Source of the DNA: Mytilus californianus | Taxonomy: Eukaryota | NCBI RefSeq assembly: GCF_021869535.1 | Contig: NW_026262581.1 | Coordinates: forward strand, 79,422,001 to 79,486,000 | Reading direction: 5' to 3' | Length of the DNA: 64,000 bases | Part shown: positions 1 through 64,000 of the stretch, one piece after another | How positions within the stretch are numbered: position 1 is the stretch's first letter | Layout of the letters: every line of letters starts with the position of its first letter | Program-made: the position numbers and the translations under genes | Notes under the pieces: generated by a model | What the model was told of the DNA's origin: nothing | Seen by the model: only the letters and a program-made list of their open reading frames with translations | The model's database searches: none

Positions 1-3000
1 ACAACTGATGAGGTTGATAACTTGGAAATGTATATTGACATAACTATGGAACAACATTAGAATGTGTACCATAAACCCTGCATAATATAATAGTTCTAAC
101 TTGCAAACTTTAGGTCAAGACAGGTGGGAAAAAAAGGTAAAAAATAATTTTAGTACCATTATTAAATTTTTCGAATTGGAAATTTACCAACTTATGTTTC
201 ATCGAAATCATTCCAGTACTGAAGAGTTAGCTACAAGGGCATGTTTGAATGGTTTTGTAAGAATTTGACAAAAGAAAACACACTTATGTTAATAGAAAGA
301 AAATTAAATGATAGAATTTTTAAATGAAATGTGCAATAAAAAATTAAAAAAATTAAATTGTGGTCACCATACTTGTTTTCTTGCTACTTGACAAAATATA
401 TTAATTTACTGTAAATTCCTTTATAAAATTAAATTATCTGAGTTATCTCCCCTGAAATAACTTAGTTTTCCATTTTTTATCCCTGTTTTTGTATATAAAA
501 ATAGTTCGCATAAATTAACAATAGGACAAAATCAAAAAATTTTATTCATTCAAATGAAAAGTCTAACAAATAAATTCCATTTCTGCATCAAATTTGCTAA
601 TTTCAGTAAAATCTAGACTGACAATTTGCAGCCATTTGCAAAAAAAGATTAATTTAGTACGTGATTAGTTCTATTGTGCCTTCAACGTTTTAGACATTTG
701 GTTCAATGCATTTCAATATCCTTTTAAAAACATTGATGTAAGAAGATTAAAAAGATTTTTTGAAATAAGAAGACTGTAAAGCAATTGATCTGAATATGCA
801 AAGGACTGTAAAGCTCATATATATATATATATATATATATACAGATTATGCAATTTGAAAAAAAACATGATGGAAAAGGATGGCAGAAACATGAAAACAA
901 ACAAAAATCTTATGTTTTCTCTGCTTGACTTCAGGAGCCTGTAGTACAGTGGTTGTCCTTAAATTGTGTCTCTCATATTTGTTTTTCTTAAATTGTTTTG
1001 TTATCAATAAGGCAGTTTATTTTCTTGTTTGAATTGTTTAACATTGTTCATGCTGGTGTCTTTTAAAGCCGACTATACATATGGGTTTTTCTCATTGTTG
1101 ATGGCCGTAAGGTGGCCTATAATTGCTACTACCACTTCATTTAAACTCTGGCAATCTTACCACATCTCCTCATTTTTATAATAAGGAGCATAAAGCATCA
1201 ATAAAAACTAAATCTTTTTCTCCCATGAAAGCTCCAGATACTCTACAATTAACTGTAAACTACTTTGATTGAAAAGCATATAATTTAATCTATATAATGG
1301 TACCTCTGGTTGTTATCTATAGACAATTATTGATTCAGAAAAATTGGAAGTGATCATTAATTATTCTGTGCTATTAATTTGATGGTACAGGTTTAGGATA
1401 TATCTACTTCATCATTATACAGAAATAATCAAACAGACATTGTATTTATCCTATGTTGTTGTATGTAATCCTACTGTTATAATCATTACAAGGTAGATAT
1501 AATTAATTATTTACATAGGTAACTCATGTTATAATGCAGAAATGGTAGAAGCTATGGAGAGCTAATTCCCTTGTCTTTTTCAGTTATATCAGAAATGCTT
1601 TGATTGCTAACTTACAAACTAAGTGGAAATATGATACATGAAATATAGGTTGTGATGACCAAATTATTTGGCAGACATTAATAAGCCTCTAGCTTCAATA
1701 CTATCCAGATTATTGATTTATAAGGAATAATTACTGATATCCTTGAGACATTTTTTATCTGTCCTTCGTGGATGGATAAAATGTAGGTCAAGGTGATCTA
1801 TTTTAAAATGAAGTGTGTTCATTAACACCAAGCCATTCAATATGATTGTAATTATTTATATCTAGACCTCAACTCCTGACTACAGAAAACACAGAGCTTA
1901 ACAAGCATTAACAAATAGAAGAGGAAATAAAGAAACTAAATATCCACTGCCAATCTACTTTAGACATACAGATTAACCACAAAAGATATTGCTAATACCA
2001 GGTTTTTTTTGTATAGAACAATGCAAACTGAAAATATATCAAGATCCAGCTGAGACAATTTCTTTATTGTACCAAATATCCAGAAAAAAATTAAAATAAA
2101 ATAAATGACCTCTGCAATACAAACTGTGGATCTTTTCACAAAAGTGTTTTGACTAAAAATGATGGTATATTAGACTGAAATGTTCATGACTTACAAGTAG
2201 TTTTTTCTTCATATTTTTTGTGAAATGAGTCACTGGTCTTTTATTAGTAGAATTATATGAATAAAAGGAGATGTTGACTACTAAGACCTCAATGAGCCAG
2301 CTCCCCAACATTAACATATAGGTGTGCCTGTAACAAATGTCAAGCTCTCTTAATCACTTAGTTTTTAAAAAAGGTATGATTAAATTTAAAAGGCACTGCA
2401 AACAAATAACCAAAAAAATACCAAGATATAACAAAAGTCAACCACTGACAAGGTTTCTGACATGGGACAGACACATGAACATTTGGTGGGGTTATACTTG
2501 GTTTTTTTTTAGATCTCCACCCCCCCCTTTTTAATCTCAATCAGAGAAATAAAATAGAGACACATGTACCTGTACAATAGAAATCAGTACAGGAAATACA
2601 TTTAACCTTACAATACCATTATACCTATTAACATGTTAAAGGCTGATCAATAATGATGCACTGTGTATATGTTATTTAATTCAAATGGGCCTACTTGTCC
2701 TTAATAATAAAACAAGTACAAAAATACATAAAAGTCATCTACTTAAATGTGTAAAGTCAGTGCATTTAATGAGTCCATTTAACTTTATCTGTAAAGTGCT
2801 GTCTTGTACAATATTCAAGAAGGAAAGAAAACAATTATTTTCTTTTAATGACATTTTCAAAATGGCATCATTAGTCTGTTTACAACTGATAAAATAGGCA
2901 AATTGCACTTAAAGACATTACTCCCACAAGATTTGACTATGACTGACCTACTGTTGACGTCTTTTGTGGTCAACTTTCAACTGTGCTATTGAATAATTCT

Positions 3001-3240
3001 ACCTATGATGTGAAATCATTCTGATTCAGAGAATCTTTAAATCAGTGCAAAAGGTAAAAGAAAAAGTGGCTACTACCTGAATAGAATCTGAATTATAACT
3101 ATGTTTGCACATACCTTGGAAAATGCAAAAAAGAATTCTTCATTGACCTTTAACGTCAACTCAAATCAATTAAACTAAAAATATAGGTTACTTACACCCA
3201 TACAGGCATATTGCATATATTGGGTTGAATATTAACTTAC

Positions 3241-3460
3241 AACCATATCGGCTGAACCCTCCGACTGTACATTGGACAACTGTTGTTTGTGGGGACTAGA
3301 TGGTGGATCCCCTTGCTGGTTTGGATATTGCCCTCTGGCTACCACTAACTGCACAAGTCCCTGTGCGCTCTGAAGAATACGGATAGCCTCGTGGTGTGAC
3401 AAGTCTAGTGGCTGTCCATCTATAGCTAGGATCTGATCTTGTTCTCTAAGTCGTCCATCT
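3241..3460 (-). CDS. MPDZ: MPDZ/PATJ-like multi-PDZ protein, coding exon 4 (second half of PDZ1); gene continues beyond the left edge
   Basis: Encodes (R)[43 protein letters not shown]...SADMV, a typical PDZ C-terminal half. AG acceptor at 3461-3462 and GTAAGT donor at 3240. Phase 2 matches the exon ending at 23555. Confidence 0.93.
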
Positions 3461-3507
3461 CTATAAAAAAAACGATCAAAATATATAAAAAATTTTAAAT
3501 AAGAGAA

Positions 3508-3665
3508 GAATGTGTCTGAGGATACGAATGCCCCGCTCAAGCTTTGCAACAAAAAGGGAAAGATGGAAAGATGGAATGATGGATAGACCGAAAGACAGAA
3601 AGACGGAAGGAAGGACAGTCAAGGGTAACACTTAATGCCCCTGTCGTCTACAGCGGGGGCATAAA
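3508..3665 (-). mobile_element. Very short Helentron/DINE-like (HINE) element
   Basis: Sub-terminal inverted repeats ATGCCCC(C)GC at both ends, head palindrome gcccctgtcgtctacagcgggggc, a GGAA/GACA microsatellite and a terminal hairpin. Confidence 0.65.
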
Positions 3666-5805
3666 GAAATGTATTGCTATAAAACATAAAACTAACCATA
3701 CAGCATTATCAAACTGGCATTATATTCTAAAATGATATTTTAAAATTTTGCTTGAAACAATTTCTATGGCATAAAAAGACCATTTCACAATAAATATGTA
3801 CACAACACACCTACCTGAGAGAGGGAGTAACTCTTGAAAATTCAAGGAGAAGGCAAATACTTTTCAGATTAATAATAGGAATTAACAAACTACTCATGTA
3901 ATGTGAGAAATTAAGTGATCCATTGTTGGTGTTTAACACAACTATCAGCACACTTGGCTTTATCAGTCAGACAGTTAGTATTGGTGGAGTAAGTTAGAGT
4001 ACTTTGAGAGAACTACAACCTTTCACAGGCATTCCTAGTCAAAAGAAATCTGAATCGAATGTGAAAGAAGATTGAAACAAAAAAGTGCTTCTGCTGAGGA
4101 ATCCAATGATTGAAATTGAAACAGTGTTTTTATGGACTTGTTAAACCTATAGGATAATAAAATCATATACATTTTCTGTTAAAAATGATGGAAAGATATC
4201 CATGGAGTCTAAACTTTAACATTAAATTCTTTGCCACTTCCATGACTATTCCAAGCTCAGCCTATATGTTGACATTTTGTTTTTATGTCAAGAAATCAAA
4301 TCGTTTTTGTTAACTAGCATTATAGTGAATATATACTTTGCCATTGTTTGAGTAAACCTATTATGAGATGAAGTAGCCCTAACAGAGTAGACTCATTTAT
4401 AGTTAACAGCGCTTCCTTGTTGGTTTAATTGAAACATGCATCAATTTTCATTTAGACATTTTCAAACAGACAGCAAAGACCTCACTAAGCTGTGTAAAAA
4501 ACAACCTGTCACATATAATATTCAAATCGTCTTAAAACTGGATGACATATTCCAGCAGACCATTAAGTTACATCTTAATAAATAGATTAGTGTCAGTTGA
4601 AGGTGTACTCAATTAAAATCATTATCATTTTCTACATGTTATAATTTTTTATTTCATTTTTCTGGCAATTTATTCAATTGAAATAATCAATTCAATGACA
4701 AGTAATAAGGTGGCTCCCAAATGGTCAAATCCAACCTGTGACCTTTTGGGGTTTGAAGAGCAACTTTGCAATCTGACATCTCATTTAAAAGGACCTGAAT
4801 CCAAACTTTAACAATTTTCAAAACACAGGATCAGATCAGTGAAGAACTGCATAGGTTTAAGTTGGCTTAAAAGTGACATGGTGACCTGAGGCAATTTTAA
4901 AATGGACCCTGTGACCTAAGGTTGGTCCTCTACTGGGGCCCCAATAAGAATACAAATACATCAATACAGCTTTAAATTGTTCTGTTTGGTAATACATTTA
5001 AGTACTATTTACACAGACAGAAAAGATGCTAATAGATGCATACCAAATTACAAGCTATTAAATATGTCTTTTCTGAAAGTAATCCGATCTGATAATTAAG
5101 CCAATGTGTTTGCATCAAGGGCCTGTTATTTGAATAAGCTATGCCATTATGGTCTTAATTAAAACATTTTATGTGGAGAAAATTTCATTAAAATCTCAAA
5201 TGAACAACAATTTATTTAAAAGAATAGCTTTTTCACAGTTTGATTAAAACACAGTGTCTTGTTCAAATACCATGTACAAGTGCCAATATGTGATTTTTAG
5301 TCGCAGTTGATCAGTCAATTAACAGGATGAAGTATTAAATCGTGGATTTCCCATAAATACCATTAAATAATTTGATTTGAATCTTATGTAAGTCAGTGAA
5401 AAAACATCAGAAATTTGATTACAATACAAAACACATCAATAAATTATGAACCTGGAACAAAATGTGAAAGAAGAATATTGATTTCCTCAAAACATACAAC
5501 GTCAATTATTGACAAGGTATATACATAGATTATACAGAATGAAGCAATTGAAATGTAATGTTCGTTAGGATTTTAAAAAATGCATTGAAACATATGCTCT
5601 AGAGAACGTTAAACAAAAGACACCACAACGGTTTTTTTTTTTCAGTGATGAAATATTCAATGGTGAGTCAGCAACAACTAAGCAGAAAATTTTCGACAAA
5701 TGGCTCTCCTTAGAAGTATCTTTTCATTGATACTTAATAATTCAGTAAAATAGAATTGCTTTCTGAGTTCTAAATAATGAAAAATTGAAAAACCTGAAAT
5801 CAGAA

Positions 5806-6255
5806 GGTCCGAGTACACAGTTATTTCGTAGTGCATTTCTTTTAGACAATAAATGAAAATTAAAAAAATCCCACCTGCGCTTTCTCAATAATATTTTTAC
5901 AGTGTGTTGTACTAATTTTGGGACAAATTATATCAAAATTATAGAAAACTTCATCGGCTCTAACTCAAAATATGCACAATTTTATGTTAAAGGGGTCTTC
6001 AAATCTTTTGACAGCTTCCGAAGTGCTAATTTTTAACATTTTTCAGCTGGACCAAATCACTACTTTACTTTAAAATTCATGACCCAGATTTTTTTACAGT
6101 GTCATTTCACCCCCCTACTTGCTATTTGAGTCATAAAACATGGAGAAATAAATTTGGAAGGGGTATAAAAAAAATGGCAAGTAACACACTGTCCACACTA
6201 GGGACTACATTTGTGGACAACGAAAATCAAAGGACGATAACTGTGTACTCGGACC
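5806..6255. mobile_element. MITE with 18-bp TIRs and 4-bp TSD
   Basis: TIR GGTCCGAGTACACAGTTA / TAACTGTGTACTCGGACC, with AGAA on both flanks. Confidence 0.8.
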
Positions 6256-6313
6256 AGAATTATTTCTTTTTTACCAACTATAATTGACCTACCATATGTG
6301 CGTTCCCTAAAAC

Positions 6314-6341
6314 CATAGATGTATAAAACTATACATCTATG
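6314..6341. mobile_element. 28-bp foldback mini-element with 7-bp TSD
   Basis: CATAGATGTATA-AAAC-TATACATCTATG flanked by CTAAAAC at 6307-6313 and 6342-6348; it interrupts a repeat unit of an older HINE. Confidence 0.7.
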
Positions 6342-6760
6342 CTAAAACTGATCTAATCACAAACCCTTAAACTTGTAACCTATACAAAGTTTCTATTCAA
6401 TGGACAGTGACTGAGGGTTCAGGGCCACATAATCTCCATGGAAATTTTAAGGATATGCCAATGCTAATGCAACATCATACAAAATATCACTGCCTTAGCA
6501 TTAGTGCTTCCCCTTAACAAACTTGAACAACCTATCAATGACAATGTTGTTGATGCAGGCAACTTTTCCTATGCCGGAAACAACATGCCTAAGTTTAGTT
6601 ATGAGAGACAAAAATTGTGGAAAACTGATACTTTCAAGCTGTTTAATATATCCATGGACTGAATTTTTTTTTCAAAATTCCTCATTTGACACAGAACTCA
6701 AACTCCTTCGGTAGCTATCAACCAACTATTCAATATATTGATTCAGGCATTACAAATAAT

Positions 6761-7753
6761 AAACTGTTATCACAGAGATATGTCTCGCCTTTTTGTAATT
6801 TTGATAATGCAAATGTTGAAATTAAAATTGCAATACTTTAACATGTAAGTTATACAAATATTCAAAGTCGATGAACCATGACTGAAGGTACATGGCTAAA
6901 CAATCTCCATGGAATGAGATGTGCCAATGCTAATACAACTGCATACCAAATACCATTGACTTATTATAAGTCGTTCCCTTTAAACAAACCTAAACACAAA
7001 CATTAACTTGTAAACTATGTAAAAGTTTCAAAGTCAATGAACCATGATCAGGGGTGGGGCTATATAATCTCCATGGAATTTATACTTGCAAATGCCAATA
7101 AATTTGCATACCAAATATCATTGACTTAACATTAGCAGTTCATCTTAAACTGATCTAATCACAAACTAATACATGTAAAGTAAGCAAAAGTTTCAAAGTA
7201 AATAGACCATGACTGAGGGGGCAGGGCCAAATATTCTCCATGGAAATGAGATGTGCTAATGCTTATACAACTGAACACCAATTAACATTGACCTACCACT
7301 AATGGTTCCCCTTGAACTGACCTAATCACAAACTAATACATGTTAACTTAGCAAATTTTTCAAAGTCTATAGACCATGACTAATTGGGCGGAGCCAAATA
7401 ATCTCCATGGAAATGAGATATGCCAATGCTTATACAACTGCATACCAAATATCATTGACCTAACACTAGTGGTTCCCCATAAATTGACCTAATCACAAAC
7501 TAATACATGTAAACTATGAAAAGTTTCAAAGTCAATAGACCTTGACTGAGGGGGCAGGACCAAATAATCTCCATGGTAATGAGATGTGCCAATGCTAATT
7601 CAACTGCATACCAAATATCATTGACCTACCACTAGTGGTTCACCATGAACTAGACCTAATCACAAACTAATACATTGTTGACGCCGCCGACGCCAACGCC
7701 GGAAACAGCATACCTATTTCTCGCTTTTTTACTCCGTCAAGGCGAGACAAAAA
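6761..7753 (-). mobile_element. HINE-like element with about 180-bp internal tandem repeats
   Basis: Sub-TIR TGTCTCGCC near both ends, head hairpin tctcgc...ggcgaga, GAC/GCC microsatellite and about 5 internal units. An older copy ends at about 6613. Confidence 0.8.
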
Positions 7754-8344
7754 ATGATGAAAAAATTATATTTTCAAGTAATTTTCTGTGATCTAGGTCC
7801 ACAACTTCCGCAAAAATAAATCAAATGGAAGGAAACTCAACTCAATCTGTAACTTCTTAAAATATGACTATAAACATAACTTCTAATCAATTGTATTGTT
7901 AGAACCATTGCTCTCTATTAGCTTCCCAAGTAGGGCACTAATATGCAATAGTCAATACCTTTTTAATGAGCACTAAATAACAAAAAACTTAAATAAATAA
8001 AAGGCAAAGGATAAATGTTTATATCATTCTGACACTCATATAACAAATTGGTCATTTTTTTATAAAAAAAATATAAAATCTCATACATTTGCCAGCTTTG
8101 ATTTTCTGAATTATACCAAAGTTATCATATTTCATGGTAAAATGTCAGCACATGTATTACTTCCATTGACAATACTGCGGGTTTAATTATCTTATTGTGA
8201 ACCATTTTTATGGATTCCATAAGTAATGTGTATTTCCAATGCAGCTGTCCATTTGAGATAAAGTATTGGAAAAAATATCCAATTTAAGAAACACCCTATG
8301 TCAAAAATTTCAAGCCTCTAAACCCTCATATGATATCAGTAAAT

Positions 8345-8592
8345 ACAAATGGAAAAACACCCAGGACAAAGAAAGAGGCAAAAGATACCAAATGGACGTT
8401 CAAACCAATAAGTAAAAAATAAACTGACAATGCCATGGCAAAAAAGAAAAAGACCAACAGACAAATAACAGTATACAAACACAAACATAGGAAACTAAAA
8501 ACTGAGCAACACTAACCCCATCATAAAACAGGGGGTGATCCAAGGTACTCTGGAAGGGCAAGCAGATCCTGCTCCATATGTGGAACCCGTGT
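8345..8592 (-). mobile_element. SINE-like dispersed repeat (GGAGCAGGATCTGCT family)
   Basis: A related opposite-strand fragment lies at about 60460-60610; the family is recognised by recall, not by search. Confidence 0.5.
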
Positions 8593-10414
8593 CAACATTA
8601 TCTACCGAGTTTCTTCACTTTTTCTTTCCAGGTATGTTGCTGTGTAATGTCACATCATTATTGATGTCTTAGTCATTAATGATTTGTTTTTTTATGGAAT
8701 GCTTAAATTTTTTCTTTAATAAACTGTTATATAAATATAATCATATAATCATGCATTAAAATTTTGCAAACCATTTTTACAATATACATTAGATGGCAAT
8801 TAGTATACAATTACACTGTAATGCCAGAGTTAACTTCTTACCACTATTTTATAGGGTGATAACAAACTTATAATTAAATAACAATAATTATCACCAATAA
8901 ATTTTCTCAAGGCAGTTCAACATTTTCAAAAATACTACTGAAGTAAAAGCAATTTCCTCGGTGTGTAATTAAGCAGGATCTCTAATCAAATTGTTCCTTC
9001 TTCTCAACGCTAGAATCTTAATTAAGTAGTAGAAGCAATTTATAAACGCTTACAGGCTGCAAGTTTGAAGGTCTGCTGAACATAATTTGATTTTTAAAGC
9101 CAAAATTGATGATGAAAGCCGAGTCAATATGTACAGATGTAAGCACAGGAATTTTCTTATTAATCAACATATGTACTTAGTATATTAACAGTAGTTATGT
9201 TGTGATGTAATTCTTTGGCTCAATAAAATAAAAAGTCATCAATAGACAACATGTACAGGTAAAATAGAAATATCGGTATACGGGGGAGGACTTGATGGCT
9301 TAAAGTTCTGCTGTATAAATCATTAATGTCATTTTCTATATATAAAGGAATAAGTACATTTTGGGACTTTTTTAGCCCTCTAAAAATCTCCAAATAAAGT
9401 TTTTTTTACAGTATTGCATGAACAGAGCAATGAATAAATTAAAGGCAAATAATCAAGGAATTAAAATACACTTCAAATCTTCTTCCAGAGTTGCATTGGT
9501 GAATGAAAAAAATAATTTTGAAACACCTTTTTTGCCACAGGAACCTTCCCTTTTTTATTTCGGGATCCACACATTTGAGGTACAACCTTAAGAGGAAGTC
9601 TAGGGTTTTGTCTGGACTTCATTGATCTACCAAAGACAATTTTTTAAAAGGTGCTGACTCATATTCAATTGGATGTAGACAGAAATGACTAAGCTATGTC
9701 TTAGCACCAGGAATTACTTAAAAAAAACTTGATGATGCCATTAAAGTAGACCATGGTACATTGGTGTAAGCAATCTAGCTTTGTAAGTTATAGTATTGGA
9801 TTTAGAATGTGAAGATAAAACATGTACTGTAGCTATATTAGTTTGTCTAGCTTATTCAATACAACTAGTTGTGCTACCATAAGCAAAACAGTATCAACAT
9901 AGCCATATTCTTCTGAAATGTTCCTTTCCTTGATTTTTACAATAGCCTAATGCAAAATATGATAATAGTATTAGGAGATTTTGGATATGGCATGTAATTA
10001 GAAACAGTATTCTACCTATTTTGAAAAGACAATTTCATCATGATTTTGAAGAAAACAGACATAAATTGTTAAGAGATGGCTAAGCAGATTTTTAGTAGAT
10101 GGCTTGACAGCCAGACTAATAAACAACAAATTTACATAACTAAATCACATGCATCCAAGAAATTATGTTCACTGAATGGACTGTCTGTCAATTTGTTAAA
10201 ACAAATACACGATAAGTGACTTTTTTGGGTGTTAAACTGATCTTATTACAAAAGACAAGTGATCAATACTAATTGCCCTGTTTATTGGTTTTTATGTTCG
10301 TCTTGCTGCATTGCTACAACTTTAAAAGTTTTAATAGCATCTGAGTGAGTTTAGGGTTTCAGGGAAAATGGTTCTAACTAATCGTAATTAGCCAAGCTTC
10401 ATGTAGTTCAGAGA

Positions 10415-11032
10415 ACAGTAAATTGGTATCGTCAATTCAGAAATTATTGCGAGGTTTTTATTAAGGATGTTCGCTCCTCTTGTTTTTGAATTTTTGCCAG
10501 ATATTCGGAATACTCTGGTTTTATCCATGTAGTGCCATAAAAATTTTTGCCCACTAACCCCTACTTTTCTTTCCATAATTTGATTACCGGTACATATAGT
10601 TTTAAATGTCATCTTTGAAAATCTTATAAAATCCTTGTTATTTTTTCATCGTTTTTGAAAGAAAAAAGGTGCCAATGTTAAAAGTATGAAAAATCTAGAG
10701 AGAATTATTTCCCGCCAAATTTTCAATGGCTTATATCTCAAAAACAAGCACACGGACCCTTCATTTTTTTTCTGCTTTTTTAGCTTCTTTATTCAATACT
10801 ATCAATTTATAACAGTCTTTTAAAAAGCTTGTTATTTTGAAACAGAGTAGCGAACATCCTTAATACAAATAATGCAACTGGGAGAGGATCGCAATAATAA
10901 TAACTCACATTCTGATATCCGATACTTATATCTGTATGCAGATTTTCCTGAATTCCCAATAGTTAATTCCACATTTTGACCTTTCTTCAAAATCGCAATA
11001 ATAAATGCATGCAATAATATCTGAATTTACAG
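10415..11032. mobile_element. TA-flanked MITE (TIR CTGTAAATTCAGAAATTATTGC family) with a nested element
   Basis: Termini match the copies at 19906-20108 and about 44467-44668. Confidence 0.65.
10465..10859. mobile_element. TTAA-flanked MITE (Kolobok-like termini)
   Basis: TTAA-GGATGTTCGCT ... AGCGAACATCC-TTAA. Confidence 0.8.
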
Positions 11033-12011
11033 TAATTAATATTTTATTTCACCTTCATGTAAAATGTTTTTCCTAAAAAAATTAGTGATTTAGAAATAAG
11101 ATATTCAGGTACATGTACAAGCTGCAAGGCCTGATTGTAAAATAGATAAAAGTATGACTAAATATCAAGGTTATAGTTTCATTCTGCACTTCATGTAACA
11201 AACAGTATGTAATTAACCTCTACTGCACGTTGTATTGACTTTTGTTGAAGAAACTATTTACAAGTAAATTTGTAAATATTTGTATTTTACATGTAAAACA
11301 ACAGAGCTATTAACCCATAATTTTCTTTGGCAAACAACTTTGAATTTCACTGCTTTTTGTTTATTTACCAATTGGAATACATTTTTCAAGTGCTATTAAA
11401 TAATATCAACTGATGTTTGCAAACCATTACATTCCAGAATTTCTTCAAGCCTTATATTTACAGATTTAATAAATGTTTTGAACCTTCATGCGTAAACAGA
11501 TTTTTAAGTTTAACTTCATTTGTGAACATAGTTGATTGGTTGAGATACTTTTGTAATAAATGTGTCAAATCAAATTGTATGCACCAAAACATGGTAGCAT
11601 ATAATTTTGTCACCTTTGAAAGTATGCAAATGAGATAAGGTCTGCTTTACCTTGAGACTTTTTAGAAGGAATGATTAACTGATGACTAAGGCCAATAAAA
11701 TCAAGACAAGTGCATGTACCAAGAAACACAATAGAAATGACAGGCAACAAAAAACTATTCCTGAAACTCACTCCAGAATTATAACAGACAGACATAACCT
11801 GGTATTGAAACTCAATACACTGTGTCAATCTTTACCTAAACAATCAACATAGCATTGAAGACTGTAGTATTTATTCATGAAACTAATATCATAGAAGGAA
11901 TAGACTATTGAGTTACCTAGTCCTGAAAATCAAACAGAAGTTGCACTGGACTGCAGTAGTACTAGTCTTGCCCTAAACCTTACATCACAGCAAAAGTTAA
12001 CTGTGACAGCC

Positions 12012-13045
12012 TAGCAGTAACATGAATCTAACAGCTATAACATGAATCTAACAGCAATAACATGAATCTAACAGCAATATCTTGAATCCAACAGCAGTAA
12101 CATGAATCTAACAGCAGTAACATGAATCTTATGGCTAACATGAATCTAACAGCAGTAACATGAATCTAACGGCTAACATGAATTTAACAGCAGTAACAAG
12201 AATCTAACTACAGTAACATGAATCTTACAGCATTAACATGAATCTAACAGCAGTAACATGGATCTTACGTCTGTAACATGAATCTAATTGTATTATCATG
12301 AATCTAACAACAGTAACATGAATCCTACTATAGTAACATGAACTATACAGAAGTATCATGAATCTAACTACAGTAACATGAATCTAACAGCAGTAACATG
12401 AATCCATCAGCAGTAACATGAATCCAACAGCAGTAACATGAATCTTACAGCTGTAACATGCATCTAACTACAGTAACATGAATCTTAAAGGCAGTAACAT
12501 GAATCTAACAGCAGGAACATGAATCTAACAGCAGGAACATGAACCATACAGAAGTAACATGAATCTAACTACAGTAACATGAATCTTAACGGCAGTTACA
12601 TAAATCTAACAGCAGTAACATGAATCTAACAGCAGTAACATGAATCCAACAGCAGTAACATGAATCCAACAGCAGTAACATATATCTTACAGCTGTAACA
12701 TGCATCTAACTACAGTAACATGAATCTTAATGGCAGTAACATGAATCTAACAACAGTAAAATGAATCTAACTATAGTAACATGAACTATACAGAAGTAAC
12801 ATGAATCTAACTACAGAAACATGTATCTTAACGGCAGTAGCATGAATCTAACAGCAATAACATGAATCTAACAGCAATAACATGAATCTAACAGCAGTAA
12901 CATGAATCTTACGGCTAACATGAATCTAACAGCAGTAACATGAATCTTACAGTTGTAACATGCATCTAACTACAGTAACATGAACCTAACAGCAGTAACA
13001 TGAATCTAACAGCAGTAACATGAGTCGAACAGCAGTAACTAGAAT
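12012..13045. repeat. 20-bp minisatellite (about 50 copies, taacatgaatctaacagcag)
   Basis: Directly visible tandem array with 18-21-bp variant units. Confidence 0.97.
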
Positions 13046-16000
13046 CTGCATAGTATAAAAATGACAAATTACAAAAACAAATACCTGAAACTTGCACCAT
13101 AGATTTTTTTAAACATTGTATTCTCCAAAAATATTATCTTGAGCAAAGCTGTTGATGTTATTCCAGAAATATGTGTTTTATGCTCTTTGACTTCTATCAT
13201 ATGTTTACAACACATGATTTAAGTAGCTATCACCCGATTTTTATTGTATCATTTAAGTAGTGTTGGCTTGGCAACTAAGGTCTTAGAAAAAGAATTAACA
13301 GTTCCTTATTCTCAAATTAAGGTATCTTGTAATTTTGGTATGACTTCAGATTGCCTTACTGTTAACCAATTTATTTTTGTGAATACTTTGTTTCTCTATT
13401 ACCCTTTATTTTCTTGATTTTCTAATTTTCTTGATGCATTTATATAAAAGAATATAGATATAGAAGATAAAATTTTACAAAATCGAGACAATTTATATGT
13501 GCACTATTTTCCTACTCATGAAAGTCACGAAAATAAATGATTCACGAACATTAGTTGGTTTACAGTATTTTGAAAGAACTTGTCATTTAAGTGGTTCCAT
13601 GAAACTAGCCTCATCATGACTTTGTATCTATACAACAGCCAGTTCAATGTCTATTATAGCTGTCTAAGTTTTCTGTTGTTGACTTTAGTATACTCTTGAC
13701 ATTTCTAACCCTAACCTACAGAGCTCTGATGAGGTGATTCACTTTAATTTATCTTTGGATTCCAGCCACTTTATTGAGATGATTGATACAGTAGATACTG
13801 TGGTGTTTCCCTCAAGGTTACATTCTGAAATCTTGCACTTTTGATCTTTACTTTTATAATGAAATGGTTCTGTTAGATTCATTTGTTTGGAAGGTAAATC
13901 AAATATTGCTGAAATCATACCACATCTTCTTATTTTTATATTTCTATACACATTTACACATTTTTGAGGAGCATCATTTAAAAAAAACAACTAGTTTTGT
14001 TTGTTGTTTTTTTGAACAATTGGAAATAAGGATATGAAGTATATAAAGGTGAAAAATCAAATGAAATACGAAGAATCAACCAATATATTATAGAAACTAG
14101 GCTTAAATTGCTGTGGTTCATCAAGAGTTTCTGCATGGTCTTCACTGATGAACTTTTGATATCATATCTTATGGCATGCTGAAAGGGCCAACCTTTGATC
14201 AATATTATGAAAATTAATAAAAATGAGTGTGGATATAAGATTCTATCTGTTTTTTAATGAAATAGCTTTTGATTGGAAATATATACTGTGTAACTCCATA
14301 TAATGTGTAGCACCTGGAGCCTTAACCTTTTGAAACCTTGAACTCAGGTTATCAAATTATTCTCCCAGGAAATCTATTTAAAAGGGAAAATTCAATTCAT
14401 TTGACAAACTTTTAAATTTCCATATAGATTTATTTCTTGTCACATTTTGTATCCTCAGAAATGATGTTGAAAAAGCAGTCAATAATTATGACAGCCTAAA
14501 TTAAAAATATACTATAATATCCTTTAGAAAATGGTATGAAACCACATCAAAGCAAGCTGGTTTAGGCATGTAGAGAGAACAAGGATAATGCATATGGACA
14601 AGATAAAACATTAATTATTCCCTTGTTAAGAATAAATTGAGATGTTGGGTTTATTTCAATGAGACAGCAATCAAAAAGGTAGACTCAAGCTTAATTTCAG
14701 TTCCTGATTATTTTGTTTCTTTTATAACCCCTTTTCAAATGTTCTGTTATAAACAAGTGTTTGCCAGTATACTAAGTTACTAACACCGAGTGATCATTAC
14801 CCTGGGGCAGTCAGTTAACACATAACAGATTGTGTCTAAAGAGATTGTTTGTGGAAGAGGATAAATTGTAGAAAGTCTACCTAGTATCTGGACGTAAAGA
14901 GGTCAACATAGAGTTTTCAACAATAGACAAGTTCTATACAATATGTAAAGGTTGAAAATAGCCCAAATCAAAGTTGGAATTAAATTTAACAAAGACCATA
15001 CGCCATCAATTCCACATTCCCTAAACTTGTTTATTTCATTTTCAATCTTAAAAATATCTGCAATTGTATGACTAACAACTGACAACATTTGGTTTTTTTT
15101 TTTAACTTTGTGCTTGAGGTAAAATTAACATGTGCTATACAAGAAATTTGTGCAATTATTTTTGTGTTTAGATAATCATCCTTCAGACTAAAATAGCTTC
15201 GTTTCTTAATATAAACAGGGATGTTACAACCACTAATTATTGTGGTAAAACTTGAGAATATTCCAAAATAACAATTCAAGATGCAAGAATTCCAAAAATC
15301 CAAAATAACACCCAAAATTGATTTCATTGCATGAAATTGTACAAAAATTAAAGAGTAGATAAAATGTATACTTAAGAAGATAATGGCTTACAACTTTTAC
15401 ATGGTACATGTAGTCTGAAATTAAACATGGATATCCAGTTACTAAAACATTATCTGATCATATCTGCAACCTCCATTACCCAAGCTGTCAGTGATCAACT
15501 TCAATCATAACATGCCAAAATACATCTATAACCCTACCTGTTTTTAAGAGCTTATCCGAGGAAACATGGATGAATTGTACACACATTCCAACACAAACAT
15601 AACGGTTTAATTAGCACTAGTCATCAACACAAACACTTAGATCACCTATTAATTAGATTTTTTTTATAGATCCAGGGTAATAATCCATATCTAATATCGC
15701 AACATTAATAATTCCATTGGCAAGGTCTGCCTGCAACAGACTGTGGAAAATGCTCAAATTTTTACAACCTGGCAATCATTCTAAATTTAGCTGACACATT
15801 GATGAAAAACAGTAGATTTTCCAATCATCTAATTTAATTAAAACACTCTACTGTAGCTGGAGAAATGATTGTCTTCGGTTAATGGGTTAACTCTCATTCC
15901 CAATATAATCTGTGTTAAACAGACTGATTCCTAGAGAGGACTAGGAAAGCACTGTTCTTATTACTGCCTTTTGTGTACACAAACATGTATTGAGATTTCC

Positions 16001-17067
16001 AATATCGAATCAATAACATAGTTGTCTTTTGATCGGGAATACTAAATGTGTAACATTCACATTTAGCTCTTATTGATAGAACCATGCTACAACTGTCAAT
16101 AGATAGAAATTGTGTCAATTTCACTTTTTTTTATTTGAGGACAATTTAAATAGGCCGGTATTTTTATTGACGCCTGTTAATTTATTTCCAATTTTCCCTT
16201 TTGAAATTGCTGATTTAATGGTAATTTTATGCCATCAATAAAATTGTAAAAATTAATAGATGAATACAATATAAAAGGACAGACAGAAGCCGAACAGCTG
16301 TGAAGTCCATCTGATCAATACTATTGATTGATAAATGATGAAGAGCAATAACCAAGGGGAGTAACTCAATTCTTACAACATAACTTAATATTCATAAACT
16401 TGACAACATCTGATTAAAATATAGATATTGATTTGTTTTGTTTGACGATAAATTAACAAAGCAGAGTTGGTAAATGCTAAGTTAACAATTAAGAGTTTTT
16501 AAAACATAAGTTTTACATCCTCGTTTAGCTGTAAAATGTACAGGAATGAATTATAAATTTGTAAAAAAAAAATTTCAAAACTAGAAAATAGGATCAAATT
16601 ATTTTTGAAGTAGGCAAATTATTTTAAAAGCCTATATTAATAGCTGCAAATTAGATTTGAGGCCACCATGAAGTAAAACTTGAGATCAAATCTAAAAATC
16701 ATATCTAAATACTTAAAATATACACAGGCAAATATTCCTCATGGAAAGTCAGCAATAAATAAATTTTTAGATTCTTTTATCAAATCTGTTGATGACCTTC
16801 ACCAAAAAATGTTAGGAATCATTCAGAATTAAGGCAAAATGTAAAACAAAATATTATAAAAAAAAAATTATGGGGATTGTGTCCACATGTGGACACAGAT
16901 GATGCCCCCGCTTGCATATCATATAGTTATAAAGGGACATAACTGAAGAATGGTAAAAGTGACGCTACCCAAATTTGAACTTGATCTGAGTTTCATGGTA
17001 ATAAGCATTGTGTGTAAGTCTCATAACATTTGGTTGAGGCTAACTTAAGTAGAGAACAGAAACTAAA

Positions 17068-18058
17068 AAAATGCTCCGCTGGGCCCAGCTTGATACGACC
17101 GCAGAGGTCGAACCCTGAACAGTTGGGGCAAGTATGGACACAACATTCAAGCTTGATACAGCACTGAATTTGGATTGTAATTAAATATTTGACACAGCAT
17201 AGGTTTCTGACACAGAATGAAAGTGGTCTAAGAACTTAAAAATTTTTAATTCACCTATTCAAACCATATCATTATTATTTGCTTTTATATATAAATCAGA
17301 AATAACCAATTTAAAATGGAAAATTTTAAAGAAAAAAAAGGAAAAAAAAATCCCCCCCCCCCAAATTTTTTGAACCCCCTTATGATTCACTACCCCCAAA
17401 CTCAATCCCAGCCTTCCCTTTGTGGTATGGTACCTTGCAGTACAATTTCAGAGCGATCCATACACTTACACACAAGTTATTGTCTGGAAACTAGAAAAAT
17501 GCTTATTTTTGGCCCCTTATTCCTAAACGTTTTGGGCAATTACCCCCAAACTCAATTCCAGCTTTCCCTTTGTGATATGGAACCTTGTAGTACAATTTCA
17601 GAAAGATCCATACACTTACACACAAGTTATTGTCATGAAACTAGAAAAATGCTTGTTTTTTGCCCCTTTTTTTGCCCCTAATTCCTAAAATTTTGAGGCA
17701 ATTACCCCCATAATCAATCCCAGCATTCCTTTTGTGATATGGAACCTTGTGGTACAATGTCAGAGAGATCCATACACTAACACACAAGTTATGTCTGGAA
17801 GTTACAAAAATGCTTATTTTTGGCCCCTTTTTGGCCCCTAATTCCTTTACTGTTGGTATCATAACCCCCAAAATCAATCCCAACCTTCCTTTTCTGGTAT
17901 TGAACCTTGTGGTAAAATTTCATAGAGATCCATTCACTTAAACTAAAGTTAGAGTGCGAAAACCAATGTGTCTAAGGACGACGCCTGACGACGACGACAA
18001 CGACGACAACGTCATACCAATATACGACCACAAAATTTTTTTTGCGGTCGTATAAAAA
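17068..18058 (-). mobile_element. HINE family B copy (sub-TIR TATACGACCGC), about 4 internal 160-bp units
   Basis: Near-identical to 42293-43919; head palindrome and GAC microsatellite. Confidence 0.85.
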
Positions 18059-18885
18059 TTACTTGTATAATGACATTGATATTTTTCGAAATTACATTTA
18101 GTTAAGACAAACTCAAGTAAGAGAACGGAAACGAAAAAATTCAGCAATTTTTACATTTGTAAAGGGGCATAACCCTAGAACGGTAATCAAAGTGCTTGTA
18201 AACACTGAAAGGTAAAGATTGCTTTAATTTATCAGTAGGAAGTAAAATTAAGTATTGCATTGTATAAAGCATGTAAAGCATTGGTTGTAGTTGATTCAAC
18301 TACCATTATGCACAAAAAAAATAACTCCAATTTTCAAAGAAGACTTTAAAATATTTTTAGAAATGAAGGGTAAAAATTGCTTTAATTTATCAGTGGAAGG
18401 CAAAATTTAACATTGCATTGTATAAAGCATTGATTGTAGTTGATTCAACTATAATCATGGACAAAGGAAGATAACTCCAATTTTAAAAATGACTTGATAT
18501 TTAGAAGAAAAAAAAATAAATCAACAATTTTTCCATTTGTAAAGGGGCATAACTCTCGAATGGTACAAGTGACGCCACCAAAGTTGAAACTTGATCTATG
18601 TTTTGTGGTAATAAGCATTGTGTATAAGTTTCATAACATTTGGTTGAGGCAAACTTAAGTTAGAGAACTGAAACGAAAAATTTACCAATTTTTCCAATTG
18701 TAAAGGAGCATAACACTAGAACGGTAAAAGTGACGCCACCAAAATTCAAACTTGATCTGTATGTAGTGGCAATAAGCATTGTGTATAAGTTTCATAACAT
18801 TTGGTTAAGGCAAACTTAAAAGTTAGAGAACGGAAACCAACTCTGGGACATACGGACGGACGGCCATACAGACAGACAAGGGTAA

Positions 18886-19497
18886 AACTTATTATTTCTT
18901 ATGCAGCAAAAATACTGCAATCTGATTGGTTAATTACCCCGGTGTAAATAACACCCCACCCTTGTTCACCCCAGGATAAATAAAATTTTGCCAAAAAATA
19001 AAAAAATATAAAATTTTGCTAAAAATAAAGAAAAAAAATAAAATGTCAAAAAAATAAAAAAAAAATAAATAAAATGTCAAAATAATAAAAAATAAAAAAT
19101 AATTAAATTTGAGGACAAAAATTGAAAAAAATTAAAAACAAGAAAAAAAATATTTAAAATTTTTTTTTCTCAAAAATTCAAAAGAACACAAAAATTTTCT
19201 GAATTTCCCAAAAATAAAGAAAAAAAGTATTTGACAATGCGCAGCAACATTGACGTTGAAAAAATGTTACACTGGAAATTTTTCATTACCATTTTTCAAT
19301 TTTACATCCTGGTTTAAAAATGAGTAAAGGAATTGTTCATAAGAAATAAATTCGGTATCTTGGTGTTATCAGGGGTGAATGGAATTTTACACCGTTGTTG
19401 AAAATTCATACACCCATTAGGCTGCACCTCAGGGTGTATGAATTTTCAACAACGGTGTAAAATTCTGTATACCCCTGATTACACCAAGATAACTTAT
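18886..19497. mobile_element. Non-autonomous element with a long terminal palindrome and 7-bp direct repeats (possibly Crypton-like)
   Basis: AACTTAT at 18886-18892 and 19491-19497; about 60-bp inverted arms within about 19357-19491; A-rich interior. Confidence 0.6.
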
Positions 19498-19905
19498 AAT
19501 GCCCCCTCCGCTACGGCGGGGGTATAAAAATTACATAAAGGTGGGCAAAAAAATTAAGAAAAGTTTTTTATTAACTTTTAAGAGTAAAATTAATCATATA
19601 CTACTTTTTTCTAGAACTTTTAGAAAGCCTTGATTTCTAGTTGGACTTCCTGAGAAAAATGTGATGCAAATTTCATAAATTGCCACTATTTGTTAGAGTA
19701 CATAAGTATTTGGTGAACAGGAAGTTGATGAGTGATGAATCTGAAAATGCATCACACAGTATATCATGAGCATGCTCAAATGAAGCTAGATGCCAAATTT
19801 TAGGAAGCTCTTATTTGCTGTTTCAGAGAAAAAAATTGACCAAAATTTTATGGAATGTTGATACATAATTCTAATTTATGGATCATTCACTTATTGATAT
19901 CAATA

Positions 19906-20108
19906 CTATAAATTCAGAAATTATTGCATGAATTTATTATTGCCATTTTTGATGAATGAACAAAAATGCAAGATAAATTATTGCAATTTCAGGAAAATCT
20001 GCTTAAAGATATATCAGATATCAAAATGTGAGTTCTTATTATTGAGATACTCACCCAGTAGCATCATTCGCATTAATAAAAACCTCGCAACAATTTCTGA
20101 ATTTACAG
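19906..20108. mobile_element. TA-flanked MITE
   Basis: TA-CTATAAATTCAGAAATTATTGC ... GCAACAATTTCTGAATTTACAG-TA. Confidence 0.75.
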
Positions 20109-20329
20109 TAATCAATTTTTTTATCTCAGGAAAAAAAGGGATTAAATTCCAAATGTAGTCATTTTTTATTAATGAATTTTACTGAATTCAAACAGAATTT
20201 TAGATACTACTTATTGAAATTGTAAGATACATTTCTTCAACTATCCAAGCATTTATAAATACAAATAAAAAATAATTTTTGATAAAAAAATTTATTTCAA
20301 AAATTGGTAAGGGGTTCAGTTTATCAGTA

Positions 20330-21080
20330 AAATATAGAATTTAAATTTTTTTTTTTAACTTTTTCTTTAGATGCTATTTCTTGGTCTTGAAGATTAGCGT
20401 CTGTCCAAGTTTCATTACAATCCATGAAGGTTTACAAATTTATCATGTCAAAAAAATTTAATCCAAGACTGTCTGTAAATGTTAACTGTAAAAAACGAAG
20501 TCCATCTATCAGAAAAATACTAATTAAAAAGGGCAATAACTCAACCAGGAGAAAAGCTAAAATCGTGAAAATTGAACTTGACCTTCATTTAGTCACAGGA
20601 AACAACATATCTAAATTTGTTTGCCATACATCACCAAATCAATAACCGATATTTCCTTCGAAAATCCAGTTAAAAATGAAAAAAATATTTTCAAAGGTTT
20701 GCTTCAGACATTATCTCTTAATCATTAAAAGCTTCTGCCAAAGTTTCATAAAACTCTATGAAGGTTTGACAAAGTAATTGATGTGTAACAAGCTTTAACC
20801 CCAGACTGTATCTTCTTGTTAACTGTAAAAAATACTAAGTCTATTTATCAGTAAAATACGGAAAAATGAAAATAAATATTTTTAAATTTTGCTCTGGATA
20901 CTGTATTTTGGTCATAAACAAGATTCTGTCCAAATTTCATAAAATTCCATGTTGGTTTGACAAAGTTATTGATGTCTAAAAAAAACTTAAACCACAGACT
21001 GAACCTAAATGTTGACGCTTCAGACGGAATCTTGGATCCCTATGCCTCGCTTTCGCGACATTTATAGGCTCAACAAAAAA
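20330..21080 (-). mobile_element. Degenerate HINE-like element with internal repeats
   Basis: Right end gttgacgc...gcctcgctttcgcgac...caaaaaa resembles the heads at 7680-7753 and 63075-63154. Left boundary is approximate. Confidence 0.5.
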
Positions 21081-23075
21081 GGATAAATAATAGAACTAAC
21101 ATATAAATTCAAGTGTTACAAGGAAAAATCTTTCACACCAAGAATATATGAAAACTGTATTAAATTTAACTATTCAATGCTTTTATCTGAATATATGTCT
21201 TACATGTAAAGTACAGTCAACTGCCCTTGACAGGGGATGTAACTCTGGAAAATGGAAATTGGTGAAATCATTGAAGTGTCCCAATTGTCCAGATTGTCTG
21301 ACTAGTATGATTTCAGCTTATGATGTTCAATTAATTGCAGAAAGAAAACATGAGCTCTATTTAGTTATAATGAAGCCATAATTCATTTACTTTTTATGGA
21401 TTTATACCTTTGACGGGTCCTCCTTACAAATGTAGCTTATCTACCATGAATAGGACTAATGATGAATAAGAATGATCACTAAAGTGATCAGTTTAATGAG
21501 GTCAGACTATAAGCGATCAATCAATAAAGAATACAAATAAATATTTGGTGTGAAGATGGTATTTACCTTTGCTATATTTTAGAAATATTACTTTGATTAA
21601 GAATATTTTTATGTACTAAACTATCTTTATTTGTACACTTATGTATATTGAATAAAATTTGAAAGATTTCAAAATAAAAAGAAATAAGTCCTCCTAAATT
21701 TCTTATTTTCCTTTTTATTTTGAAAGAACTTGAAAAGTTCAGCTAAATGTAGAGGATGCTTGAGTGAAATTTACACATAGTATCACAGTTTCTTTTTTAA
21801 AGCAAGATCAATAACGTGTCTGGACCTGGGTCACTTCATGTACATGTATACTGAATTTGAAGCATAACAGATCATTGCCTTACATAGAAGCCAATAAAAG
21901 TTTGATGAAAATTTCCTTGTACATTGAGTGTTGTAAAATTTCCAACTATAGGCAAACAGGAATTAGCTGAATGGCTTCATGGTACTGCTCAATATAATAA
22001 GGCTCCAGAGCAAATATATTACCATTTCCTTACATTGAAGCCAAGAAACTAAACAAAAGATTTCGACCCCAGGTCTTTTGGACAAATAGACAAACGGATG
22101 GATGGAAGGAGTGGAGCAGTTACTAGAACTGCTTTCATTGTTGGCAACACAGGTACAAAAGTAAACATTCTCATTGGTGTGTTGTCAAATATATGATGAA
22201 GATAGCACATTAATGTAGTACACTTCAGGAGTCCACTGACATTCTACACTTCAAACATGAACTGTCAGTTAACAGAATCCATATCAATGTATCTGTTGGC
22301 AATTTTCATATGTCATGACCAAAATTTCTTCCCCTTAAGGGCTTGATCTCCCAGTGGTCACCTTGATGGGTTTAAATGTCTTAGTTACAAATGCAAGACA
22401 TTATAAACAGTATTGAAAATTTATGAGGTTTGCTAGAAGAAAATTTTGTAATCCTGCTTATAAGGTTATTAAATATTGTAAAATTTTGATAAATCAAATA
22501 AATATATGACCAATACTTTCTCTTCAAAATACCTTAACCAAAACTTTCTTCTTTCATATGGTGTGTACTACTCTTATGTGCACTTTCAATGAAATTCATT
22601 AGACATTTCAGAAGTTGGACTCACAAAATTATAACAACATGATGGAGGTTGATTTCCAATCCTTTGCATGTTATTCCCCTTTCTCTTTCTAAAAACTGGA
22701 CCTTAGTGTAACAGTTATGCAAAAATATTGACCAAAATGACATACATGTTAGATGGAGGTACATCCCTGTCCTAGATATATCCATTAATAAAGGATCATT
22801 GTATTGACACTTACAAATTAGGAGAAATCTACCTTGACTAGATTCATTCAAAAATGAAAAGAAAAAACATAACATGTAGGTAACCCTATGTATCCTGTAT
22901 TAACTGCTGACCTTGCAGTAATCACATCAATGAATGAATCCCTTACCTTGCAACAATCTCTCTTGATTGTCTGTCCTTTTTTAATGCCTTATCTTGCAGC
23001 AAATCTAACATGCTGCATATCTTGTGTAAATCCCTTACTTTGCAGTGATCCCCTTAGGCTGTATATTCTATAACA

Positions 23076-23545
23076 ATCCCTTACCTTGCAACAGATTCTA
23101 CTAGGCTGTATATTCCATATGAATCCCTTACCTTGCAACAGATTCTACTAGGCTGTATATTCCATATGAATCCCTTACCTTGCAACAGATTCTACTAGGC
23201 TGTATATTCCATATGAATCCCTTACCTTGCAACAGATTCTACTAGGCTGTATATTCCATATGAATCCCTTACCTTGCAACAGATTCTACAAGGCTGTATA
23301 TTCCATATAAATCCCTTACCTTGCAACAGATTCTACTAGGCTGTATATTCCATATGAATCCCTTACCTTGCAACAGATTCTACTAGGCTGTATATTCCAT
23401 ATGAATCCCTTACCTTGCAACAGATTCTACTAGGCTGTATATATCATATGAATCCCTTACCTTGCAACAGATTCTACTAGGCTGTATATTCCATATGAAT
23501 CCCTTACCTTGCAACAGATTCTACTAGGCTGTATATTTCATATAA
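23076..23545. repeat. 47-bp minisatellite, 10 near-perfect copies (plus degenerate copies back to about 22905), built from the MPDZ exon end and donor
   Basis: Unit atcccttaccttgcaacagattctactaggctgtatattccatatga starts at 23076, 23123, 23170 ... 23499. The genuine exon/intron junction is the next register, at 23546. Confidence 0.97.
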
Positions 23546-23554
23546 ATCCCTTAC

Positions 23555-23843
23555 CTTGCAGCAATTCCACCAGGCTGTATATCCTGTATAAATATTCCCG
23601 ATTCAGCATTATCCTTCTTCTTCATTCCAACCACACTGAATCCCAAGCTACTATTCTCTGGCTTAAATAACTTGATAGTTTCCACATCTCTTCCTTGAGC
23701 TGATCTTTCAACAGCCCTTTGAAATTCCACATCGTAACTAGGCATGGCAATAGGTCCATCAGACACTGCATAGGTATCAGCAGTTGTATCATTAAAACTA
23801 GGATTTGTGATTCCATCAGGAGGTACATTTAAGATCAATTCTC
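23555..23843 (-). CDS. MPDZ: MPDZ/PATJ-like coding exon 3 (linker plus first half of PDZ1)
   Basis: Encodes (G)ELILNVPP...VETIKLFKPENSSLGFSVVGMKKKDNAESGIFIQDIQPGGIAA(R), containing the PDZ SLGF loop. Flanked by tttacag and GTAAGG. 289 nt, phase 1 in and phase 2 out. Confidence 0.93.
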
Positions 23844-24603
23844 CTGTAAATATAAGGCTGAATTTGAAACGTCTACGTCATTTGATCTTTGATGGATAGA
23901 TGTCTCATTGGTAATCATACCTTATCTTCTTATTTTCATATTATACTTTGACTGCTTTAATGTTCTCTCATGAAGAAGTTATTGATGCAGTTTCATGTTG
24001 ACATCATGAATACTTTTCTCATAAAATGTACATGTTTAATCAAATCTAAATGTTAACCTCAATCCTAAGTGACTCCAAAAATAAATCAACTATAAAGTTA
24101 GGATCAAACAATTTTTACATAAATTCATGATGCTTTCATTAATTAAGTTTCACATCCATTTTACAACTGTTGTATGATTGAAATTTCAAATCAAAAGTAC
24201 ACTTTTCTGTGAAAAATTAACATCACATCCTGTCCTTCAGTAGCAGCAATTGTCTATTGGATCTCTTTTGTAGGATTTTCTATTATAACTAAGTTAACAT
24301 GGAAATTGCCATGCTTGATGTCAGTTGGAATGAATGAAAATAATTTTTCAAGGTTATCATTTATGTTTAACGTTTAAAGTAAAGTTTGTTTGCAAGAATT
24401 TTCTTTTTACATGATTTCAAGAATACAGTACTTTTTAAGTTTTAGTTGTTACTAACTGTAGTGACTAAGCATTTTTTTTGCTTGTTTCTGGATTTTTAAT
24501 TATTTTCATTGGGAATCATAAATGTATTTCAGGTCATCAATGGTAGATAATATAATCGAATAAAGTATCTGTGTAATTTCATACTTTGAACTACTAGTGT
24601 TAC

Positions 24604-24606
<3 letters not shown>

Positions 24607-24633
<27 letters not shown>
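24607..24633. repeat. (TA)n microsatellite
   Basis: Directly visible; another lies at about 817-840. Confidence 0.9.
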
Positions 24634-24634
<1 letters not shown>

Positions 24635-25261
24635 ACAGAGTTATCTTTCTTTATCCTTTGTCAAATTAAAGATCATAGTATTTTATTCTCGTTCAACACT
24701 TACTACAATACAAATCTACACTTCATTTTGCAAAATGAGAAAAAAAAAACCTTTGTAGAAATGATATAATATGTGCTCAAATTACAATGGCAGGTGACAT
24801 GTCATACAGAACTGCTTCTATGGTGAAATCCTAAGTCTAAATCAGTCAACTTTCTAGTATTTTCTAAAAAAAATCTTTAATTTTTATTAAATAATGTTTT
24901 ATATGATACAAATTATAACAAATAATCTAATAATTTGATTAATTTACTATCTTTTAAAGATTTGAACTTTTGACTGCCAGACCCTTTTTTGTGTGCATTT
25001 TTCATGAAAGAAAATCTTGACACGCCAGCGGCTCTTTTCACAAAAAATCTTAAAGAGTAAAAATACTCGTAAGTCATACACATTTCAGTATAACTTACGA
25101 TCAATTTTAATCGTAAGATTTTTTGTTAAAATCAGATTTAAATGACTTATCATGAAAAATTGTGCATTTAGGTATTTATGTTGCATTATTGTGCAGGAAT
25201 AGGAATAAACATTTGACAGATTTAAAATGGTAGTAAAATTCCATGTATGACTCTTATTTGA

Positions 25262-26256
25262 TTTTTATACGCCCGTCAAATTTTTGACGGGACGTATTAT
25301 GTTATACAAATGTCCGGCGTCCGTCCGTCTGTCTGTCCGTCTGTCTGCCCGTCTGTCCGTCCGTCTGTCTGTCCGGCGTAAACATGTCGCACCGTAACTT
25401 GAGAATGACTTATCCAAATTTCATGAAACTTAACATAGTTGTTTCTTATGATGGTCAAACGATCTGTATACTTTTTGAGTTACGGGACTTAGTAACTAAA
25501 ACAGGTGTGTGTTTTTTTTCACATGTCGCGCTGTATCTCAAAAACAATTTATGATTATTGCTTAAAACTTTACACACTTCTTAGTTATATTAATCTTAAG
25601 ATCTGTATACTTTTTGGTGATGATTCAAAATTTTATTTTTGAGTTATTGAGTATTTTGTTAAAAAGGGGGAGGGGTTTTTCACATGTCGCGCCGTATCTC
25701 AAAAACAGTTTATGATTATTGCTTAAAACTTTACACACTTCTTAGTTATATTAACCTTAAGATCTGTATACTTTTTGGTTTTGATTCAAAATTTTATTTT
25801 TGAGTTATTGAGTATTTTGTAAAAAAAGGGGGAGGGGTTTTTCACATGTCGCGACATATCTCAAAAATGATTTATAATTATCGCTTAAAATTTTACACAC
25901 TTCTTAGTTATATTAATCTAAAGATCTGTATACTTTTTGGTTTTGATTCAAAATTTTATTTTTGAGATATTGATTTTTTTTTTTAAAAGGGGTGTTTTCA
26001 CATGTCGCGCTGTATCTCAAAAACGATTTATGATTATTGCTTAAAATTTTACACACTTCTTAGTTATATTAATCTCAAGATCTGTATACTTTTTGGTTTT
26101 GATTCAAAATTTTATTTTATAGATATTGAGTTTTTTGTAAAAAAAAAAAGGGGGTTTTCGCATGTCACGCCGTATGTCAGAAACTATTTATGCTTATTGC
26201 ATAAAAATTCACACACAAGACGACGGGCGTATCATGCGCTCATGGTGCAGCTGTTT
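25262..26256 (+). mobile_element. DINE-1/HINE-like element with GTCC/GTCT microsatellite and about 160-bp tandem units
   Basis: TTTTTATACGCCCGTC head with a partial inverted copy, a microsatellite, about 4 internal repeats, then right sub-TIR GACGGGCGTAT followed by a short hairpin and TT. Confidence 0.88.
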
Positions 26257-26663
26257 ATTTTAATATCTTCACACTTGAGTTTACTGCTTAGTAGTAAGTG
26301 TACAGCAATGTAGAAACCTTTCTAGACTTGTTATGATGGTATATTTACATTATATGTATGTTTCATTAGAATCTGTAATTTTGAAAGCAGAAAACAATCG
26401 CCAGGCATTCCAATATTATATTTTATTTTCCAATAAAATGCAACAATCATGACTGCATGAGCTTCCCACAACAATGCTCTTCATACGAAATGTGCTTCGG
26501 TTAATGCTTTTACACCCCAATAAAATTATGAAAACCATTCAATTCTTAAATAAAGAGAGCTGTAAAACTGTTTAATCATGCAATAAGACTCTATGCTGCA
26601 TTTGTGAAAAATAACTAATTGCACCATGAATATCACTATAAAAGATACAATGAATTCATTTAC

Positions 26664-26879
26664 CTGAATTAGAGATTTCAAATGTATTCTCTGTTACAGG
26701 GTAGGTTTTTGTGACCTGTTTAAGTTCATGAAGTGATTCTTGTAGAGTTAAGAGCTGTTTAAACAGTGGACTCTCCAACATTGACAGGATTGATGTGATA
26801 TCATCATCCTTTGTGTAGTCCCCCTGCTCACGTAACTTATTCTGTAAATGATCCAGGAATCCTGATGCTTGATCTGTGT
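26664..26879 (-). CDS. MPDZ: MPDZ/PATJ-like coding exon 2 (L27 domain)
   Basis: Encodes (D)TDQASGFLDHLQNKLREQGDYTKDDDITSILSMLESPLFKQLLTLQESLHELKQ, matching the N-terminal L27 of MPDZ/Patj. Flanked by ttttacag and GTAAAT. 216 nt, phase 1/1. Confidence 0.92.
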
Positions 26880-28348
26880 CTGTAAAATATGTAAAACATT
26901 TTAAAAAACACTCAAGCACTACGTAAAGAAACAAATATTTGCCTGTAAACATTGCCTCAAGTGCTGAGACCATGAAATGTTTCAGAGTTTAACTTGCGTA
27001 ACTAGAATAATTAACTCTTTTTACTTTTTTTTATAGAAAACCATGTTTTTTACTGTAAAAAGTTAATTAACAAAAATACTGAACTCCAAGGAAAATTAAA
27101 AACAGAAAGTCCTTTATCAAACAGCAAAATCAAAAGCTCAAACACATCAAACGAATGGAAAACAATGATTTTGAATTTTGTTTGTTAGAGTTTCTTCAGA
27201 TACATGACTCATACATCATATAACATGTACATGTATATGTACAACTGGTTTTTTTCCAAGATCATAATAAAGACCAAATTATGATAAACAACAAGTTGTC
27301 TTATATTTCATTTCAAAAACTTTGATTAAAAATCACAACCATTATAACAGCTAATAATATGCATTTCTACAGGACTATGATACATGTTTTTGAAAAATAG
27401 CCTATGTCACAACCTCAGCTTTTCATACTGTCAGATTCTACCAGTGATGCATTTTATCACAAAATCATATCATTTGTCATATATGTATCAGCTAGATTTA
27501 TTTTGTAATTTGTCTCACCGCGGTAGGGAACAAAGATTACCCACAAAATAGTTTGATTTATGTTTTCTGGATATTACACTAAATAAATCAATGATTGATT
27601 ATCTATTAAATTCTGTTTGATAAATGAATATTATTTACCCTGACAACAGCTTTTCATATTTTAGAAAACTGCTGCACTATACATACATGTACAAGAGTTT
27701 TTCTCAGCAAATTTGTTTTTCTTTTCATTTCATTGATTTTATCCTTATATTAAACACTTATCATTTCTCCATAACTACATGTAATTATACGTTAGTGCAA
27801 AACTGAATGTCACTAGAAAATAAAATGAAAGTCAAGGTGACTGAATACATGATGTGCATATTATTTTTCAAGGTTTTTCAAAATTTGTTTTAAAACTGTC
27901 CCACAACTAAAATCGCTCACCCCTACAAATTGCAAAACTTGAAAAGTAATTAAAAATTCATTTACCCATGAATTACAGACTTTTACTTTTCCCAAGCAAT
28001 GAGAAAGTTTAATAACAAGGCCATTCACTACAATCCAAGATGTTTTTGCTTTTGTAATGTAAGTTTTACCACCTACTATTGCTAAAATCTGAGCTATGCA
28101 ATCACTCATGTGTAAAATGCATGTGAGCAACATAACCAAATAGTTTGTGGACCTTTATCACTATTAGACTTGTCCAATGATGAAATATTCATTCATAAAA
28201 AAACAACAAATAGACATTAATGTTTTTAAATATTACATTGTCTGACTGAGGAGAGCTCATACTGGTACGGTGAATCACTGTGAGGTGTTCGAATGAAATA
28301 TGCATAAACTATTGATGACAAGCGCATCTATTCTCCTTTTAAACTCAC

Positions 28349-28364
28349 CTGTCACTAATGACAT
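28349..28364 (-). CDS. MPDZ: MPDZ/PATJ-like first coding exon (ATG TCA TTA GTG ACA G = MSLVT/D); whole exon is 28349-28410 including 5'UTR
   Basis: Acceptor gttcttttgcag at 28411-28412 and donor GTGAGT at 28348. Phase 1 joins the L27 exon to give MSLVTDTDQA, similar to the Patj start MHLSAD. Confidence 0.8.
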
Positions 28365-31300
28365 TTTAAATTTTCTCTGGCGAATAAAATCTTCAAATTA
28401 CCATAATGATCTGCAAAAGAACAAAGTAAACCACAAATATATAAATCATGAACATGTATGTAGGCTTCTGAGTGTGTTCCAAATATACAAAAAGAGAGCC
28501 TAATTAGTGCCATTGTATCTTTGATGTCGTTTGACACCTAATGTTTTATTTTGCTTCACCCATTAACAACTTAGTCCCATCCTTCTTTTGGTAACATCAT
28601 CATAATTGAACAGAAATGCTCATCTCACAACGATATTTTTCAAATATATAGTTAAGTTTCTGCAATATTTTCTAGAGGTAAATATTTTAAAGCAGTTTTG
28701 AGAACTAAATGTCAAGCTTTGATTACATGTTACATGTGAATCAGGTTTCCCTTAAGGTCTAAAAAACATTTTTTTGCTTTCAACATGTTCAAGTTTGCAT
28801 AAATAGGTCAAGTTAAATATCCTTTTTAAATAAATTAATAATGTTACAGATTTCATCTTTAAGGTCATACCACTTGACATTGGACACCAGTGTTGTGTGC
28901 AAAACTTTAATAAAAATCATGGGGCATTTGTTTGTAAATTTTAAATACATTGTGAACCAATGCTCTTGAGATCCATTCACATTATTTTGTTAATTTTGTT
29001 AAGACTTAAAAATTTGGGGTTGTTTCTCCTCATTGCCAAATTCAAATCAGAAGTCATGCCAAAAACAAACCGGAATCAACGATTTGCAGAATTAACAAGA
29101 AATTTCAAACACATATTTGTTAAAAGTTGAATAAAGATTTGTGGAAGGCAATGCATCTGCGTATTCTGGGTATAACTACGAAATGAATTCGGAATGATAC
29201 AAAATTTGTTCTGATTATCAAGTGACAGTTAATATTTGTGTATTTACTTGTAAAGTTCTTCATTTTGATCGATAATTGTTGTACTTGTGTTATTTGGCAT
29301 AAAATTATGTTCAGTTTTATCTTGTACTCATTTAAAAAGGGGGATGTGGATTACATAAATCATGTGTTCTGACAAAATTTCTTCATGCATGTAAATTGAA
29401 TGTTATTTTTTTAATTCTAACTTGTACATTTGTAATTAGCATTTGCTGATCAGTCATTAAATAATGCAATTAATTGTCTGCACTTGATCAATGTATTCTC
29501 CTGCCAATTGTATGTGCCTCTACAAGTGATTAGCCTAGGGTACTTGTTAAGGTGCATATATACGTCAAGCATGCATCATTTTCTGTATGCGTGCACCATT
29601 TCAGCAACCTGTGCGTCCGCCAGACATGTCCTATTACATGTATATAAGTGGAGTCCTATCATCATCAAGATGATCTTTTAACTGTTAAAAAGTATTCAAA
29701 GACATGCTTCTTGTAAATATTTTTAAAGGAAATTATTCACCAATTTTTAATAATGTAAATACATCAAATGTATATGGAGATTTGGTGTGAGATGTTTGCC
29801 TCACAAAAGTCATGTCATTGTATGGCTTTCAACAACGAAAACAAATCTGTATACATGTAGTATGTGTTTGGAATGAGTGGGCCAGGGTACAAAGGATTTG
29901 GTTGCTTCAATATAAAATATCGACTATATTAACCCAACTAATCCAGTGTTATAAAAGATCCTTCCATTCGCGGAAGTACATTTAGATAATCAAGACAGGT
30001 CTGATCAGAATTATTTGAGTAACTGGACTATGAACTCATCAGAACAAGCTTAGACTCACCTTTTCAAAAAAGGATGAGTCCCAGGACTCACCCTAAATAT
30101 ATCCTAGTGAGAACGCTGTTAGACATCCTCCAAGGCATCAGTAATTAGGAGGACCCTTTACATTATAATACAATAAGGGTTATGCAATAACAGGCAATTG
30201 ATTATAATTGCTAACAAAACAAAAACATTTGAATTGTTTTACATTTATCATACATGTATCAGGGCCTTTTATAGCTGACTATGCGGGTATGGGTTTTGCT
30301 CGTTGTTGAAGACCATATGGTGACCTTATAGTTGTTAACTTCTATGTCATTTGGTCTCTAGTGGGAAGTTGTCTCATTGGCAATTATACCACGTCTTCTT
30401 ATCTTTATATTAACATTAATATAAATTTGTGTCTACGGTTAAGTTGCATAAATGTTACCCTAGATTTATTAAACTTTTAACCACTTTATTTTTGTTGCTG
30501 AATTCTCCGATATGAATGATGATAATAATTATTCTTTCTTGATAATAATTATAATAAAAAAAATTATTATTATCATTACTATTGTCATTATTCAACATTA
30601 CCGTCATTATACTCTGAACAATGAACAAAGTCATTCCCATTCCTAAAATTTTTTTGGGGTGAAAAATTAAAAATTTTGAATGCATTTGAATCAAAACTAA
30701 AAAATATCAAGATTATACAGTTATATAAATGATGGAACTGAAATATTAAAAGGAAATATAAAAAAACATCACTTGTCTCCAAGAAAAATTTTGGACGAAA
30801 ATATTAATAGTTCAAGAAAAAAAAAAAACTTTTCACCTCAAGCATGGCAGTGAAAGCTGGTATAACTTCAAAAATTGAAATTGCAGGGTGGAACTATTTA
30901 GTGTGAAATACCGACGTGCACATTGCAGTATCACTCTTTTGTGGTGGCTGCCTAGAGTGGTTCCACCAAAAATGTGTGGGACTAAAATATGTTAATATAT
31001 TACATACATATGAGACATACTATATAACTATTTCCAGCATACATTGAAATGCATTAACGTAACAATAACACAATGTAACCTTACTTGTCCTTAGACACAA
31101 ATAATATTAATATAAATTAATCGTTTCCTAACCCAACCTAGCATTTTGGCAATTAGTGTCCAACATTACAATAACATTTTTTATTGTAACATTTTTAACT
31201 TAATTGTAGCCAGCGCCTACTTTTAACCATAACTGTAACATATGTACTTTTTATGATAGAAATAAATCTAGTCCTAATTCTACTTGTTCATTTTATGTAT

Positions 31301-31600
31301 TCCACTTAAGTTGATATGTCCATGAGAGGCCTTCAATTCAGGATATGAAGACAATATCTTATCTGAAGAGAAAACTTCAGATTTGCTGCTTCAATCAAAT
31401 AACATTGATACACGTACATTCCATACATATTTGCAGATACAAAGAGGCAACATTGTAAACAATGGAGGAAAAGATACTTTGTTTTGTTATTAATGCTCAT
31501 AATTATCTATGTTTATAGTTTGGTTTTCTACATAATGTAAGCAAAAATAAGGTAATATAGCGGGGCTGTGACGGAAAAACTAATAAAAGTGACAACTTAC

Positions 31601-31720
31601 ACTTCGAAAATATACCGGAAGTTGACAAATGGAAGGTGGCGCATAAATCACAGACGTCCTTGACCCACACACTAAAAATATCTTTAGATTGGACTTTCCC
31701 GTGCCCCACCATTTACACCG
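31601..31720 (-). promoter_or_regulatory. Candidate non-coding first exon/promoter of MPDZ (shared divergent promoter region with TMEM234)
   Basis: Locally CpG-richer segment with a GTAAGT donor on the minus strand at 31600 and an ETS-type motif CCGGAAGT at 31615-31622. The upstream boundary is approximate. Confidence 0.45.
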
Positions 31721-31877
31721 GGTTGAAAATGACTTTTCATACATAAGACATTGACACAATAATCTTCAGATAGTAACTTCAATTTTGATATTATTCTAAT
31801 GCTTGTATAAATGTAACTATTTACAACATTAAGCAAACCTTCAAATATTGTAGGTTTTTGAAAAAGGGGGAGGGGGT

Positions 31878-31982
31878 CATAGGCACTTAATTGTTTCTAT
31901 CCATGGGAAGATCCACTATCAACGTATAGCCTAAATGTACGTTGATGGTAGATCTTCCAATGGATAGAAACAAGTGCCTGTG
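31878..31982. mobile_element. 105-bp foldback element with CATAG-type termini
   Basis: About 45-bp imperfect inverted arms around an 11-nt loop; flanked by GAGGGGGT / TAGGGGGT (7 of 8 match). Confidence 0.65.
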
Positions 31983-33740
31983 TAGGGGGTGTCAATAGTC
32001 CAGATAATCATGCCGTCTGTTGAAGTTATTTTTCGATTTTGATTTTTTTATCCTTCGTAGGAAGGCGTCAAAGCCAAAAATAGCCTTCCAAGACGGCTCA
32101 ATGATAAATAACTGAAAGTGAGCTTGGGGTACTTTTCTCTTTATAATAAATATCATATCAATAATCATATACAGAAAAAAACATCTTGTAGCTCTAATGG
32201 TTCTTGTAATTTTTGATAAAATTAATCAGAAAACATAGTCAACCTTTAGAGTTACGATTCAACAGACAGGGGAATCAGGGTCTGTTATCCCTGACTCATG
32301 TTCGCCCTCGGTTAGTTCCTTCTAATACATGTTCACCCTGGGTCCATTGGGCACTGATTTTTATTTTGTTTTGGTGTCTCGTTGTATAGTGTTTATTATT
32401 GAATAGATATGTTAAAGTTTTTGAAAATTTTGCCTAATATTCATGTTGCAGTGCTACTACCAGATAATTATTTTCCTTTTTAAAAATTGCCACTGAAGAG
32501 TACATACAAGGTATTTAATATAAAAATTCTGAAGTCCAAGTTATCTGCATATATTTATCTTTATTGATACATTTTTACAATTTGAAAACAAACATTAACA
32601 GTTATAACAAGAACCAATTCGAATTAAGTCATTTGCATCACACACCAGTTACATGTCCTAACACTATAGTGCCTAACAAGATTTTGTGAGGTAGACGAAA
32701 TTGACCGTAAAATGATTGTATTGAATTTTGTTGTCCAAAAATAGGCAGATCGGAAATATTTTAATATTATTTACTGACTACTTTTGTGTCGGTTTAATTG
32801 TAATTATAACATTATAATGAGACTGAAAAATGCTTTTTTTTTGTTAAGATAAACAATAAATTTTACCTGGCGTATCAGTGCCTAAATTGTATTTCAACAT
32901 TTCTCTTCAGAAAATGACTTGTTTAACAGAATAAAACGTATGATTTGTAAGTTTTCTTTTTTTCTCTCGGGAATAGGCCATTAAAAAATAAGTTATCTAC
33001 TCTATCATGTCTGTCAGTGGAAAGTTCTGTGAAAATTTAAGAAGTGGCAATTCTTACCATTCATACCATTAGTTTCATTGAACAAAAATAATATGGACTC
33101 ATCCAGTGTCCAGTTTGAAGGTCATTTAAATTACTGTACATGTGTGTGTACATATAAAAAGAAAACAAATTTTTCAAATACATTTTGTCGTACATGGGCA
33201 TTTTGAATAAAAATTTTAGGGGCCCAACCCAAATTTTAGTAGCATTGACTACTGGGTCCCTGCTAATCTTTTTCCCTGGTTAGGATGACATGTCTTCCTG
33301 TTAACTCTTGCCTTGTAAACTATCACATTAAAAAACATACTCAGAGTGTAGGTCTACTACAAAACAGAATTCATATACATTTTAATCCTGATATCCATGT
33401 AATATTTGCCACTGAACTTTAAACATAAAAGCATCCATCCGTCTAACTCTACTGTTCATGAGATTAAATGGGGGAGGAATATCAAAAAACTTTTTTTAAC
33501 CCATCCACATTCTTGTGCCAGTCTTAAGACCACTCAGCACAGGTGGATCATACTACCAGATAAATAGCTTTCGGGCGTCAATGAAAACAAGACATAATGT
33601 CCTTTGTATCATTAATTGTAGAAGAAAAACTTCCAAAGGAAATAATTTGATTTTGAATTTATATAATAAATATGATAATCTTAATATCAATAGAAAATTT
33701 TGAATTACAATGTAATTTATGAATAGAAATATTTGCAGTA

Positions 33741-33949
33741 CTGTGGATTCATTTATTTTCGTGGGTACCAATTTTCGTGGATTGAGGAAAACTTGCAATT
33801 TTGATGGATATTTAATATCGTGGTTTTGCCAATGACTGCGTACAAGCCATTAGAAAATTTGTAATTTGTTGAACATTTAAATTTTTGGTTCACCTGTACC
33901 CACGAAACCCAGGAAAATTGGTATCCAACGAATAATAATGAATCCACAG
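33741..33949. mobile_element. TA-flanked MITE
   Basis: TA-CTGTGGATTCATT ... AATGAATCCACAG-TA. Confidence 0.8.
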
Positions 33950-34175
33950 TAATTTTTTTTTAAATATTTATTTACAAATGATGGTTTGTTAGATATTTTG
34001 AAGTGTGTCCTAGAATTGAGCCTCACATGTAGTGAAATGAATATGTTATGTGGGGCCCAATTTGTGTCAAATAAAATGTTTGATAACTGACTTGACTTCA
34101 GTTTTTATATAAAATTTTGTCTGTAAACTTCTATTACATCAGATTATTTAAAATATTGATTTTTCCAGAAATATT

Positions 34176-34331
34176 ATGACACAGGTTTTATGGTTTGTGG
34201 TAGTGGCAACACTTTGGGGTGGAACAAATCCTCTAATTAAAAGGGAAAGTCAAGGAGTTGAAAGAATTAGAAGAAATAACAAAGTTAAACAGATTCTTGC
34301 AGAACTCTATTTCCTCTTTTCTAACTGGAAG
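34176..34331 (+). CDS. TMEM234: Transmembrane protein 234, coding exon 1
   Basis: MTQVLWFVVVATLWGGTNPLIKR...LYFLFSNWK matches the TMEM234 N-terminus (LWGGTxPLxKR). Acceptor ttttccag at 34167-34168 and donor GTTTGT at 34332. Confidence 0.92.
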
Positions 34332-35995
34332 GTTTGTTTTATTATTTTATTATTCTTTTAAACTTTTTCCAGGTCAATTTTGGTCTGATTGGACAAAGTC
34401 CAAAACCAGCTAATAGTATATTGGGCAGGCTAATGGATGGGCAGGGAAAAATTGGTACCTAATTTGTGTAATCAACTCCTACAGTTTTTTTTTCCCTTTT
34501 TCCAGACTTGGGAACTTTGTTATTTTTCAGCAATATTTATCAAAGAGGGTACAAATTTTGTGTAATCAACTCTCTCCTACAGTTTCAACCCAGATCCCTG
34601 AAACTTCACAGGAAGATTAGTACATATGTTTATGATGTGCACTTGAGGATTTTTCCCATTCAACCAGACTGTGGTCATTTTTTTAGCAAAATTTAGTCAC
34701 AAATATTGCAACCTGACTATTTCAGACTTTGACCTATTTTTTATCCTTTGAAGAAGACTTTTGATATTTGTTATATGTGTACATTACCTAAAAAAAATGT
34801 GTTTGTATCATCACAGAAGACTGCTGATCTTAACCTTTGATCTCAAGGTCAAATAATTGTTTTTTATTTATCACAAGTGTCCACTCCAAACAATACATAT
34901 TTTTTTCTCCATATCTGAAACCTTTCAAGTGCACTTTATGGTTATGTTTGAGCCTGGTGACACCCCCTTAATCATATAATAAATTCTTTAAATATCTCAG
35001 TAAATGTTTAGATTCCCACCAGTAAACCATAAATACCGGTATTCTTAATTACCATGATCTAACCTTTCTAGTATACCATAGGTTTTGTCCCTTGGGTCAT
35101 GCCTTGCCATTTATACAAGTATCTTAAAAAAAGATAAGATTTCCACCTGTAAACCATATATACTGGTATTTTAAATTATCAAGACAAGACCTCTCCAGTT
35201 TTCCAGTGCATGATAGATAATAAGAACTCATCCAAGGTGAAAAATGTCATTTTCATTATATTATTAATTCTAATATGACCTTGATAGTTGAAAACTGACT
35301 AGACTGTGTTTCTTTGTCATTTGATTATTACCCTGTAGTTTCAGCAACCCATCTATGCTGCCTGGAAGTAAATTTAACTTCATTGTCTTACTAGGGAGTA
35401 ATTACTGTCAAGTCAGGTCCGCCAAAATGTTCAATTTTACAGATCTCTGACAAAAACAGTGAACTTTTTTTTATTGACCAGTAATGCCAGTTTGTAAATG
35501 TAAAGTGAAAGCATCAAATTTTGATTTGTTAATCACATTATCATGATTATGATCAAGAATACGTTATATATTTGACGTTTATAAAAGCCAGTTGAATAAT
35601 TATTAATAATCACAAAATATATATTGTTACTTTTCATTTTTACGCTTTAGCCTTGTATAATACATGTAGATGAGTGCACATGATTTGTATTCGACCTAAA
35701 AGATGTTGAGGTCGACTGGGGCATACCCTTTAAGTCTGAATCTGTGTCCACAGCAGTTATTCAAAATACCATGTGACTTTCATTTCAGTTACATGTGGAA
35801 CTCGTTGGATTTCTATTTATATAATATTTAATCCCATACTTCGTTTTCAATTGTTGTGTTAACTCTGTTGTTTAACTGTATTCTGTTTAAATCACTGAGA
35901 GATGCAGTAAGACTAATTTTATCTCAGTTCAATATGACATGTTTTAAGATCACTGATTTTACAGTAGCACCATATATAATAACTTTTCATTTCAG

Positions 35996-36062
35996 TACTG
36001 TGCAGCATTCCTTCTGAATCAGTCTGGATCTGTGTTATTTTACCTCACTCTAGCTTCAGTTG
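35996..36062 (+). CDS. TMEM234: TMEM234 coding exon 2
   Basis: YCAAFLLNQSGSVLFYLTLASV contains the family motif FLLNQxGSxLYYLTLAS. Flanked by tttcag and GTATGT. Confidence 0.93.
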
Positions 36063-37080
36063 GTATGTACAAGAAGTATAAACAGAAAACCATATTTATA
36101 GATGAATATAAATTTAAGAAAGATAGAATTTTAAAAAGCTGCAACATATTAAAATGTACACACTGATAAAATCTTTTATAGCAAAAACATAATATCTGTC
36201 GGTTTCTTCTATCTAGAAATTAAGCTTGTTAGACCATATTGGTGCATAATATTGTATTTATTAGAGGTATAGATATTAAGGATGTTGTGTCCAGCTGGCC
36301 AAGGGGGTAAGTTTCTTCTTAAATTGACTTGCCATCAATGAAATTTACTTGGCTTTTTAAAAAAGTATATTGATGAAATTAATTGGCCAAGCAGGCAAGT
36401 TGTATTTGGGTTAAGTTTGCCCTATATAAAATCTTCTTGCCATTGACTAGCAGGAGAGCTCATGTTTAAACACTAGTTTTCTACCAGGGACAAAATTGTA
36501 ACCATGTTTGTTCATGGATGTAAAAAAGACATTAGAATATTCCTAAAAGGTTTGGTTACATAAAATACATGTTTAATAGTACATGTAGTAATAGAGAGAT
36601 GTGGTGTGCAGGCTAATTAGACAACTTTCCATAAAGATGAAGGAACAACGATGTGAACAAACTAAGGTCACTATACTGCCTTTAACTATAAGAAAACCCA
36701 ATCCCATATAGTAAGCTATAAAAGGCTTTGGGATGATAAAACTTAAAAATATGAAATAATTCAAAAGAGACAAGCAACAGCCTCAATAAACATATAGCAA
36801 TAATCAGTTCTGGTGTATCCCCACTTTAAGCTTATTTAGCTCAATTGGGCTATAGAGAGTAGCCCTAGTCCTAAACATGCATGCAATATTTGCCACTGGA
36901 TGTTAAGCAACCTACAATCAATCAATCTTTATGATCTCGATTGAGCTATTAAAGATATATCCTTTTGACAGTTTTCAAGTTAATTACAATTTCTACAGTA
37001 ATACTTGAAAAGTGCAATCTAAAACTTTACAGTTATAAAAGCTGTATATTTGTATATACAAAATTTTACACTTTAACACA

Positions 37081-37510
37081 ATATAAAAATAAGGAGATGT
37101 GGTATGATTGCCAATGAGACAACTATACACCAAAGCTAAAATGAAGTGGATGTAAGCAATTATGGGCAGCTGTACGGCCTTTAACAATGAGAAAAACCCA
37201 TACCGTATAGTCAGCTATAAAAGGCCCCGACATGAAAAATATGAAACAATTCAATTGAGAAAACTAACAGCCTAGCTTATAACAAAACAATTTACAAAAA
37301 ACAAATATGACAGACATGAACCAACAACAACCACTGAACTACAGGCTCCTGACTTGGGACAGGCACATAAAGAATGTGGCAGGGTTAAAAACATGTTTGT
37401 GAGCGCTCAACCCTCCCCCTAACCTGTGACAGTGGTGTAACAGCATAATATAAGAACAAACTATAAAAATCAGTTGAAAAAGGCTTAACTCATCAGATCG
37501 ATACAAATTT
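37081..37510 (+). mobile_element. Abundant SINE-like dispersed repeat (GGTATGATTGCCAATGAGACAAC family), intact copy
   Basis: Other copies or fragments at about 925-1180 (-), 2410-2490, 23880-23940 (-), 30255-30410 (-), 39800-39890 (-), 42180-42292 plus 43920-44150, 45660-45800 and 49965-50075. Confidence 0.8.
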
Positions 37511-38039
37511 TTTAGGAATTAATTTTCATAATAAAATTAAAAATTTATTGTGAAATTTATTCAGTAGGACTTCTTGATAATGTCTCCAAAGTATTAGACA
37601 GCACTTCCAAATAATAAGTAGGAATCTGAAATTTCACTAATGAAATGAAAAGGGAGATAATTTTTCATAGCCTGATTGAGTTATTTTAGCCAGATCAAGC
37701 TATTTTTGCTCAAACTGCAGATATACTAAACCTGACAATGGCAGTAATCAATCAAAAACAATCTTTGGAATACAGGCTCCTGGTTTGAAAAAGCACTTGA
37801 AAAAGGTTTACATATATTTCTTTGAAGTGAATTATGGATATAAATTTTTTTAGTAAAATATTTAAGTCTGTTAGACCGTTTTTACCTCGTTAGAAGGTTA
37901 AATAAATATTTAACAACAATTTGATGAAATTTAAAAAGAAAAAGCATGGCATGTACAAATAAGAAATACATTCATAAGTTTCATACTTATGTTATGATTT
38001 GATAAAATTGCATATGAAAATGATATCAAATGAATAATA

Positions 38040-39058
38040 TTTATACGACTGCAAAAAATTTTGCGGTCATATATTGGTATCTTGTTGTCAGTGTCATCTG
38101 AAGACATTTGGTTTCCGAACAATTACTTTAGTAAATGTAAATAGAAATCTATGAAATTTAAACACAAGGTTTATAACCACAAAAGGAAGGTTGGGATTGA
38201 TTTTGGGGGGTATAGTCCTAACAGTATAGGAATTAGGGGCCAAAAAGGGGTCTAAATAAGCATTTTTCTAGTTTCCAGACAATAACTTGTGGAACGGTGT
38301 AATTATACCACAAGTTTCCATACCACAAAGGGATGGTAAGAATTGGCTTTGGGGGGTTATGGCTCAAACCGTAATTAATTAGGGGGAAAAAAAGGGTTTC
38401 CTGGTTAATGGACAATTAAAAAAAAGTACAATGTTATGTTTGGATTACCTCCCTTACACTGCTTTTAAATTATGTATAAAGAAATGTTGTATTGTCTTGA
38501 GGTGATTAGCTGTTAATTTATTTTTAGAAGTTACTATTTAAACATGCTGATTAAGGAATATTAATTTTAGGCATGATTATGTATGTCATTTTCTATTTTA
38601 AGACTTTTATGATGTATTTAAATGGGTAGTTATGGTTGCAAACTCCATTGGAAATTTGAATTGAGATTATGACCATATCTTGAGGGAAAGAATTTTTTTT
38701 TGGAAAAAGGTGGGGGTTTCAGGAATTATAAAGAAAATTTCTCTAAATATTAATATTTTTTCAAAAAAAGGGGGGGTAAACACTTTTTTTTTTTTTTTGG
38801 GAAGGGGGGGGGGGGTCAATTCGCAACAGCATAGTGTATTGCACAAAAGCAAAAAATTGAATATAAATTCGAATCATATAACCAATTCTAAGTTCTTTGA
38901 CTACAGTTATTCTGTGTCAGAAACCTATTATGTGTCAAATATTTAATTACAATCCAAATTCAGACCTGTATCAAGCGCGAATATTGTGTCCATTTTTGCC
39001 CCAACTGTTCAGGGTTGGACCTCTGCAGTCGTATCCAGCTGTGCTAGGGGAAGCAATT
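38040..39058 (+). mobile_element. HINE family B copy (older, about 2 internal units)
   Basis: ttatacgactgc head and ctgcagtcgtatc tail; reverse orientation relative to the 17068 copy. Confidence 0.75.
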
Positions 39059-39228
39059 TATTTTTTTGATATAAAATCTTTTCTAAATCAATCTCCTAAA
39101 AAATCAAAAACTATTACGCTGATTTTGATATACCTTTGTTTCAGATAAAATAAAGAACTATATCTTTCTCAGTCTGAAAAAAAACCCTGCTTTTATTTTT
39201 TTTTTTTCATAATTTATTTATATTGTAG

Positions 39229-39321
39229 AGTTGTCCTTGGCTGTTCCTGTTACAAATTCTCTTACTTTTATATTTACTATGTTATCCGGCCATATCTTGG
39301 GAGAGAAGATTCAGAGTTTAG
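39229..39321 (+). CDS. TMEM234: TMEM234 coding exon 3
   Basis: (E)LSLAVPVTNSLTFIFTMLSGHILGEKIQSL contains the family motif LAVPxxNSL...GE. Flanked by ttgtag and GTGAGT; phase 1/1. Confidence 0.93.
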   Translation, partial: SCPWLFLLQILLLLYLLCYPAISWERRFRV

Positions 39322-40391
39322 GTGAGTTCACAGTATGATAATTTAATTAAACATGGACATATGATATCCATATGAGAGAGAATCAAGCTTTTTGTCTGCA
39401 AATGATATGAATGTGAACTTTGTAGTCTCTCATCCATTTTAGACTTTCTATAGATTAATTCCTGTCTTAGTTTTAATAATGACCTTTTCTTATTTATATC
39501 TTGTACCTTCTCTCCATAATTTTGTGCACAAAGTTTCTGTACAAGCAAGTAGAGACACAGTGGTGACATTTTTTTGCTCAGTAATACATTGCATCTCAGC
39601 TGGAGGAACATGTAAACAACCTGAATTCGTCTGGTCTTTGCTGGTGTGTCTGTAGGTACATGGTGACTTCTCCTGCCCAGTAGGCATATGATACGATAGA
39701 AGTTGTCAGTTATTGTTTTTTTCTCTTTTTAAGTGTTTTCACATTTTGTCTGTTAAAGTTTACTATGCAGTTTGTGATTTGTTAATAGTTTAAAGTGACC
39801 TGTAAAACTTTGTTCACATCCTTGTCCTTCTGTCTCTGGTGGATAGTTGTCTCATTGGCAATCATAACACTTCTCCTTATTTTATGCTCTGTCTAAAATA
39901 GTAAGGAGCATTTTGTTTTCTGATCTATTTGCCTGTTCGTCCATACAACTGCCCTGTATCAGGTTAAAGTGTTTTTGTTAAAGGTAAGTTTAGCACGAAG
40001 GTGTGAATTTGCAGAGCTGTTGAAAATGGTCTAACCTATCAGACCTGACTTGCTTTGATATGATGAGGACCACGGAAATATGATGTTTTCATATACCCTA
40101 AATCAGGATATTTATGAATTTTTGACAAAAAGGTAGCAATCAAAATTTGACACCTTGTATCAATATCATAATTACCTAGTGAAGACAAACATCTTTATGA
40201 GAATTAATATTAAATGAAAACTTATCATATATGATTGTAATAAGGGAAAACATTTTGATGTTAACATTTCATTAATTTAAATCTTTTTATAGTAATATTT
40301 ATAAAGAGGGCTATTAATGAAAGCTGTTACACCATTTGATGTTATATATCTATTATATAATTAGTATTATGATTATCGAAAAGCTTGCATT

Positions 40392-41052
40392 TGTTTTTCG
40401 TCTTGCCAAGACAAAGTAAAAAAAAAACAAGACTTAGGTGTACTGATACGCCTTATCGCTATTTGTCCGCCATTACTGGACATCACACAAGTTCCCGTAA
40501 AATTTTGACGTCATAATAGAAAATGTCTGACGCCACAATGGAAAAGTGATTGTTGTATGACGTCAAAAGTTCGAGCGGGACAGATTCTCGGGTCAAGCGG
40601 GAATAGCGATAAGGTGTATTCTGGTGATGGTGTCAACAATGTATGAGTTTGTTATAAGGTCAGTTTAAGGGATTGACCATTAGGTTAATGATATTTAGTA
40701 TGCAGTGGTATTAGTATTGGCACATCTCATTTCCATGGAGATTATTTGGCCCTGTCCCCTCAGTCATGGTCTATTGATTTTGAATACCATAGTTTACATG
40801 TTAAAGTTTGTGATTAGGTCAGTTTAAGATGAACCAAAAATATTAAATCAATGATATTTGGTATGCATTTGTATTAGGATTGTCATTCTCTATTTCCACT
40901 GAGGTTATTTGGCCCTGTACCTTCAGTCATGGTTCATTGACTTTGAATGTTTTGCTTAGTGTACATGTAAAAATATTGCCATTTTAATTTCAACATTTGC
41001 ATTATGATTTCCAAATTACATAAAAGCAAGACCTATCTCTGTGTCAACAGTT
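40392..41052 (+). mobile_element. HINE-like element (same family as 6761-7753) with a nested MITE
   Basis: Internal repeats are the reverse complement of the 7040-7680 units; tail agcaagacctatctctgtgtcaacagttt. Confidence 0.7.
40449..40616. mobile_element. 168-bp TA-flanked MITE
   Basis: TA-CGCCTTATCGCTATT ... AATAGCGATAAGGTG-TA. Confidence 0.8.
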
Positions 41053-41471
41053 TATATGGCAAATATTTCATTTTGAAGTGTTTTAATTTTGGCACTTTCA
41101 TTCTTAATAGGCACAAAATAAACCAAAACATGACTACTGCTTAAGGTAAGCTCAACTGAGGAAATTTTGTATCTACAACAAGGTCTGACAAATCATACAA
41201 CTCTGAATTTGAAATTTAGTACACATATTCATTGTAATGTAAACCAAATTAGGATTTTGACCCAGATTTTATGGTTCACTGAACATGAAAATGTGAGCAG
41301 GGCATTGTGTCCTATGTACACATATTCTTCTTAAATTACTACTTTGGCCTATCCCCTCAACTTTCTATGTAATGTGTCTAAAAAGACCACCAATAGCAAA
41401 TGACAAGTATTTTTTTTAATAGTTGAAAGATATGCATTGGTGTATGTTATTTTTAAATATATTTTTTTCAG

Positions 41472-41536
41472 AAACATTTATTGGAGTGGCTCTGGTTGTA
41501 TTAGGAGTAGCATTGTGTGTTTCAAATAAAGTTTAA
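41472..41536 (+). CDS. TMEM234: TMEM234 last coding exon (stop TAA 41534-41536)
   Basis: (E)TFIGVALVVLGVALCVSNKV* is the final TM helix. Acceptor tttttcag. Total CDS is 381 nt (126 aa plus stop). Confidence 0.9.
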
Positions 41537-42292
41537 AGCCGTATAAGTAAGTATTTTACCTATTAGTTGAACATGGAAATAAACAGCTTTACTTTATGTT
41601 TTGTCTTGTCCCAGACAAGTAAAATATTGTAAAATGCAGGATTTTTCTGTGACTTTGCACATTGGTTTATTTTGATGTGAGGGTCACTGGTTGTCAGATT
41701 TGCAAAACGATTAATGAAGTGTCAAGTTCATGTATCTACATGAAATGAAATGTAATGCATATACATGTATTTAAAGAAATTTAAAAAAATGTCTAAACCA
41801 CTACGAATTTTTGTAGATCCTTTGCCAATAAACAGGCATTATGAAGAAAAATGGATATAAAGAATTAATTCATGAGACAAAATCACAACACACACCTGGA
41901 AAACCTAATGCTTAGGAACAACACTTAAATTGCTGCTTTTCATCTTGAAGTCACAGTGAGCATGAAGCAAAAACTCTCACCTCACTACAATTACAAGTTG
42001 AACCTTGCACTGGGTTTGAGCAGAATTCTTTCCTAGATCATGCTACAGCTGCCAAGTAATATCAAGAAAATATAAATCATATCTGTCAAAAAAACCTAAC
42101 CAATACGGTCACTACGTGAGGAGTTCGTTAGTTTTGAATATATTTCCAGGTTTATATACCAATCAAACATATACTTCTATATAAAAATAAGGAGATGAGG
42201 TATGATTGCCAATGAGACAACTATCCACCAAAGTTCAAATAAAGTGGATGTAAGCAATTATAGGCAACTGTACGGCCTACAACAATGAGAAT

Positions 42293-43919
42293 AAAATGCT
42301 CCGCTGGGGCGCAGCTTGATACGACCGCAGAGGTCGAACCCTGAACAGTTGGGGCAAGTATGGACACAACATTCAAGCTTGGTACAGCACTGATTTGGAT
42401 TGTAATTAAATATTTGACACAGCATAGGTTTCTGACACAGAATGAAAGTGGTCTAAGAACTTAAAAAATTTTAATTTACCTATTCAAACCATATCTTTAT
42501 TATTTGCTTTTATATATAAATCAGAAATAACCAATTAAAAATGGAAAATTTTAAAGAAAAAAAAGGAAAAAAAAATCCCCCCCCAAATTTTTTGAACCCC
42601 CTTATGATTCATCACCCCCAAACTCAATCCCAGCCTTCCCTTTGTGGTATGGTACCTTGCAGTACAATTTCAGAGAGATCCTTACACTTGAACACAAGTA
42701 ATTGTCTGGAAACTAGCAAAATGCTTGTTTTTTGGCCCCTTTTTGGCCCCAAATTCCTAAACGTTTAGGGCAATTACCCCCAAACTCAAACCCAGCTTTC
42801 CCTTTGTGATATGGAACCTTGCAGTACAATTTCATAAAGATCCATACACTTACACACAAGTTATTGTCCTGAAACTAGAAAAATGCTTGTTTTTTTGCCC
42901 TTTTATGGCCCCTTATTACTAAAATTTTGAAGGAATTACCCCCAAAATCAATCCCAGCCTTCCCTTTGTGGTATGGTATCTTGCAGTACAATTTCAGAGA
43001 GATCCATACACCTGAACACAAGTTATTGTCTGGAAACTAGTAAAATGCTTATTTTTGGCCCCTTTTTGGCCCCTTATTCCTAAACTTTTTGGGCAATTAC
43101 CCCCAAACTCAATTCCAGCTTTCCCTTTGTGATATGGAACCTTGTAGTACAATTTCATAAAGAACCATACACTTACACACAAGTTATTGTCATGAAACTA
43201 GAAAAATGCTTGTTTTTTGCCCCTTTTTGGCCCCTAAATCCTAAAATTTGGAGGCAATTACCCCGAAAATCAATCCCAGCATTCCCTTTGTGATATGGAA
43301 CCTTGTGATACAATGTCAGAGAGATCCATAGACTAACACACAAGTTATTGTCATGAAACTAGGAAAATGCTTGTTTTTTGCCCCTTTTTTGCCCCTAAAT
43401 CCTAAAATTTGGAGGCAATTACCCCGAAAATCAATCCCAGCATTCCCTTTGTGATATGGAACCTTGTGATACAATGTCAGAGAGATCCATAGACTAACAC
43501 ACAAGTTATTGTCATGAAACTAGAAAAATGCTTGTTTTTGGCCCCTTTTTGGCCCCTAATTCCTAAAATTTGGAGGCAATTACCCCCAAAATCAATCCCA
43601 GCATTCCCTTTGTGTTATGGAACCTTGTGGTACAATGTCAGAGAGATCCATACACTTACACACAAGTTATGTCTGGAAGTTACAAAAATGCTTATTTTTG
43701 GCCCCTTTTTGGCCCCTAATTCCTTAACTGTTGGTACCATAACCCCCAAAATCAATCCCCACCTTCCTTTTGTGGTATTGAACCTTATGGTAAATTTCAT
43801 TGAGATCCATTCACTTAAACTAAAGTTAGAGTGCGAAAACTAATGTGTCTTCGGACGAAGACGACGCCAACGTCATACCAATATACGACCTCAAAAATTT
43901 TTTTGCGGCCGTATAAAAA
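42293..43919 (-). mobile_element. HINE family B copy with about 8 internal 160-bp units, inserted in a SINE-like repeat
   Basis: Same ends as 17068-18058; the flanks rejoin to match the uninterrupted copy at 37081. Confidence 0.88.
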
Positions 43920-44726
43920 AACCATACCATATAGTTGGCTATAAAAGGCCCCAACATGAAAAATATGAAACAATTCAATTAAGAAAACTAACAGTCTACT
44001 TTATAACAAAACAATTTACGAACAACAAATATGACAGACATGAACAACAACCACTGAACTACAGGCTCCTGACTTGGGACAGGCACATAAAGAATGTGGC
44101 GGGGTTAAACATGTTTGTGAGCGCTCAACCCTCCCCTAACATAGGACAGTGGTGTGTTTGTATGTATGTTTGAACAAGGCTAGCTATACTGCAATACACA
44201 TTTATATACCCTGCACACAACATGGAAGTGTTCTGGAAATAAATTTTTATTTCATGAATAATATGCCAGGAAAACCTAAATGGATAATGGTCTTGTTTAA
44301 GAGTGAAAGCTTCTGGACACAGCCACTGTAAAACTGCTATTCACTTTAATCACCCTATTTTAAACAGCCTTACACAATTAAATATCATCACATTAATCAC
44401 AAGAGGTGAGTTTGCATCTGAAAACATGGGGTGCAATGCAATTTCAATTTTCTCACCCAGTGGCTCCTATTAAAATCAGAAATTATTGCAGGCATTTATT
44501 ATTGCGATCTTTGAAAAAAGGACAAAAATGCAAGGTTTATAGTTATTGGGATTTCAGGAAGGTCTGCATACAGATATATGTATCTTATATCAGAATGTGA
44601 GTTCTTACTATCGCAATACTCACCCAGTGGCATTAATAAAATCCTTGAAATAATTTCTGATTTTACTGTAAATCCTTGAGAATGCTTGATTTTTCTAAAA
44701 TGATTTTTTTCTTCTTTTATTCCCAG

Positions 44727-45093
44727 AAAACCATCATGATTGAGACCTTGCCAGAGGATTGAAGAAATGTCAGTTGTTGACAGAACTGAATGTGTCACAA
44801 AAACCTTATTTTAGTTGCATAGGTGAAGTTACAGATTTAACTATGGCAAATATTGTGAAGTATATACCACATATTCAATGTCTCAATATTGAAGGGAATA
44901 ATGAAATCACTGTTAAAGGAATTGACAAAGTAGTACTATACTGCCAGTCACTGGAATTATTAGAATGTACTTAAGAAAAATGAAGACTTTAGATATTTCA
45001 CATTGGTTGATGTCTATGGTGAATGAAAGGACTGAGGGTAGAGAGTTTACTTGGCGTTTTAGTAAGGAAGATGCAAGTGTTGAGTTTTACAAT
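44727..45093 (+). pseudogene. Decayed leucine-rich-repeat (FBXL/RNI-like) coding exon
   Basis: After acceptor ttttattcccag, three frames can be stitched with two 1-nt frameshifts: KTIMIET/LARGLKKCQLLTELNVSQKPYFSCIGEVTDLTMANIVKYIPHIQCLNIEGNNEITVKGIDKVVLYCQSLELLECT/LRKMKTLDISHW. This shows LRR periodicity (LxxLxxLxI...IT). Confidence 0.6.
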
Positions 45094-48000
45094 TAAATCA
45101 AAGTCCAAACATACTAAGAGAATGCATGGCCTGAGTTTACTGGATGAAGTTTCAAACATTTTGTACAGAATTTTTCTTCTAACATTTTGTTTACAAAAAA
45201 TTCTTACATTTTTTTTTGTACAGTATTTTTTTGTAACATTTTATATATAGTATTTTTCTTACACTTCCCCCCTACTAGTATGTAACTTTATTCTTTGTCA
45301 TTATTTTGAATTGGACAAAAGATGAGTCGAGCTGAATTCAATACAATGAAACCTGTCTAAACCTCTTTCTTGACAAACACAGTTGTCATATTAGACAGGT
45401 TGAATAACTTTACAATATTCCAAGTGTATCGTGATGTGAGAATTCCAATTTATGCAGAGTTTAGATAGGATTCACTTCATTTCTTTTAAGAAAGTTTCAA
45501 TTACTTTTCTGCTCTGTTAATCTCTCCCAAACAGGAAACCTTCTTGTTTGATACCAATTTCTTAAGGATTTTTTTTACTCACATTTTATTGGTATGAAGG
45601 ATCATACATATTTATGGTAAACCAAAAATCATTTGATGAAGAATATTTCAATATCTACTTATATAAGAGTAAGGAGACGTGTTGTGATTGTGTATAAGAC
45701 AGGTATTCACCATAGTTCAAATGACATGGATCTAAGCAACTAAGGTCATCATACAGCCTCAACAATGAGAAAACCCATGCCATATAATCAGCTATTTGTT
45801 TCTGTACATCTGAAACATGAATCATGAATCACACACTTCAGCATTCACTCCTTTTGCTTATAGAGGAAAAATAAGTTTTCAATACGAATGTTATGTAAAA
45901 ATACAGTCATACCTGATATAATTGTCATCTCTCTTGCATGAGTAAGGAAAACTTGTCTTGTCAAGTCAATCATTTCTTGTCCCTCTGTAATAATACCAGA
46001 GCATTTTTATCAGAAATGAAGAAGCAGAGCTTCCTGTTTGGTACCAAGCTTCATGTGAGCATGCTGTACTTGAAAAACATTCATATTGTGTCAACTTCCT
46101 GTAATACCTTTAAATTTGGTGACACTCGATTTCGTAAAAAAAAATTAATACCCACCTCCTCCCCAGCTTGACCTGAAAGTTAGAATTTTCATTCATCGTT
46201 AAGATTTAAACATTATGGACTGGTTATTTTAACAAACATGGTATCTGCTCCCAAAAGTTGAGATGTTTCACTATTATTAGCAAATTTATAGTGAAGGGGA
46301 GATAATTCTAAATTATTTGACTTTTCAAAATTTGAAATAGCTGATTATTATTGATTGATGACATTTTGTTTTTTTACCTTATTACAAAATATGCTTTTAT
46401 GAGTTGAGATACTAAAGGTATTGTTTATTTAAATTCACAATTGGAAATAATAATTGTAGTGTATGCTACATTTGATACTTGTATAATAACTGTCACATTT
46501 GTGAGCTTCATTAGTGAGAAATAGCTTAGGTTACATCTTATTGATGCATGTTTATGACATTTTCATGATTCACTGTATTTTATGTTCATTTTCATGATAA
46601 CCTGAATAATGTACAGTAAATTCATTATTATTTCTAAAGTACTGGTACTAATTTTAGCGTATATCAATGGTATAAGTCAACCACAAATTTATGTATTCAA
46701 CTAAGTATCAATCTCTTTGGATTGTGTTTAGAATTTGTAGAAATCAAGCATCCACTATAATACTTTATCCCTTAAATCCATGAAAATGTGAGCCATTGAA
46801 TAATTAAATACACAGTGTATAACTTTTTATGATCATATGGCTTTAAAAACACAAAAACATCATTCATAATTTTTATATATTTAAAATAACTACAACAAAG
46901 ATAATATCCCACACAAACTGCAGTCTTCACAATACACTTTTTCCCACACATAAATGAACTTCTATTTTAGAATAACACTTTTTTTAAATATTGTTCAGGT
47001 CTACAAATGAAGTTCTTGTATGATCAGTGGAATTTTGATAGCCTTAAAGTCATTAACAATAAAGACTGATACAGTCAGAAATTATATGTCATCATATACA
47101 TGCACTATAACCCTTTATTGAATTCGTTTACAGACTGGAGAACAATAATCTCTATATAAAGAACAAAAGTTCAAACAAACAAAAATATTGTCTTCAGTTT
47201 TGCCACAGCTCAATGTTATCCTGTATGAATATGTCTCACCTATTTCAGCTTTCTTGCCCCTGAAACCTATGGCTAAATATTGACTTCTTTGGTCAGGAAA
47301 GCTATAGGATATGAATTTAACCATGTATTAAACCACTGTGTTTTCTTTTTCTTTTGTTACACTTTAAATTCTAATATTTTCTTGAATGTCAGTTTTTCAT
47401 GGATTTGAAAAATAAAAGTTTATTTATCTTAAAAAGGTATTTACAAGATATAGGATAACAGCTCTACCAATATGTACTTGTTACACCTTTGTAAGGCTAT
47501 CAGTGTTTCAAATTTCAAATTTGTTTGATGATCTTGTACATGTATATCAAATATGTGACTTTTACTCCTGCTGACCTACTTTTTTACCTAATTATGAACA
47601 ATATACAAGTTTCAAATTTGATTGATGATCTTATATACATGTTTATCAAATAGGTAAAAAGCTATATTGCATTAAAAAGGACTTATATACACCAAGGTAT
47701 GGGCAACATAACAACATTAAAGTTTGACAATAACGTTTCAGATTTATATATTTTAAATATTGCTAACAACAACAAATGCATAAGACATGTAAAAAATAAA
47801 CTTGAAAAATAAATGGTAACAATGATAAATCAATATAAGATCATACCAACAACATGAAAGACAAATCTGCAAAATGACAAATATGAATGAATATATTTTA
47901 AAATATACATATACACCTTTTTCATATAAAATTGACATGGTCATGATCAATAAAAAAAATTCCCAAACTCCAGAAAATATACCAAATGAAAGTAAACAAT

Positions 48001-48291
48001 GAAGTAAATGCACTAATAAAAATTAACTGAATATAACAGGACAAAACACTAAAGTTCCTTTATAATCAGCATAATTTATAATGTTTTCTGAGATTCAACT
48101 GAATTACTCTAAATCGAGTATGAGTTATTTCCCTTGAGACATATTTGTCATCAGTAAGAATATATTAAAATTTGAAAAGCATTGTTTACACTGTTCATAA
48201 GTTATTGCATGGAAATTGTTTGCAAAAATTTTTATGTTATACATTTTGTATTTGAAATGTTATGCTACTTGGTAATATTAAATTTTGACAG

Positions 48292-48460
48292 AACATGAAA
48301 TAGTTTTAGGCAAGTCCGTATATAAACAAAGTTTGCTATTATATTAAAACATGAAATAGTTTTAGGCAAGTCCGTATATAAACAAAGTTTGCTATTATAT
48401 TAAAACATGAAATAGTTTTAGGCAAGTCTGTATATGTCGGTAAACTGAGTTTGCTATAAT
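48292..48460. repeat. 56-bp tandem repeat, about 3 copies
   Basis: Unit starts at 48292, 48348 and 48404. Confidence 0.9.
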
Positions 48461-48849
48461 ATTAGTACGAGGAACTACTCAGAATTTGAAATGGGACAAT
48501 AATGAAAGACTATCTAACTAGCCAGTATAGACTAGATGATTAACAAATATACCTTGACAAAAGTAATTAGTGGTAAAATGGCAGTATATCACAGAATGTT
48601 GAGGAAATTGGCAAGCATTCATCACATCTATTATAAAAAAATATCTTTACAAAATATATACAACTGGTCCATTACAAACAACGTATTGGACCAAAAATAT
48701 AGTACATTAAACAAACAACACTGTCAACATAAAAACACACAAAAAAAGAAAGGATAACATATTTCTGTTTTATAAAAGAATCCAATTTGATTTCAAAATC
48801 TCGCGTGCCATTGGTATTTATTTTTGATTGACAAAAATGAAAGAAAAAG

Positions 48850-48980
48850 TATGCCATTGCATTAGCTGAATGTCCATTGGTTAATTATAAAAGTATACCA
48901 TTGCATTTGCTGAATGTCCATTGGTTAATTATAAAAGTATACCATTGCATTCGCTGAATGTCCATTGCGTAATTATAACC
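48850..48980. repeat. 44-bp tandem repeat, 3 copies
   Basis: Unit starts at 48850, 48894 and 48938. Confidence 0.9.
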
Positions 48981-49231
48981 ATTCAAAATAAAATTCTAAT
49001 ACCTCTGAAAATATATTTCAGATCTTTAAAATTCTGAAATAACAAATTTACTTGTTCTGACAGTTTCTGTAGCTTGAACTTTTCTGCCCATTTTTGTACA
49101 TGTATCACATAATTATTGGATTTTCTTGATGAACACTCGCATTCCAATAAATGTTTATTGCTATATGTTAATGATATCAGATCTGATTGTATGATTATCC
49201 TTGCGCTGAGATCTGTTGTTATAATGGAGAT

Positions 49232-49318
49232 TCAGAAATTGAATAGTTTCAAAAAAGCTTCTGGCTGGAGGATTCTGGCCGCTGGCTCTTCTTTACTGAT
49301 ACAGGGATGACCAATTGA
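49232..49318 (-). CDS. FBXO32: F-box only protein 32/25 (atrogin-1-like), last coding exon
   Basis: SIGHPCISKEEPAARILQPEAFLKLFNF* matches the FBXO32 C-terminal HPC...FxxLFxF pattern. Stop TGA at 49232-49234. Confidence 0.92.
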   Translation of the reverse strand, partial: SIGHPCISKEEPAARILQPEAFLKLFNF

Positions 49319-49707
49319 CTATATAAAAAAAAACATAAAAATATTAATGATATAGAAGAACAATAAAACTTTTTTTACATTGCAGAACTTTATTTGAAAT
49401 AATTCATTGGCAGAAGTTTTTTTTTTTTTTTTTGCATTGCAACATTTCTGATACATGTAAATGCTATACAATACATGGTGGCCTTGGGCTGTTTTCTGCT
49501 CTTTGGTCGGGTTGTTGTCTCTTTGACACATTCCCCGTTTCCATTCTCAATTCTACTATAAGTTATCAATGAGCATAGATATCATATTCTTATCTGAAAT
49601 ATCAGAAATATTTCGTCTTCTTTGAGAAAACATTATAATATATAAATATGTTATTTTAGATTGAAAGTAAAGGCTAGAGCAATGAATGTATAATTTATAT
49701 ATTTTAC

Positions 49708-49780
49708 CTTCCAAAAGATGTTGTCACAATGTAAACATATAGCCAGCGTATCTGCATATATTTCTTTTCTTCCATATCTC
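49708..49780 (-). CDS. FBXO32: FBXO32/25-like coding exon 7
   Basis: (L)RYGRKEIYADTLAICLHCDNIFWK contains the family motif Y.D.L..C.HC..LFWK. Canonical splice sites. Confidence 0.93.
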
Positions 49781-50342
49781 CTAAAGTTAGCAACAAAAAA
49801 TAACAAAATTGTTAATAACAAAACTTTATTACACAATGACAACATTATTAAAATGTTAATACATGTATAGAGATATTTATAACCTATATGATTGCCTATG
49901 TAACCTACTTACAAAAGCTACAGACACAGGAAACAGCACCAAAAATATTTCTGATTATAATTATAATTTTTTTTAACTGAACTACAGGCTTCTGACTTGG
50001 GACAGACTCATACAGAATGTAGCGAGCGTTAAACATATTTGTGAGCGCTCAACCCTCCCCTTAACCGGGGACAGTACTTGTTTGTTCTAAAATTCTAAAA
50101 GAATGCATTAAAGACCTAGCTTCATTGTTTTCATTTGTATACTTCAATACTTTAAGATGATCTTTTGATTATGTGTTGAAAAAAGTTAAATGTCTTTTGA
50201 TTAGTTTTCTATTTAATCTGATAAGATTGATTCTATCGGCTTTTGGTATACTGTTTTTGACTTTGTTAAAGCAAACATCTACAATCTTTACCCACATAAT
50301 CAAGTGTGTTGATGAAATATTACCTTTATTGTAGGTTGTCAG

Positions 50343-51553
50343 TTTTTATACGACCACAAAAAATTTGCGTTCGTATAATGCTATCATGTCGGCGTCGTCG
50401 TCCGAAACACATTTGGTTTCCAGACAATAACTTTAGTTTAAGTGAATGGATCTCTATGAAATTTTACCAGAAGGTTCAATACCACAAAAGGAAGGTTGGG
50501 ATTTGGGGGTTATGGTACCAACAGTTTAGGAATTAGGGGCCAAAAAGAAGCAAAAAACAAACATTTTTGTAGTTTCCGGACAATAACTTGTGTGTAAGTG
50601 TATGGATCACTCTGAAATTGTACCACAAGGTTCCATATCACAAAGGGAAGGCTGGGATTGGGTATGGGGGTAATTGCCCCAAACGTTCAGGAATTAGGTG
50701 CAAAAAAGGGGCCAAAAACAAGCATTTTTCTAGTTTCCAGACAATAACTTGTGTTTAAGTTAATGGATCTATCTGAAATTGTACTACAAGGTTCCATAAT
50801 TTTTTGGGGTTTTTTTCCCAGAAATTTTCCATTTTTACATTGATTATTTCTGATTTATATATAAAAGCAACAAATACTGATATGGCAGGAGATACACAGC
50901 AAACAGGGTGTGTAAATTATTATATATAACAGATTAACTAAGTATTGTGCAACAGCACAGTATTGCGCAATAGCAAGAAATCTTCAATTGAAAATAAATA
51001 CAAATCTTTTAACCAATTTCAATGGGATTAAATTAAGTCTTTCATTTTTGGGGGTTCTAACCTTGTATTACTATTTTGGATATTGGGCCCCATTTTTGAA
51101 TTGGTCTACATTGGGGTCCAAAATTAAACTTTGTTTGATTTCATCAAAAACTGAATTATTGCGGCTCTATGATATGCTGAATCTTATTGTGCATTTAATT
51201 TTTTTATTTTGGGCCCTGTTTTCAAATTAGTCCATATTAAGGTTTGAAGGGTCCAAAATTAAACTTTGTTTGATTTCAACTAAAATTAAATTTTTGGTGT
51301 TTTTTATATGCTGAATCTAACCATGTTGTTAGATTTTGGATATCAGACCATACTAGGTGAATTAAATGTCCCATTTCAAATTTTTAAGATCTCTGACCAC
51401 ATTTATTTTGTGTCAGAAACCTATATTATGTCAAAAATTTGATCACAATCCAGATTCAGACAGTATCAAGCTTGAATATTGTGTCCAAACTTGCCCCAAC
51501 TGTTCAGGGTTTGACCTCTGCGGTCATATCAGGCTGCGCTCAGCAAAGCATTT
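50343..51553 (+). mobile_element. HINE family B copy in an FBXO32 intron
   Basis: tttttatacgacc head, GTC microsatellite, 2-3 internal units and ctgcggtcatatc tail. Confidence 0.8.
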
Positions 51554-52070
51554 GATTTTACCATTCAATGATACACGAAGATTTCCTTGGTGTTTGTTTC
51601 TATTTGTTTGTCTATTGAAAATTCAGCATGGGATCAATATATATGGTCTGCTCTCCTGAATATATTCACATCTTGTCTGAAGAGGTGATTTATTTTTTTT
51701 TACATTTAACGCCAAAAATCATCTCATGCACACACCCCCCCCCCCCCCCCCTCCCCCATATATACCAATAGATGTACATGTAATCTCAATGATGTCTTTT
51801 TTTATATTAATCACTCCCTTCCCACTGTCAATGTATATTTGTTACGCCTAACATAAGTACCCCTGGAATTTTGTTATAAACAATACCATAATATCTGCTC
51901 CTGTTAGAACAAATATTCTATACCATTTATTCTGTAAGGAATAAATTCTGTAAAATTTGTTCTAGTGGAAAAAATATTACAGAATATTTCTTCCATCTGG
52001 AACTTATATTATGAAGGAACTTATTTTTCATGACACCACCCATGTACCCTTCTACTAAAGACAAACCTAC

Positions 52071-52336
52071 AAGAAGCATTTTCTGTAGATATGTTTCCAG
52101 TTTATAAAATCTTCATCGATACCAAGTTGATCTGGTACAAAGGTAAGTAACTGTCTGTCTGTGAAATGGAAGAAACTCATGTGTTTCCATATGAGCTGTG
52201 ATTCTGTGATGTGAAAGATACTTGACTTTGTCATGCCAGTGTGGACTACATCTTTATGGTCAGCCAATCTTTCCAGGATACATCTAATGCAGTCTTCTGG
52301 TAAATCAGATATTGTAGGTTTCCCATCTTCCTTTCT
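52071..52336 (-). CDS. FBXO32: FBXO32/25-like coding exon 6 (F-box)
   Basis: RKEDGKPTISDLPEDCIRCILERLADHKD...LIWKHMSFFHFTDRQ...NWKHIYRKCF contains an F-box signature. 266 nt, phase 0/2. Confidence 0.93.
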
Positions 52337-52772
52337 CTTTAAGATATTAAATTGAAAATATATATGTGACTACTTCAAATCAATCAATAACGACTTATGT
52401 AGATTGTTAAGTGTTAATATTTTTACAAAAATTATCTAGGAAAAAGTGCTGTGGAATATTTCTTTAGTACCGGTAATTATAATTTATGTGTAAATGGTGA
52501 TGTCTTTTTTGTATTCTGGTTTCCTGATATATTGAGATGAAGAAGGGAGGAGAGATCTTCAGAATAATATTGAAATATTATGTAGAATTAGTATAAATAA
52601 GGCTAGAATTCATCCCATTTTTCCCTAGAAAAACCTCATGGACCCAATTATCACACCCCCTTTTTTTCCAAAGTAGTTGAATCCACCATGAGACCAACAG
52701 AATTCTACAGATGGGAAAACTTGATAATAATTTAATTCCTGTGACTATTTTATGTCCTTCTTGCAGCCTTAC

Positions 52773-52942
52773 CATAAAAGTTTTACAACCATTCAATTTG
52801 TTTTTCATTCTTTGAACTGCTTGGAAATGTTTGTTCCACAAGGTTGTACATCCAATATGGCTGTATCTACCATCGTTGAGAGAATTTGTGGCACAATCAA
52901 GTAAATCTGACATGGCTTTGGTGTTGTTCTTGGTCTTAACAA
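52773..52942 (-). CDS. FBXO32: FBXO32/25-like coding exon 5
   Basis: (V)VKTKNNTKAMSDLLDCATNSLNDGRYSHIGCTTLWNKHFQAVQRMKNKL...; flanked by ttttag and GTAAGG; phases consistent with both neighbours. Confidence 0.9.
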
Positions 52943-53573
52943 CTAAAATTTACAAGTAAATATTTAATCAGACAAGGCACTGCAATAGGGACTTTCTCAC
53001 TTCTTTGTGGGACAGGAAAATATAAATGTAAATATGAAACAGGTGTGGGTGCAAGCAAAAAAATCATAATAATTAACAATATAGATATTAGCTAGGTGGA
53101 ACTTTTTAAGTAGACTAGGATCACCATCTATAAAAGTCATTCCAGTAAAGAAAAGGCCCAACACACACATTCTTGAAATGAAAGGTATTGTCATGGCAAA
53201 TAAGAATATATATTTACAGTTGATGGTAGGGAATCTAAACAGTTTTAATCTATTTAACAATTAATTTTGATATTTGACCTTGAAGGTCAGAGGTTATCTT
53301 CCATGGTACGCAACACTTCATCTTGGGGTGATGACTACCCTTGTGCCAAATATCAAAGCTTACTTCATAGGATAAAAAAGTTTTGTTCCAGGTTAAAAAT
53401 GTAAAAAAAATATCAATTATGTTGACCTTCAGGTCAAAAGTCAAGGTCATGATCACAGTCAGATGATATGACCTTCATGTCAAATACCATAAGCCAACTG
53501 TACACTCATCAAACTAACTTAATTCTAAATCGGGAAAGACTAAGAAATGTCCATTATTGAAAATAATCTTTAC

Positions 53574-53667
53574 CTTGGATTACCATTTCGTCTAATATAC
53601 TGAAGATATATTTCTGTGACGTTCCTGACATGTTCACTAAACTTTTACTCAACAATACATGTAGTAT
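53574..53667 (-). CDS. FBXO32: FBXO32/25-like coding exon 4
   Basis: ILHVLLSKSLVNMSGTSQKYIFSILDEMVIQ resembles LSGxAQKNFxxILEK of FBXO32. Flanked by ttttgcag and GTAAAG. Confidence 0.9.
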
Positions 53668-53755
53668 CTGCAAAAGAAATGAACTTATATAATACATGAC
53701 TATGTCATCCACAGGCGCTTAGGTACTGGCTTTGAATAATTTTTTTTTCATAGTT

Positions 53756-53956
53756 TGAGCCTCCTCATGGTGTTTTTGATTATGTGATTACTTGACCGTT
53801 TTTATAGTGATTATTTGATTACCAGACCAAATATTTTTTATGATTATTTGATTATTTGATTATGTTGTTTAAAAAAATAATTAATGATTATGTGATTATA
53901 TTGGCAAAACATTTGTGATTATGTGATTACTTGGACACCCCCATGAGGGGCCTCTA
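53756..53956. mobile_element. Small MITE-like element with internal GATTATGT/GATTATTT repeats
   Basis: Imperfect TIRs gagcctcctcatggtgt / acacccccatgaggggcctc. Confidence 0.5.
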
Positions 53957-54529
53957 GTTTGCACTGAATATTCAATTTTCTATTTTCAAACAACACAATT
54001 AACATAACCTTCTTTTTCTGTGATTTATCTCTTTAATTTACTAACCATACTAAAATATGCCTGTTGAAATAAAGTTAACTAAAATATTTACTTTTTCCAT
54101 TTACATGTAGCAACGATGGTTATTTCGGTAACATTATGCTAAGGTTCTGTCAATCTCAGAAACGTGGACACCGTTAAGTACATCACCTGTTATTCGATAA
54201 GATAGACGTATTGGTTGACCACGTATTGGACGAGGCTCCAGTAGTGTACCCCATAAGGTCACAATATTACGGTAAAAAAATTGCCTCGTGTCTCCATGTA
54301 ACTTTTAAGCAAAATTTATAGTTCTAAAGTGATCTGATTTTCGGATTTTAAAATTTGTATAAAGTGTACAAATATTGTTTCAACAGTTTCTGAAATTACG
54401 GAGAAAAGTAATAGAAATGATTCTCTGAGATGAAAAAAAACATAGAAAGCGTACAGATCTGGCTAACATGTTATTATTGATAATACTGAATATCATTTCT
54501 CTTAACTGATTTTCCTTGTTGTATCTTAC

Positions 54530-54622
54530 CTTCTTGACATAATTGAACCTTCTGATATCTTTCACAGCACCTGTCATGTCCAAAAGGATAAAAGATTCGC
54601 TCAATGTTGTCACGACTTTACG
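54530..54622 (-). CDS. FBXO32: FBXO32/25-like coding exon 3
   Basis: RKVVTTLSESFILLDMTGAVKDIRRFNYVKK matches the TLGEAFxxLDFxxAIxDxRRFNYV motif. Confidence 0.94.
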
Positions 54623-54759
54623 CTGAAAGAGAACAAACGATATTACCACGCATCATGTTAATATTTGAACTAAAATCATTTCTCTAACTTTTACAATTTC
54701 CGATTCCGTTTTTGCAAGCAGCCGAATGTACTTATCGCTACAGTCTTAAATATTCTTAC

Positions 54760-54859
54760 CTCTCTTGACAAAGTTTTGATGAAATGAATCCTGGGTTGGT
54801 GCGTGTATTGGTCATTGTCATTCTCGCCTTCAAAATTTAATACAGCCAATCGGATTAAC
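54760..54859 (-). CDS. FBXO32: FBXO32/25-like coding exon 2
   Basis: (R)LIRLAVLNFEGENDNDQYTHQPRIHFIKTLSRE; flanked by tttacag and GTAAGA; phase 2/0. Confidence 0.88.
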
Positions 54860-56456
54860 CTGTAAATAGGCAAGAGTTCCTTTTAAGTTGTTTTTGAAGC
54901 AACTTTTTAAAACCCGATAGCATATTTGTAATAATATGGCCTTATCGGAGAGTCTGATACATTGTAACTTTTTTGAACGTGAATAATATTATGCTGTATC
55001 GAGAGGAGGTTTTCAGAATCACAACATTAAATTGAATCTCATAACTATATACAACTTGCCAGTGGTAGTCGAGCAGGTTCGATCTCATAACTATATACAT
55101 CTTGCCGTAGTCGATCAGGTTCGTCGGATTTTGAAATTTATTTCAACAATCAATTCGTTTCAAGACATACATTTTATGTCGACAGTGAAAAGTTGTAGCA
55201 ATTATGATAAAGTGTACCGTATACAGTTATATATATATAAGGATGAGGGAAATTGCACCTTCCTTCCTCTTATTTCGCAACTATTCCATAAATATACATA
55301 TGTCGTCGTGTGAATCTTATAATTATGTATTTCCCATTTGGTAATGGTGGTAAAAATTTAATTTAAGTTTAAAAGCTCAATATCAGAAATATTTGACCGA
55401 GACATAAAAAGTTATATAGGAATCAATTTACATGTACGTGCATGAAGAGTAACTTTTTGTTTGTTTGTTTTTTTAAGAGACAAGCAACTGAGATACATTG
55501 TAAAATAAAGCATCCCCTGTTTTGGAGATAGAACATTTCACTACAATGTAGTTGAAGAAATTTATCCATATATTTCCATTGGAGATAGACTATGGATTTT
55601 TTTAACTTTGTCATATTATCCCCAATTATGTACTGCTGGATTTGCTAAGAATTGCTCACAGATTGAGTTCAAACCATGCAAACCATATAATCATAGTACT
55701 ACTAAGATAATTTTGATAACAATTACTTAACAGCAACAATACAGGAGGAATAGTGGAGATACAACGCTATACAATTTTTTTTCTCTGAACTAACTAGATT
55801 AATAAGCTATTAAAATACAACAGGGGTCTGGAGATATATAGAACAGTGTACGTAGTTCTGACAAAAAAAAACTCGTAGAGTGGTGAACTGATCTCGTATT
55901 ATAGATGTATATATGTACATGTATAGGGAGATAGAGCATTGCACCTGATATCAAATGTATAGCTCTCTCCATTTTTATTAAAAGTGGACATACATGTAAT
56001 AACACTATAAGATTCGAACGACGATGTGTATACGCATATAAAGATTGCTGTGGAAACCGTGGAGGTATATAGCCAAATTAAGAAGCCGTACATGTAGTGC
56101 GTTACGCTCCATAAAAGATCATAGGTTAAAAAATTGGAGAAAATAAAAATTCGGAGTCTTTGTTTTCATGGACCACTCTTAAATATGAAATACTTTTATG
56201 ACCAGAAATGGGGTAATTTTTCGACTATTTTTATGCATTATTTTCAATTAATATTGTCAAACATTGGAATAAATTAGCATAAATATTTATAAATGCAATA
56301 TTGCATTTCTTATGCATTATTTACAGTGCAAGGATTTTATAACGGTATCTTGATATAGTTTGGACACGTAAGTCCAATGTCATGACTAAGATGTTCTAAA
56401 GATAAACGTGCGGAAATATTACAAGAAAATCAGCTGATCGATATTTAGCTACTTAC

Positions 56457-56584
56457 CTTGCAAGGATGCTTTCGTTCAAATTTTCAAACACTTTTATCCT
56501 CCATAACTTTAGTCTTTCCCATCCTTCTTTTGTTCTTACCCACTGATCCCCTGGTGATCGCCAGTCTTGTCCCAGAAACGGCAT
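56457..56584 (-). CDS. FBXO32: FBXO32/25-like first coding exon
   Basis: [25 protein letters not shown] is the diagnostic FBXO32/FBXO25 N-terminus. GTAAGT donor at 56456. Total CDS is 1011 nt (336 aa plus stop). Confidence 0.96.
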
Positions 56585-57235
56585 GTTCTAACAGTTTTTC
56601 ACTTTCCACTTTCCTTTGTTTTGGTTTATGCGTAATTGTTTATATTTTGCAGGAAGTAGATAAAAAAATTTCGGCACTGAAGATTATAATTCTGTTTGAT
56701 TGGTGTTCGTAAAATTAGAATATTTTTGATTGGTTAAAAAAATGTATCAACAAATACATGTGATTCAGTCACATGGCTTTGTTTACATCATTCTTTGACA
56801 ATTATAATGTGTCTGTTGCTAGTGGTTTGAATATTTGTTAATATGCCAAAAGTTGTAATTGTAGAAGAATTGGTGCACTGTTTTAGGATATTCACATCAA
56901 ATTTTAATAAACATATTCCCGCCTGTAACATGATTTAACCCATGATCAGACATATCTTTTCAAACAACCTTTCACTAAACCAGAGGATATGACAACGTTG
57001 TGTCAATTAGCATGATCACTGCCGATAATTAATCGGTGTAATAGTGAATAATCGGGAGCTAGATAAGTACTGATTTGTGCCAATGTAAAATTAAACATTA
57101 GGACTGGGAGATAATAAGGGTTACAAACACATACCACATCACCATGCAGCGACTACAATCCCGTTTCACTTTTTTTTATTAAATAAACAAAGATTTAAAC
57201 AAACTATAGGATGAAAAACAGAAATATTTATGTAA

Positions 57236-57370
57236 AATTGAGAATGGAAACGGGAATGTGTCAAAGAGACAACATCCCGACCAAAGAGCAGAAAACAGCC
57301 TAAGGCCACCAATGGGTCCTCAGTCAACACAGCGAGAAAATCCCGCACCCGGAGACGGGCTTCAGCTGGT
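57236..57370 (+). mobile_element. SINE-like repeat (GAATGTGTCAAAGAGACAAC family)
   Basis: A reverse-complement copy lies at about 49470-49555. Confidence 0.7.
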
Positions 57371-58284
57371 AATTGTTATTGTGTCCTTCAGAAGATTCGT
57401 AAATGATTTTTTTTCTATAGCAAGGCTCACCATTTTATAATACCGGAGACAGTCGGACTGACCATTCTGAATTATCAGTTTATCGTTTGATTATCTGTGT
57501 TTGGTTAACTAAAGTAGTCTTAAAATTTAATGTCCTTCTTTTTCGCATTTCAATGATTAGAGTAAAAAAAAGACATCAATGCTTGTCCGCAAACAGTACC
57601 ATCAAAGTGTCTGGAAAGCCTCTGTGTACTCTGATTGCATTCCAGTGCCGACTGTTTCGATCGATTGTTGCCAAAATCATTTACGTTGTAACCTGTTAAT
57701 ATTTCTCTGGGATATAAGTGCTTAATGGTAATTCCAGAGTTAGTTCGTCGCTTATGCTTTTAACCTTATATTCTGGAACTTTTCAAGCTACTCCTTGATA
57801 TCAAATACCACGGGAAACAAGGGTTTGGGTCTTGGATTCACTGCCAAGAAAATGGGTTAACTACAGCCGTTTGTAGATGACTTACTTCTTCTATTCTAGT
57901 GGTTCTTTCGCATGACCGTATAACTTTTACTAATTGTCTATTCTTAGAACAGACTGGAGTTCAGTACATGGCCTATATACATACACACCTCACGTGAGAA
58001 AAATACATTAATTCATAACTGATTTAGTAGAGATATTTCACATTTTTACATTAATAGTTTGTTTACGTATTTGATGCCGCACTGTTGTATGTTCGACATA
58101 CGTACGATCAAAGCAATTGGTATACGATTTATTGTATCAAAAATTAACTGCACTCATGTACCCATTCATGCCACTATATCATGTGTTCTGTAAGCCGACG
58201 AGGAAAGGCATTACCCGAATAACGATGGATCATGTACTGTGCTTCAACCTTAGATTAAGCCAAAATTTTCTATATTTTTATATA

Positions 58285-58418
58285 GCCTTGTAGATCGAAA
58301 GTATGGTCTAAGGCGTTGGACCCAGTGCAATTGTCGTTGGTGTCTCAATAGCTTAAATCCGAATCCCACCGAGGGAAGAGTATAGATTTGCAAATGTACT
58401 ACATTGTTAGGCTATAAG
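58285..58418 (+). mobile_element. Degenerate tRNA-derived SINE head
   Basis: A-box-like TGGTCTAAGG (58304-58313) and B-box-like TCCGAATCCC (58358-58367); no intact cloverleaf. Confidence 0.5.
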
Positions 58419-59798
58419 TAAATATAAAATCATAATCAAACTTTACGCCCACGTTCATTTCTCTTATATAAAGTGACCTTACAATCTTATAACTAGGTGT
58501 ATTGATACATTAAGTAGGAGAGTGGTACAGCTTCCGCACCAGTAACCGTCAGTAAATGCCTTTGTGAATATATGCAACGTCCCACCGTGTCTGTAGTATG
58601 TATATACTTTTTTTATCTAGATTTGAGTCCATTGCATCTGTTAGTATAAATTCATCGGAAGTAATGTCATGATGATGGCTAGTGCGTTTTTTTTTATGTT
58701 TATTATATTTTATTTACATGTGTTTTCCAACTCTGCAAAATCACATCTGGTAAAGTTAGAAGATTTCACGCCATTTGTACGTACATGTTTGCAATGTTTA
58801 ATTTAACCTTGAATACGAAAAAAAATGCTTCTCAAGGGGTCTTATATCAATTTTGATTAAGGGAAAAGCTAGGACATATTTATTAATATGAGAAAACATG
58901 TAATAATCAAAATATACCGCGAACTAGTGCAACAACTCAATCATTGGAATGCGGATCTGTCAAATTCATATAAAAGTTCAGTTTACCTGCATGCAGTTTG
59001 ATTTTGGGTCCAAATTCAGTTCTTTAATTAATACTAAATCTCATGTTAGCAATATACATGTATATGATATATAGAGCACATTGATGCTTTCTGTTGAAAT
59101 TGATCGAACAACATTCAAATATTTCTTTCTTTGGTAGTAATCCAAATTGAACTATATTGCAGCGGATGCATTCTTTCTGTGATAATCATTTTCAATATGT
59201 CCCCTTTCGTGGTAAATAAGAGGCAACTGAACAGTAGTTTACTGGTGTTCAAATCGCATAAATCCATTTTGAAAATACAAATCAAGGTAAAAAAATAAAA
59301 ACTGAGGAAATCGCTTGAAATCCAAAAGGAGCAAGACCGGTGCGTCTCCTGGTCATTTGGTTATATATTGATTTTGAGGTCGGATGTTGCACACTTCAAA
59401 ACGATGATAACTAGTGATCACTAGTAAATTGAAATATGAGCTGTTTGATATTAGTGAAGACGTTTCAAACGTTTTTAACGATGGCTTTAAATTTATATTG
59501 ATTTTTTGTTGTTGTTGTTTTTGTTAATGCAAGGATGGGTGGGTGGGTGGGGTTAGAATAGTTTTATCTGGTTCTAAAGAAATATAATTGCAACATCGGT
59601 GTTGCTTAAGTAAGTGACTGGATAACACAAAATATCCTGTAACAACAAGTTATGTCCTTTATCTTATCCACTGCAACACAGATTATGTATCTGCATATTG
59701 TATAAATCTTATACGGTTTTATAAAAGTTAGTTTATAATTAGATACTTGTCACATAATCTTTGTACCTTTGAATATTCATAGCACGTTCACCACAAAG

Positions 59799-59891
59799 TA
59801 TATAAAGGCTCAGGAGAGTTGTAGTCAACATTTTATTACGAATAAACTGTAATCGACATCAACTTTTTGCACAGGAACACTTTAACATAAG
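59799..59891 (+). promoter_or_regulatory. Candidate SELENOP TATA box and non-coding first exon
   Basis: TATATAAA at 59799-59806, Inr-like TAGT about 25 nt downstream, and a strong donor AAG|GTAAGA at 59892. The coding exon begins with an acceptor (62370) only 10 nt before the ATG, so an upstream exon is required. Confidence 0.55.
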
Positions 59892-61837
59892 GTAAGAATG
59901 TTAGTTTTCAATCCATGTAGCATTTAGCTTTCTCGGGGCGTGATAAAATACATCCGAACATCATATAAAGTCTTAAAATCTGATTTCAGATGAATCGTAT
60001 ATAAATATTTCTTCAAATTCTACAAGTGTAAATAATTTAAAACACACGACCACTCAAATAAGGCAATTTCAGAAAGCTTCTTGTGTCATGAAAGTATACT
60101 TACTATTAGGCTCTTCGTTCGAGCAGAATTATTATGGTGTCAGATAGCTCGTCCAATTGCCCTTTCACACTTAGTAAGATAAGTCAATTTCGACTTTTAC
60201 TGATGTTTATGAAATATGAACAATGTAAGGATTGATGGAATAGCGCTCCTTTCCATTTGATTGTTGCCTGACTTGTCGTTTTGGGTATTTTCAGTGCTTG
60301 CCTTTCCTATCAGAAGTGTCTTGACGGAATCTATTGAACCAATGATTCTTCATGGTTATGCTGTAGTCATCTCTTCGGAAATCAAATGGCTTTTTTTTTT
60401 GGTTTGCAATTAGGGAAAATCGTCGTAGACGACCACGATAAAGCAACACGATGAGTGTACTAGTGGAGAAGGGTCTGTCTGGCCCCGTTTTTTTGTGGGG
60501 TTACCTTTAATTTTCGGTATAGCATTTTTCTTTTTTTTTGTGGCCATGGTGTTGTTTGCACTTCTTAGGTTTATAATTTTGATTTCCCTTTGTATCTATC
60601 TTCCTCTCTATTTAGGTATAAATTTACTGTTAATTACTCGTATATAAAATTTTCTTAGCCAGCTATAATTAAGTATTTCGAACAAACATGGACTATATGG
60701 TAGTAACTTGGATTGATTTTAAAAGAAAAAAATACTTGGAAACTTTTACTAAATTATGAATACACAGCCCTTATAAAACGTCGAGTTCTTACATAAACAA
60801 CACACGAGTTTACAATATTTCACAAACCAGGCATGTTGTCAAGATGAGCGAAACATTAACAATTTAGTTAAGCACCTTATAAGTTTTATATCACAAATCC
60901 TATTGTACTTCCTTATTATCTAAATCAAGGACAGGTGTAAAAGAGACGTTGAACTTGTTTTGCACATATTTATCAGCTGGAGTTTACACTATATAGATAA
61001 CAAGATAAACAATAAAAAGATGAATAATTTATGTGATTTTTAGAATATTGCACAACAATTAAATAACATCATTTAATTTGGACGAAAAGGAGTGCTTACA
61101 TCGTTTTCGAGCTAATTTACGAAGACGTCAATTTAAGAGCCACCAAAAATGATTATGTATTGTCATTAAAAAATAATGCTGCTTGATTTTCGGTTATTTA
61201 TCAAGGAGTCCGTATCACGTGGCTGTTACATGTATAACTAATTGCGTTTATATATTTCAATTTTTTAGTTTGTGGAATATTCTCAAACTGTTTATATTTA
61301 TATAATGTCCTACAATAACGATTTTTCGACATGGTTTTTATCTTCGATTTAAGATCGGTATTGAAATAACTTTTTCAATTATCAAAATCTTAAGAATGAT
61401 TTTCAAGTGATATGCTTTCGGCTTACATGCTTTCCATTTCTGGGCTCTCTATTTAACCAAGTGTTTAAACTAAGTTCTATTGTGGCGGCCATCTTTGATT
61501 TCAGATCGAAATCGAATTATAATTTCTATGAAGGATCTGAATATCACAGTTCAACGTTTTCTCGTAGATGTTCACAAACGTTTACAATGGATGGAACTGC
61601 ATGACATTAACCGCTATCATAACACTAAGTGACATGTTAGCTAAAACGATGATGCGTATGTTTATCTGTCGAAAGTCTACACAGAGGTATAAATGTTTTG
61701 ATTGTAACCATTACACAATACTTTATTTATTTTTTTTATTTTGAAGAAGGTTACACAGTTAGTTACATAATCTAACTTCTATGAGTCTCAGTCATAGAAA
61801 AGCATTATCTAAACACAAAATTGGTCAACGAATTGCT

Positions 61838-62177
61838 TAAATAAACTCATCATAAATACCAGGATTGAACTTTTGTATTTGCGCCAGACGCGCGTTTCGT
61901 CTACAAAAGACTCATCAGTGACGCTCGAATAAAGATAAAGTTAAAAAGACGAAATAAAGTACGAAGTTGAAGAGCATTGAGGACCAAAATTTCCTAAAGG
62001 TTTTGCCAAATACAGCTAAGGTAATCTATTCCTGAGGTAGAAAAGCCTTAGTTTTTAAAAAATGTAAAGTTTTGTAAACAGTTAATTTATAATTATGACC
62101 ATATCAATGATAATTCATGTCAAACAGAAGTGCTGACTACTGGGCTGGTGATACCATCGGGGATTAAAAACTCAACC
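61838..62177 (-). mobile_element. Retrozyme-like / Penelope-associated non-autonomous repeat monomer carrying the hammerhead
   Basis: About 340-bp non-coding segment containing the ribozyme. It resembles the abundant mussel hammerhead repeat as recalled, not searched. Boundaries are approximate. Confidence 0.6.
61881..61924 (-). ncRNA. Minimal type I hammerhead ribozyme
   Basis: The minus strand reads GCGUCA-CUGAUGA-GUC(uuuugua)GAC-GAAA-CGCGC-GUC-UGGCGC. Stem I is GCGUCA:UGGCGC, stem II is GUC:GAC, both core boxes are intact, stem III is the palindrome ACGCGCGU, and the cleavage triplet is GUC (61889-61887). Confidence 0.88.
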
Positions 62178-62380
62178 AAATTTACTGTAAAATATATAGA
62201 CATTGTTGCAATGCTTACCTCTCCAAATTAATAATTACTTTTATTATGTTACCCATTATGTTTTGTTACAAAATTCCATTTTGTAATGTTTTTGTTGTAA
62301 AACAAACAAAAAAATCTTTCAGTAAGCTTAATCACAGATAAATTTAGTCAACTCCATTCTTTTCTTTCAGAAGAGAAATT

Positions 62381-62574
62381 ATGCAGAGCCCCGGTGTCTT
62401 AACCGGGTTGCTCGCTGCTGCTTTACTAGTCAGCGTGTCTGGAAGGTTCTGTCAGTACCCACCAACCTGGCGAACCACCAGTGAAGATCAGCCAATGTTG
62501 AACACGCGTGGCAAAGTAACAGTAGTGGCACTACTGTTGGCTACATGACCCATGTGTCAGCATCAAGCGGCAGG
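62381..62574 (+). CDS. SELENOP: Selenoprotein P, first coding exon; signal peptide plus in-frame UGA (Sec56) at 62546-62548
   Basis: MQSPGVLTGLLAAALLVSVSGRFCQYPPTW...QPMLNTRGKVTVVALLLAT-U-PMCQHQAA matches the SELENOP pattern CxxPPxW...GxVTVVALLxAS-U-xxC. Acceptor tttctttcag and donor GTATGT. Confidence 0.93.
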
Positions 62575-62839
62575 GTATGTGTTATCATTTATTAGATATA
62601 TATTGAATGTTGTTACATGTAAATCATTTCAGTCTATTAATTCATAAATAATAGAAATTAAAAGTTTGTGTATTTACATTTTTGTTTAATTTTGTCAAAT
62701 ATTCGCGAGGGAGATGAATAGTGACACACGTTTGAGATGTAGGTTATGGGGGTAAACAAGTGGGATTACGGGATATAGGGGGTACAAATAGGTGGTATCA
62801 GGAAAAAAGTGGGAAATGGGAACAAAGGCAAAAAAATAA

Positions 62840-63154
62840 ACTGTTGACTTCATACAAAATATCATTGATCTATCACAAGTAGATCCTATCAAACTATTTT
62901 GAGCAGAAAACTTAACTTTGAAAATTGCGGATTAATTCAAAGTCACTGGACCATGTCCTAGGGGACAGAGCCTCAAAATAGTCGTCAAACTGATATGTAC
63001 TGATAGTAATGCAGCTTTATATTAAATATCACAAGTAGTTCCTATCAAACTAACTTAAGCAGAAAACTTAACTATTGTTGACGCCGTCGCCGTCGCCGGA
63101 AAAGCAATCCTTATGTCTCGCTTTCCGCGACTTTCGTCGCAGGCGAGACAAAAA
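62840..63154 (-). mobile_element. HINE-like fragment in SELENOP intron 2
   Basis: Head tgtctcgc...gcgacttt cgtcgc aggcgagacaaaaa with GCC/GTC microsatellite; one duplicated internal unit. Confidence 0.65.
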
Positions 63155-63261
63155 CGGGATTTGGGAAATTAGCACCTCGTGTCACCCCCCCCCCCCCCCT
63201 AATTTCATTCGCCTTTATTCATTAAGAATATTTCAAATAAATATATGTTTGTACAATGTAG

Positions 63262-63459
63262 GCTGGAGACTATTCGTCAAGAATACATCGCCCAGGGCCG
63301 TACAGAAATCAGTTTTATGATTATCAATTCCAAAGAAGTCCCTGAACAAATTGGACAACTTTCCAGCAGAACTAACTTTCCTGTGTACCAAGATACAAAC
63401 GCTACAAACATATGGAACAAACTAAATGGCGGGAAAGATGACGTATTGATATATGATAG
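63262..63459 (+). CDS. SELENOP: Selenoprotein P coding exon 2
   Basis: (G)LETIRQEYIAQGRTEISFMIINSK...FPVYQDTNATNIWNKLNGGKDDVLIYD(R) contains the SELENOP motifs PVYQ and WxxLxGxKDDxLIYDR. Phase 2/2. Confidence 0.95.
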
Positions 63460-63911
63460 GTAAGAACTGAAAAATGCAATATCATCATGTAAAGATATTG
63501 ACGTGTGTAAAATTAAAAACATAAATCATGAATTATGAAACCATAGCAGTTTATAATTTAGATATATATAGTTACATACATTGTGAGCAACTGAAAGCCA
63601 TCCAAACAAAGGACCTATTTTAGTTTCCTAGTTGAATAGCTATTGCATGAAGACTTGATAGCATTAACGTTAAACGCGCGAATTAAGAAAAATATTTCCC
63701 ATCCAATGAAGCTAGAATCACATTCAATATAAATCTACTTGCGCATATTGATCATTATCAGAGCTCTTTGTATTGCTTATTTTGTAACAGTGAAATGTGT
63801 GCGAACACGGCAATGGTAATTTATATATCTTACTACTTCTATATATATATATATGCAAAAGGGATGCGATACACGTTAGGCAAACATATAGTTTTCTATT
63901 TTTGTTCACAG

Positions 63912-64000
63912 ATGCGGCAAATTAGTTTACTTTATACCGTTTCCATCAAGCTTGTTGCGTTACCATCTTACTGATTGGGCGATCCGTACTGCATACGATA
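63912..64000 (+). CDS. SELENOP: Selenoprotein P coding exon 3 (truncated by window end)
   Basis: (R)CGKLVYFIPFPSSLLRYHLTDWAIRTAYD matches RCGRLVYHLxxPxSxL...AIxxAY. Acceptor tttgttcacag. Confidence 0.93.

Follow-up and report, generated by a model that had tools for sequence, protein, structure and literature searches.

What brought a self-cleaving RNA motif into the first intron of SELENOP, and does its presence there matter to the gene? The question is raised by a stretch of 64,000 nt from Mytilus californianus (NCBI RefSeq assembly GCF_021869535.1, contig NW_026262581.1, positions 79,422,001 to 79,486,000 of the forward strand; this whole stretch is called the window here), in which an initial annotation, made from the letters, had noticed a hammerhead ribozyme within a short repeat. 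To answer it we considered the gene around the repeat, the ribozyme, the family to which the repeat belongs, the way in which members of that family are inserted, and the RNA found at the locus.

The part of SELENOP that surrounds the repeat is as follows.

59818 to 59891, plus strand: probable SELENOP exon 1 (5' UTR), its 5' limit approximate, from stranded sense reads, contig letters and depth arithmetic
59892 to 62370, plus strand: SELENOP intron 1, in which 1,946 nt separate the donor from the repeat and 192 nt the repeat from the acceptor
62371 to 62575, plus strand: SELENOP exon 2, from RNA contigs covering 62369-62575 and a SelP_N match

The exons were matched to Pfam one by one, and SelP_N (PF04592) was found on the plus strand at 62381-62545 (E 9e-8), 63263-63457 (E 2e-9) and 63913-63999 (E 3e-3). 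A pyrimidine tract and a CAG acceptor precede exon 2, whose first base is 62371; the exon has its ATG at 62381 and carries an in-frame TGA (selenocysteine) at 62546-62548 that is followed by P-M-C, which gives the UxxC motif. Two RNA contigs over this exon carry 74 and 20 extra letters upstream. The depths in the 59801-60000 bin, 1.77 and 0.69, equal contig depth multiplied by the share of the bin that these letters would fill (4.78 x 74/200 and 6.87 x 20/200), and the extra letters are therefore placed in that bin, where stranded raw reads of sense polarity were found as well. Exon 1 is flanked by a TATA-like box at 59799-59807 and by a donor, AG/GTAAGA, after 59891, and this donor together with the acceptor at 62371 delimits intron 1. 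RNA contigs and stranded reads thus place the repeat where the initial annotation had put it, antisense within SELENOP intron 1. Its claim that the SELENOP pre-mRNA itself is not cut also holds, since the sense transcript bears only the complement of the ribozyme. The same complement presents three sense-orientation AATAAA hexamers in intron 1, at 61840, 61928 and 61953, and the RNA reads do not suggest premature 3' ends near any of them.

Other repeats were seen close to these exons. Two of them, at 59201-59400 and 58201-58400, are close neighbours of the SELENOP promoter region on its upstream side and reach a contig depth of ~1,200-2,100 compared with ~40 in their flanks, with a few RNA reads of sense polarity. 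A very abundant repeat occupies 62800-63200 in SELENOP intron 2, where summed contig depth is ~3x10^5 against ~20-50 in single-copy flanks; it contains an internal 47-nt direct repeat, 156 nt apart (62871-62917 and 63027-63073), and has an RNA strand bias of ~40 compared with 1.3, which corresponds to minus-strand RNA. At 63186-63200 of the same intron a run of ~14 C stands beside a GC-rich stretch, which is unusual in a window of 32% GC.

The catalytic motif is defined by two features on the strand opposite to the gene.

61881 to 61924, minus strand: type I hammerhead ribozyme motif (positions 255-298 of the repeat unit described below), from Rfam RF00163 and direct reading
61886 to 61887, minus strand: predicted self-cleavage site GUC/U, after C 61887, positions counted on the sequence; the same site is marked in the published Mytilus clone Mg353

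The conserved elements CUGAUGA, GAAA and GUC follow each other in the correct order on the minus strand (61918-61887), both when read directly and when aligned to the model consensus, so that all catalytic nucleotides are present as the initial annotation had stated. Its stem lengths are also borne out. Helix I (GCGUCA/UGGCGC) has 6 bp including one G-U and is open-ended, which is the type I topology, helix II (GUC(U)/(A)GAC) has 3-4 bp, and helix III lies in the palindrome ACGCGCGU, whose final three letters are the GUC triplet. In a monomer this helix III amounts to 2 bp and a GCGC loop. The covariance-model alignment gives the same arrangement, with 6 bp in helix I, 3 bp and a 7-nt loop in helix II, and helix III within the palindrome. 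Counting places the C of GUC at 61887, and a cut between 61887 and 61886 on the minus strand had been predicted before.

Statistical recognition of the motif is less straightforward. In a search of the surrounding 4 kb with Hammerhead_1 (RF00163) the full model (1-45) matched 61924-61881 on the minus strand with 34.0 bits (E 7e-6). This was the sole hammerhead match in these 4 kb, in line with the earlier claim of a single ribozyme. The score equals the curated gathering score of 34 and the match was unlisted in the gathering-threshold scan of the whole window, where no family reached its threshold; by score alone the motif is therefore borderline. Minimum-free-energy folding of the 50-nt motif kept helix I, chose another fold for the rest without the three-way junction and was no better than shuffles; absence of the junction is expected and uninformative, because helix III has only 2 bp in the monomer. 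Folding of the whole 341-nt repeat likewise gave no junction and was no better than that of shuffled sequence. A search of the genome with the 32-nt ribozyme core returned 1,536 exact copies (770 forward and 766 reverse) and none for the reversed control pattern. Together with the E value, this count rules out a chance motif, and the motif is identical to a hammerhead which cleaves in experiment.

That hammerhead is the one of Mg353, a genomic clone from M. galloprovincialis which, according to Cervera & de la Peña (2020, PMC7229834), self-cleaves co-transcriptionally at ~0.1 per min with a single ribozyme. The identity of the two motifs predicts self-cleavage of the window copy. It also bears on an expectation of the initial annotation, efficient cleavage as dimers, which does not stand in that form, as the published single-ribozyme construct shows that a dimer is not required. 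The label given to the motif, a palindromic minimal hammerhead of the Penelope or retrozyme type, survives by half. Its retrozyme part is supported by the published family, and its "minimal" Penelope variant is replaced by the published class, in which (PMC7229834) the mussel hammerhead is a type I retrozyme motif lacking most loop-loop contacts.

The repeat that carries the ribozyme was delimited by a search of the mussel's own genome.

61838 to 62178, minus strand: 5'-truncated Mytilus hammerhead retrozyme copy that covers positions 1-341 of the 365-nt unit, from the own-genome search with mapped boundaries
61838 to 61848, minus strand: family-typical 3' terminus (...GAGTTTATTTA), ~49 nt past the cut and a putative start of reverse transcription, shared by 62 of 68 insertion ends

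The search with 61700-62300 gave 3,230 first-look candidates, and the 82 that were scored had 88-95% identity, all over the same 341 nt. These matches span positions 123-463 of the query as it runs from 62300 to 61700, i.e. 62178-61838 of the window, which agrees to within 1 nt with the 61838-62177 proposed earlier. The initial annotation had made its reading dependent on related copies elsewhere, and the exact cores and first-look candidates supply them. Copies are dispersed over many chromosomes and have unrelated flanks. Between head-to-tail neighbours the same conserved stretch of 24 nt invariably occurs, and from this constant spacer it follows that the full unit is 365 nt long. The window copy is without these 24 nt at its 5' side and so amounts to 0.93 unit. 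Tandem arrays, for which the initial annotation had advised a search, exist elsewhere in the genome, where insertions span 1.1 to 3.7 units and keep their junctions conserved, in contrast to the SELENOP locus, where only the 0.93 unit is present. The earlier reading as a single monomer can accordingly be made more precise, as one insertion of just under one unit.

A majority-rule unit was built from 11 full genomic units and serves as a coordinate ruler only. Compared with it the window copy is 96.5% identical, and none of its 12 substitutions falls inside the ribozyme. This intactness should not be taken as evidence of selection, because 14 changes in 341 nt correspond to an expectation of ~1.8 within the 44-nt motif. 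The copy has a GC content of 34% and its longest open frame is 42 codons; no ORF of at least 80 aa was found between 56712 and 63075. A tRNA-like part, as in the head of a SINE, was looked for in the copy and not found, and a tRNA-like SINE was rejected on this ground. A metazoan non-LTR retrozyme is described in PMC7229834 as an element of ~170-400 nt and low GC with one type I hammerhead and without LTR, primer-binding site or polypurine tract. The noncoding 365-nt unit, its GC, its one hammerhead and its lack of a tRNA-like part match that description.

The resemblance extends to a particular family. PMC7229834 reports ~5,000 type I hammerheads in M. galloprovincialis, in repeats of 350-390 bp, a range that includes our unit, and prints the sequence of Mg353 in its Supplementary Table 2. 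Mg353 was compared with the window copy by reading and by primer patterns only. Read in this way the two share an identical ribozyme and marked cut site, and the 24-nt inter-unit segment occurs in Mg353 too; they are also alike in low GC, in being noncoding and in belonging to families of thousands of copies. Published primers match the window copy at the expected places (109R with 0 mismatches, 110D and 110R with 1 each), where none would be expected by chance. Primer 109D, which lies just 3' of the ribozyme, differs by reading at 5 of its 26 positions, and the window copy therefore belongs to another subfamily. The differences from the published system include the host, here M. californianus, this subfamily, and the state of the copy, which is an orphan piece of 0.93 unit and not part of a tandem array. 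By ribozyme, 24-nt segment and primer matches, what had been called a retrozyme-like repeat is, at the level of sequence, a member of the published Mytilus retrozyme family, and the family, its cleavage and its circles were already known. The copy at SELENOP is one of thousands, real but ordinary.

Retrozymes are not the only elements with such ribozymes. In 2014 Cervera and de la Peña reportedly described Penelope-like elements whose pseudo-LTRs carry type I hammerheads.

The 341-nt stretch might then derive from the terminal repeat of a Penelope-like element that was itself autonomous. In elements of this kind the type I hammerhead is found close to the 3' end, and their insertions are 5'-truncated partial tandems (Craig et al. 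2021, PMC8557442), and GIY-YIG endonuclease domains are frequent in the M. californianus genome (1,480 first-look candidates in a genome search, with open frames up to 911 aa). The likeness includes the short palindromic helix III and insertion without clear target duplications. It ends at the unit, which has 365 nt rather than 3-4 kb and neither a reverse transcriptase nor a GIY-YIG ORF, closes on itself head to tail with no coding part, and matches the noncoding clone Mg353. The lack of longer open frames, in the copy and in the interval around it, points in the same direction, and we regard a Penelope fragment as very improbable. The relation of the Mytilus retrozyme to Penelope-like elements is at most that of a parasite to its putative enzyme supplier. 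Satellite 2 of newts and salamanders and the axolotl retrozymes (330-350 nt) are a second point of comparison. They are alike in having tandem noncoding units of similar size whose type I hammerhead forms only a very short helix III, and unlike in sequence, which is unrelated. Efficient cleavage of the axolotl motifs needs a dimer, as opposed to the mussel construct with one ribozyme, whose rate is that given above.

To examine how copies of the retrozyme arrive in the genome, we mapped 68 insertions on the 365-nt unit, 28 from the best genome matches and 40 on contig 1. The latter were selected by exact ribozyme core alone and are in this respect an unbiased sample. Their two ends behave differently. 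The 3' ends fall at unit positions 336-347, i.e. in the terminal letters given above for the window copy, in 62 of the 68 insertions and are ragged but fixed, and the 5' ends are spread over the unit. Insertions in the unbiased sample (n=40) have a median length of 0.52 unit; 29 are shorter than 0.9 unit and 8 exceed 1.05 units. The window copy is typical of the family. Insertions of several units, up to the 3.7 already mentioned, run across intact cut sites.

The sequence immediately beyond the fixed end is informative about the template. Position 341 is reached by 40 insertions; 24 of these carry one or more extra bases that match the adjoining segment of the unit (expected 16%, p 3e-10), and 20 carry two or more (expected 5%, p 2e-15). 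Such continuation exceeds chance, so the template RNA extended beyond the end of the insertion, and copying therefore started at an internal site, which is neither the 3' end of the RNA nor the ribozyme cut. When 69 insertions were compared with shuffled flank pairs, target-site duplications gave no signal (mean 4.25, control 4.14), and because no duplication is detectable there is no positive mark of an integration enzyme.

Spread by satellite dynamics, through unequal exchange or segmental duplication and with the hammerhead as a passenger that involves no RNA intermediate, would agree with this lack of target-site duplications and with the existence of head-to-tail arrays. It would account poorly for the dispersal of copies among unrelated flanks, for the majority of copies of less than one unit, which are not a product of array dynamics, and for the combination of one ragged but fixed end with a variable opposite end, a polarity that marks reverse transcription begun at a fixed point. 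We therefore give an origin as satellite DNA very little credence.

The pattern of insertion fits target-primed reverse transcription with a fixed internal start on circular or multimeric RNA and with frequent early termination. A further step would be to take these scars as direct genomic evidence that priming occurs ~49 nt 3' of the cut on a circle or an uncleaved multimer, that it usually aborts in the first turn, and that most hammerheads of the family are for this reason orphan sub-monomers, a reading to which we give about an even chance. Primed copying of circles has been proposed for retrozymes in PMC7229834, which describes the Mytilus elements as dimers to large multimers, in contrast to the M. 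californianus genome, where a copy with the ribozyme usually falls short of one unit. The fixed start site and the majority of sub-monomers are not reported in that paper as far as we could consult it, and are mildly new material. That Penelope-like elements mobilise retrozymes is a published view that has the standing of a hypothesis.

One further regularity was observed at the 5' ends. Where an insertion exceeds one or two units by a little, this end often lies inside the ribozyme, at unit positions 267-291 (loci L003, L007, L008, L011, L013, L016, L021, L024, L029 and L031), and in four independent loci it is at position 284. Stalling of reverse transcriptase in the folded motif may be the cause. 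Run-off at a self-cleaved 5' end was rejected as an explanation, as these ends lie upstream of the cut at 292/293 and the cluster is weak in the unbiased sample.

From all these results we consider the window stretch to be, very probably, a dead-on-arrival insertion of the noncoding, non-autonomous Mytilus hammerhead retrozyme with its unit of 365 nt. In the sister species M. galloprovincialis, according to PMC7229834, head-to-tail source arrays are transcribed, the hammerheads cut the RNA into monomers and an RtcB-type tRNA ligase closes these into circles, which are abundant in gonad and mantle. Judging from the insertion scars, a reverse transcriptase acting in trans would then begin cDNA synthesis at a single internal position, ~49 nt 3' of the cut, on an RNA running past this site, which would be a circle or a multimer. 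The enzyme is probably that of a Penelope-like element, and the frequent GIY-YIG domains of the genome point to a possible source of it. The length copied would vary widely, with about a quarter of a unit at one extreme and over three units at the other. In the case described here synthesis would have ended 24 nt before a full turn was complete, and the product would have landed on the opposite strand in SELENOP intron 1. An antisense transcript through the copy would be cut at most once, between 61887 and 61886, and because it has a single ribozyme the copy can yield neither a unit-length RNA nor a circle.

RNA reads were used to see what is expressed at the copy. In the stranded run the SELENOP exons appear in one orientation only, and strand can thus be read from this run. 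Over the copy both polarities are represented, with 143 reads against 91 in the half that holds the ribozyme and 60 against 53 in the other half; these are counts at the level of the family, and short reads of this kind cannot show circles. The 365-nt retrozyme family is transcribed in M. californianus. As for the copy itself, 1,509 of 1,615 reads over it fit only in part, and their loose ends agree on the sequence of another subfamily, so these reads derive from elsewhere in the genome. Most of the tabulated read joints belong to other copies and come from a run that is probably DNA. In the one stranded RNA run there were no reads of either polarity at 60001-61800 of intron 1 and no antisense-polarity reads at 62201-62400, and therefore no read-through antisense RNA was seen. 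The RNA reads also did not pile up with their ends at the cut site 61887/61886, and neither cleavage ends nor circle junctions appeared there.

These observations bear on whether the host has taken over the ribozyme, for example to process a natural antisense transcript of SELENOP or to regulate the gene in some other way. Such a role might be suspected from an intact motif, free of the 12 substitutions and close to the acceptor of exon 2, the exon that carries the ATG. An unchanged motif is unremarkable given the ~1.8 changes expected there, the stranded run shows no read-through antisense RNA at 60001-61800 or 62201-62400, and the copy resembles thousands of other insertions. Takeover by the host is in our judgement highly unlikely, and the retrozyme insertion shows no sign of a role at SELENOP.

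The significance of this locus is accordingly small, as the ribozyme is opposite to the SELENOP strand, makes no circle alone and lies where no transcript through the copy was seen. The pattern of the family, with its fixed 3' start, continuing template, sub-monomer products and lack of target duplication, is a modest clue to the mobilisation of retrozymes, a process that is experimentally unsettled. For the annotation of mussel genomes it means that intact hammerheads, which number in the thousands, are to be read as the debris of a retroelement and not as regulators of particular genes.

Follow-up and report, generated by a model that had tools for sequence, protein, structure and literature searches.

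The stretch of DNA analyzed here, which we call the window, comprises 64,000 nt of the Mytilus californianus genome (NCBI RefSeq assembly GCF_021869535.1, contig NW_026262581.1, positions 79,422,001 to 79,486,000 of the forward strand), and the gene of interest lies at its 3' end. A reading frame on the + strand opens at ATG 62381 and contains an in-frame TGA as codon 56 (62546-62548; + strand). This codon, hereafter UGA1, is conserved among relatives and read through in their cDNAs, and is assigned here to selenocysteine (Sec). The peptide encoded up to UGA1 begins with a 21-residue hydrophobic leader, followed by RFCQYPPTW...VTVVALLLAT. The leader is a predicted signal peptide (M1-G21, 62381-62443, + strand; read from the translation, with the cleavage site placed by eye) in which the hydrophobic core LTGLLAAALLVSV comes after a short polar N-terminus and ahead of SG|RFC, a layout common to all relatives. 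Directly after the TGA come P-M-C, giving a U-x-x-C motif; this U-P-M-C redox motif (62546-62557, + strand) is invariant in all relatives. The frame then runs through P-M-C-Q-H-Q-A-A-G with no further stop up to a consensus donor, GG|GTATGT, whose GT is at 62575-62576.

The ATG exon (62371-62574, + strand) comprises 10 nt of 5'UTR, the start codon, the predicted signal peptide, the first part of SelP_N, the codon UGA1 and a phase-2 donor; it aligns to positions 140-308 of cDNA L003 from a relative, with the alignment ending at the donor. The intron that follows (62575-63261, + strand; GT at 62575, AG at 63260-63261) is skipped by the blocks in which the relatives' cDNAs align. Within this intron, a 47-nt sequence occurs twice in direct orientation (62871-62917 and 63027-63073), with 91% identity and a spacing of 156 nt; it is probably a small interspersed repeat, and a GC-rich stretch and a C13 run at 63187-63200 follow it. 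The second coding exon (63262-63459, + strand; G-LETIRQEY...VLIYD-R) is bounded by a pyrimidine-rich acceptor and a GTAAGA donor (GT at 63460-63461), corresponds to the middle of SelP_N and aligns to positions 306-504 of cDNA L003. After another intron skipped by the cDNA blocks (63460-63911, + strand; GT at 63460-63461, AG at 63910-63911), the last exon begins at 63912 with R-CGKLVYFIPFPSSLLRYHLTDWAIRTAYD... and its first 89 nt (63912-64000, + strand), which share 86% nucleotide identity with the relatives' cDNAs, end with the window. Both coding junctions split a codon into 2 nt and 1 nt, encoding Gly and Arg, respectively. For the phases to fit, translation has to pass the TGA, and the sequence-only reading, made before any database search, had placed the TGA and numbered its codon correctly.

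The three exon pieces were matched to Pfam separately, without joining them or reading through the stop. All three match SelP_N (PF04592), a thioredoxin-like N-terminal domain: the ATG-exon piece covers profile positions 3-35 (E 9e-8, 32.2 bits), the second coding exon covers 47-116 (E 1.9e-9, 37.7 bits), and the 29-aa piece from the last exon covers 118-145 (E 3e-3, 17.2 bits). Against the profile cut-off of 23.2 bits, the first two pieces pass on their own and the 29-aa piece falls below. The matches are colinear across the three pieces, and the 11 profile positions left without a match, between 35 and 47, correspond to the T-U-PMCQHQAAG-G segment that spans UGA1 and the first junction. Two claims of the sequence-only reading are borne out: that the TGA occupies the position of the first Sec of selenoprotein P (SELENOP), which is the UxxC site of SelP_N and a TGA in the orthologues, and that frame and homology continue, in fitting phases, through two more exons. 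A search of PDB sequences with the middle exon (63262-63459) matched no solved structure; the same exon is 45% identical to a protein from the oyster Saccostrea echinata named "selenoprotein Pb-like" by its source. The window gene is the mytilid orthologue of the Sec-rich SELENOP described from bivalves.

When cDNA contigs of two related species are aligned to the window, they match it in three blocks and no more (62405-62576, 63261-63459 and 63908-63999), whose ends fall at the predicted exon borders. This confirms the splice sites across species; in addition, cDNA L003 compared with genomic contig L004 of the same species reveals the same intron. A chromosome-level Mytilus-type locus (L009; NCBI GCA_036588685.2, CM071702.1) matches the window colinearly, at 73-86% identity, over the whole region between about 57.8 kb (some 4.5 kb 5' of the ATG) and the window end. 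Upstream in L009 there is a tandem duplication of about 2.6 kb (1039-1721 and 3615-4297; also 2321-2666 and 4897-5235), and the duplicated segment is single-copy in the window (57799-59017).

The region 5' of the ATG exon bears on where transcription of the gene begins. A TATA-box-like motif, TATATAAAGG (59799-59808, + strand, read directly), is part of the upstream block in which window and L009 are most alike (82% over about 420 nt); it lies 5' of a putative non-coding exon and may have a promoter role. About 85 nt past this motif is a donor, AAG|GTAAGA (GT at 59892-59893), that is also conserved in L009. Two Mytilus gene models (P0008 and P0010) use the same donor and acceptor pair, joining ...TLKHI to RRGTM, and cDNA L003 begins with 101 nt that do not occur in genomic L004 directly 5' of the ATG exon. 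From the conserved donor, the junction in the two models and the non-contiguity of the cDNA, we infer a short non-coding 5'UTR exon at about 59828-59891 (+ strand; start approximate) and an intron at 59892-62370 (+ strand), whose acceptor, ttttctttcAG (AG at 62369-62370), is 10 nt before the ATG. The ATG exon, taken as exon 1 in the sequence-only reading, is therefore probably exon 2. Within the putative first intron, on the minus strand, a type I hammerhead ribozyme (Rfam Hammerhead_1, 61881-61924) was found at 34.0 bits, equal to the Rfam gathering score (E 1e-5), inside a repeat at 61838-62177; similar repeat copies with a hammerhead occur three times in L009 (1941-1984, 4517-4560 and 9609-9652).

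To a reader of the window alone, UGA1 is just a stop inside a homologous frame, with no SECIS element in sight, and could have arisen by nonsense mutation, by decay of a pseudogene or through an error in sequencing. The relatives argue strongly against this. A word search with the 55-aa ORF that precedes the TGA returned three clusters only, all of them ORFs of 50-55 aa ending in ...LLLAT, and in every case the contigs of these clusters continue with TGA and then CCN ATG TGT. Searching again, now with the ORF that follows the TGA in one of the cDNAs, brought in a set of cDNAs (L010-14), the L009 locus and the Saccostrea echinata protein. Two ORFs of the window itself, that of 55 aa before the TGA and one of 72 aa over the second coding exon, were looked up exactly and matched no contig, transcript or protein. 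Taken together, TGA is found at the same codon in the window and in five other mytilid lineages (L001, L002, L003/4, L009 and L010), as well as in Saccostrea (L015), where the genome 5' of the annotated Met of the protein reads ...VTVVALLLAS-TGA-P-M-C-Q-Q-Q. The context of UGA1 in these six mytilid lineages and one oyster is invariant, LLLA(T/S)-U-PMCQ, and in none of the relatives compared is the codon replaced by Cys or another residue, which was part of the outcome named by the sequence-only reading as pointing to a nonsense allele or an error. The N-terminal piece of the window gene is 89% identical to Mytilus galloprovincialis VDI10810.1, which ends at the TGA; this points to a mussel outside, but close to, that species group.

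The sequence past UGA1 is also under purifying selection, as judged from its substitution pattern. Between window and L009, dN is 0.023 and dS 0.169 over 94 codons past the TGA, taken in frame from both downstream exon pieces and pooled; the 8 codons between UGA1 and the donor are conserved, and the last exon begins with 29 codons that encode an identical protein in the two loci. Furthermore, the relatives' cDNAs carry the TGA themselves and continue through 44-46 more. Conservation of the TGA, read-through in cDNAs and selection downstream together rule out a nonsense allele, a pseudogene and a sequencing error, and we give such explanations next to no probability.

The extent of the frame beyond the window can be followed in the relatives. 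Among the cDNA contigs, L003 and L008 have a frame of 590 codons (1770 nt) in which TGA occurs 47 times and TAA and TAG never, against 16-22 TAA or TAG in the remaining two frames; L010-13 have 45 in-frame TGA, again with no TAA or TAG. L009 has 45 TGAs in total, 44 of them in a single last exon that begins CGKLVYF..., runs uninterrupted for 1.41 kb and reaches its stop at 13047. The alignment of cDNA to L009 across this exon is one block, and in the relatives the last exon continues without an intron through the whole Sec-rich tail and the 3'UTR. Saccostrea L015 has 48 further TGA after UGA1. Overall, UGA totals are 45-49 per gene in the relatives, with 44-48 beyond UGA1 and no other stop; tail counts from the short-read assemblies are approximate. 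The tail Sec codons occur mostly as U-x-U pairs in the one last exon, and a basic, His-rich stretch follows the SelP_N domain. At the 3' end of cDNA L003, a segment of the Sec-rich coding sequence recurs at positions 2770-2907 (81% to L009 12813-12948), probably an assembly chimera that arose from the repetitive U-x-U modules, and L007 diverges from L003 and L008 in the same zone. The sequence-only reading had pointed out that some molluscan SELENOPs have extremely Sec-rich tails. This holds for the relatives, with their 45-49 UGAs and 3'UTR SECIS.

These frames also bear on the reading of UGA1 as a true stop that separates two ordinary products, a secreted peptide of 55 aa and a protein starting at Met58. 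Public gene models for the Mytilus-type orthologue (P0005 and P0007-P0011, located at L009 10001-11886; a 90% cluster) are built in just this way, and termination at UGA1 would be expected to compete with Sec insertion. P0009 ends at UGA1, and the Met two codons past it opens P0005, P0007 and P0011, which end at the next TGA. P0008 and P0010, in turn, splice out a 14-residue Sec segment, VTVVALLLAT-U-PMC. None of the six extends past the second TGA, and all are wrong at the Sec codon; the differing P0008 and P0010 models mark the whole set as pipeline work-arounds and not as evidence. A product from Met58 would be missing the signal peptide, the domain's first strand and the U of UxxC, and would itself end at the next TGA, which in the L009 frame is about 150 codons on from that Met. 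Frames with 45-47 TGAs and no TAA or TAG, accompanied by SECIS elements, only make sense if UGA is decoded. We thus regard two separate products as very improbable. The sequence-only reading had expected automated annotation to truncate the gene, and the models of the relatives bear this out.

A further alternative is that the window holds a real member of the SELENOP family that is a short paralogue with few Sec codons, rather than the form with about 45. The tail lies outside the window, nucleotide identity between window and relatives is only 73-91%, and few-Sec SELENOP paralogues exist in animals, the "Pb-like" name of the Saccostrea match being a reminder of this. Against it, the L009 locus is colinear with the window not only 5' of the ATG but through all exons and introns, dS between the two is just 0.17, and 29 of 29 codons at the start of the last exon specify the same protein. 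Among Mytilus-type proteins of this length, the search gave a single such cluster. A few-Sec paralogue is accordingly unlikely.

SECIS elements are required in the 3'UTR for this interpretation, and the sequence-only reading had placed them beyond the window. Neither a search with Rfam at the gathering threshold over all 64 kb nor one at E<=1 over 57000-64000 returned a SECIS, in line with that placement; this is expected because the 3'UTR lies past the end of the window. In the relatives' 3'UTRs, Rfam SECIS_1 scores L009 at 34.7 bits, L003 at 33.2 and L010 at 28.6, all short of the gathering score of 35; these matches lie 290-330 nt 3' of the stop (about 290 nt in L009). The 3'UTRs are alignable over about 400 nt only, with poly(A) signals directly after the SECIS. 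The Saccostrea L015 locus has two SECIS matches, at 27.7 and 24.7 bits, both below the gathering score of 35, so that by Rfam the mytilid relatives have one SECIS and the oyster locus two.

A second SECIS in the mytilid 3'UTRs was sought with Rfam at E<=10 and with two scans of our own, which gave one per 3'UTR. Nevertheless, inspection by eye revealed a further block, some 115 nt 3' of the stop, that is conserved in three mytilid relatives (L009 13149-13222, L003 1992-2072 and L010 1870-1946). It has an invariant ATGACG, a helix of 8-9 bp with one compensatory change, AAA at the top of the helix and AC-N-GA on its 3' side, and is a candidate for a proximal SECIS not reported by Rfam SECIS_1. 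A single-SECIS reading of the mytilid relatives was dropped given the presence of this second SECIS-like block.

The predicted folding of the ATG exon beats 200 of 200 shuffles (z = -3.7). RNAalifold predictions across six lineages place two hairpins in it, both on the + strand. The first (62386-62413) has 10 pairs and starts 5 nt past the AUG; 93% of its cells are paired, and 2 of the pairs have changed on both sides. The second (62535-62562) has 11 pairs with UGA1 at the apical loop; 92% of its cells are paired, and 7 of the 11 pairs never vary. For both hairpins together, three pairs are changed on both sides in the six lineages, and 21-35 of 500 shuffles do as well. By eye, the Saccostrea sequence has no second hairpin in the same register. 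The hairpin at UGA1 may be a by-product of the invariant coding sequence for LLLAT-U-PMCQ. That the two hairpins form a mytilid-specific control of ribosome passage at UGA1 is a doubtful proposal, which we put forward tentatively. In oyster SELENOP, a structure at the initiation codon has reportedly been found; control of UGA1 by the two hairpins would, if true, go beyond it.

Taking the evidence together, we hold with high confidence that the last 4.2 kb of the window is the promoter-proximal part of a functional mytilid SELENOP gene in which the TGA encodes Sec. Sec insertion at UGA1 in the M. californianus protein is inferred from the comparisons above, and would proceed as follows. For the full-length product, the TGA at 62546-62548 would not act as a terminator; the 3'UTR SECIS, acting with the tRNA and elongation factors dedicated to Sec, would redefine UGA1 as selenocysteine, creating a redox-active U-P-M-C (UxxC) center. 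Of the last exon the window includes 29 codons, and the tail, stop and SECIS are known from relatives only. By analogy with the colinear orthologues, the final exon would continue for about 1.4 kb with about 44 further UGA-Sec codons, forming a tail for selenium storage or transport, and the 3'UTR after it would measure about 400 nt and contain a clear SECIS along with a probable second one. On the same analogy, the stop would lie about 1.3 kb past 64000 and the distal SECIS about 1.6-1.7 kb past it. The efficiency at UGA1 in oyster is reportedly about 5%. UGA1 would also terminate many ribosomes, and the 55-aa product should therefore exist to some degree as well.

In comparison with the vertebrate protein, the mussel gene has the same domain, the first Sec at the same position in a UxxC motif, and a product that is predicted to be secreted, as the vertebrate protein is; the motif of the mussel gene is U-P-M-C. 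Vertebrate SELENOP also resembles the mussel relatives in having the remaining Sec codons and the SECIS in the last exon and a basic, His-rich stretch after the domain. The human tail has 9 Sec codons, and that of the mussel relatives has 4-5 times more. In bivalve SELENOP, a signal peptide precedes a SelP_N domain that carries the Sec codon of a UxxC motif, as is predicted for the window gene, and the 45-49 UGAs of the relatives match the 46 reportedly present in the oyster gene. The window gene differs from bivalve SELENOP in nothing of kind. Sec-rich bivalve SELENOP has been known since 2019 (Baclaocos et al., 2019, J Mol Biol 431:4381, as cited in PMC8557442), with up to 132 UGAs in molluscs according to the title given there, and the window gene is a case of this known biology.

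Mis-annotated selenoprotein genes in public databases have been documented for vertebrates (PMC12822975; PMC13134290). The same flaws are found here in mussel assemblies, whose models share the classic failures: truncation at the UGA, a start after it, or the UGA spliced out. As dozens of UGAs are already known to be decoded processively in bivalve SELENOP, the present locus opens no new question, and its main value is the correction of annotation. Pipelines that treat TGA as a stop truncate, split or mis-splice SELENOP, as in the related Mytilus assemblies, and the main selenium-carrying protein of the mussel is consequently lost from proteomes and expression studies. Mussels serve as sentinels of pollution and of selenium and mercury, and a correct SELENOP model with about 45 Sec would therefore be of practical use.
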